This document shows positions 1 to 64,000 of a stretch of 64,000 bases of DNA, one piece after another; within the stretch, counting starts at the first letter, position 1; the number at the start of each line of letters is the position of its first letter. Origin of the DNA: Eledone cirrhosa (taxonomy: Eukaryota); NCBI GenBank assembly GCA_964016885.1, contig OZ024744.1, positions 86,552,001 to 86,616,000 of the forward strand. Direction: 5' to 3'. The notes under the pieces were generated by a model. The model was given only the letters and a program-made list of their open reading frames with translations. It did no database searches and had not been told where the DNA came from. Position numbers and translations under genes: made by a program.

Positions 1-363
1 CTGCAGAGGCGCAAGTTCGAAGGAAGTTGACCATCAACTACCCCAAAGTTCTACGAAACTCGCCTAGGCAGGATTCAAGAGCACACGCTTTGTCCGTTCC
101 CATGTCGATTCAATTTGGATTGCCTCGGAAACATAAGCTTATTATGTAAGAAGCTGTCTGATGATGTCACGGCACTGGGTGCACCGAACCGTGTGGCCAC
201 AGTCGTCATTGAAATATGAATCACAGCATTATCATTAAAGGACTTTAACATCTGAAACTACTTCGCCTTTTCTTATTCGATATATACTCCGTCACTCCTA
301 TGTGGAAAATATACGTTGAGTGCTTGAATTGAATTGCGTCAATATTTACCTTAAGTAAACAGA

Positions 364-586
364 TTAGAGCAAACATCACGGGCGCTCTATCTCAAAATTA
401 TTTTTGAAAAGCATTAGAAATGCGCAACCGGTAAGAACTTAAAACCCAAACTGAATACTAACCAATACTTATTACTAATTTTTACTTATTCCTAATTAAA
501 CTATTTTTCACTGGGAACAATTTGTCAGCATTTTCTTTTCCTTTTTACTAATATATCACAACTCGTGTGTTACACCTCTATTCTTT

Positions 587-590
<4 letters not shown>
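364..590. repeat. Non-coding dispersed repeat ending at (TA)n; inverted copies at 63145-63446
   Basis: aaacatcacgg..ctatctcaaaattatttttgaaaagcattagaaatgcgcaaccggtaa recurs reverse-complemented at ~63145-63365 and forward at 63382-63446. Confidence 0.75.
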
Positions 591-621
<31 letters not shown>

Positions 622-729
622 ATGTATTAGTGAATAGCTATTTTGTAAAGTGACATCACATAATCACCTTTAAGTATAGAGAGTTAATGTGTTGTGGTAA
701 ATAAATATATACATAAGTACCAGGAACGA

Positions 730-3700
730 ACATAATGGAACCAAACTCCGACTGTCACTGGCTCCGTCATTGACGCTTCCCCCATCTCCCACTATGGTGA
801 GCAAATGGGCGTCCCGTGGCCCCGGTGGACACGATATAGAAGGCGTTTCCCCCGGAGGATTGTGGGGTTACGCGTTGGAAGAGCCATTCCAGCTCGTGTG
901 GATCACACCTTGGGAGGTGGCCCTAGTGCCAAGGACACCAGAAGCTTCCACTGTTAAGGGCTCGAAGGTAAACATGTCGGAGAGCGACGGATTTATGGAG
1001 AGTTTACCAACATCGGGCAGAAGTGCAGCACAGCGTGGGTTATTCTAAGACTACCAGGTTGTCCCAGGAGATTGTGTGTCACTGTATGTGGCATCCCAGA
1101 TTAGAGATTTACCACTGCGGAACGGGAATATGGTCATGCACTCTCATCTTTTGCCGTTCCGGCTCGAGCTGGGAGGGGAAGCCTGCAACATCCAGCCCAT
1201 GCTTTATGACCTTGTTGAGAGCAGCATGGCGCGGATGGCAGCCGGCACTGCAGCCTCATGACAGCGGGTTATCCAGCTGTGGTGGTCTGGGACGCGAATG
1301 GTAGTGAAGGTGGAGCTTTCAGACTGGGACATCGCGACCAGAGTTATTCATGCGTCTGGAGTCATTCCTGGGAACGTCTCGCTCCTTAGTGTTAGCGGGG
1401 GACTGGAATGGCATCTTAGATGCACGTTGGGACTATGTAGGAGCTTGTGATAACAGAGGGGGTGTAATAGCCTCATAAACCTCATCAGCCAATTCCAACT
1501 GGCTGATAGATATCGACTAGACTTCCCAAGTGTACCACTGTGGACGTGGAGCAACAGTACTGGGTCTTCTAGATCGTATTTAGATAGATTTTTAATTAGA
1601 CAGAAAGATAAGGAAACATTAAGCTGTCCACAAATGCACATGGTTGCCTATTCAGACCACAAATTAGTCACCTGCGTAGTCAACCTTGATAGAACACATA
1701 GACAGGGACTCGGATACTGGAAGCTAAACATGCCGCTTCCGGATTAGCACCTTAGTTAAGTGCCCGTTGACGGGGGCGATCGTCATCAACAGGTGGTGGA
1801 GCTCTCTCAAGAGAGCAATTAGAATAGAATCGATAGCATTTAACAAGGAAGTAGCTTTAGAAAAAGACAAAACCGAAAAAGAAATGGTAGCTAAAGAAGA
1901 AGAGACCCTTAGGAATGGCAGTACAGCTGACGTGCTAGCTGCGAGAACGGCACTAGACCAGTTCTTCAACGTGAAACACGAAGGTTGTACTGTCAGAAGT
2001 AGAACACGTGCTCTAAGAAACGAGGGAGTCAAAGCTGTTAGCTGGGCCCGAGTGGCAGAGGCGAAAAGTGGCAACAAATCCGCAATTCGGTCCTTGCAAG
2101 ACAAAGATGGACAAATAATTCTACTTGAATCCAAGCAGATGTGCACGGCCTTCAGGCAAAGCGGTACGTCAAGGGAGGTGATGGTCTTCAGCTCCTACCT
2201 CGACGGCGTACCACGATTCTCGAACACGGATGCGGAGAGCTGCGAAAGGTCGATCATAGCTGGCGAAATAGAACATACCCTAGGCCACTGTGGGAAACAC
2301 AAATCAGCCGGTTTAGATGGTCTACCTTATGAGTTTTACATAGGCTTGCCAGACTTGTTCTCTGGCGTCCTCGAAGTGGTTTACTGGAACTGGCAGAAGA
2401 ACGGGAAGAATACCAGTTCTGTGGGCAGAGGCGTAGTATCACTGATCAGTAAAAATGATAAGCAATTTCAGGCCCATAATTCTGCTCAACACAGAGTTAA
2501 AGATTTTGGCCAAGGTGTTAGCAGCGAGGCTGGCGCTTGTAGTCGAGAATCTGGTAGGGGAAGCGCAAACGTGTGCAATCCTGACCAGGTCCATACAAGA
2601 CAACCTCCACCTCATGCGATTCATCATAGAGAGGGTCGTTTGTAAACCTGGCTTCGGTGGGGCTCTGATCAATATAAATCAGTCTAAGGTATTTGATAGG
2701 GTCGACCATCAATACTTGGAAGCGGTTGTCAATGCGGCCTGCTTCGGTCACGTCTTCAGAGGCTGGATCGCTGCCATGCACACCAGCATCTGCTCGGCAG
2801 TCAAGGTGAATGGCTACCTATCGGAGCCCTTCCAAAACATGCGTTCCATCCGTCAGGGGTACCCTCTCTCCTCCAATCTGTATGTACTGACTCTCGAGCC
2901 ATTACTGCGAAAGTTGGAACTGTTGTAGGGCATCCCGATCGAACCAGGACTGCGGAAAGCGCGTCGGCCTATGCCGTGACATAACCGTAATGGTGTCGAA
3001 AACCTCGGATATCGGGATAATCGGCAACCTATTACAGGAATACGAAATATTGACAGGAGCAATACTAAACCCAAACAAGTCTGTCGGTTTGCAACTCGGC
3101 ACATGGAGAGGCAAACCCATGACTTCCAACAATGTCGTTGGGCGCTGGTCGGAAGGACCGGTGAAATTGCTCGGGGTCTGATTTGGTCTAGAACTCCAGG
3201 TGGACAAGAACTGGAACGAAGTCACAGCGAACGTGTTTGCACTGACCCAGAAGTGGGCGGAGTGCAAACTCTCCTTGAAAGGTCAAGCGGAGGTGGCGCA
3301 CACTTACATAGCGTCTGTCATCTACTACCGCTTGACAGTCGTGCTTTTCCCCGCGAATACCTCACCAAAATGGAACGCCTACTCTTCAAGTTCCTCTGGA
3401 AGAAACAGGCTCCATTGGTGAGGAGATCCAGCCGCTGTCAACACCCTTCTCACGGAGGGCTGGGCAAGCCGTGGCTGATGATGCGCAAACACGCGCTGAA
3501 GCTACGCCATCTCCAGGTGTTCCTGACTGTCGAACCGGTGTGGCTCTCGGTTGTGAGACAAGCTCTTCCACAACTCGTCTCACTAACAGAGCTGCAGTCC
3601 TGGGTCAAGCGAAGACCGAAAATGGGCGCCTGGCACATCGAGTGCCTTCTGGCGCTCACAGCCCTCTACCAAGCGGAAACGGCAATCAGCGGAAACGGCA

Positions 3701-4622
3701 ATCAGCGGAGACTCCATTTCGATATTCTATAGGGGATGAGTGGAGGATAAGTGTGACGACGTTTTCAGGGAAACTCTAGGCATTGAGGAAGATCAAATGA
3801 CCAGTCTATTCGGGAGGACTTTCCGTCCAGGGCCTATGGATAACTTCCAGAGGTCTCTGGCCTGCCAGTGATACTGAGGAGCTCTACCAATTCGAGACAA
3901 AATCTACAAACACGGACGCCCTGGCAGATATCCTGCCAAAAGGAACTGTCCAAGATGCGAGCAGGACATCGAAACCGTTCTGCACGCAATTGTTCAGTGC
4001 CCAGGGGTGACCAACCTGTGGAATTATGTCGAACAGCTACTGTCACGTGTAGGCGCATCCAGTTGTCAGCCGAGTCTATCCTGAGGATCACCCCGCCGCC
4101 TTCATTTAAGAATGAAGGAGAGGCGGTCTTCCCCTCTCTGGTGGATATGGCGAAAGAGGTAATATGGGGGACGAGGTTAAAAGGACTGAGGGCAAGCACC
4201 TTTCTCTCTGGACAACAACTCATCCCCTTCTTTAAGTACCAAATCGGAAGGAAGGTGAGAGTGGAGAGAGAGGTGCTACACCCCAGTAAATTCGCTGAAA
4301 GGTGGGTGAATGTGGTGAAATGGCCCGAGTGAATGGGCCTTCTCTGTATATAAACCTGTAGGTTGAGGAAGATAAACAGATAAGATGAGAACACCTACAA
4401 AACGTGTTCCTAGTGTTCAGGGTTGTTTTATCTACGGGGTGTAAAACAATGCCGCTAGCGTTACCCCCCCCCCCCCCCCCCCTCCGCCCTTAATAGGGAT
4501 TTTAATTGTTTCATTTTTATATGGTTTATTGTTATTTATCATTGTTAAGATTTTATGTAAAAACCTCGCCATCATGTCTTATAATGTCCCATTTTTGTAC
4601 GCCCCTGTGGCAAATAAAGAAA
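730..4622 (+). mobile_element. Decayed near-full-length Tx1/L1-clade non-LTR retrotransposon (APE endonuclease, RT, C-terminal zinc-finger region), frameshifted
   Basis: APE motifs translated by eye: LAGDWNGILD (~1390), SYLDRFLI, YSDHKLV, GYWKLN (~1715). RT motifs in ORFs 1767-2928: KSAGLDGLPYEFY, NFRPIILLNTELKILAK, KVFDRVDH, SIRQGYPLS. Broken SAYA(D)DIT at ~2962. 3' end AATAAAGAAA at 4613-4622. 5' boundary uncertain. Confidence 0.9.
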
Positions 4623-5145
4623 GATATCATTATCGAGCTGTGTGCCAGTAGAAAAGGAAGGCAAGGCATATATATATATATGTGTGTGAGCATGTGCATG
4701 TTTGTGTGTATGTGTGTGCGCATGTGTGTGTATGTGTGTGTGTATGTGTGTGTGTATGTGTGTGGTGAGTGTCAATTCATTATGGTTCATATGAATGAAA
4801 AACAATTGCGCAGCATTACGATGCGTGGTTTGACAATCTGACAGGAGAGCGATATATATAGAATAGAGTCACTTGGCAGTATGGCCCCAAATCTTATCTG
4901 ATGAATTACACATGCTTTCGTCTTGAAACCTCTGGTAGTCCAGAGTTAAATCTAGCATTTCATATATATTTTATAAAGATTAAACTGTAATTATTAAAGG
5001 AGGGAATTTTAACTAAGATTAGTATATTTACCGTGAATGGGTGCGCGGCTTCTCTCTACGAGCCTTGTTTCTGGGTTACTACGGGTTAGTTGATGGCTAG
5101 CAGTTAATGCGATCGGATCTAAAACAGTTCGATCTAAAACAGACT

Positions 5146-5470
5146 CTTCTTCTTCTTCTTCTTCTTCTTCTTCTTCTTCTTCTTCTTCTTCTTCTTCTTC
5201 TTCTTCTTCTTCTTCTTCTTCTTCTTCTTCTTCTTCTTCTTCTCCGCCCATTTATTCCCGAGAGGGTCGTTGGAGCAGAGTCCTCAAACAATCCTTCCAG
5301 CAGGTCCTGTTAGAAGCAAATATCTCCAACTGATCCGGTTGGATCAGCCAAGTTCATGGATGTTGTCCAACCAGCTAGCCTGGGTCTCCTACCTGTTGGT
5401 TTTTGTCCGTAAAATCTGTCTAGTGATTCTTTCCTGAGACATTCTAACCACATGTCCATAGTATCGTCAG
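5146..5470 (-). mobile_element. RTE-clade LINE 3' end with (GAA)n tail
   Basis: Minus strand gives, with a stop and a frameshift, RYYGHVVRMSQERITRQIL..PTGRRPRASWLDNI, followed by the (GAA)n tract at 5146-5243. Confidence 0.7.
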
Positions 5471-6087
5471 ATTCTGTTGTTTATTTTCGCAAATCCTTTA
5501 CCCGTCATCCACAAAGTAGAATTTACCAGTCTCAATATGTGTGCATGTGTTTCCAAGTGTGCAGATTACTCCGACGGTTCAGAGTTGGTTATTTATTCCT
5601 AATGAAATACGCTTCCGTTAATGTTTAACCCTACCTTACACACACACACATCTCTACCTACAACTCTATCTTCACATAAACGAACAATAAAAAAAAAAAA
5701 TGTTAACATTTCATCTTGATTATTTGATCTAAGTATTCCTTCCTTCCAGCTCTCTAGATCTTAATCCTTTCACGTCACGTCTATTTTCCTTCTCAATCCT
5801 GAATTACGTAATTACACTTCCAGGGACTACGCACAACTACAGCGTCTTCACAACCCACCATATATATATATAAATATATATATACAGGGTCTCCCCAAAA
5901 AATATTTATGCACTTCAACAGCACTCTAATCAATATGTCTATACATTTTCAGGACACCTTGTATATATATATATATATATATTTTAAAAGGTCCGCTGTA
6001 CTTACAATATGTATCTTTACCGCGCGGTTTCAAATCCCAAAATAAATAACCATTTATTTGGGGATTTGAAACCGCGCGGTAAATATA

Positions 6088-7695
<1,608 letters not shown>

Positions 7696-8142
7696 ATATA
7701 TATATATATTTATATATATATATATATACATATATATACATATATATATATATATACAATACATAAACAGAGAAAGCCTTAAGCGATACTCCGACCAACT
7801 CCATCTCACTCAACAAACATTAGGATATACCTAAGTATTATCCCAATTTAGTGTTTGGGGTGCTAACTAATCAGTATTTCGTGGATAATTGGTTGCATTA
7901 TTTTATATGAGACATTATTAAATAAATACATCTTTCCTTCCAGACGGCCGTTTCGTTATAAGATTTCTACAATTTGGGATAAATTATTTCCAGGTTATGT
8001 AGAAACTTGTATATAATCCATAGTTTTATACACAAGCGGTCTCTTATAAACTCATCAGTGGATGCCCAATCAATATCGATATAACAATTATATCGACATT
8101 AACAGAATGGTTATAGTCTCCTTATATATATATATATATATA

Positions 8143-8201
<59 letters not shown>

Positions 8202-8381
8202 ATTCTGGACACCGATGGCTGAGCTCCGGTCGTTTCGACAGCTAGTTCCAAATCTAGCTGTCGAAACGGTCGGAGCTCAGCCGTCCGGGTCCTGAATCTT
8301 TTCATATTTTCTATTCTACTACCCCGAGTACTGAGAACTCTAATGGGTTATACTCCACCTGGTTTTTTTACCACACCCTAT

Positions 8382-8449
<68 letters not shown>

Positions 8450-8596
8450 CATATGTGTGTGTGTGTGTGTGAGTGTGTAGACACATATATAAGCATCGGA
8501 AATTGTTGAAACGAAACTTTCAGTGAATATGAAGAAATAGAAAAATGGAAAGTTCAAACCCATGGAGAAGCTGTTTAAATAGCCGAATCTCGTTAA

Positions 8597-8812
8597 TAAT
8601 GGTTTCTACATTTGTCACAATGCCAGCAATTTGAAGGGAAAGGGGAAGTAGATCAAATCCATACCAGTGCATTACTGGTACTTTATTTTATCGACCCGGT
8701 AAGGATGAAAGGCAAAGCTAAACTCGGCGGGATTTCAGCTCCGAAAGAAAAGGACCGTAACTTAATGCCACAAAGCATGTTGCCCGACGCTCTACCGATT
8801 CTACCAACCTAA
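8597..8812 (-). mobile_element. tRNA-derived SINE (family A)
   Basis: Shares the core ccagtgcattactggtactttattttatcgacccggtaaggatgaaaggcaaag..ctcggcgggattt with more than 12 other copies in the window. Confidence 0.85.
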
Positions 8813-9369
8813 TAGAATGGAAGTCGAGTATATATACACTACAGACGTAAAATGGTGGTAATTTGTCACCACGGGGAAATGGAAAGTGTAGAGGTCTGGT
8901 AGGGGAAACGTATAGATGATTGTAACTTTGGTCCCTACCAGTTTACTTTTTATTCTTCTTTCCTTATCACACTTACATGCTAATGCACTCGTCTATTAAT
9001 CACTATACCTTTCACCCAAGCGACCTCACAAGTTTATGTTTTGCCATTAGCTGCCATTAGCCACCATTTTCCTTTCTTAAGGATATATATATATATATAT
9101 AATAGAAAAATACAAGGAAGTTTCGTTTATATACGAAATATATTTATTGCATATCGATCTGTTACGCGCGTTTCGCAGAGGATTAGCTGAAGCTAACTCA
9201 TACCATCTCTGTCTGACGACCGATCCAGACGTATATTATTATTGTCTTGTATCCAGAAACCTTTGGTAATTGAGTAGTTATATTTTCTGTTGTTCACTTT
9301 CTAATTAAATAGCTTTGTTCTATACATAGAGCACTCTTTTTTTTCTTTGCTTTTCCTTCGGAATTACCT

Positions 9370-9491
<122 letters not shown>

Positions 9492-9505
9492 CACACACGC
9501 GCACG

Positions 9506-9542
<37 letters not shown>

Positions 9543-9567
9543 GCGCGCGCACACACACACACACCCC

Positions 9568-9599
<32 letters not shown>

Positions 9600-10509
9600 C
9601 TTGTTTATATATAACAGAGTTATGCATAATGACATGACTGTTGTTTTTGTGTAAATAACATCTGTGAATTTCAAACCATTGGTTCTAATTTTACACCAGT
9701 GATGTCAGAAAATAAGACTGATTTTCTTAGAATATCAGAACTTTGGCTTTAGACTCCGTAGACCATTTTGTTTTTTGTTTCATTGATGTTGACTGTTTCA
9801 AGCTGGAATGTACACTTTGAATTGTTCGTCACATTTAAACTGTAAAAGTAGTGTTATTGTTTTGAAATCCAATCTTGCATATAAACAGCAATGACAATAT
9901 TTCTGTAAATATTTTTATACTAAAAATATAATCAAACCTTGTAATTTATAATGGTTTGGTTTTTGATCATAACCATTTTAGATTAGATAACACCTGAAAA
10001 TAAAAATAGTAAATTGATACTGAGTAATTCCGAAATACTTAGTTTTTATTTTGCAGCTGTTTTTGTTGAACACGTCATCAATTAATATATTGTTTCTAGT
10101 ATACTTCTGCATTGCCAATATATTTAGAAAGGAAAAATGATCGTGTTACTTTACCTTTTCTAGGGTACCATTATTTACTAGAGTTGACCATATATACAAA
10201 ATTATAACGCTACAAGAGACAAATGTTGGCTCTCAAAATATTATGGCACATTTAGCTTTCAGATAGAATTCAGAAAAGAAGGTTTGAAATTCTAGTACAA
10301 ATGAAATAAAGTTTCATCTACTAGAATTTTCAGCCAAATCGACTTTAATAATTCCTTGCTGCCTTAAAATGGAAAAGAACATTGCATAGTGTAGGTCTAG
10401 AATTACGAAAGGACTATATAGTTGTAGCATAATCATGTCCAGTCTTTGGTTTTCTCAATCAGTAAATTAGAAATTCGAACATAAGCAATTGCTCACTAAA
10501 CAGAAGAGT

Positions 10510-10675
10510 AATAATGATTTCTAGAATAGACACAAGGCCAGCAATTTAGGGGAGGGGAAAGTCGATTATATTGACCCCAGTGCATTACTGGTACTTTATT
10601 TTATAGACCCCGAATGGATGAAATGCAGAGCTAACATCGGCGGGATTCGAACTCAGAATGTAAAGGTCCGTAAAC
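10510..10675 (-). mobile_element. SINE family A copy
   Basis: Same core. B-box-like gagttcgaatcc on the minus strand. Confidence 0.85.
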
Positions 10676-11070
10676 CAGAAGAGTAATAATAAGACATATA
10701 GATAATGACAGCTGGCTAAATCAATAGTGAACCGATTGTTCGAATCCAGTAGGTTGTAATGTGAAATGCATGTAGTTACATTCTTTCCGACCTGTCTTTT
10801 CCGTAACGCAGTAGATTATAGTGCTTAGATAAAGGTTTTCATACAACATATAGAAAGGTTGAGTGAGATGAGGGATTTAAAGTTGAGTCATTTGTATGTT
10901 TCGATATTATTCTAATTTCTAATTTTTCTATATTACTGTCATGTCTTTGTCTGGCGTGTCCGTATAGTACTGAACCGTTTTTTCGTCCTTTTAGTTACCC
11001 CCAGTGTTATTCTATTCTTTCTCCTATGCTTCGAGCTGTCTCACCTATGTATGTTGCTCTCAGACAAGAA

Positions 11071-11125
<55 letters not shown>

Positions 11126-11407
11126 AACAAAAATGGCGTAGACATTACAATACAATAGGAGGGAACATAATAATAGTTCTACTGATGATGTTGCAGATGT
11201 GCAACGAAACAACTTTGTTACACTATATATATATATATATTTATATCTGTATTTCTAACCGTTGGTCAATCAATGATAAACATTAATTGCCAAATAAATT
11301 AACTATGGAGATATAAAAGACACAGAAGCGAAAACCAACCAACAGTAAGTGTGTTCTGTTATTATTTCTGGCAATGTTATTACAACAATATGACCCTCCC
11401 CAAGTAT

Positions 11408-11459
<52 letters not shown>

Positions 11460-12089
11460 GAAGTATTTCCGTTGGAAAGGTACAGGAAAAAAGTGTGCTC
11501 TATGTAGGCTACAGAGCTTATTAGTTATGTATATTATTAGTATGTATATGTATATTATTAGTTATTTTTTAACATAGCTAATAAGCTCTCTAGCCTACAT
11601 AGAGCACTCTTTTTTCCTGTACCTTTCCCCCATAACTATATATATATATAGAGAGAGAGGAACACATATATACACGTAGATATAGATATCTATATACATA
11701 TATGTACATGTGTGTGTGTGTGTGAGAGAGAGAGAGAGTGTGTGTGCGTGTATATATATGTGTAAACAAAGAACAGAAGATGAAACATATTCTCAACGTG
11801 CATATTATTTATATACACATTTCCGCATCTCAGTTAAATATTAACTACCAAAGTAGGCTAAAATATGCTAATTAGTACGTCCTTTCGAGATTTACGCATT
11901 TCCGTGTGATTATTTGAAGAACATATCCTCTGATGAAGACGTCGATTGGCATAATAATTTAACGAAGAATATTTATAATTTGCTTTTATTTAAATTTACA
12001 GGGAATGTGTAAATTCGACAATGTGTATATTTGTATACATATGTTTGTAGTTTCGGTTAAACTGTGTACTGAATAACGACTTATGACCT

Positions 12090-12720
12090 AGCACAGCCAG
12101 CTTACCTGTTTTCAATCTCCTCTAACCGCACCCTCATCAATTAAGTCATCCGCAAGACAGTAGAAGCAGACTGGCACAGAGAATTGGAATCAGTTCTTGC
12201 CGATTAGGTTGATGAAGGTCGTGCCGGCCCCCAGTATGTAGATGTCCAACGAAACTGGGACGACATTAACTGCAGGTCAACCTTCAGGTGGATCGAGTAT
12301 TCCTTAAACTAACATCATCGCGCCTGTCCCCGCATTGCTCGCAGCCAGACAAGGGCACAACACTTAATTTGGTGTCCTAATTATAAGAACTACATCTTAA
12401 CCTAACTACCCTTCTTGATGATTAGTGACCTCGCATTCAAAGGCCCCAGTGCATCGGAGTTCACCTGTGTGAGCCAAACAAATGCCGCTGTTAAGGATTT
12501 CGGTCAGCAGTCGCTATCCTGCCAAAATAAGACTTATCGCTTCCGACAACACGCCTCTCTGAAGAGGTCTAGATACTGCAGGTTTTCCAATAAAACTGGA
12601 TCCAGCTGGGTGTAATTGCAGCGGGGGTCGCTGGTCAATCACCACAGTATTGCCTTTGCTATTTTTTCCGTGGAGTTTTGCTGAAATATACTGCTCAGAT
12701 TCAGTGTTTCGCTGCTTAAT
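12090..12720 (+). pseudogene. Possible highly decayed LINE C-terminal (CCHC-like) fragment
   Basis: GC-richer island. Translation with stops gives ..HHRACP..AQHLIWCP.., reminiscent of LINE C-terminal zinc-knuckle regions. Confidence 0.3.
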
Positions 12721-12880
12721 TTTTCTTTTTCTCCTTTTCTTTTTCTATATTTTTCCATTAGTTATTGCTTCTATATACTGTACAGTGTATATGTAAATAA
12801 ATAAATAAAAAACAAACATTTACCGTTTTACAAGAGCCTTTTCGGGACATAAGGAATATATATATATGTATATATACATA

Positions 12881-12929
<49 letters not shown>

Positions 12930-12955
12930 GAAAGGTCATACTTTTTCCTATATAC

Positions 12956-13003
<48 letters not shown>

Positions 13004-13079
13004 GTATATAGGAAAAAGTATGACCGCGACGGGAGAGCTCAAGACGTTTCGACGGTTAATTTGTAAAAAAAAACCTCAC

Positions 13080-13130
<51 letters not shown>

Positions 13131-13319
13131 TATATATATATAAGTATATATATATATGAGTATATATACATATATTTGAGTCCAGAAATAGCCGTCGAAA
13201 CGTCTTCAGCTCTCCCGTCGTGCTCATACTTTTTCCTATATACGTATATATATATAAATTTAATTTATAATAAATTGGAGTGAAAGCAACTGGTGCGTGT
13301 GTTTCTTATTGGCAACATG

Positions 13320-13350
<31 letters not shown>

Positions 13351-13355
<5 letters not shown>

Positions 13356-14500
13356 CATGTTGCCAATAAGAAACACACGCACCAAACTTTCACTTCAATT
13401 TATTATAAATTAAATTTATAAATTTAAGAATTTATAAATTTCCGGTTGGTTGGTTGGTTCCACAACCGGACGATTGTTCATATATTGTCAAAGTTCTTTC
13501 GTCACACATTATGTGACCTCTTCAGTGACTGGGGATTCTTTTCTTTGTTTTTGTGCCTGTCCTTTGTTCTGTCCTACGCCATCTTGTTTTTGTGTGTGTT
13601 GTGTGCTTAGTATGCGCATGTGTTACATCCGGGTGTCTGTGTGCTTAGATTTGTTTATTTTTTGTTTATTTACATGTTACTGGTTGGTTGTTTGTTCTAT
13701 GTGTGTGTGCGTTTTCATTTTGTCCTTAATTGTAAGTTTCGATGTTGCTATTCCATTCATGTTTTCTATTTAATTTTGGTTGGAGTTCATTTATGTTTAT
13801 TGCCTCTGTGATTTGTCTAAACATTGCGTCTTTTCTGTGTGTAGATTCTATTTTTATTTCTATGTTCTCTAATTTACCCTTATGTTCTATTTTAGCATGT
13901 TGGTGGAGTATTGATGATTCTTTTCTATCTTGAAGTTCTCGCCAGTGTTCATTTATCCGTTCTCCTATACTACGAGCTGTATCACCTATGTACACTATTT
14001 TCTTATCTCTACATTGTCCTTCAGTACATCTTAAGCTACATACTACATTTCTAGTTTTACAGTTAATATGGGGTCTTAGTTTACATATTATACATTTCTT
14101 ATCTATACAGGGATGTCTTTGAAAAGGGTATGTATTGCTAATAAGTGTTTTTATGGAGGTATCTGGTCTTTCTATTATCTTAATATTGAGTTTATGTTTA
14201 TCTAGGGCCCTTCTAAATTTGTAAGCTAGTTCACCTCTAGGGGTTGTATTGATGAACATTACACTCTGGTATTTATTGCTCGCATACCATGAGTTTATTC
14301 TATTAACCCTATTCCTAGTTCTTTCTATTCTATTCCAAAATTTGCTCCTATACAAGGGGCAGGTCCCATTTGTATCATTATTTACCATTTTTTCCCATTT
14401 GGTTCTGGTTCCTCTATATACTCTGATTTTATCTCTATATACTCTGATTGTAACCAGAGAACTGCATAAGGTGGATGAAGTGTTGTATGTCTCTCTCTAG
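13351..14500 (-). mobile_element. Penelope-like element 3' part: GIY-YIG endonuclease ORF (13726-14388) plus pseudo-LTR
   Basis: CIDKKCIICK..NCKTRNVVCSLRC..C..YIGDTARSIGERINEH..HAKIEH..RQITEAININ..LNRKHEW. The downstream region is duplicated in inverted orientation at 14621-15130. Confidence 0.85.
13487..13529 (-). ncRNA. Hammerhead candidate HH-1, mirror copy
   Basis: Reverse complement of 14948-14990. Confidence 0.7.
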
Positions 14501-14620
14501 TTCTTTGGGGTTGCACATGCGGGACACGTTTCTCATCACCCGTACCAAATCCGCAATCAGTATGTTGATTTTAGTGTGGTCCGAAACGGGCTGAATTTCG
14601 GTGGATCAGATATCAGAAAT

Positions 14621-15130
14621 AAAAATAGAATCTACACACAGAAAAGATGCAATGTTTAGACAAATCACAGAGGCAATAAACATAAATAAACTCCAACCAA
14701 AATTAAATAGAAAACTTGAATGGAATAGCAACATCACAACTTACAATTAAGGACAAAATGAAAACACACACACATAGAACAAACAACCAACCAGTAACAT
14801 ATAAATGAACAAATAAATAAACAAATATGAATACACACAGACACTCGGATGTAACACATGCGCAAACTAAGCACACTACACACACAAAAACAAGATGGCG
14901 TAGTGCAGAACAAAAGAGCGGCACAAAAACAAAGAAAAGAATCCCCAGTCACTGAAGAGGTCACATAATGTGTGACGAAAGAACTTTGACAATATATGAA
15001 CAATCGTCCGGTTGTGGAACCAACCAACCAACCGGAAATTTATAAATTCTTAAATTTATAAATTTAATTTATCATAAATAGGAGTGAAAGTAATGATGCG
15101 TGTGTTTCTTATTGGCAACATGACCCTCCC
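14621..15130 (+). repeat. Inverted copy of the PLE 3' end/pseudo-LTR (mirror of ~13351-13860)
   Basis: ORF 14734-15027(-) starts identically to 13450-13773(+). Further family fragments at 24545-24950, 31200-31520 and ~45400-45435. Confidence 0.9.
14948..14990 (+). ncRNA. Minimal type-I hammerhead ribozyme candidate (family HH-1)
   Basis: gtca CTGAAGA g gtcaca-taatg-tgtgac GAAA gaac TT tgac. Stem I gtca/tgac, 6-bp stem II. Confidence 0.7.
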
Positions 15131-15197
15131 AAAGCATAACAATATCGGTATATATACATATATATATACATATATGAGTATATATATTCATATATGA

Positions 15198-15232
<35 letters not shown>

Positions 15233-15581
15233 CATATATATATACATATATGAGTATATATATTCATATATGAGTATATATATATATGAGTATATATATA
15301 TATACATATATATATATACATATATAAGTATATATATATATGAGTATATATATATACATATATTTGAGTCCAGAAATAGCCGTCGAAACGTCTCGAGCAC
15401 TGCCGTCGTGGTCATACTTTTTCCTATATATATATATATAGTAATAATAGTCAATTTGAAGACTAAATTCCAAAGAGTTTCAGAAGATCCCGTTAAGGGT
15501 GAAAGCAGCGATTCTTTGCTTAAACTTTGATCTGTTATTTTAATATATCTATATCTATACTCAGATTACATTTATTATATA

Positions 15582-15694
<113 letters not shown>

Positions 15695-16228
15695 AATGTA
15701 ATCTGAGTTTTTCGAATATTAATAATAATATTCGATTCGTTGGAAATTATGCAAACAAGCCTCATTTTTAAAGCCATGTCAGTAGAGTGAACCCTTCATT
15801 CTTGCTCTTGTGTTGGTATGTAGAGCAAACATTTTATTTATTTATTTATTTATTTATTTTATTTATTTTATTTATTTTATATATATATATAGGTATACGA
15901 GAGTAAGCTGAGTATGAAGGAGTGATGTTAGAGCTATGAAATCTTGCATTAAATTATTTCAACTCTTTTTATTAATAGAATCTGACTGTTCAAAGAAGAC
16001 TTCAAAAGTAACTAGTAACGACTTCTTTCATATAAAACACTACACACATTCTGTCGTAAGCAACTTCTTTTCGTAATAGATTTTTCATAATTCTCTTATT
16101 GTTAGATTTGGGATTTCCATGAATTATCCGTTGATGTGAACATAGTTTCAAATGCAGTATTTGATGACATGCAGAACTCTATTGTAGACAACCAAACGCA
16201 TTGTTTTTCTCTTTTCACATTTGTCAAA

Positions 16229-16387
16229 TCATAATAGCGGGCATGGAATAAAATGTCCCAAATATTTATAGTCATAAATCTCCGCATCATTGTCAAAATT
16301 ACCTGGTGCGTATATGTCGCCAATCACCCAGCTTTCCGGACTTCTTTCTGTTGTAAGCATTAGGACCAGATCTCTGTCACGGAGGAC
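16229..16387 (-). CDS. Probable terminal coding exon of an unidentified host gene (VLRDRDLVLMLTTERSPESWVIGDIYAPGNFDNDAEIYDYKYLGHFIPCPLL*)
   Basis: Acceptor tttattatctttatag, then 52 codons of non-repetitive protein-like sequence and TGA. AATAAA lies downstream at 15968-15973 (minus strand). Confidence 0.6.
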   Translation of the reverse strand, partial: VLRDRDLVLMLTTERSPESWVIGDIYAPGNFDNDAEIYDYKYLGHFIPCPLL

Positions 16388-16599
16388 CTATAAAGATAAT
16401 AAATTCTGCCTTTCTTTCGATGATTACTCAGTAAAAATTAAAATAGAATAAAGATGGACATGACACATAAAAACCTAATTTAATGAAATGCCTTTGGCCT
16501 GAACACACTCAATTATAAGTCTCTTTGGGCTACATAACATCAGCACACAGCATGTCAACAGTCAGCTTCATCATTAGTATCTATATAACTAACATTATC

Positions 16600-16800
16600 C
16601 GTAGTGTGTCGGACGTCATGCTTTGCAGCATAGAATTACGGCCCTTTATGATCTGAGTTCAAATCCCGCCGAGGTTAACTTTTCCTTTAATCCTTACGGG
16701 GTCGATAAAATAAAGTACCAGTCACGCACTGGGGTCGATTTAATCGACTTTCCCCTCTCCCATAATTTCTGGCCTTGTGCCTATATAAGAAACCATTATA
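16600..16800 (+). mobile_element. SINE family A copy (sense)
   Basis: B-box gagttcaaatcc at ~16654, followed by the shared core and an AT-rich tail. Confidence 0.85.
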
Positions 16801-16928
16801 ACTGCTACTTAGAATGGTGGATTGGTAGAATTATTTGAGTCAGAAGAAACGTTTTGCGGTATTTGTTCCGGCTCTTAACGTGCTGAGTTCAAGTTCCGGC
16901 GAGGTCAACTTTTTACATTCTTCTTTCG

Positions 16929-17900
16929 TCTATATATATAAAACTGTGGTTGTCTGTCTGTCTATCGATTTTTGGCACACATCTCCCCTTAGAATCTCTC
17001 ACGGAATTGCACCGAAATTGCTATACTTGTACATTGAGCCCTAGCGAAGACATCGGAAAAAAAATATTTCAAATTGACCCACCCTATGTGACGAAATCGA
17101 ATATAATGCATCGATTTTTGAGCGTAAGTTATCAGTTATTTCCCTTTGTTCTGTTTACATTGAGCGTCTTACGTAAAAAATTACGCTGGCTTTCTCAGCG
17201 TTTAAAATGACATTAACAGTTGTCGAGCCAGCAAAATATTGACCTGCAAAATTCATCAGTTCGAACACTAGGCTTCCGTTTTGCTTCATTTCCATTTAAA
17301 AGCATTTTAAAACAATATTTTTACTTGAAAACAAGTCTATTTAAAGACTACGTAAAACAAGCAAATATTTCGTCGTTAGGCGTGCAGACAGACAGTCGTG
17401 CAGACAGACAGTCGTGCAGAGAGGTGATATACGCGTGCAGACAGACAGTCGTGCAGAGAGGTGATATAGGCGTGCAGACAGACAGTCGTGCAGAGAGGTG
17501 ATATAGGCGTGCAGACAGACAGTCGTGCAGAGAGGTGATATAGGCGTGCAGACAGACAGTCGTGCAGAGAGGTGATATAGGCGTGCAGACAGACATAACT
17601 GATAATTTGGTTACGCTAATGTTTTTCTCTGCGTTGCAGTGTTTACATTTTCGATCTTTGTTAATAAATAACCAGTGCAGTTTCTATCCCCAGCATCCTC
17701 TTTTGTTATAACATTCGGGTTATCGTTATGTTTTCTTAACTTCATAAGGCATATTGTTGGTTGAGGGAATATTAATAAAAAACACCACATGCAAGTCTGC
17801 ACAGTAGACACTACAGTTTTTAAGCCAAGAAAGAAACTTAACATTGTAACTTTAACACAGCTACTGAGCGACCCCGAGCAACGCCGGGCTTTACTGCTAG
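16929..17900 (+). mobile_element. Non-autonomous Helitron inserted in a SINE
   Basis: 5' TCTATATATATAAAA..(GTCT)n. 3' hairpin cccg-agcaacgc-cggg followed by CTAG|T. No TSD. SINE halves at ~16810-16928 and 17901-17952 rejoin across it. Confidence 0.8.
17378..17594. repeat. 37-bp minisatellite inside the Helitron
   Basis: Unit aggcgtgcagacagacagtcgtgcagagaggtgatat, about 5.5 copies (e.g. starts at 17468, 17505, 17542). Confidence 0.95.
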
Positions 17901-17954
17901 TATGTCGATAAAATAAAGTACAAACGAATCACTGGGTCGATGTAATCAACTTTT

Positions 17955-18095
17955 ACGCGGAGGTTAACTTATCTTTCATCCCTACGGGGTCCATAAAATA
18001 AAGTACCAGTCAGGCACTTGTGTCGATTTAATCGACTTTCCCCTCCTCCCCCCAAATTACTGGCCGTGTGCCTATAGTAGAAATCATTATTATTG
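17955..18095 (+). mobile_element. 5'-truncated SINE family A copy
   Basis: Shared core and tail ggccgtgtgcctatagtagaaatcattattatt. Confidence 0.8.
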
Positions 18096-18479
18096 TTGTT
18101 GAATCTTTCGAGACGTGGTTCACATCGCTCCAGTAAGTTTGTTATAATTTCCATTATTTTTGAAATTACACATTTTGTACTTTTGTTCTCGTTTCATAGA
18201 AAACCTAATAAAAAAAAAGTAATGCACTGGGGTATTTGTAGGCCTTCTGCCAAAAGTAGTACAATTATATATCTGGTTCAAATAACCGCTGGAGTATGCT
18301 CAACACTGGTCAACACTGCTCCTATGGTCAACATTGTTTTCCAATAACTATTACCAACGAAGTCAACATTACTACTGTATGAATGTGAAATAGATATAGG
18401 ATATTAAAAATATGAGTTAGAAAACATTTCTATCAAGAAATAACAACACAACCATTAATACTACCGCTATTGCTGTTGG

Positions 18480-19855
18480 ACCCACCAACACCACCACCTC
18501 CATCACCACCACCACCAACACTACCACCACTACCCCCCACCCCCACCACCACAAGAACCACCACAACGACCAGCACCATCACAACCATCACCACCACCAC
18601 ATCACCCACCACCACCACCACCACCACCACCACCACATCTACCACCAGCACAAGCACCAGCACCAGCACCACCACCATCACCATCACCACCACCACCACC
18701 ACCACCACTACCACCACTACCACCACCACTAATACCACCACTAACACTACCAACACCACCACCACCACCACCACCACCACCACCACCACCGCCACCATAT
18801 CACCACCACGATTACAATTGCCAACACCAGCAGCAATGTATGCAACTCATTACATTATCCTGCTTCCGTGTCCGGTTTTGCAGCAATGGCGGTTTATATT
18901 TACTGAAACAATGATGATTCTGTCACCACCATCGACACCGCCACCACCACCACCACTACCACCACTACCACTACAATTACCACCACCACCGCCGCCACCA
19001 CCACCACCACCACACCAACTACTTCCAACACCACCACCACCACTCCCACCATTACCACTACAATTACCACCACCGCCGCCACCACCACCACTACCACCAC
19101 GCCAACCACTTCCAACACCACCACTGCCACCACCATCACCATCACCATCACCACCACCACCACCACCACCGCTACCACCACCACTACCACCACCATCACC
19201 ACCTCCACCACCATCGCCACCACCACCATCACCACCACCACCACCAGCACCACCAGCACCACAACCATCACCAACAGTATCACCACCACTGCCACCATCA
19301 TCACCACCACCACCACTGCCACCATCATCACCACCACCACTGCCACCACCAGCACCAGCACCAGCACCACCAGCATTACCACCACTGCCATCACCATCAC
19401 CACCACCACCACTGCCACCACCATCACCACCACCAGCACCACCAGCACCAGCACCAGCACCACCAGCACCACCATCATCACCACAACCACAGCCACCGCC
19501 ACAGCCACCACCACCACCACCACCACCACCATCACCACCATCACCACATCAACCACCACCACCGCCGCCGCCGCCACCACCACCACCACATCAACCACCA
19601 CAACCGCCACAACCACCGCCACTACCGACGCCAACACCACCACCACCACCACCACCATCACCACATCAACCACCACCACCTCCAGTACCACCACCAGCAC
19701 TACCAACGCCAACACCACCACCACCACCACCACCATCACCACATCAACCACCACCACCACCACCACCACCACCACCTCCAGTACCACCACCAGCACTACC
19801 AACGCCAACACCACCACCACCACCATCACCACATCACCCACCGCCAACATCAACA
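18480..19855. repeat. Complex (ACC)n trinucleotide array
   Basis: Degenerate ACC/ACT/ATC/GCC repeats. Source of the false poly-Thr/poly-Pro ORF. Confidence 0.95.
18854..18902 (-). CDS. Candidate 49-nt internal exon (xKYKPPLLQNRTRKQDN), phase 2 to 0
   Basis: Acceptor ttgtttcag, donor gtaatg. A unique island inside the (ACC)n array; joins in frame to 16387. Confidence 0.45.
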
Positions 19856-20456
19856 TCGCTACAAAAGGAAACAAAAATATATATATATATATATATATGA
19901 GAAAAATGTAAAAAAAAAAAAAGCCTAAAACGAGGCTCGAAATATAACACATGTCTCTTCCATTGTTTATTACCTTATCTGTCTGAGTTTGCGTGTATGA
20001 TTTCATATTCTGAAATTTTCTCTAGCATCAAAATGGATGAAGTAGAGTTAAGCTAAGGTTGTAGTTTTTATAATTGCTGTTGTTTTTGATGTTTTTGTTG
20101 AGGTTGTTGTGCTTGTTGCCAAGCAATCTACATTTTTTTTTCTTTATATATATATATATTTATATATATATTTATATATATGTCTTCTTTATTTTTATGG
20201 TTCTTTTACTCTTCCATATTTTACGTTACGTTTCGTTCGCTTTACCCAAGAGGTTAATTACAAATTGCTCTCTCTCTTTCTCTCTCTCACACATTCTCTG
20301 TCTCTTTCTGTCTCTCTGTCTCTCTATCGTTCTATCTCTGTCTGTCTCTCATACTCTCTCTCTCTCTCTCTCTCTCTTTCTCACACTCTGTATCTATTTC
20401 TCACTCTCTGTCTCTCACTCTCTGTTTCTTTCTCCCTCTCTCTCCCACACTTTCTG

Positions 20457-20499
<43 letters not shown>

Positions 20500-20504
20500 A
20501 CGCG

Positions 20505-20536
<32 letters not shown>

Positions 20537-20592
20537 TGCACACACACGCGCACGCCACCACACAAACAAACAAACACACACAAACACACACA

Positions 20593-20627
<35 letters not shown>

Positions 20628-20636
20628 CTATGTATT

Positions 20637-20788
<152 letters not shown>

Positions 20789-20903
20789 TATAAAAATAAA
20801 GAGTCAATATCCTAACAAGAAAGAATTTGCTTTGAAAATACATAATTTCGACAATTTATGTATTGCAATGGGCGTAAAAATAAATAGGTGGTGATTTTCT
20901 TAC

Positions 20904-20932
20904 ATGGCGTGGATCATATAGACCGAGGAAGG
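20904..20932 (-). CDS. Candidate 29-nt micro-exon
   Basis: Long pyrimidine tract ending ..ccttgctgtcag, donor gtaaga. Read in phase 0 it gives PSSVYMIHA(I), in frame with the 18902 exon. Confidence 0.35.
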
Positions 20933-21059
20933 CTGACAGCAAGGACATAGAGAAAATAAGAAAATAACACTTTAGCATCTAAAATTCTATATAGCACGCA
21001 AGACAACCAGCGAATAGGATAACGAGCATGATGGCTAGGGCGGTGACAAGGGCGACACC

Positions 21060-21200
21060 GATGATGATGATGATGATGATGATGATGGTGATGATGATGG
21101 TGATGGTGATGATAATGATGATGGTGATAATGACATTGATGATGATGATGATAATGACATTGATGATGATGATGGTAATGATAATGATGATGATGATGAC

Positions 21201-21241
<41 letters not shown>

Positions 21242-21242
21242 C

Positions 21243-21285
<43 letters not shown>

Positions 21286-21329
21286 GTGATGATAATGATG
21301 TTGGTAATGATAATGATGATGATGATGAC

Positions 21330-21378
<49 letters not shown>

Positions 21379-21465
21379 GTGGTGATGATGATGATGATGA
21401 TGATGATGATGGTGATGATAATGATGATGGTAATGATAATGATGATGATGATGACGATGATGATG

Positions 21466-21497
<32 letters not shown>

Positions 21498-21782
21498 GAT
21501 GATGGTGATGACGATGATGATGTTGGTGATGACGATGATGTTGGTAATGATAATGATGATGATGATGACGACGATGATGATGATGATGATGATGACGATG
21601 ATGATGATGATGATGGTGATGACGATGATGATGTTGGTGATGACGATGATGTTGGTAATGATAATGATGATGATGACGACTATGATGATGATGATGATGA
21701 TGATGATGATGTCAACCACGTTGATGACGTTGATGATGGTGGTAATGATGATGATGATGATGATGATGATGATTATGATGAT
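21060..21782. repeat. (GAT)n array
   Basis: Direct inspection. Confidence 0.95.
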
Positions 21783-22189
21783 CTAGTTTATCCTCTGCAG
21801 TGAAGGTTTATTCAATCAGGTACTTATTTTCCCGTTCCCTTATCGGGACGTAAACATCGGGACATAAACATGGACACACAGACATACACAGTAGCACGCA
21901 CACATACAAACACACACACGCACAAACACACGCAACACAAACACACACATAAAATCACACGTACAAACACACGCACAAAAACTCACACACAAAAGCATAC
22001 GTACAAACACACGCACACAAAAACACACGTACAAACACACGCACAAAAACACACACACAAAAAACACATGTACGAACACACGCACACAACACACACACAA
22101 AAACACAAATACAAACACACGCAGAAAAACACACACACAAAAACACACGTACAAACACACGCACAAAAACACACACAAAAACGCACATA

Positions 22190-22330
22190 GCTTCCGCCAA
22201 TCAAATTTTACGTTGAATTCATTGGTCAATCCATGGCTATAGTCCAAAACGCTTGCCTAACGTGCCACGAAGTGAGAGGGAATCCGAAATACTGATGTTG
22301 TGAAGGAAACTCTTTAACTACACAGCTAGA
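22190..22330 (-). mobile_element. Second SINE family (B) fragment; others at ~46000-46330 and ~62280-62545
   Basis: Shared motif aaatt..actcacaagg..ggctatagt..cttgccyaa.gtgccacg.agtg..gaaycc in several copies. Confidence 0.55.
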
Positions 22331-22370
22331 ATGTGCCATGCAATATGAAAACATCTAAGAAAGTATCTAC

Positions 22371-22491
22371 CTTTTCACATAAGTGTAATAAAATGCACGT
22401 TGGTGTTCTTGTAGATTTTTGTGGATAAAATTACACGATTTTTTCATTGAGTAAAAAGTACTCTCTAAGTGCCACTCTAGGAAATTGTCAC
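22371..22491 (-). CDS. Candidate internal exon (xDNFLEWHLESTFYSMKKSCNFIHKNLQEHQRAFYYTYVK)
   Basis: Acceptor ataatag, donor AAG|gtagat. Open frame with protein-like composition; the phase 2 end joins the 18902 exon. Confidence 0.5.
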
Positions 22492-22635
22492 CTATTATAT
22501 ATAATCTCATTTCGTGTAAGTCAATATCGTGTGTATGAAATTTGATTGACAGAAACAGTTCAAAAAGAGTCAAGGGCAATTTAAACCTGGCGTAACCCTT
22601 TCATTCAATATCTGAACACACCGCTAACATACAAA

Positions 22636-23050
22636 CGAGGGATGGCTAAAAAGTTCATGGGGTGACCAAGATACTCTCATGGAAGGTGACCAAATGAGGT
22701 ATATTTTTCAACAAATTTCCCTTGCAGTCCACACACTATTACGTCGGTGTTACAGTGCTTGCATCCCATTAGTGAAGAAGATTTCATCCTGTTGGTAAAA
22801 AAAAAAAGTCCTCAACAGTAGATATGACGTCATCATCACTGCAATGCTGGTTCTCAGCCCAAGAGTTGTTTCATGTTGGGGAACAGATGATAGTTAGATG
22901 GGGCGAAATGAGAAGAATAGGGAGTGTGATTAACCAGTTGAAAGGTCACAGTTACGCACAGCAGCTATTGAAACCAATGACATGTATATTAGGGCATTTT
23001 GCTGATGAAACAAGTCCCCTTTCGCCGGTTTACCTGGGTGTTTACTCTTC
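22636..23050 (-). mobile_element. Decayed mariner (Tc1/mariner) 3' end
   Basis: TIR-like cgagggatggctaaaaagttc. Minus strand gives HTPYSSHFAPSNYHLFPNMK (degenerate YSPDLAPSD) and DDDVISTVEDF..FFTNGMQAL. Confidence 0.8.
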
Positions 23051-23441
23051 ATACTCTTTCGTAACTTCCCCAGTAAGTAGGCATAATACTCTCCATTGAT
23101 GGCGTGGCCCCATTGTAGATAGTCAGTAAATACAATGGCTTTGGCATCGGAAAGACCATCATTTTCCCTGCAGATGAAACAACTTTAAATGATGACGGGA
23201 AAATTACCCAGGGCCGATTAGAATTGCTGTTACAATCGATTAGCCCATTTATCAAAAAGCGTTCCACGCCGCCTTTCGGTCTTATCTATGAAACGCCGCC
23301 TTTCGTTCTTATCTTTGAAAAAACACTGTGTTCTTTTTTTATTTGAAGCTATTATATGAGATAGAGTAGGATGCTATTTCTTCTAGCAGGTTGAACAAAA
23401 ACAATCTAGAAGTTTATTCTTTGGTGTTGAGAATGTGGCAA

Positions 23442-23507
<66 letters not shown>

Positions 23508-24101
23508 CAGTAGTAGCAGTAGTAGCAGTAGTAGTAGTAGTAGTAACAGTTATCTTCAGATTTATGGTAATGTCTATCTTATTAGTTATAGCAGTGATAA
23601 AGACAACTTTAGTTACATTTGCTGGTAGTTATAGTGGTAATGATAATGGCAATCGTGGTATTGTTATTTTTTTTTAGATAGATACAGGGATTTATGACAG
23701 CATGCTGTTTAGAGGAAATGGAGTAAAAACAGTAAAGATTGAAATTTGTCTATGAGGAGCGGGAAATAAATAAAAGAAAGTGTTATTGTATCTAGGAAAA
23801 CTCATAGCGATTATTAGACGTTTTAAGCTCAATGAAATTGCCCAAAATTTTATTTGTTTTCCCGAATCGCATTCGTCCTATTCCTTTTTAATGTTTGGTA
23901 TTTTATATATTTTCTTCACTCTATTCTTATTTATTTATAGAGTTAGCGGAATAAGGGAAAAAAAATCAGGTCTTTAGGGAAAAATTAAGGTATTAGTTGT
24001 GTTGCTGCGTGAGTTTTTATGGATGAGATATTGAACTGGTGTCATTTTCATTGACAACTTGACGTTTTACCATAACCGCCCATACACAACAAGCACCCCA
24101 T

Positions 24102-24223
<122 letters not shown>

Positions 24224-24703
24224 GCACACATGCACACACGCGCGCTCTCACACACTCAAACACACAGACGCATGTATATATATGTATATACACACACATA
24301 TATATATATATATATATATGATATTAACAAATGGAAACTATATTTATAAAACCATATTTATTTCATTATACATATTTCAAGGACACCAAGTTAAATTATG
24401 GTGTGCTTTCATCATATAAAATATAATATAGATCAGTTTTATAAATAAATATTGACATACTTTTAAAGAATGCATATATAAATAACTCGTTTTTAAATTT
24501 TCTTTGCGAGATTTCTCATCTGAAAGCGTGTGTTGAAACAGATAGTGTGTCGAAAGAGCTTTGACAATATATAAACGACCTTCCGGTTATCGAACCTACC
24601 AACCAACTAACCAACCAGCCATCCAATCGGAAACTTATAATAAATTGAAGAGAAAACAGCAGGTGTATGTGTTTTTATTGGCAACATGACCCTCCCAAAG
24701 TAT

Positions 24704-24779
<76 letters not shown>

Positions 24780-24946
24780 TTCGTTTCTGAATTTGTTTAG
24801 CAAGATTCTTTATCTGAAATCGTGTGTTGAAACCGATATTATTATACTTATACCAGAAATTTGTAAATTTATAAATATATAATAAATTGAAGTGAAAGCA
24901 ACTGGTGCGTGTGTTTCTTATTGGCAACATGACCCTCCCAAAGTAT

Positions 24947-25019
<73 letters not shown>

Positions 25020-25913
25020 GTAATAATAATAAATGTGAAGAGTAAAATCCGAAGAGGGCCCGATATAAAAACTATAGACCAAATATTTATTAAAATAACA
25101 GATAAAAGTTTAAGCAAAGAATAGCTGCTTTCTTTAAGGGTGAAAGCACCGAATTTTTGCTTAAACTTTAATTTGTTATTTTAATATATATATATATATA
25201 TATAAATGAAAGGTATATACATTATTGTGAGCAAGAAGCCAACAGTATTTCATAATATATAAGTGACTATAACGTCATAATAGAAAAATAGTTAACGTAA
25301 GATATGGGAAAATAATTCAAACTCAATTCAAAAAGAATCAGGACATAGATTCATTCACAGAATTTAGTGAAATCCAGAATAAAATAAAGTTTAAAATACT
25401 GATACTTCAATTTGGAAAAACTACAAATGCTCTGTATAGTCTTAAAAAAGACTATTTCACGAAACTTTCAGTGGGGATGGTCACGGTTGGAATCGATCAT
25501 CAGCAGAGCTTAAAGACACGATAACCAAAACCACTGTTTATAATATGCCAAAAAGGGAATTTAAAAGCAGGCTAGTTCAACATCATGCGTAATTATGAAA
25601 ATAAACGCATATGTAGAGACAGGGCTGGTGACGTCAGAATGAGACGAATGTCTGTTTACATGAAACAACAGTCAAAAACATTCCGAAAAAAACTCTACAA
25701 TATAAGGAGTTCAGCTAAAAAGCAATATTATCGCGGTTTTTTTAAAAAAAAGACCGGGATTAGCCACAAATAATTTTAAGCACTCTAGGAAAGAAATCCG
25801 AGTATAAATATAAATGAAAGGTATAGAAATATATATATATACATACATACATATATATATACACATATATACAATATATTAATAAATGGAAACTATATTT
25901 ATAAAACCATATT

Positions 25914-25979
25914 TATTTCATTATACATATTTCAAGGGCCACTAGAGCAAACTATGGTGCGCTTTCATCAGATAAAATA
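25914..25979 (-). ncRNA. Hammerhead candidate (family HH-2)
   Basis: tattttat CTGATGA aagcgcacca..gtggccctt GAAA tatgta TA atgaaata. Confidence 0.6.
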
Positions 25980-26407
25980 TAATATAGGTCAGTTTTATAA
26001 ATAAATATTGACATACCCTTAAAAAATGCAACCATTCTGGTTGGATTCTCCTGGCTCTCGTGGCCCTTGAAATATGTATAATGAAATAAATATGGTTTTA
26101 TAAATATAGTTTCCATTTGTTAATATCTTCTATATTTACTCCAATAATTTGTTGAGTGCTTTATATCAGTTATAAAAATATTTTGCTTGTTGTATCCCAA
26201 CAAATTAAATATAACCTCTACATATATACATATATATATATGGGAGGAGGTTATAGTTCACTTGAAGCATTGTGTAATGAGGTATAAACGTTTGATTATG
26301 TATAATAAAGCCAAAACAATGCAGGTATGTAGAACAGATACTCTATACTATTTCCTGTCAGCATGGCTTGGTAAGATATTTAGAACGCTGGTTTGAGACC
26401 TTTATTT

Positions 26408-26443
26408 CCCTCTGAAGAAGAGATATTAACTCGAAAATTAAGG
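26408..26443 (+). ncRNA. Minimal hammerhead candidate (family HH-3)
   Basis: ccct CTGAAGA a gag-atattaa-ctc GAAA at TA agg. Degenerate copies at ~28826-28858(-) and ~28945-28980(+). Confidence 0.55.
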
Positions 26444-26754
26444 ACGTTTAAATAAATCTAAGGTAAAAGACGATTTGTCAACAATATCTTTTGCAATTGC
26501 ATTCTTTTTTCTATGTCCATACCTGCATTGTTTTGGCTTTATTATACATATTCAAACGTTTATATATATATATATATTTCTTAAATGTCGTGCAAACGAG
26601 CAGTAAGGACTGAATTATCTCACGCTAAACATTATGATCAAGACTCAACTAGCGGCAACACAAGTAACATTGTAACCAGCTAAAGCTAAAAAAAGACCAA
26701 CGTTTCTAATGTAATTTTTCCATTCTTCTTCCTCGATTCGTCTAACAATTTCTT

Positions 26755-26813
<59 letters not shown>

Positions 26814-26814
26814 T

Positions 26815-26877
<63 letters not shown>

Positions 26878-26908
26878 CACCACCACCACCACCACCACCA
26901 CCACCACC

Positions 26909-26990
<82 letters not shown>

Positions 26991-27511
26991 TCATTTTCTA
27001 TGATCGACAATTATCACAATCATTGACATACATGCACGTTTCAACGTTTACAAATGTTCCTTGAGTCAGCCAGATGTTTAACACAACATAAGCAGAAGCA
27101 TCCATTTTCTATCCATTGATACACCAGCCTGCCTGTCTGTTTCCCCCCCTCTCGACCCGCTCTCTCTTCCTCTCTCTCTCCTACCGCTACCCCTCTTCTC
27201 CCCTCTCTCTCTCTGTATACACATGCACGTGAAAGATCACAAATGCGCTATACCTTAGATAGAGTGTACATGTTAGTATATATATTTATATGTCAGTGCG
27301 AATGTCTCCCTCCCTCTGTGTGTGTGTGTAGGGGCGGGGGGGTATATAGTGTGTTTTGGGGTCTGCGTGTAAGTGGATGAGTGTGTGAGTGTGTGTTGTG
27401 TGAGGAAAGGCCTGACACCAATCAGGTTAGTACTCAATACATGATAAGATGCAAATTGGATGTAGTGCAATTCAACGTCGTTAATCTTTCACTCTATTCT
27501 GTATGTGTATA

Positions 27512-28416
27512 CGAGGTGTGTCAGAAAAGTTCTAGGACTGATGTCACAAAAGATTTATTTCAAATCCAAACTTCATACTAAGAGTTTTCTCCTTCAAAGT
27601 AATCCCCCTGGAGTCTAATGCACTTTTCCATCCTTTTCTCCCACGCTTGCATGCACTCCTGGAAGGATTCTTCAGAGATCCTCCGCAGTTCCGTCGTCAC
27701 GGCCTTTTTGATGAAGTCCACGTCTTCAAAACGGGTCCCCTCCGGGTCGTACTCGAAGATCCATGATTCATCACCGATGATGACTGTCTCTAGCAAGTCT
27801 GGTTTGTTTGATTTCAAGACGCTCGAGCATGTCCTGGCACACTTGCATGCGTCGACCCTTCTGGTCATCGTTCAGCAGTTTTGGCACCATCTTCGCGCAG
27901 ACATTCCGCATGTCCAAATCTTCAGTGTGAATCTTCCAGACGCTGTCCCGATTCATGCCCAGCTCATTTGCCATCAGTCGGACAGTCAGTCGGCGATCGC
28001 TACGCACCATCTGCCTGGCGCGTTCAACGTTGACCTCCGTCCTGATTGTTGAGGGCCTTCCGCTCCTGGGTTCATCTTCCACATCCTCGCGTCTTTCTTG
28101 AAACCTCTTGTACCACTGAAAAACACGTGAGCGTGACATCGTCTCATCTCCATACACTTGCTGCAGCAATTCCAGTGCTTCTGACGAAGTTTTCAAGTTT
28201 GTTCATTGCTCTGTGATCATTGCTTGACGACCTGAAACAGAGGACATGTATATAAAATTATGAAGAAAAAAGTTTGATCGCTGCAGAGAGCTAAGAATAC
28301 CGTTACATACTCTACTCCAGGGGGATTACTTTGAAGGAGAAAACTCTTAGTGCGAAGTTTGGGTTTGAAATAAATCTTTTGTGACATCAGTCCTGTACCT
28401 TTTCTGACACATCTCG
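27512..28416 (-). mobile_element. Internally deleted mariner (905 bp) with 103-bp TIRs and TA target duplication
   Basis: TIRs at 27512-27614 and 28314-28416, each flanked by TA. ORFs give HTH region RSRVFQWYKRF, PRSGRPS, CAKMVPKLL, IGDESWIFEYDPE, and C-terminal GDYFEG. Confidence 0.95.
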
Positions 28417-28481
28417 TATCCACAAACATAAAAACATACACACATTCACACACACCCATACACATACAAACACACGCACAC

Positions 28482-28570
<89 letters not shown>

Positions 28571-28667
28571 GAGAGAGAGAGTGGGAGGGAGAGAGAGAAA
28601 GGGGAGAACGACTTTATCGGAATGTATCCTCTTGTATGCCCGTCTTTTGTTTCCTTGAAAAAAATAA

Positions 28668-28718
<51 letters not shown>

Positions 28719-29135
28719 CATTTGGAGTTAGAAGGCCAAAACAATGCAGGTATGGATATAGAATATTAATACAAATGCAAAAGATATTACAATTAGTCTT
28801 TTACCTTAAATTTATTTGAATATCGTTAATTTTCGAGATAATAAGTCTTCTCAGAGGGAAGTAAAGGGGTTAATCCAGTGTTCTAATTAGCTTGCCAGGT
28901 CATGCTGACAATCTAATTAGAACACTGGATTAACCCCTTTACTTCCCTCCGAACAAGAGATATTATCTCGAAAATTAAGGATATTCAAATAAATTTTATG
29001 TAATAGTCTAATTGTCAGCAATATCTTTTGCATTTGTATTTATATTCTATATCCATACCTGCATTGTTCTGGCCTTCTAATTCCAAACCTTTACACCTCA
29101 CTACGCAATGCTTCACGTAAACTACAATTTCCTCC

Positions 29136-29174
<39 letters not shown>

Positions 29175-29177
29175 TAT

Positions 29178-29757
29178 GTCGGATATCTCTTGAGTGCTAC
29201 TGGTAACATGTAACCCAGTACAACCTGTTTCATGGTGGGTTCGTCGGTGACTAAACCGGCAGTCCCACCAAGTTTACTTGGTGAGGTGGGTGATTTTGGA
29301 CACCCTGCAGGACAAAAAACAAAACCTGACAAAGGGCAGAAAAACTTATAAGAGTCAACAGCCATCCAAAAGTGTGTAAATATGTATATGCACATGTACA
29401 TATGTATATACGCGGGGACATGGAAATAATCGGACTGGACACCCTATCGCGTGGTTAAACCACTGGGAGTGAAGGAATCATACCCTTTGTCAGGGCATAC
29501 ATCTTGGAGAAGGCAACTCAGGAAACTGGGTTAACTCCGATATAAAACCTGCGGTTCAGTAGTTACCGATGATGTTGATCTTTTCTTCTTTTCGGGTTAT
29601 AGCTACTGTGGCTCAGAGAGTGGGATTGGCTCCGTGCACAGTCTTTCCTCACTTTAAAAAATATTCTTCACACGCAGGTATTGCACGATAGAATTAATTA
29701 ATAATTATTAATAATGGTATATTGTGCAATGGCCATACTCGATAACGAGAGAGGCCA
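29178..29757 (+). repeat. ~600-bp non-coding dispersed element (possibly an RTE-type 5' UTR or SINE derivative); related copy at 30511-31120(-), 3' parts at 29791-29920(-) and 30002-30267(-)
   Basis: Copies share gtgctactggtaacatgta.cccagtacaacctg, ggagaagg.aa.ctc..gatata.aacctgc and a terminal hairpin ggcc.tactcga.aacgag. Confidence 0.65.
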
Positions 29758-29935
29758 TATATATGCATATATATATATATATATATATATGATGGCTGCC
29801 CTCTCGTTATCGAGTATGGCCATTGCACAATATACCATTATTAATAATTATTAATTAATTCTATCGTGCAATACCTGCGTGTGAAGAATATTTTTTAAAG
29901 TGAGGAAAGACTGTGCACGGGGCCATTTTTAAAAA

Positions 29936-30006
<71 letters not shown>

Positions 30007-32030
30007 TGGCTGCCAACTCGTTTTCGAGTACGGCCACTACTTTATATCCATGTAGGAGAACCCCTACCGATGCGCTGAACGAGTGTGACTTTTTAGTCCA
30101 GCCAGCGGCTTGAAAACTCTGGTACAAACACTACACTTGTGACAATTATTGACACATAGTGCTGGGCCCATGGTACCATGTGAGGACAAGTGCAGAGAGA
30201 TCTCCAGATATAAAGCAATGCCTGTGCCGTGAAGCTTTTATAGTGAGCAAAGGCACTGCACAAAGCCATATATATATACACATATATATACAAACACACA
30301 CATATATATACACACATACATTCACACATATATATACACACATATACATACATTCACATACATATATATATACACATATATACATACATTCACATACATA
30401 TATATATATATACACACATACATACATTCACACATACACACATATATATATACACACATACATTCACACATACATATATATACACATACATACATATATA
30501 TACACATACATGGTGGCTGCCAACTCGTTTTCGAGTACGGCCACTACTTTATATCCAAGTAGGAGAACCCCTACCAATGCGCTGAACGAATGTGACTTTT
30601 TAGTCCAGCCAGCGACTTGAAAACTCTGGTACAAACACTACACTTGTGACAATTATTGACACATAGTGCTGGGCCCATGGTACCATGTGACGACAAGTGC
30701 AGAGAGATCTCCAGATATAAAGCAATGCCTGTGCTGTGAAGCTTTTATAGTGAGCAAAGGCACTGCACAAAGCCAGTCCCACTCTCTTAACCAAGATGAT
30801 ATTTACCAAAAAGAAGAACAATTCAACATCATTGGATACCATCAGGGTTGCAGGTGTTATATCAGAGTTTTCCTTCTCCTAGAATTCTGCCTTGACAAAG
30901 GCTAAGGGGTCATCTCTCCCGGTGATTTTGGATGGCTATTGACTCTTAAGAGCCTCTTTGCCTTTTGACAGGTTTTATTTTTAGTCCTGCAGGATGTCCA
31001 AAGCCACCCTCCTCACCAAGAAACCTTGGTGGGGTTGCCAGTTTAGTCGCCAACGACCCGACCATGAGACAGGTTGTACTGGGATACATGTTACCAGTAG
31101 CACCAACTGGTGACCTGACACATATATATATATATATATATATATAGAAATGAACAGATATCTTTAGACTATTGTGTTTCTAAATAAGTAAGCAATAATA
31201 TTGTTATACTTTGGGAGGGTCATGTTGCCAATAAGAAACACACGCACCAGTTGCTTTCACTCCAATTTATTATAAATTAAATTCATAAATTTAAGAATTT
31301 ATAAATTTCCGGTTGGTTGGTTGGTTCCATAGCCGGACGATTGTTCATATATTGTCAAAGTTCTTTCGTCACACATTCTGTGACCTCTTCACTCCAATTT
31401 ATTATAAATTAAATTTATAAATTCTTAAATTTATAAATTTAATTGATAATAAATTGGAGTTAAACATTTGGTGCGTGTGTTTCTTATTGGCAACATGACC
31501 CTCCCAAAGTATAACAATATCGGTTTCAACACATGTTTTCAAATAAAGAATCTTGCTAAACAAATTCAGAAACGAAATAAGCCATAATAACCAAATAAAA
31601 ATATATATGTTTATATATATATATAGAGAGAGTTTCATGAGTCTCAAGTGTTTTAAGCATAATCGATCGTTTGTCTTCGATGATGGAATATATTCATTGA
31701 TTTTTTTCGATTATTGATTACATTGATAGATTTTTAGCCACACTCTTCAGGTATGAAATAACGCTGCGTACATATTCTTTTATAGAATATGTATTTGGTA
31801 TATATACAATATACCGTGTTTCTTTTACGATATACAGCCCTTTCTCACTTTCTCTAAACATATATATTTTAATTTTATATATATATATATATAAGCAAAA
31901 GGGATATTAAATTTGTTGGTAATTCAACAAATATAAATGTTTATAACTGATTCAGAGCACTCGACAGTTTTCTGAAGTATAATATTCAATGATATTAAAT
32001 AAATGGAAACTATATTCATAAAACCATATT

Positions 32031-32091
32031 TATTCTATTATATATATTTCAAGGGTACCAAAACTTTGGTACGCTCTCATCAGATAAAATA
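32031..32091 (-). ncRNA. Hammerhead candidate HH-2 (best copy)
   Basis: tattttat CTGATGA gagc gtaccaaa-gt-tttggtac cctt GAAA tatata TA atagaata. 8-bp stem I, palindromic ATATATAT stem III. The mirror copy at ~32332-32392 has GAAA>TAAA. Confidence 0.75.
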
Positions 32092-32435
32092 CAAAGTTTC
32101 TTTTATAAATATTGACATAACCAAGAAAAGATACCTTAACCGTTCAAGTTTTTCTTGGATAGTGAAGGAAAAGAGAAGAAAAGTAAGATATTTCAAATTA
32201 TTAAGATGAGTATGCAAATGAGGTTGAGGTATAGGGCTGAAAAAACGTTATTTTCCTTCATTATCCAAGAAAAACTTGAACCGTTAAGGTATCTTTTCTT
32301 GGTTATGTCAATATTTATAAAAGAAACTTTGTATTTTATCTGATGAGAACGTACCAAAGTTTTGGTACCCTTTAAATATATATAATAGAATAATTATGGT
32401 TTTATAAATATAGTTTGCCATTTATTTAATATCAT

Positions 32436-32483
<48 letters not shown>

Positions 32484-32790
32484 CAAACTCATCAGGAGAA
32501 TATTTCGCCGTAGTTTACTTTAGTTCTCTCTAGTAGTGCGGACAATATCGGCCTTCCACTTGCTGATGACCCACGGGGGCGAATTGGGACCTACTTAAAT
32601 GGCTAGACATTCTGCTGGTGAGTTTGTACACATGTGACTTAGATAGGAGGTTGGTTTCTCATTTTAATTAAAACTTTTAATTTTAATGTTATTCCTATGC
32701 CACTATTAGCTTATATTCTCTTCACGCTGGTGGTTTGAAATTCCTGTAAAGAAAAACACACTCTTCTGTGTCTTTCCCCTCTATATATTG

Positions 32791-32987
<197 letters not shown>

Positions 32988-33344
32988 ATATATATATAAA
33001 TATTTATATATATTTATTAAAATAACAGATTAAAGTTTAAGCAAAGAATCGCTGCTTTCAGCCTTAACGGGATCTTCTGAAACTAAAAAAATCAATCTGT
33101 GAACGCAGAAGTAAATGTTATTTTATTTATCATTACATCTCTGTATCTATATTTATATATTATAATGTAAGTTTCCAATGATTATGGCTTCTGCAATGAA
33201 ATAGCTGCGTTGATAAGGTATAAAACTCCTCAATCATGGAACTTGACTTAAATGTAAATGCACGTGTTTTGCTGTATATTTGAGCTGTACACTCACACAC
33301 ACACACACAGAGACACACACACACAATCACACACAGACTTACAC

Positions 33345-36300
33345 ACTTGTAGAGTCTGTAAAGTTAGGAATTGAAGGAAGAATCGAGCCTCTTATACCTA
33401 GACAGCCGAGTATCCATTTTAAAGAACTCAAAAGAAACTTTGAGGAAGACCTGCCAGTTTGACTGATTGCTCCATCCAAATCGGATATTGGAGTAATCAG
33501 TAAAAATATTATTGATAGAATTCTACCTATTTTGAAATTGAGGTCTAAATTGAGCTTGTGGAATGATACAAATGAAGTGATTAACTGGTTTAAAAATATA
33601 GATGATAATAAAAACCATAAATTCATCCAGATGGACATAACAAGCTATTACTCTTCCATTACGCCTAACCTACTAAATAAGGCTGTATCATACGCTTACA
33701 AACATACAGATCTAACTACGGATGAAATTGATATCATATTAACTGCTAGAAGAACTCTAATTAACTTCAACAATGAGTATTGGACTCGCTCAGATAGAAA
33801 TAGAAACTTCGACATTACCATGGGATCATCGGACTCAGTGCAAGTCACGGATCTTCTGGGGATTTTCATCTTAAATATGATAAATAGAAAACTGCCGGAG
33901 ATTACCGGTGGTTTATATAGGGATGATATTTTATTTACGGTTGTTAAACACAACAATACAGAACTAAATAGGGTAAAGAAAAATATTATTGAATTCTTTA
34001 AAAATTACGACCTTAAACTAAAGGTAGAAAGTGGTACCAAAATAATTAATTTCCTTAACTTAAACTCTGGTTTGTATTACCCTTTCTATAAGCCCAATGA
34101 AAGCTTAAATTACGTTAGTTATTACACTAATCACCCTAAATCTGTGAAAAACGCAATTGTAAATAGTGTAAAGAAACGCATAACTAGAATACCTGCCAAT
34201 AAATCAATATTTGATGAAAAAGCAGGATATTACAATGATGCGCTAAGAAAGGCAGGTTATAAAAATAATTGTTTCTACTTTTGGCACAAGGCCATCAATT
34301 ATCTCAGTGCATTACTGGTACTTTATTTTATCGACCCCGTAAGGATGAAAGGCAAAGTTAACCTAGGCGGGATTTGAACTCAGAATTGCAAGGGCCGTAA
34401 CTCTATGCATCAAAGGTTATAAAAATATAGACATTAATAATCCGAGTCTTAATCCTGATAAAAATAATAGCATATATAAACGAAATTCTAAAAATTCTAA
34501 TAATTATAATTCAAACACCTGTACTGTGTATAAATCGGGGAAAAGAACCAGAACTAAATCAGTTATATGGTCCCCCCCCCCCCCCTGCTTCTGTAGCAGT
34601 AAGAACACCAATAGCTAATCTATTTTTAAAGCTTTAGATAGTTCCTTCCCTAGTCAACATATATACCACTCCATATTTAATAGACACACAATTAAACTTT
34701 CTTATTCTACAACTATGAATATGGCCCAAAACATCGCTAAACTAAATAGTATAATTCTAAACCAAAATCAACATAATGCTATTAATACTAGTGTTAATAT
34801 AAATTATAATAATAATAAATCGAAATGTAATTGTAGAAATAAACCAGATTGCCCTCTGCAAAATAATTGTCTGGATAGAAATTTGGTGTATAAATGCACC
34901 GTAAAAACAAATAACACCAGATACAACTACATAGGAGCAACTTCTTCGACATTTAAATCTAGATTTGCGAACCACAAATGCTAATTTTCGAATTTTAATA
35001 GGAAGTCTTCGACTTCTTTATCACAACGTATATAGTCATTAAAAGACAACAATTTAAAATACTCGATCTTTTGGACGAATCTTTGTAATAGTAAAATATA
35101 TACGAACTCGTCCATATCAACTAACAGCAACCTCTGCACAAAGGAGGCCCTATTAATAATTACTAATTATGAAAACTTAACAAAAAAAGTGAATTATTCT
35201 CAAACTGCCTTCATAAAGCTTTGTCTACATTCCGAGCCTCGCCAAAAGTCAGGAAAAAAACACTAAACAATCAGGCCTTAATTTTTTGACGTCTCTTATC
35301 AACTGTTGGGCCTAAAAAGTCATAACGGTTTATAAAACTTTAATAATGATTTATCTTCTTATCATTTATGATAGAATTAATGTTAGAAGGAGGGATACTC
35401 TTTTGATAACTTGTTTACTTGATAAATATGCACACCATAGGTTTTTTTTTTAATTTTTTTTTTTAGATATTTAAAATTTTGATTGAGATCTTTATTTATC
35501 TGTCTCTGTTTTAAATATATAATTTGGATATTTAACTTGTAAATTTACCGATTATAATTGAACTGTAGATCATTCATGCGTTTGCATATTTTACTCATTT
35601 TGAGTATGTTTTAGGGATTCTGAAAGTTAGATTTGCATTTATTTACTTTTTATATATATCGAGGTATAAATATAACAAACCATAATAGTCGACAATTATT
35701 GGTCTATCTCTCCACTGAACTGGACGAAAAACTACAATTATAGCATTACTAATAATGATTATAATTAGTTATTTATTAAATGTATACCGTTTCATTAATA
35801 CCTATAATAATATCTCTATATAGTTGTACAAATATGTTTATCTAGTGTAATAACATACTCGTAGTTACATTTATAAATAATTTAGATACTCAAATGACTC
35901 TATATTGTTATAAGTGTTTGATATTCCCTGGAAGTTCGAATTTATATAATGATTTTTACTTAATATAATATAATTTAATTTAATTTAATTTAATATATTT
36001 TAATTAAATTTAGATTAATTTCGGCTTTTTCAAATATTTAGCTCCTCTTTCTATCACATTCGTTAAAATATTTTAGACGTCATTTTTGTCTACTATATAT
36101 TAAAACCCTATTACATTTATAATATATTTTTAATATTGGGCATTTGTAAGTTTCGCAAACAATTCATTATTTTTATTCTTTATTTTTATATTTATTTGTA
36201 TCTAGCCCCTATCATTATGACTCATTTAGTTTTGACTTATATGTTTATAGTATATATCAACTAAATGAAAATAATTGATATAAAACATTAACTTTCTAAC

Positions 36301-37345
36301 AATATTTTTTAACAATATACTTTAACTATATATATTTTTTAACAATATTTTCAGTAACTTATTTACTATATTGTATTATTGTCTTTCATCCTTACGGAGT
36401 CGATAAAATAAAGTACCAGTAATGCACTGGGTAATTGCTGGCCTTGTGCCTAAAGTAGAAACAATTATTGTATTATATTATATATATTTGAAAGGTATCA
36501 CCTTAAGTCTTTAGACATTATAATCCTTATACATTTTTTAATTAACACATATATATAATTAAAAATTCAGATTTCTTTAAGTTTAGTTAAAAGGCCGGTT
36601 GATCCTTTAGGCACTCAAACTATTTAAACATAAATGCTTTAATAATTATAACTATACTTATTTTATAAATTATATTATATAAATTGTTGTCAATATTATA
36701 AATAATTTTGGTAAAGATTACCTTCGTGAGGGTATAAAAACATTATATATTTTCTTTCTCGTGTTTCGTAAATCCTTTAAATTTGTTTTCATAAAATTTG
36801 AATTTTAGAAATTAAACTTGATAGTATAATTATAATATTAATACAAATACATATTAACTTTTAAAACCTAAAATATTACTCATTTCTCTAAAATAACTTA
36901 AATTATATATTTTGAATATTAACGGCCAACTAAATAAATTTGGATATATATTGCATATATGGTTAATTGTCTATAAACTTGAACATAAATTACTCCCCTT
37001 TGTCTCTCTCTCTCTCTTTAATCATCTTTCATTTGTTTTTCGAGCCACCTACTAAATATATTATCACATCAGCTCTTTCTTCCTCTATGCTTTCCTTTCT
37101 TTTCTCTTTCTTCAGTAGTTTAAAAAAAAAATGTTTAACTGTTATATTGATGCCAGGTATTTTTTAAGCTGTATTACACGCACCCTCTCTATTGTATGTA
37201 TTATATATTTTTCTCATGTTCCCAATATTAGGGTATAAATATTGAGTTTTTGTCATATGTTAATCACTACCATGACAGAATCTTAACCATCTAATATGTC
37301 AGGGTATGTCATGCATCATCTTATTTTATCTGATGAGGACGTATA
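33345..37345 (+). mobile_element. Decayed Penelope-like element (RT plus C-terminal GIY-YIG, Nematis-like motifs) with ~2-kb AT-rich 3' region
   Basis: RT motifs FIQMDITSYYSSI, FDITMGSSDS, GGLYRDD. Linker CNCRNKPDCPLQNNCL. EN motifs LVYKCTV..YIGATSSTFKSRFANH. The AT-rich tail ends at tattttatCTGATGA (HH-2 start), then (TA)n. Clade label is tentative. Confidence 0.88.
34268..34413 (-). mobile_element. SINE family A inserted in the PLE ORF with a 14-bp TSD
   Basis: aggttataaaaata duplicated at 34254-34267 and 34414-34427. Confidence 0.9.
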
Positions 37346-37364
37346 CATATATATATATACATAT

Positions 37365-37461
<97 letters not shown>

Positions 37462-37714
37462 GGCGAGCTGATTTGTTGCAAATAAGTATAATAAATGAAG
37501 AATTAGAAATAGAAGTTAGGAATATCCGTCATCAGTGGTCTACTAGACATCATAGGTATTTCTTCGCATTACAGACAATATACCTCCAGCTAGGGTGATA
37601 CAATAACTAAAATGAGTTATTGGGATAAAAAGAGTTGGGCGGAGAAAGAGAGACATGTAGACAAAAAACGAATAGGTGAGGCAACGTAAAGAGAGGAGAT
37701 GTATAAATAAACAA

Positions 37715-37778
<64 letters not shown>

Positions 37779-38000
37779 GTATAAATGTATTTATATATCA
37801 GTATGTATACGTACATACATATATGTATACAGACGTACAGTAGTATGTATATACAAACATACATGCACACACATATATATATTTATATGTACGTATGGGT
37901 TTACCGAACATTTATTATAATGTTCGGTTTCTTTGTAAATAAACAGTATACATACATGTATATATATATTTATGTATATCTATATATGTATATATATATA

Positions 38001-38222
38001 TTTATTAAAATAACATATTAAAGTTTAAGCAAAGAATCGCTGCTTTCACCCTTAACGGGATGTTCTGAAACTAACAAAGTCAATCTGTGAACGCAGAAGT
38101 GAATATTTCAAATATTAACTTCTGCGTTCACAGATTGACTTTGTTAGTTTCAGAAGATCCCGTTAAGGGTGAAAGCAGCGATTCTTTGCTTAAACTTTAA
38201 TCTGTTATTTTAATAAATATTT
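38001..38222. repeat. Fold-back inverted repeat of a TA-associated element; other copies at ~15460-15545, ~25020-25185, ~33010-33120
   Basis: tttattaaaataacagattaaagtttaagcaaagaatcgctgctttcacccttaacgggatcttctgaaact and its reverse complement. Confidence 0.85.
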
Positions 38223-38282
38223 GCCCTACGGTTCTTATATATCGAGCCCTCTTTCGATTTTAGTCTTCATATTTATTATTAT

Positions 38283-38403
<121 letters not shown>

Positions 38404-38902
38404 CATACATGTATATATATATATATATATGTATATACATGCATACGCACACACACATACACGCACACACACACACACGTATATATATATATGTGTATAT
38501 ATATATATTATATATATAACTATATGTAAATATCTTTAAGTCGTTTGGAAGCCTCGACAATGCAAATGGGTAAATCTCCGGGTAACAAGATCCGGTGGTG
38601 GAGAGAGAGATGTAAGTGGGTGTACGTTGAGATGCGTGGTGTGTATGAGATGTGTAGAAGAATGAAGGAAAGAGTATAAAGGATAAAATAAAAATAACAA
38701 CACCAGAGAGATTTAATAGTCCCTATATTTCGGATTCAAATCCATCAACTGGGGGTTTTTTCCGGGGTGGGGGAAATGTTGTCTGTCGGACAGGTGCGAA
38801 ACGCGTCCTTCGCTGTTTGTTGTTTTGAATATCTGAGTAAAAAAAATAATACTAACAATCGTTTGTTGTTTTAAATATCTGAGCAAAAAAAAATAATACT
38901 AA

Positions 38903-39075
38903 CAATCGTTTCTACTTTTGGCACAAGGCCAGCAATTAGCCAGTGTATTACTGGTACTTTATTTTATCGATCCCATAAGGATGAAAGGCAAAGTTAACCT
39001 CGGCGGGATTTGAACTCAGAATGGCAAGGACCGTAACTCTATGCGTCAAAGCATAGCGTCTGACCGTCTACCGAA
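38903..39075 (-). mobile_element. SINE family A copy
   Basis: Shared core. Confidence 0.85.
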
Positions 39076-39180
39076 ACCAAAGAAAACAACATGAATATAG
39101 AATTTAGAAAATTGCAGGCAAGAATAAGATTAGAATTATTAGAATTTCCTAATGGTTACTCTCCATTATTATTTTTAGCT

Positions 39181-39362
39181 TTGGCAGTATCGGTAGATCG
39201 TCAGACACCATGCTTTGCAGCACAGAGTTATGGCCCTTTACGTTCTGAGCTCAAAATCCGCTGAGTTTGACTTTGCCTTTCATCCTTGAGGGGTCGATGA
39301 AATAAAGCGTCAATAATGCACTAGCGTAATTGCTGGCCTTGTGCCAAAAGTAGAAACAATTA
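39181..39362 (+). mobile_element. Near full-length SINE family A copy (sense)
   Basis: A-box-like tggcagtatcgg, degenerate B-box gagctcaaaatcc, core gcctttcatccttgaggggtcgat. Confidence 0.85.
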
Positions 39363-39547
39363 TGTTTATATGAACCTGGGTTTGTAGGAGAGACGAAGTT
39401 TTAATGTTTATATAACCCCATATCATATGCATACATACACACACTAATAAACACACATACGCACACTCACACACACGCACATACATATGTTTATACATAT
39501 ATTTATATATAAAATAAGGAAAATGCAAAGTTAGGTGTAGACAATTA

Positions 39548-39665
39548 TGCCGCAGGTGTGAGCCCCGCGAGTTGGAGTGGCTTTTCCAGCACGTCTCCCT
39601 TGCCATCCTCCTCCGGGGAAACGCCTTCTCCATTCCGTCCGCCGGGGCTGTGTTTGGGCCCCATC
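39548..39665 (+). mobile_element. CRE-like (restriction-like endonuclease) LINE extreme 3' fragment
   Basis: CRRCEPRELEWLFQHVSLAILLRGNAFS, homologous to 50429-50560(-). Confidence 0.65.
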
Positions 39666-39717
39666 GCGTACCGTTGTAGTTGTTGTATACAGATTTTATA
39701 TTACGTTGTAGTAGAAG

Positions 39718-39789
<72 letters not shown>

Positions 39790-39853
39790 GTCTTCAGTAT
39801 TAGAATGACAATCAAGATCTACAAATATTTACATCTGATCTAAAATACATTAA

Positions 39854-40033
39854 ATAATTGTTTCTACGTTAGGCACAAGGCCAGCAATAACCCAGTGCAT
39901 TACTGGTATTTTATTTTATCGACCCCGTAAGGATGAAAGGCAAAGTCAACCTCGGCGGGATTTGAAGTCAGATCGTAAAAGGACATAACTATGCTGGAAG
40001 CATGGCGTCCGACCCTCTACTGATACTGCCAAT
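39854..40033 (-). mobile_element. SINE family A copy
   Basis: Shared core and tRNA-like head. Confidence 0.85.
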
Positions 40034-40432
40034 CCAAAATATATTAAATAATAACGCTTATATGGACAAAAAAACCTTACCGAATATTTGCTTTTGTATA
40101 CATACTTAATAAATAAATAAATAAATGCACAAATAAATAATTAAATAAATAAAGTGCACAAATATAGAAAATATACCAACAAGTTCAGCTGAACTATTGT
40201 TTTTGCTTGATATAAATACCTAGTATTTGTTCTTTGGTGAATTTCTAACTGGAAATCAAACTATGTAGAAAACTTCAAATATATTTCTGTTCATAGGAAA
40301 ATATACAAATAAAGTGCTTATATTTGTTTTCGAACCCTTGTGAGGATTACAATTTTAAAATTGTTGGTATGCCTCTATTAACATTTTCTGATAATCAAAC
40401 ATAAACAGTTAGCTTCTATGAATCTCTCTCTC

Positions 40433-40543
<111 letters not shown>

Positions 40544-40890
40544 GTTTCTGTCTCTCTGTCTCTCTCTCTCTCCCCCCTTCTCTCTTTCTCTCTGTGTATC
40601 TCTTTCATTATGTGTCTCTCTTTCATTAGGTGTCTCTCTTTCATTATGTGTCTCTTTTTCATTCTTTCTCTTCCCCCCCTCTCTTTCTCCCTCTAACTTT
40701 GTCTCTCTATCTCTGCCTTTCCCCCTCTCTCTATATCTCTCTTTCACTCTATCTATCTAACTATCCCATCTATCTCTATGCCTATTTACTTATTTATCTC
40801 TATATATATATCTAGTGCACTTATCTATCTACCTTTTCTCTATCTATATATCTATTTATCTATCACTCTTTTTTCTTTCTTTCTGTATTT

Positions 40891-40965
<75 letters not shown>

Positions 40966-41098
40966 ATCTCTCTCTCTCCCACTCACTCTCTCTAACTCTA
41001 TCTCTATCTATCTATATATCTAATCTCTCTCTCTCTCACCCTCACCCCTCTCTCTCTCACACTCACTCTTTCTCTCACTCTCTCTCTGTCTGATTATC

Positions 41099-41156
<58 letters not shown>

Positions 41157-41160
41157 ATCT

Positions 41161-41223
<63 letters not shown>

Positions 41224-41224
41224 C

Positions 41225-41256
<32 letters not shown>

Positions 41257-41814
41257 CTATTTATCTATCTACCCGTCTGTATGCATATGTGTGCACGTGT
41301 ATATGTGCATATGTGTTTCATTATGAATGTGTACGTGTACGTGTGTGAATGTCTGTGTGTAACCGCCTCTTAAAGCTGCTTAAAATGATATTACATGCGT
41401 TTTCTTGTAATTATTTGCGATTCTGTATATGTTTATGTATTTTCACTGTATGTGCTGGCACGGAGGTGTATGTATTTGTCAGCAGATAAGGATATGACTG
41501 AGTATGTATGTATAAGTGTGTATATTTATTTGTATCTATCTATTTGAATATTTGTCAGTTGTATTTCCCTTGTTTTCTTGAATAAACAATACATTTTTGA
41601 AATAATTTTAATATATGTGTATATATATATATATGTCTGTTCGGATCCGGTAGCATGTGAATATTTCAGTGTATGTATACGCATATACAAGTGTATGCAT
41701 GCGCGCATGTGTGTGTGTGCGTGTATGTGTGTGTGTGTGCGTGCGTCTGTGTGTGAGAGAGAGAAAGAGAGTTAATGTGTCAATATATATACATCTATCT
41801 TTGTCCTCCCCCCC

Positions 41815-41899
<85 letters not shown>

Positions 41900-41944
41900 T
41901 ATTTATATATATAAATTTACACACATATATATATATATAAATAT

Positions 41945-42010
<66 letters not shown>

Positions 42011-42430
42011 CGTTTGGGTGCGTATGTTATTTGTGTTTGTTTCTGTTAGTGTGTCTATATGTATCTTCGTGGATGTATGAGAGTGTGTGTTTTTGGTGTG
42101 GAGGTTTGTGTTTGTGTTGGTGTTTTTGTTTGTGTGTATGCATGAGTGTTATTTAAAACCTCTATTAGTAGCTAGTTCATATTGAACAAAGTTACGAGTG
42201 GAATGCAAGTGAAATAAATAAACTTGCGTGCTCAACGCACAGTGAATAGGCATTTTCTATTGGGAGACCAACATGGAAACGGAGCCAGTGGGCTGAGATA
42301 AAAGACCTAGGTGAGTTTTCACATATGAGACATTCATGTCGCTTGACTCAAAGTATCAAATAAAAATGGCTTTGATGGTTTAAGTGCGAATTTTTTCTCT
42401 TTATACACACATACATACAAACTCACACAC

Positions 42431-42540
<110 letters not shown>

Positions 42541-42572
42541 ATACCTATACACATAAATACATTTACACATAC

Positions 42573-42608
<36 letters not shown>

Positions 42609-42615
42609 ATATGTG

Positions 42616-42664
<49 letters not shown>

Positions 42665-42891
42665 CAAATACATACATATGAACATACACACATACATATA
42701 TGTATAGATATATATATATACATACATGCATATACATATATATACATACATATACACATAGATGAATATATATACATACTTACACATACACATATACACA
42801 TATACACATATACACATACATACATATATACATATACAAATACATATACATATATATGAACATACACACATACATACATGCATATATATAT

Positions 42892-43000
<109 letters not shown>

Positions 43001-43016
43001 GTGTGTGTGTGTCTAT

Positions 43017-43058
<42 letters not shown>

Positions 43059-43535
43059 TCATATATATATATACATACACACATATATATATATATATGT
43101 ATGTGTGTGTATTTAAATCATTGTTTTGTTAAATTTTTTTCCTTGGTGTCTATCACACGGATTGGTTCTTCTCCTTTTTTTTCTTGTTCTTGTTCTTGTT
43201 CTTGTTATTGTTATCGTTGTTGTTGGTGGTGTAGTGTTTAAAGAAGGGCTCATCTTGACAATCCTAGTGTAAATAGTTCGCCTATCACTTGATGGTCGGT
43301 TTTAAGCCCCAAACACAATATACGCAGTGTGTGATTTGCGCCGCGGTTCCGGTACAACGTGACCAATGGTCAAAGTGCAAAATACTTATTATGTTTATCC
43401 CGGGACAGCTCTAAACTGTCCACTGGTCAAACAATATGCTATATAAAGTGTCTCGTCAATGAAAGAAATGTATGTATCTAGGTGTCTGCTGCCTGCCTGG
43501 AAGATTGTCTGCTCTTTATATTAACCTTAATTTTG

Positions 43536-43581
<46 letters not shown>

Positions 43582-43620
43582 ATATGTATATATATATATA
43601 TATAAATATATATATACATA

Positions 43621-43757
<137 letters not shown>

Positions 43758-43765
43758 GTATACAC

Positions 43766-43828
<63 letters not shown>

Positions 43829-43837
43829 CATATACAC

Positions 43838-43890
<53 letters not shown>

Positions 43891-43893
43891 CAC

Positions 43894-43947
<54 letters not shown>

Positions 43948-44167
43948 TTGTGTATAATACGTATACCTTTGTGTTTGCAATGTATTAAAAAGGTTTATGT
44001 ATATGCAAGTATGTATTATGCTGGAATGGGTGACGCCAGATGATCTTCAAATGTTAAGTCTCTTTATATAGTGTGTATGAGTAAATATAAATATATATAT
44101 ATATACATACAAACGCACACATACACGCAGAGAGTCACATACAGATATATATCCATAAACACACATG

Positions 44168-44208
<41 letters not shown>

Positions 44209-44240
44209 AGAATTAGGGAATGATAGATTATTATTTGTAT

Positions 44241-44336
<96 letters not shown>

Positions 44337-44356
44337 CACGAGCAGCAGCAGCAGCT

Positions 44357-44446
<90 letters not shown>

Positions 44447-44478
44447 ATAGTAGTAGTAGTAGTAATAGTAGTAGTAGT

Positions 44479-44511
<33 letters not shown>

Positions 44512-45147
44512 TGTATCATCACACACAACCAGACACATACACACCCACACCCGTGCACATACATTATTTCTGTACATATATGTACTTCATTACGTTGTTT
44601 AATCTGACTCTTCACATTCTGAGTTCAAATGTCGACGAAGATTACCGTTGATTTACATCAGAGGTGTGCAACATATTCCATTGGCGGGCCAATTTTGAAC
44701 ATTGGAACAACTATTAAGGCCAGTCACTGTAAAAAAATATGTAATCTAATGAAAACTACCAAAGCACAACTTCTTTCCATAACAAGGAACTGGGAAATTA
44801 TAACACACATAACCCTATCAGTGAAGCCCTTTAGTATAGGTCAACTAACAGAAAATTGTATTACGGTTACGAAAAAAATTCTAAATAAGCCTACAAGGTA
44901 AAAATTACAAACAGTCATCGTATGTCACTCTGATTGTTCTGGCGGACCATATATATATATATATAACGAAGGAAATGTGGTAAGGAACCAGGTGGACCAT
45001 AACGCACCAAAGTACTCAATACTTAGGGTAGTAGAGTGGGTAATAGGAACCAATAAGACCCCGACGGCTAATTCTGGACGCAGTCCAGAATTAGACATCG
45101 AATTAGCCGTCGAAACGGCTTGAGCTCAGCCGTCGGGGTCTTACTGG

Positions 45148-45211
<64 letters not shown>

Positions 45212-45433
45212 CGAAACATAAGTCAATTGCATGAACTCATAATCCTTTATTTACTGCTATATATATTTTGATGATAGCCATTGAATGGCCATGACCTCAT
45301 CAGGCAGTTAGTCAGTTCTTAGATATGCCAGCTCTGTGTTTATAGTGTTGATGGTATCAGAGCCTTGGGACATATAAATATATATATATATATATATTTC
45401 GTTTCTGAATATTTGCAACATGACCCTCCCAAA

Positions 45434-45489
<56 letters not shown>

Positions 45490-45496
<7 letters not shown>

Positions 45497-45745
45497 CCAT
45501 ACCTCCATATGGTACAAGTTACCAGTTTTGTCAGAATGGACATGGACCTTTTATTAATTTTTCAGTTGTAGAAGGGTTAGAGTCTAATCCCTTTTGGAAT
45601 TCTGATTTGTGTTTTCTGAACTTTATGTGTTTAATCAAATTCAGTAGGGCGCTCTCAAAACTTTCCAGTTGAATATTATGAGAAACGATCGTAAAGCAGT
45701 GAAGTATATCTCTAATGACTTGATTTTTTTATTTCATTGTTTTAA
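45490..45745 (-). mobile_element. Internal PLE fragment (N-terminal/pre-RT region) bounded by (TA)n
   Basis: Minus strand gives QLESFESALLNLIKHIKFRKHKSEFQK..VHSDKTGNLYHM; the DK motif is typical of PLEs. Confidence 0.6.
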
Positions 45746-45833
<88 letters not shown>

Positions 45834-46500
45834 CCGCTTGTTGCACGCTGCTGGTTTACATCCTTCTTTGATCGGGAAAATAAAATAACTGTCAAATACT
45901 GAGGTTATGAACTGATTGGCCGTCTTTTCCAACAGGCTTACGTGTTTCAATATAACCGGAACCAAGCCCAACTAACCTACGTTAGTTTGAACTGTGTTTT
46001 CTAGTTGTTCAGTAAACCGAAGAGTCAGATATTGAAATTAATATGTAACTAGCTGAACACTCCAAAGACACGTGTACACTTAATGCACACCTCAGGGAAA
46101 TTCAGTCTGGCATAGTATGTGGCAAGGCTGGCCCTTTCAATTACAGGTACGATTTATCTGTCGGGCTTCCAGACACTTTCAGTTTACCCAATTATACAAT
46201 CAAATCATCGCTTGACCCGACGCTATAGTAAATGATACTTGCTCCAGATGCAACGCAGTGGAGTCGAACCGGTGCCCTGTGATTGCAAGGTTAAATTCGT
46301 TAACCATTCGGTCATGCTGGGCTCCATGTAGATTTGAAGTAACACACGAGGTGGAATACATTACCACTCTCACATCAATATAATATTTTTGTAACAACTC
46401 GCGTTATTACCGAAACATACACACACAATCATATATATATACATTCACGCACCACACAACACTATTTATAGTAGACTGCCTCTATCATATTAATCTCTAT

Positions 46501-46537
<37 letters not shown>

Positions 46538-46538
<1 letters not shown>

Positions 46539-47473
46539 GGGCGACTGGCACATCGAATGTGCTCAGGCGCTCCATGTCCTCTGGCTAACGGACCCGGCGA
46601 TCAGTGGAGACTCCACTTCGACATTCTATAGAGGGTTGGTCCGCAGCAAGTGCGACGACATGCTCGGAGAAACTCTAGGCGTAGAGGAGGACGAACTGGC
46701 CAGTCTTTTCGGTAGGACCTTCCGCCCGGGACCGATAGACAACTTCCAAAAGTCCCTGGCCTGGCAGTGCTATCGAGGAGCTCTACCCGTTCGAGACAAG
46801 CTCTACAGACACGGGCGCCCGGGCAGGGACCCTTCGAAAAAGATCTGTCCGAGACGCGTACGCGACGAGGAAACCGTCGCTCACGCATTTGTACACCGCC
46901 CGGGTATCACCGACCAGTGGGGCTATGTAAAACGACTATTGTCGCGGGTGGGACCAATCCAGTTGACCACCGAGTCCATTGTCATGATCAAACCGCCACC
47001 CTCCTTCAAAAACGAGGGAGAGGCGGTTTTCCTTTGTGTTATGGCTATGGTGAAAGAGGTTATAAGGTGGACGAGATTAAAAGGGCTGAGGTTAGAAACC
47101 TTTCTCTGCGGCAAACAACTAATTCGTCTTTTCAAATACCACTTTGGAAGAAGAATCAGGATGGAGAGAGAGGTGCTGTACGCCAGCAAATTTTATAAAA
47201 GGTGGGTGATTGTGGCAAAGATGGCCCGAGTTGTTGGGCCTTCTCTCTATATAAACCTGTAGGTTGAGGAAAAAGAGGAAGGGAGTACTCACTCTGGAGA
47301 TGAGGGTTGTACATTTTATCAGGGTGTGTACAACCCCTGTGTAACGCCTCCCTCCTATTGGGGATTTCCATTGTTATTTGTTATTTTATAAATAGTTTTA
47401 TTTTCATATACCTCTGTAAACTCCCCATTTGTATTTGGCCCCTTCTTTTGTGCCCTTGTGGCTAATAAAGAAA
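46538..47473 (+). mobile_element. 5'-truncated copy of the same Tx1-like LINE family
   Basis: ORF 46636-47262 (FQKSLAWQCYRGALPVRDKL...PPPSFKNEGEAVF...GPSLYINL) matches 3620-4360. Same AATAAAGAAA end. Flanked on both sides by (TATC)n. Confidence 0.9.
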
Positions 47474-47984
47474 TTTATCTATCTATCTATCTATCTATCT
47501 GTCTATCTGTCTTCCTATCTATCTATCTATCTATCTATCTATATAAACATACACATACATTAACACAAACATGCATACATATGCACAACCACATACATAT
47601 ATGCGCTCACACAACACAACACATACACACACACACACACACACACATGTATATATATATATATATATATATATTATGCACACTCACAACACGCACACAC
47701 AAACCAGTCGTAGTACACTACTAACACAATCCCCTCCCGCACACACACATACACACACACAACATAGATGCATATATTAATACTACCAATTAATTACACA
47801 TACACATACTCTCATGTAACAACAACGAGAACAACAACAACAGCAGCGATTCACTTTCATATAGGAAATAAGACCTTCTTGAAATCTCACCTCTTTCTTC
47901 TACATTTGTTTATTCTAAAGAAATACTTTAAAATACACATGTACATACGAGGACAGACACAGCTTTATCAACATAAATACCTGC

Positions 47985-48054
<70 letters not shown>

Positions 48055-48285
48055 AGTATTTCCATAGAACATGTAGAGAAAAGAAGAGTGCTCTATGTAT
48101 TTTACAGAGCTATTTAATTTACATAACAAACAACACAATATAATTATTCTATTAGAAAAGGATTCAGGAAACTATACGATCCTAACAGAAACGTCCAGTT
48201 CCCTCATCAGATGATGTTTATTATGTAGTTAAATTAAAAAAAAAGAATATATATATATATATATATAAATATATATATATACATA

Positions 48286-48690
48286 CTAGCCGAATTACCC
48301 GCGCCTTGCTGCGTTTCACACAAAAAATACCGGCATTTACTAATATTTTTTGTTGTCATAATTCTAGTGATGTTTTGCCATAGATAAAATGTCTAAATTA
48401 GCCAAATTGTACTATAAAGCGAAGTGCTTTTTTTGTTCATTTACGTTTAATTAATAGAATAACTCCGTGATATGGGCTTCCAAAATTTTCACTATAGGTA
48501 GTTTAACGCCCATTAGGGTGTTAATATTATTGAATTTTGTGAATAAGCATCATATCTTGTCATTTACCTATGGTTTAAATTTCGTATAAATCGAAGGGAA
48601 AAGATTTTCAGCGGGGATTTGTGCCTCGGGGAACCCTTTTATTAAAACGAAATATATTTATCCAAGTACCCTGGGCAATGTAGTTTCAGA
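48286..48690 (-). mobile_element. Probable non-autonomous Helitron (3' end at 48286)
   Basis: Minus strand ends cgc-agcaag-gcg cgggtaattcggCTAG|T, the same architecture as 17870-17900. 5' end uncertain. Confidence 0.55.
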
Positions 48691-48729
48691 ATATATATGG
48701 TTAAAAAGTGGAAGATAGTGTTTCAGCAT

Positions 48730-48978
48730 ATATACGGAGAGCTCAATTTGCTGGCCACTGTCACCGTGCCACCAATGAAATCATATCTGCTCTCTTGCTC
48801 TGGAACCCTGAACCCTGACTCCAGCCTGACTAGGAGTAGGAAGCTGTCATTCCCTGACGTTATCTCTATGGATACGGGAATCAGTAGACGGGACCTGGGG
48901 GCAGCGATGGGGGACAGGGAATTCTGGGAGTGAGTTTCATCATCTCGACAGTAGTCGACGAATGATGATGATGATGAT
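48730..48978 (+). mobile_element. RTE-like LINE 3' end with (GAT)n tail
   Basis: ..LTRSRKLSFPDVISMDTGISRRDLGAAMGDREFW, then gatgatgat. Confidence 0.6.
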
Positions 48979-49097
48979 ATATACAAACAGCATCGAGTGC
49001 TTCGACGGCATGCCGCCTGTAACTGTGGTTACACACCTAACTAAATCACACATACACAGACATGTATATATATATATGTGTATATGTATATATATAT

Positions 49098-49378
49098 TCT
49101 AGGGCGGCGGGTAAAATTTCCGAGATCGATGGACGAGTTCTCTCCAGCGGTCTCTGTCCCTCATCATCGCTACTATGTCCTGCATCTCCAACAGACCAGT
49201 GTCTGTCCTTAGGGCATCAACATACGTTAACCTTGGTCTTCCACTTCCAGTGTGCTATGTAGGGGCTCCCGCAGGAGCACTGAGTGCAATGTCAGCTCTG
49301 GATGTCGGTGAGCATGTCCAGCTAACCTCAGTCTCCTCTGTGTCAATTTTGAGCTGACTTTTGGGAGCCATCCTCAGC
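49098..49378 (-). mobile_element. RTE-like LINE 3' end
   Basis: [43 protein letters not shown]. Confidence 0.7.
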
Positions 49379-49443
<65 letters not shown>

Positions 49444-49762
49444 CATATATACATATATACATACATATATATAGACTGTCATATATACATATATATATAC
49501 TGTCAGTTTTAGAAACTAAATGAGATTAAACAAAATGAAAATTGCGCGTATATATATATATATATATACATAGATATATACGCGCAATTTTCATTTTGTT
49601 TGATCTCATTTAGTTTCTAAAACCGACAGTTGTTAAGTCTAATAAATGAAATTGTTAAAAACACCGTATCATGTGGAATTTGAAGATATTCGATTTCAGA
49701 GAAAAGGTAACTAAATTGAAAAGATTCCTCTATTTACATATTGCTAGAGTCCCTTCCCCCTC

Positions 49763-49874
<112 letters not shown>

Positions 49875-50428
49875 ACGCCTTCTTCCTCATATCTACAATT
49901 AAACATTGAAAGTTTTATTTTTCTATGCCCTCACATATTCATATCCAACCACAATACTATCATATTTTATCCACAAAATGTCTATTAAACCCTGAGGCAA
50001 CTTATACAAATAGTTGCAAAATTCGATTAAGAAAACTATGTTTTTTTAATCTTAACTGATATGAAGTACAAACATTATGTTACACCTACAGAATAGAGGT
50101 GGCATAAGCAGCAAGAAGATAACTTTTTTAGAAAATTGCAGAGCAAAATATCGTCAGCGGTGTTAAGCCTAACTGAACAGATAGTGTTGCTAAGGATAAC
50201 CTGTGAAAGAAATGCTTCATATTTTCTCACATTCTTTGAGAAATACTTTCGAAATTTTAGTTCTCAGAAGCTGTAATGTATTTCTCAAAGTATTTGATAA
50301 ATTAGCTCCTCTAAAATTGATAACAATGAACATGGCTAGTTAAACATTAACTAAACATCTTTTCATCATAGGGTGTTGGACAGATATAGATATATAACAA
50401 GTACATGATAAAATGACAAGTTAGTCAA

Positions 50429-50745
50429 TCATATTGATGGCCTCCCCACAGCCCCGGCGGACATAATGGAGAAGGCATTTCCCTGGAGGAGGGCAAGGTA
50501 GATTCGCTGGAAGTGCCATTCCAACTCGCGAAGCTCACACCTGCGGCTGGCGAGCTCAGCGCCTATGGTGGTGGTGAGCAGAGAGGTAGCCCTAGGGTCG
50601 AGGACACCAGAATTCTCCACTGCCAAGGGTACAACCGCAAACCTGTCGGAGAGCGACCGGTATTTAGAAAGGTTGGCCTCCTCAGCACAACGTGCAACAG
50701 AAACCGGGTTACTCGAAGACTGCAGCCGGTTGCGGCTGGAGTATA
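50429..50745 (-). mobile_element. CRE-like LINE C-terminal REL-endonuclease fragment
   Basis: ARCAEEANLSKYRSLSDRFAVVPLAVENSG..RELEWHFQRIYLALLQGNAFSI matches the K..KY/PxAVExxG/FQRxSxAxxRGNA signature of CRE-type elements. Confidence 0.75.
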
Positions 50746-50790
50746 GATATCTTTGGGATGATTAATCCTCATACATACACATACACATGA

Positions 50791-50860
<70 letters not shown>

Positions 50861-50998
50861 GGAACACGCAAATACATGACCAAACTTCTAGTCTTATAAT
50901 TATGGTAAAACACATATAACCTACACTAATGTTAATAAAGTAGAAAAGTACAAAATCCCAAACAAAAATTGAAAAAAAAAAAAATCCACACACACTAC

Positions 50999-51091
50999 AC
51001 GTATCTGAGGAACTTGCGAATCCAGAGTGACCTTCGATCGACAAACAGATCGCACCTCGAGCTGTTCGCCAGAGAAACAATTGTAGTACGT
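50999..51091 (+). ncRNA. Hammerhead candidate with extended stem II (family HH-4)
   Basis: acgtat CTGAGGA a cttgcgaa..ttcgccag a GAAA caattg TA gtacgt. 6-bp stem I, palindromic ACAATTGT, GUA triplet. Confidence 0.7.
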
Positions 51092-51711
51092 AATAAATTG
51101 TGTTCCGATGCATCACAGATTCTTCGTTTCCATATTATTATACTCTGCTCCGTCCGAAGGAGCTTAGAGTGCTCAACCGGCATACCTTTTATGGACGCAT
51201 CCACGCAACCTTACTACAAATATATATATATATATAATATATATAAAATTAGGATTGGTGCTCTGAAATAGCGATGTATACATGAATGTATGTATAGTAT
51301 ATTTGGCAAAATACTGTATGTTTAATTAAAAACATTTTGAAGACCATGCGCTATCATTTTAAAGTAGTGACATGTCACTTACATAATTTTCAGCAAAGAA
51401 AGGGAGATAAGATGACAGATCTGCTTCACACTGTTGGTGTTCATCAGAGAGCCTAGCACTCGCCGGCCTTTGCCGAAAATTATAGAGGTTGGATTCTTAT
51501 AGAATTCCAGTAATAATCAGAAACTGATTATACAGAGCGATTGACGGTCCAGCAAAAATTGAAAATTAGGATTGGTGCTCTGAAATACCGATATATACAT
51601 GAATGTATGTATAGTATATTTGGCAATATACTGTATGCTTAATTAAAAACATTTTGAAGATGTGGTCCCTTAAGATTTGAACACATATATGTATATATCT
51701 GTGTTTATCTC

Positions 51712-51758
<47 letters not shown>

Positions 51759-51783
51759 TGTGATAAACAACATAAGGCAATTA

Positions 51784-51843
51784 TTCCATTTACCAGTGGT
51801 TTCTTAAAAGCAAAAGATTTTGCTTTCAATCCTCAGAATGAAA
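51784..51843 (-). ncRNA. Hammerhead candidate (family HH-5), intact
   Basis: tttcatt CTGAGGA ttgaaagcaaaa-tc-ttttgcttttaa GAAA ccactgg TA aatggaa. 7-bp stem I, long stem II, GUA triplet. Confidence 0.8.
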
Positions 51844-51983
51844 AAATCCTGGTCTGTTTATTGAATTTGGATTTTTAAAACATAAATGCAATCTATATGA
51901 AAGTGAGGCTGGAGAAGGAAGAAGGAAAGGAAAAATAAAATAAAACGACACTTGCAAACACACACACAAAAACACAAAAGCAT

Positions 51984-52048
<65 letters not shown>

Positions 52049-52733
52049 ACTATATTATATTTTGAGAATAAACTCTCAGTCGTTTACAATAAATCAGCTC
52101 CAAGAAAGGGGCATTTCCGAGCAGTTAAATACATTAATATATATGATAAACACAAAATGTGTTTGCATTGCAACAGACAAAGTTACCTATTAATGAAATA
52201 AACTAATTAAAGTGAATACAATTTGTCTGTCTCGATATAAGTCAATAAAGACAAGCTTATATTGGCAAAGGCCGTGATTCCTGGACAAATCTAAATTTCA
52301 AAATCCAAACCCGCTCCGTAGATGAATTTGAACCTCGAAACCTAAATATGTTTCGCAACGATGGTACATGAATTGAAAAATAAAGAGAATCGAAATGGAA
52401 TTGAAATAAAAAGTGAAATATCCACATACATAAACATACATACATACATGCACACAATCATACATATATACACACGTACATACATACACATACATAAATG
52501 CACTCCTCTACATATTCACACACGCAAATAAATATAAGAAAAAATATAAATATATATATATATATATATAAATATAAACAAATGCACGTATACATACGTA
52601 CGAAATAGTAAATACATACACACACTCTCGCACATAAATATACATATACAAATACATAAACACATACATACACATACATGCACAAACACGCACACGTATA
52701 CAATTATACACACACATATGTATATGTAATTAT

Positions 52734-52764
<31 letters not shown>

Positions 52765-52900
52765 CATAAATATAAACATACACACACACACATATATGTA
52801 TACATACACACATACATATACATACATAGCTATACAGTTATACACATACAAATACGTACATATCATAAACACGCACAACCAAATACAAACACACACACAC

Positions 52901-52953
<53 letters not shown>

Positions 52954-53068
52954 TACACATATACATGTGTGTGTGTGTAAAACTCAGTCTTAGATAATTC
53001 ATATGAACCTTACATATACATATATATAGTAGTAAAGTAATAAAGTAATAAGCAACATAAGGCAATTA

Positions 53069-53128
53069 TTCCATTCACCAGTGGTTTCTTAAAAGCAAAA
53101 AATTTTTCCTTCAATCTTCAGAATGAAA
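53069..53128 (-). ncRNA. HH-5 copy with GUG triplet (probably inactive)
   Basis: Same scaffold; the cleavage-site base is G. Confidence 0.6.
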
Positions 53129-53200
53129 AAAACCTGGTCTATCTACATATACATACATATACACACACAAATATATATATATATACATATATATACACAC

Positions 53201-53285
<85 letters not shown>

Positions 53286-53746
53286 AATATACATACACAT
53301 ACACATAGGTATGTGAAGGGCAAGGCAAAAAGAATATATTGGGGGGGGGGGGCATAGGAAGGGGTGAAATATAAGAGTAGGTAAGGGAGAAAAAAAATAA
53401 ATATACAAGAGTACAGAACGTAGATTCAGCAAAAAAAAAACCGTAGCAGAAGTAAAGAGCAGGAAAGGAGTTCAAGGCGGTTGATTTATCATAGGAGTGT
53501 CAATCCAGTTACAGATCAGATGCGATTTCAGATCAGATGCGATTTTAGATGAGGACAGCATCTGAAGATCTCAGTCTTTGAGTTAAGGTAAGCGGAAGTG
53601 GCTCTCAAGTTTAGCAAAATGCTATACTTTTCTGTGGTACACAAAGAACAATTCTTTGTGCCCCCTTTGGTACTCCCTCGAATGGTCTAATATAGACCAA
53701 TCAATAGAGTACGGGATGTTACCATCCTTGAGTTCCCACACCTTAC

Positions 53747-54304
53747 TTGCGAGGGCCGTTGATCAGCTACTCTTGTTGCCCGTCTATGAAGTCCAAAATC
53801 ACCAGTTCAAACCATACGAGAATAAATCCAGGATGCAGTTGGAGGAGGCCGGATGAAAGCCCATTGCAGGGTAAATGTAACACCAAATCTGTTGTTTATG
53901 AGGCTAAGACAACACCGGTAATCAAAAACCAGCCAGCCAGGAGTGAGCGATATGTCGGTATGACCCAGGAGAGGTTTAAAACCAGATTTTACTCACATGT
54001 CGCTTCTTTTAAGCACTCCGATAAACGAACATCAACGGCCCTCGCAAGTAAGGTATGGGAACTCAAGGATGGTAACATCCCGTACTCTATTGATTGGTCT
54101 ATATTAGACCATTCGAGGGAGTACCAAAGGGGCACAAAGAATTGTTCTTTGTGTACCACAGAAAAGTATAGGATTTTGCTAAACTTGAGAGCCACTTCCG
54201 CTTGCCTTAACTCAAAGACTGAGATCTTCAGATGCTGTCCTCATCTGAAATCGCATCTGATCTGTAACTGGATTGACACTCCTATGATAAATCAACCGCC
54301 TTGA
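53747..54304 (+). mobile_element. PLE GIY-YIG endonuclease fragment (5'-truncated)
   Basis: PLQGKCNTKSVVYEAK..YVGMTQERFKTRFYSH..STALASKVWELK..WSIL..CSLCTTEK..LNSKTEIFRCCPH. Confidence 0.88.
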
Positions 54305-54591
54305 ACTCCTTTCCTGCTCTTTACTTCTGCTACGGTTTTTTTTGCTGAATCAACGTTCTGTACTCTTGTATATTTAATTTTTTTCTCCCTTACCTCCCCT
54401 TATATTTCACCCCTTCCTATGCCCCCCCCCCATATATTCTTTTTGCCTTGCCCTTCACATACCTATGTGTATGTGTATGTATATTTGTGTGTATATATAT
54501 ATATATATGTATGTATATATGTGTGTATATATATGTATATATATATATATTTGTGTGTGTATATGTATGTATATGTAGATAGACCGGTTTT

Positions 54592-54651
54592 TTTCATTCT
54601 GAAGATTGAAGGAAAAATTTTTTGTTTTTAAGAAACCACTGGTGAATGGAA
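54592..54651 (+). ncRNA. HH-5 copy with GUG triplet
   Basis: Mirror of 53069-53128. Confidence 0.6.
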
Positions 54652-54782
54652 TAATTGCCTTATGTTGCTTATTACTTTATTACTTTACTACTATATATAT
54701 GTATATGTAAGGTTCATATGAATTATCTAAGACTGAGTTTTACACACACACACACATGTATATGTGTATGTGTGTGTGTGTG

Positions 54783-54841
<59 letters not shown>

Positions 54842-55273
54842 GTATGTGTGTGTGTGTGTGTGTTTGTATTTGGTTGTGCGTGTTTATGATATGTACGTAT
54901 TTGTATGTGTATAACTGTATAGCTATGTTTATGTATGTGTGTATGGCTATGTTTGTGTATGTGTATGCTTGTACACATATATATATATATGTATATGTGT
55001 GTATATATATATGTATGTATATGTGTGTATGTATATGTATTTATATTTATGTTTCTATGTGTATGTATATGTGTATATATGTGTGTGTGGTTGTATATAT
55101 GTATTTGTATGTATGGATGTGTTGATATTTATGTGCGTATGTATATATGTGTTTGTGTGTATTTATATACACATATATGTGTATATATATGTGTGCGTGT
55201 GTGTATGTATGAGTGTATGTATGTGTATATATATATATATATGTGTATGTATATGTATGTATAAATATGTATA

Positions 55274-55359
<86 letters not shown>

Positions 55360-55626
55360 AAGTTTTATTTAAATTGTTGGGTTACAACGAGTAAATATTT
55401 ATAACTGATATAAAAGCACTCAACAAGTATTTGGAGTATATTTACGATATTAAATAAATGGAAACTATATTTATATAACCATATTTATTTCATTATATAT
55501 ATTTCAGGGATATCATATTAAAAATATGGTATGCCTTCTTCAGACAAAATACAATATAAACAGTCTTATAAATAGATAGATTTGACATACCTTACAACTT
55601 CAACTTCCATTTAAAAAGTTGATTTG

Positions 55627-55692
55627 TATTTTGTCTGAAGAAGGCATACCATATTTTTAATATGATATCCCTGAAATATATATAATGAAATA
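55627..55692 (+). ncRNA. HH-2 hammerhead candidate; mirror copy at 55486-55551(-)
   Basis: tattttgt CTGAAGA aggcataccatatt-ttt-aatatgatatccct GAAA tatata TA atgaaata. Confidence 0.65.
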
Positions 55693-55732
55693 AATATGGT
55701 TTTATAAATATAGTTTCCATTTATTTAATATC

Positions 55733-55787
<55 letters not shown>

Positions 55788-55943
55788 TGTGTGTGTGTAT
55801 GTATGCTTTTGTGTTTTTGTGTGTGTGTTTGCATGTGTAGTTTTATTTTATTTTTCCTTTCCTTCTTCCTTCTCCAGCCACACTTTCATATAGATTGCAT
55901 TTTTGTTTTTAAAATCCAAATTCAATAAACAGACCAGGATTTT

Positions 55944-56003
55944 TTTCATCCTGAGGATTGAAAGCAAAATCTTTTGCTTTTAAGAAACCACTGGTAAATG
56001 GAA
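55944..56003 (+). ncRNA. HH-5 hammerhead candidate (GUA)
   Basis: Mirror of 51784-51843 with one stem I change. Confidence 0.7.
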
Positions 56004-56742
56004 TAATTGCCTTATGTTGTTTCTTACATAACTATTAAGCTCTGTTACCTACATAGAGCACTCTTTTTTCCTGGACTTTTCCGACGGAATTACTTCATTC
56101 ATACATATTCAGACATATATATATATATATATTATCTCCTTTATATATATATTATATATTATGGAATACTGTTGGCTTCTTTGCTCACAATAATTTCGTC
56201 TCACTTTCTTTCGTCCCCTCTGTCATGTCAGTTAACACCTTCTCTCTACTGACCTCTTCCTCGCACTTCCACTCACTCACTCTCTGTTTCTCCCCTTCTT
56301 ACCTCCCCCCGTTCGCTACGAACCCGATTTTCCTTCTTTCTAACATCGGATTCACTAACGAAAGGTCTATTTCATATTCACACAGCTTAAGCTGACAGAA
56401 TAACCATGTTGCTTGTGTTTCTTTCCATATTCGGTTAGCTTTCCCCTGTGTTGTTTATTTGTCTCACTCGCTTTACGCGTTTCAATTGTCCTAATAACTT
56501 ATTTTAGTTATTGTCACACCAACGTGGGGTATATGATTTTTAATGCGATGAAATACCAATGATCGTTGGCAAATCACTGATGAGGGACTCATTTTATAAC
56601 ATATAATCCATGTGCAACCATGCAGTATTCTTCACCCCATATTTTTCATATATATATATATATATTATCTCCTTATATATATATATATTATATTATGGAA
56701 TACTGTTGGCTTCTTTGCTCACAATCATTTCTATACTTTTTC

Positions 56743-56828
<86 letters not shown>

Positions 56829-56949
56829 TTAATGGACAGACAATAGAAGGTGAAATTGCAAAATGTCGAGGTAGGTGTTGGGTCTGTTCACTGAGCATGC
56901 AACACAGATCTGAAATAGTAATGTTTTAACATACGGATGAAGCTAGAGA

Positions 56950-57030
56950 GGATTATGATGTTGATGATGATGATGATGATGATGATAATGATGATGATGA
57001 TGATGATGGTGAGGATGATGATGATGATGG

Positions 57031-57068
<38 letters not shown>

Positions 57069-57842
57069 GTGATGACGACAGCGGTGGTGATAATGGTGAT
57101 GATGATGTTGATGATGATGATGATGATGTTGATGATGATGATTATGATGATGATGTTGATGACGATAGCGGTGGTGATAATGGTGATGATGATGATTATG
57201 GTGATGATGATGATGATGATGATGATGATTATGGTGAAAATGATGGTGATGGAGGAGATAGTGGTGTTGATAATGAGGATGAGGGTGGTAATGATGATGA
57301 TGATGATGATGATGATAACGATGACAATGATGGTGATGATGATGATAACTATGATGTTAATGATGATGATGATGATGATGATGATCATGATCATGATCAT
57401 GATGAACATGGTCATGGTGATGATGGTGATGGTGATGACGATGGCGATGATGATGATGGAGATGGTGATGGAGATGGTGATGGTGATGGTCATGATAATC
57501 ATGATGATGATGATCGTAATGATGGTGATGATGGTGATGGTAGTTGTGGTGGCGGTGGTGGTGATTGTGGTGGTGGTGGTGGCAGTGCTGGTGGTGGTGG
57601 TGGTAACGATGATGATGATGATGATGATGATGATGATAATGATAAGGATGATGCTAATCATGATGATGATGATAATGATGAAGATGATGATAATGGAGGT
57701 GATGGTGGTGGTGATAATGATGATGATGATGGTAATGGTATTGAGGGTGGGGATGGTAACAATAATAATGATAACGATGATGATGATGATGATAATAATG
57801 ATGGTGATGATGATGATAACGATGATGATGGTGATGATGATG

Positions 57843-57874
<32 letters not shown>

Positions 57875-57887
57875 GATGATGATGATT

Positions 57888-57928
<41 letters not shown>

Positions 57929-58449
57929 AACAACGATGATGATAATAATAACTGTTTCTACTTTTGGCACAGGGCCAGAAAATTCCCCAGTGTATTACTG
58001 GTACTTTATTTCATCGACCCCCGTAAGGATGAAAGGCAAACTTAACCTCGGTGGGATTTGAACTCAGATCGTAAAGGGACATAACTATGCTGGAAAGCAT
58101 GGCGTCCGACCCTCTACCGATACTGCCAATTATGATGATAACGATGATGATGATGATGATGATGAAGATAATAATTGTTTCTACGGTAGACACAAGGCCA
58201 GCAAATAATCCAGTACATTACTGGTACTTTATCTTATCGACCCCGTAAGGTTGAACGGCAAAGTTAACCTCGGCGGGATTTGAACTGACTGTAAAGGGCC
58301 GTAACTCTATGCTGCAAAGCATGGCGTCAGATCCTCTACCGATACTGGCAATCCACCGCCCTAATAATTGTTTCTACTTTTTTGGCACAAGGCCAGCAAT
58401 TAGCCAGTGTATTACTGGTAATAATAATGATGATAATTATGATGATAAC

Positions 58450-58503
<54 letters not shown>

Positions 58504-58904
58504 GATAATAATTGTTTCTACTTTAGGCACAAGGCCAGCAATTACACCAGTGTATTACTGGTACTTTATTTTATCGACCCCCGTAAGGATGAAAGGCAAA
58601 GTTAACCTCGGCGGGATTTGAACTCAGAATGGCAAGATTGATAATTATGAAGATATGGACATTGTGGGAGATATTAACGGTGGTAAAGATGATGATGTAT
58701 GTGGTGAAGATGATGGAGATGGTGATGGTGATGGTGGTGGTGACGGTGATGGTGATGGTGATGGTGATGAAGATTGGTGATTGATGGCGGAGTTGGGATA
58801 AACGACTATGATTTCATTGATTCAGCTGATGATTATAGTAACACTGCAGCTTATATTGTTACTACTATTGCTACTGCTGATGGTGGCGGTGGTGATGATG
58901 GTGA

Positions 58905-58938
<34 letters not shown>

Positions 58939-59006
58939 GATGATGATGATGGTGATGATGATACTGATGATGATGATGGTGATGACATTGGTGATGATGG
59001 TGGCGG

Positions 59007-59068
<62 letters not shown>

Positions 59069-59120
59069 GTGGTGATAATGATGATGGTAACGGTGATGAC
59101 ATTGGTGATGATGGTTGTGG

Positions 59121-59172
<52 letters not shown>

Positions 59173-59664
59173 GGTGGTGATCATCGTTATCATCATCATC
59201 ATTATCCTAATCAATAGCAGCAGGTAAAACATTCTCAAGATATATACATCAACATAATCATCATCACCACCACCATCACCGTCATCATCATCACCATCAT
59301 CATCGTCATCATCACCATAACCACTACCACCATCATCAATATAAGCAGCAGCAGCAGCACCACCTCCACCAAAACCATCACCAATTTTATTATCATCATC
59401 ATCATCATCACCACCACCACCACCACAACCATCATCATCATCATCATCAACAGCAGCAGCAGCAGCAGGACCACCACCACCACCATCACCACCACCACCA
59501 CAATCATCATCATCATCATCAACAGCAGCAGCAGCAGCAGCAGCACCACCACCACCACCACCATCACCACCACCGCCACCACAACCATCATCATCATCAT
59601 CATCATCATCATCACCACAACCATCATCACCAATGTCATCACCGTCACCATCATCATCATCACC

Positions 59665-59696
<32 letters not shown>

Positions 59697-60220
59697 CATC
59701 ATCATCGCCATCATCATCATAATCATCATGAAAATGAGCTCATGCTATTGAAGATGCTATTCATAAAAATGATGATGTTAATGATGATGATGATAGTGAT
59801 GGTGGTGATGATGATGATGGTGATGATGATGATGATGATGGTGATGATGGTGATGATGATGGTGATGGTGATGGTGGTGATGATGATGATGATGATGGTG
59901 ATGGTGGTGGTGGTGGTTATTAACATGATGACCGTCCACATGACCGAGTCAATATTCGTAATGACAATGATGACATTGACGATGATGATGATGATAATGA
60001 TGATGATGATGATAAGGATGATGATGATGATGATCATCATCATCATCATCCTTATCATCATCATCATCATCATTATCATCATCATCATCATCATCATCAT
60101 TGTCATCATTGTCATCATCATCAATGTCATTAACATCTTCATAATTGTCATCAAGATAATCAATGTGATACGATGATGATGATGATGATGATTATGATGA
60201 TGATGATGATGATGATGATT

Positions 60221-60311
<91 letters not shown>

Positions 60312-60495
60312 AGAGGATGATGATGATGATGAATATGATGGTAATGATGATGATGATGATGATGATGATGATTATGAAGATGTTAATGACCTCAATGATG
60401 AAGACGATCATGATCATGATGATGATGACGATGATGATGATGATGATGACGATGACGATGACGATGACAATGATGAAAATTATGATAATGTTTAG
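56950..60495. repeat. Long (GAT)n/(ATC)n region containing four tandem SINE A copies (~57945-58636, minus strand)
   Basis: Direct inspection. SINE cores at ~57950, ~58170, ~58345 and ~58510. Confidence 0.9.
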
Positions 60496-60725
60496 ATAAT
60501 AATTAGTGACGTGTGTTGGAGCCTTGGGGCTCTGTCTTCCTGTGAGTTGGTGAGCCACACCCGAAATTACTATGTTGCTCCAAAGATTGTCACCAGATGG
60601 TTTCCGTAGTCGACAATGTCAAGAATGAGTAAAAAGGAAAAACCACTTCCTCTGAAAATTGCTTTATATTTTTTAAAAATATTTATTTATTTAATGTTTT
60701 GTGACTCTTTCTTTGTATATTAATC

Positions 60726-60919
<194 letters not shown>

Positions 60920-60943
60920 GTGTGTATATATATATATATATAT

Positions 60944-61003
<60 letters not shown>

Positions 61004-61038
61004 ATATATATATATATATATTTATATGTATATATATA

Positions 61039-61084
<46 letters not shown>

Positions 61085-61218
61085 TATTTTACTATATCAC
61101 CACTTATCCCATTCATTCTTTCTTAATTTCCTATTCCAAAACCGTTCTTTCTTTCTCACCCTCACTCCCCCACTTTCTCTTTCTCTCTCACGATCTTCCC
61201 CTCGCCCTCTCTTTTCTC

Positions 61219-61295
<77 letters not shown>

Positions 61296-61493
61296 CAACC
61301 CGTTCTTGTTTTCCGTTCAGCTTACTCATACTCTTAATATTTCTAACTTTCTCTATCTGTATTACTGGACTTCTGCTTCTGTATTAATTTTGATACAATT
61401 TTCTCTGGGTTTTTCATCGTCGATCTTTCTTCTTATCATATCGAACTCATAATCTTATTTTCTGTCAGTGCTCCTACGCGTTTGTCTGTCTTA

Positions 61494-61600
<107 letters not shown>

Positions 61601-61956
61601 GACAGTTGATCAAATCGGACCGGGGAAGCAATGTTTCCATTGGTCTTTCCAATGGCTAATACTATCTATCGGTCGCAATTCCAGGTAGAAGGAGCAACAC
61701 ATCACATGGTGTGGGAATCGAACTCACAAACTCACAAGTGCGAATCCAATTCTCAAACCACTTAGCCACGGGGTTTTTTTTTACAAAACAATATAAAAAT
61801 TGGAAAGAGGTAAGTGGAGAAGTTAAACAGCTCAAAATACAGTAATTTATTATAATAAATAATAGAAAAGGCTAGATTTTTCAAACAAGCATGTGTACAA
61901 AATCCAAGTGTTAAAAATAATTCTCTGTTATTTATTTGGTAATTTTATTTTTCTAG

Positions 61957-62025
61957 TAATGTGCTTGAGTGGTTTGATGCTGTACCTCTGTAGATGGATA
62001 ACATATGTTTTTGAAACTACACAAG
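61957..62025 (+). CDS. Candidate 69-nt internal exon (xMCLSGLMLYLCRWITYVFETTQx), phase 1 to 1
   Basis: Acceptor aattttatttttctag, donor AAG|gtaagc. Open in phase 1; hydrophobic peptide. Confidence 0.5.
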
Positions 62026-62905
62026 GTAAGCTACTTGTATAAGTAAGTACGATTTCTGGTTAAACCTCTTTAAGTTACACACCAACTTTCCCATGGAGTC
62101 AATATGTTGTGAACTTTTCATATCTCGGGCTATGTTCTTAACAATGAAGAACAAAATATATTAAAAGAAAAAGTTAAACCTTATTAATAAATAACAATGT
62201 AAGGTAAATGGACTCTGTTTGTTTCGACGAGGTCTCTCCCTTTTTTTGAACAACGAAACAGTTTACAAGTAAAATTATCCTTCAAGTGGCTGAGCATTAT
62301 ACAGACACGTTTACGTTTGGCCTAATTCGCAGGAAGTTTGATCGTGACACACAATATAAGAAGGCTAGAGCTTTAAATTCCAGGTACTGATGGGTTTCTA
62401 AGCAGTTTCCTTCTACCCAATTTCACTCACAAGGTCAGGGTCGATCCGCAGTAATCGAAAACTCTATTTAATAGAAATGCCCCTCAATGGGATTGAACCT
62501 GTGAATGTATGATTGAAAGCGAACGTCTTAACTATTCACCCACTTTGGGACCAAAATGGTATAAAAGAGCGTATTGCTATGAACAAGCTACAAAATAATT
62601 GACATTTGATGATTAAACATATTTTAGCAATAGATCAATAATTGATTATTTAGGAGAAATTGTTAGCAGTTGATAAATACAGATTAATGACCAAACCAAA
62701 CCAATCACTCTATAAATAATTTTTACATAATGAGTAGAGATATCAATTAGTCTGAAGTTAATGGATATCGAATAGAAAATATAATGAAAACATTTTATAT
62801 ACAGGCTGATGAATTATGGGTATTGTTAGAGTATGTAAGCAAAGAAAATAACCATATAAACTATATAAGTGCATGCTGAATAACAGTTCTCTGGCTATCA
62901 GGCGG

Positions 62906-62956
<51 letters not shown>

Positions 62957-63031
62957 TCTCTCCCTCTCTCATTCCCCCTCTCCCCTCTCTCTTTCTCCCT
63001 TTCTCTCTATTTCTCTCTCTCTCTACTCTCT

Positions 63032-63150
<119 letters not shown>

Positions 63151-63499
63151 ATAGAGGTGTAACACACAAGTTATTATATATTGGTAAACGGAATAGAAAA
63201 TGCTGACAAATTGTTCACAGTGAAAAATATGATTAGGAGTAAGTCAGAATTAGTAATAGTATTGGTTAGTATTCAGTTTTGGTTTTAAGTTTTACCGGTT
63301 GCGCATTTCTAATGCTTTTCAAAAATAATTTTGAGATAGTGCGTCCGTGATGTTTGCTCTGATCTGAGCAAACATCAGAGTAAACATCACGGACGCTCTA
63401 TCTCAAAATTATTTTTGAAAAGCATTAGAAATGCGCAACCGGTAAAATTACAATTACATACAATAAAAACGTGTAAAATATTATCACAAATGTAATTTA

Positions 63500-64000
63500 A
63501 AAATTAGTCTATTTTCCCCAATAGAGAGAGACATTTCATATGGGTTACACATACCCCCGAAAAAAATGTGCAACCCTCATTTCCAGGAGTTTGTACTCCT
63601 TTCCTCTCCTCCTCTTTTTCCTCAACCTACAGGTTGATATAGAGAGAAGGCCCATTCACTCGGGCTAATCTCGCCACTTTCACCCACCTTTCATGAAACT
63701 TGCTGGGGTACAGCACCTCTCTCTCCATCCTGATTCTTCTTCCAAAGTGGTATTGGAAAAAAAGAATCATTGGCCGGAGAGAAAGGTGTTTGACCTCAGC
63801 CCTTTCAACCTTGTCCACCATACAACCTCTTTCGCCATAGCTATCACACAAAGGAAAACCGCCTCTCCTTCGTTTTTGAAGGAGGGTGGCGGTTTGATCA
63901 TGACAATGGACTCGGTGGTCAACTGGATTGGTCCCACACGCGACAATAGTCGTTCTACATAGCCCCAGAGGTCGGTGACGCCCGGGCAGTGTATGAATGC
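63500..64000 (-). mobile_element. Third Tx1-like LINE copy (3' end), running off the window edge
   Basis: ORF 63627-63851 (FQYHFGRRIRMEREVLYPSKFHERW...GPSLYINL) and nucleotide similarity to 46890-47370. Confidence 0.9.

What the first reader, a model, noticed from the sequence alone, without database searches (positions are those of the whole stretch)
51765..56032. 4.3-kb PLE palindrome with four hammerheads: outer pair GUA, inner pair GUG
Seen: a truncated GIY-YIG ORF is followed by a 3' region with two HH-5 copies ~1.35 kb apart, and the whole region is mirrored upstream. The outer copies have CUGAGGA, a clean long stem II and GUA. Both inner copies share CUGAAGA, a damaged stem II and GUG, so those changes predate the inversion. 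Stem III (ACCACUGGU) has a 1-nt loop, implying a dimeric fold between tandem copies. Inference: an asymmetric dimer in which one copy is only a partner strand. The element also appears to carry TA/TG microsatellites inside its own 3' region.
Basis: partly seen in the sequence, partly recalled or inferred. Interest (0 to 1): 0.75.

Follow-up and report, generated by a model that had tools for sequence, protein, structure and literature searches.

The report
Retrotransposon carrying its own disarmed ribozyme
This is an ordinary mirror-image insertion of a Penelope-type jumping gene, but its lineage picked up a second copy of its own predicted self-cutting RNA and then changed that copy's cut site, likely disarming it, which leaves a natural step-by-step series for testing what these ribozymes do.

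Summary
Observation confirmed. The four hammerhead motifs are there (outer CUGAGGA/GUA, inner CUGAAGA/GUG). The arms differ at 16 of 837 aligned non-repeat bases and carry different inserts, so this is not an assembly artefact. The element is a Hydra-clade Penelope-like retrotransposon, and outward-facing inversions are its usual insertion form. The asymmetry is a family trait: inner GUG in 81 of 94 places, outer GUA in 131 of 134. Other copies show how it arose. A single-hammerhead ancestor gained a ~105-nt truncated copy of its own 3' end in a (TA)n tract of its 3' UTR, at first with GUA. GUG, changes in the end signal and a stem II mismatch followed; an older subfamily roots this order. Best reading (0.55): a disarmed passenger, drifting at about the neutral rate. 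'Partner strand only' does not fit the dimer geometry: in a swapped dimer the inner core would cut the outer GUA. A helper-enzyme role stays open (0.25), because no lineage change hit the inner core, stem I or stem III. No cleavage or RNA data.

The parts
51755..51985 (-). Left arm: terminal 3' UTR plus outer hammerhead (CUGAGGA at 51836-51830, GUA at 51793-51791), ending at the ACAUAAC end point against (TA)n
52055..52415 (.). Secondary insertion present only in the left arm (a dispersed repeat, 8 of 426 loci)
52418..53030 (-). Left arm: element-borne degenerate TG/TA tract and the m1 marker
53030..53145 (-). Left inner hammerhead module (CUGAAGA 53121-53115, GUG 53078-53076)
53305..53763 (-). 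Left arm: proximal 3' UTR and last ~270 nt of the ORF; inversion point at 53763/53764
53764..54304 (+). 5'-truncated ORF end (C-terminal GIY-YIG region of a Hydra-type RT-EN protein; 92% identical to the near-intact 711-aa copy in L073)
54305..54577 (+). Proximal 3' UTR and TG/TA tract; ~700 nt present in single-hammerhead relatives are missing here
54578..54690 (+). Right inner hammerhead module: ~105-nt 5'-truncated copy of the element's own 3' end in a (TA)n tract; CUGAAGA 54599-54605, GUG 54642-54644, altered end signal
54705..55800 (+). m1 marker and element-borne degenerate TG/TA tract
55357..55735 (.). Secondary ~380-nt palindromic, MITE-like insertion in (TA)n, right arm only (similar sequence in 73 of 426 loci)
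55800..56032 (+). Right arm: terminal 3' UTR plus outer hammerhead (CUGAGGA 55951-55957, GUA 55994-55996), first end point at 56032
56033..56099 (+). 67-nt PLE 'tail' (start of the next unit's 5' UTR), at this end only

Best explanation
This is an outward-facing inverted insertion of a Hydra-type Penelope-like retrotransposon whose lineage carries a second, internal copy of its own hammerhead that is likely a disarmed passenger rather than a working part. Shown by the copies: the ancestor had one terminal GUA hammerhead; a ~105-nt 5'-truncated copy of the element's own 3' end landed in a (TA)n tract of its own 3' UTR, still with GUA; ~700 nt upstream were then lost; GUA became GUG; the end signal changed (ACAUAAC to ACAUUAC to ACUUUAC); stem II gained a mismatch. 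Inferred: an internal cut site, and an internal place where reverse transcription can start, would split or shorten the template, so lineages that lost them were tolerated or favoured; cleavage, if any, is by outer-outer dimers between tandem units, or protein-assisted.
For: Ladder S0 (no inner) - S1 (GUA) - S2 (GUG) - S3 - S4 (window) on a tree built from ORF end and proximal UTR only. Intermediate with intact upstream UTR plus GUA inner module and the same 5' junction in both tandem units of L196. An older subfamily (82-87% identical ORF; no inner module in the two traceable copies, L357 and L375) agrees with S0 at 35 and with S4 at 10 of 47 differing ORF sites. Similar short terminal modules sit alone in (TA)n (L107), and longer ones in the same UTR (L248, L218). 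About 8 lineage substitutions in the inner ~100 nt against 2 in the outer (hand count); rough synonymous yardstick 7.9 per 100. Median stem II energy inner S4 -2.5 (n=103) vs outer -8.9. Outer+outer swapped dimer equals the cofold minimum; inner+outer lies 5.6-6.3 kcal/mol above it. Inner-type GUA modules served as, or look derived from, insertion ends in 3 of 7 cases; GUG ones in 0 of 11 clear cases, and 0 of 21 S3/S4 modules picked for lacking an exact downstream marker. 138 of 155 outer ends run 36 or ~105 nt past GUA, so the template is not an RNA ending at that cut; PMC11167929 reports uncleaved RNA as the main template in another PLE in vitro.
Against: No clear lineage-level change hit the inner core (11 sites), stem III (7) or stem I (14); only two variants reach 4 of 94 places there. 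P about 0.03-0.08 under uniform drift, with post hoc site classes. N7, the one free core position, changed twice, and U>G occurred in inner and outer together. S2/S3 inner stems II stay strong (-7.6, -7.1), and the A>G stem II change also occurs in terminal hammerheads of another subfamily. The end-use contrast drops to P=0.29 if two unclear GUG cases are counted. Protein outgroups gave mixed polarity and the stages cannot be told apart by age, 1.3-1.6%. That G17 blocks cleavage is recalled (NUH rule), not tested. No cleavage or RNA evidence.
Confidence: 0.55

Rival explanations
1. Helper enzyme: the inner copy is kept as a built-in catalytic half. It pairs with an outer copy through the ACCACUGGU palindrome, its core cuts the outer GUA, and its own GUG keeps the UTR intact, so one element cuts once without a tandem neighbour.
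For: Core, stem I, stem III and the 7 basal stem II pairs escaped clear lineage change while N7 changed twice; S2/S3 inner stem II is -7.1 to -7.6; palindrome duplex -8.2; GUG forms are 35 of 80 m1-anchored copies against 2 GUA forms; metazoan PLE hammerheads are thought to need dimers (PMC4209133).
Against: The window's subfamily (S4), the largest two-hammerhead group, has the weakest inner stem II and a predicted misfold; single-hammerhead relatives make up 43 of 80 copies and spread without a helper; overall inner rate is near neutral; templates extend past the outer GUA.
Confidence: 0.25
2. Decoy: the inner copy captures the outer one in a dead dimer (outer core facing GUG, weakened inner core facing GUA) and so protects the template's 3' end, or a circle, from being cut.
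For: Pairing strands (stem III, both stem I strands) are kept while the cut site and then stem II weakened; inner+outer cofold keeps the intermolecular stem III and one stem I but not the inner core; insertions need sequence past GUA.
Against: In S2/S3 the inner core looks sound and would cut rather than protect; no core-killing change fixed; the relatives without it do well.
Confidence: 0.12
3. The motifs, outer included, do not cut in vivo and act only as a structure marking the 3' end for the element's protein; GUG is then a chance fixation.
For: First stem II pair is U-A, not G10.1-C11.1 (cf. PMC4209133); no Rfam match; in PMC11167929 ribozyme mutants did not affect insertion in vitro.
Against: Outer core and GUA are kept across subfamilies ~15% apart, with pair-keeping one-sided changes in stems I and II; N17 changed in the inner lineage only.
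Confidence: 0.08

Closest known systems
Hydra clade of C-terminal EN+ Penelope-like elements (Craig et al. 2021, PMC8557442; passages and section 11 read)
   Same: RWK, DKT, CxCX5C linker, CxxC and CxH around the EN, hammerhead, (TA)n insertion, tandem and inverted truncated forms, tail at one end.
   Different: Unit is ~4.6 kb (L063) because of a long microsatellite-rich 3' UTR, against 'generally <3 kb'; a fixed second, uncleavable-type hammerhead inside the UTR is not mentioned in the text read (supplementary file S2 not seen).
Dimeric type I hammerheads of metazoan PLEs and amphibian retrozymes (PMC4209133 parts 1-2 of 4; PMC7229834 passages; PMC3088659 passages)
   Same: Type I topology, long helix II, short palindromic helix III, predicted swapped dimer.
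   Different: There the partners are like copies in pLTRs or tandem repeats and both sites can be cut; here one unit holds two unlike copies, one with GUG. No G10.1-C11.1 first pair.
Poseidon PAc of Anolis (Frangieh et al. 2024, PMC11167929; parts 1-3 of 4 read)
   Same: Two insertion end points downstream of the hammerhead that define the tail; AT-rich targets, including its own sequence.
   Different: Different clade; one hammerhead per unit; tail here 67 nt; hammerhead lies outside the ORF.
Terminons (PMC6431247, passages)
   Same: PLE-derived elements with 3'-terminal hammerheads.
   Different: EN-less, telomeric, giant; not a microsatellite self-insertion.

Membership tests
Hydra-clade PLE | Single ORF, RT followed by C-terminal GIY-YIG EN | tested here: met
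   711-aa frame in L073 with FDIVD/YRDD RT motifs and YVG..F..R EN region; window ORF 92% identical. Pfam gave no significant hit.
Hydra-clade PLE | RWK and DKT motifs | tested here: met
   RMRWK and SDKT in L063/L073; this part is missing from the truncated window copy.
Hydra-clade PLE | CxCX5C linker; CCHH absent; CxxC and CxH around conserved E and N | tested here: met
   CSCRKPDEC, CSLC, CPH in L073; linker mutated in the window copy. CCHH absence judged by eye.
Hydra-clade PLE | Insertion into (TA)n | tested here: met
   73 of 155 outer ends abut (TA)n directly; window left end too.
Hydra-clade PLE | Generally short (<3 kb) | tested here: not met
   Tandem unit 4632 nt in L063, owing to the long 3' UTR; a typical, not a strict, trait.
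Hydra-clade PLE | Groups with Hydra families in an RT tree | not tested
   No named Hydra references were held.
PLE architecture | Partial tandems, inverted truncated copy, optional tail | tested here: met
   Tandems L063, L064, L074; 26 outward-facing pairs among the first 100 listed motifs; tail on 65 of 155 ends.
Type I hammerhead (outer) | CUGANGA, GAAA, NUH and stems I-III | tested here: met
   only one-sided pair-keeping changes seen across subfamilies, no two-sided covariation.
Type I hammerhead (inner) | NUH cleavage triplet | tested here: not met
   GUG in both window copies and in 55 of the S4 places against 2 GUA and 1 GUC.
Type I hammerhead | G10.1-C11.1 closing pair | tested here: not met
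   U-A in all four copies; a G-U or G-C pair lies two positions up.
Type I hammerhead | Match to an Rfam hammerhead model | tested here: not met
Dimeric hammerhead | Self-cleavage that depends on a second copy | not testable with these tools
   Only folding energies.

The most novel reading that the evidence does not exclude
A retrotransposon domesticated a self-inserted copy of its own ribozyme into an asymmetric two-part hammerhead: the GUG copy is the enzyme (or a tunable decoy) for the terminal GUA copy, so one element controls its own single cut without a tandem neighbour, and every step of this invention is still lying in the genome.
Probability: 0.3. Interest if true: 0.75.

Novelty: new variant of a known kind. 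Interest (0 to 1): 0.48.

Why it matters
What hammerheads do in endonuclease-bearing PLEs is still open (PMC8557442, PMC11167929). This family offers natural alleles in one background: no inner copy, inner GUA, inner GUG with a sound stem II, inner GUG with a weak stem II. That an internal GUA copy was replaced by GUG in the lineages that went on spreading hints that cleavage matters in vivo. It also shows how microsatellite-targeting elements that carry microsatellites rebuild themselves by self-insertion. The palindrome itself is ordinary.

Tried and rejected
Assembly artefact: rejected (arms 1.9% apart, different inserts, form common in the genome). Local mutation: rejected. Alternative core using the GAAA right after CUGAGGA-UU: rejected by eye, no stem I. 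Rfam at gathering and E<=10: no hammerhead. Pfam: nothing significant. RNA: no RNA holder listed; laying DNA contigs X1-X3 gave no piece spanning the inversion point and was uninformative. Dating stages by distance to their own majority did not separate them, and rooting by 30 protein homologues was mixed; the nucleotide outgroup was used instead. A-to-I editing as the cause of GUA>GUG: no hyper-edited copy among 80 ORF ends; lineage differences lean to A>G/T>C (23 vs 13) unlike per-copy ones (208 vs 360), which editing or RT error could both give; inconclusive. Literature searches listed nothing on a fixed uncleavable second hammerhead in a PLE; only listings were seen for most hits, and the supplements of PMC8557442 (HHR tables) were not read. 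Earlier-findings look-ups by sequence and by words were blank.

Full report
Observation. The left arm mirrors the right from 54031 onward, with 16 substitutions in 837 aligned non-repeat bases. Each arm has its own later insertion, 52055-52415 and 55357-55735. An assembly duplication would not give this. The right end continues 67 nt past the first end point, to about 56099.

What the element is. Tandem copies (L063, L064, L074) give a ~4.6-kb unit: outer hammerhead, 5' UTR, ORF, long 3' UTR, outer hammerhead. A near-intact 711-aa frame in L073 has RWK, DKT, a CxCX5C linker and CxxC/CxH motifs, the marks of the Hydra clade in PMC8557442. No tree with named references was made. A 26-nt outer motif has 3,960 exact matches in G000; among the first 100 listed, 26 pairs face outward within 10 kb. 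Of 155 distinct outer ends, 73 abut (TA)n, 65 carry the tail, 4 run on into the next unit and 13 are other. Inverted truncated copies and a one-sided tail are described PLE features, so the palindrome is ordinary.

The asymmetry is a family trait. Among full-length modules in loci L001-L326, inner ones (followed by the m1 marker) read GUG in 81 and GUA in 12 of 94 separate places; outer ones read GUA in 131 of 134 (a place can hold more than one module). In the window's subfamily GUG stands in 55 places, GUA in 2, GUC in 1 and other triplets in 5. The loci came partly from best-hit searches, so they are not a random sample; the m1-anchored set is unbiased as to the hammerhead: of 80 hits classified, 43 have no hammerhead before m1, 2 have GUA and 35 have GUG.

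How it arose. A tree from the ORF end and proximal UTR alone orders the copies as S0 (no inner module), S1 (GUA), S2 (GUG), S3 (N7 G), S4 (N7 A, stem II mismatch; the window). In S0 the (TA)n tract before m1 is empty. In L196 both tandem units keep the full UTR and carry a GUA module of ~105 nt in that tract, with the same 5' junction as S1. S1 lacks ~700 nt upstream. An older subfamily (249 exact motif matches; ORF 82-87% identical) shows no inner module in the two copies that could be followed from ORF end to terminal hammerhead, and sides with S0 at 35 and S4 at 10 of 47 sites. Protein outgroups were mixed and the stages are of similar age, so they ran side by side. ORF differences S0-S4 are 34 synonymous to 12 non-synonymous codons, as expected for active lineages.

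Geometry. The palindrome ACCACUGGU forms a predicted 8-bp intermolecular helix of -8.2 kcal/mol; a monomer could close only 3 bp with a 3-nt loop. That fits the dimer model of PMC4209133. In such a dimer A15.1 of one copy pairs with U16.1 of the other, so each core acts on the other copy's triplet (inference). The outer core would meet GUG, which the NUH rule (recalled) excludes, and only the inner core could cut the outer GUA. 'Partner only' therefore gives no cut. Outer+outer equals the cofold minimum, whereas inner+outer lies 5.6-6.3 kcal/mol above a fold that breaks the inner core. Median stem II energy is -8.9 for outer, -7.6 and -7.1 for S1-S3 inner and -2.5 for S4 inner modules.

Passenger or part? 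By hand count, the inner module took about 8 lineage substitutions from S1 to S4 and the outer 2, against about 7.9 expected from a rough synonymous rate taken over S0-S4. Four of the eight touch end functions: the triplet and three bases near the first insertion end point. Inner-type GUA modules ended an insertion, or were joined to other sequence at that point, in 3 of 7 cases among the first 30 hits (10 of the 30 were terminal modules of another subfamily and were set aside); GUG modules did so in 0 of 11 clear cases, with 2 unclear (P 0.04, or 0.29 counting those). All 21 S3/S4 modules picked for lacking an exact m1 still ran on into it. Against the passenger reading, none of the clear lineage changes hit the 32 core, stem I and stem III sites (P 0.03-0.08, post hoc), N7 changed twice, and its U>G step is shared with the outer copy, which drift alone does not explain well.

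Mechanism. Shown: anatomy, family-wide asymmetry, order of steps. Inferred: the RNA template extends past the outer GUA, as in PAc, where reverse transcription starts at two internal sites and uncleaved RNA is the main template; an internal GUA copy would risk a cut or a premature start; GUG and the altered end removed both. I put this at 0.55, helper enzyme at 0.25, decoy at 0.12, non-cutting structure at 0.08. No cleavage or expression data were available.

Novelty. A new variant of a known kind. Seven literature searches listed no report of a fixed GUG second hammerhead in a PLE; the HHR supplements of PMC8557442 were not seen and may bear on this. Papers seen: PMC8557442 (passages, section 11), PMC4209133 (parts 1-2 of 4), PMC11167929 (parts 1-3 of 4), 10.64898/2026.07.22.740005 (part 1 of 5), PMC7229834, PMC3088659, PMC6431247 and PMC11875169 (passages). 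The value lies in the allelic series, which makes the role of PLE hammerheads testable.

Noticed in passing
L213:6942-9149 (+); L296:2010-3701 (+): Open frames of two other Hydra-type families (736 aa, 42% identical; and a partial one, 36%); the L213 one sits in a TA tract inside a single-hammerhead copy of this family.
   Followed up: partly
window 55357-55735: ~380-nt palindromic MITE-like insert in (TA)n; similar sequence in 73 of 426 loci, often inside this element's UTR.
   Followed up: partly
window 52055-52415: Unidentified dispersed repeat in the left arm, in 8 of 426 loci.
   Followed up: no
window 56110-56735: ~535-nt direct repeat right of the element with GAAA upstream of CUGAUGAG at ~56550-56590, a scrambled hammerhead-like core; similar in L329 and L347.
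   Followed up: no
L063:3050-3240 and window 57864-58624: A short dispersed repeat interrupts the ORF in both tandem units of L063 and also lies in three copies in the window.
   Followed up: no
loci of stages S2-S3: Core position 7 changed U>G in inner and outer copies at about the same step: short-tract conversion or parallel selection, unexplained.
   Followed up: partly
L381, L391, L163/L164, L387: Copies that end at a GUA inner module, and a sub-lineage in which that end is joined to the ancestral UTR at another TA site.
   Followed up: partly
L238:3243-4250: Three head-to-tail repeats of terminal UTR plus GUA hammerhead, ~380-400 nt apart, retrozyme-like.
   Followed up: no
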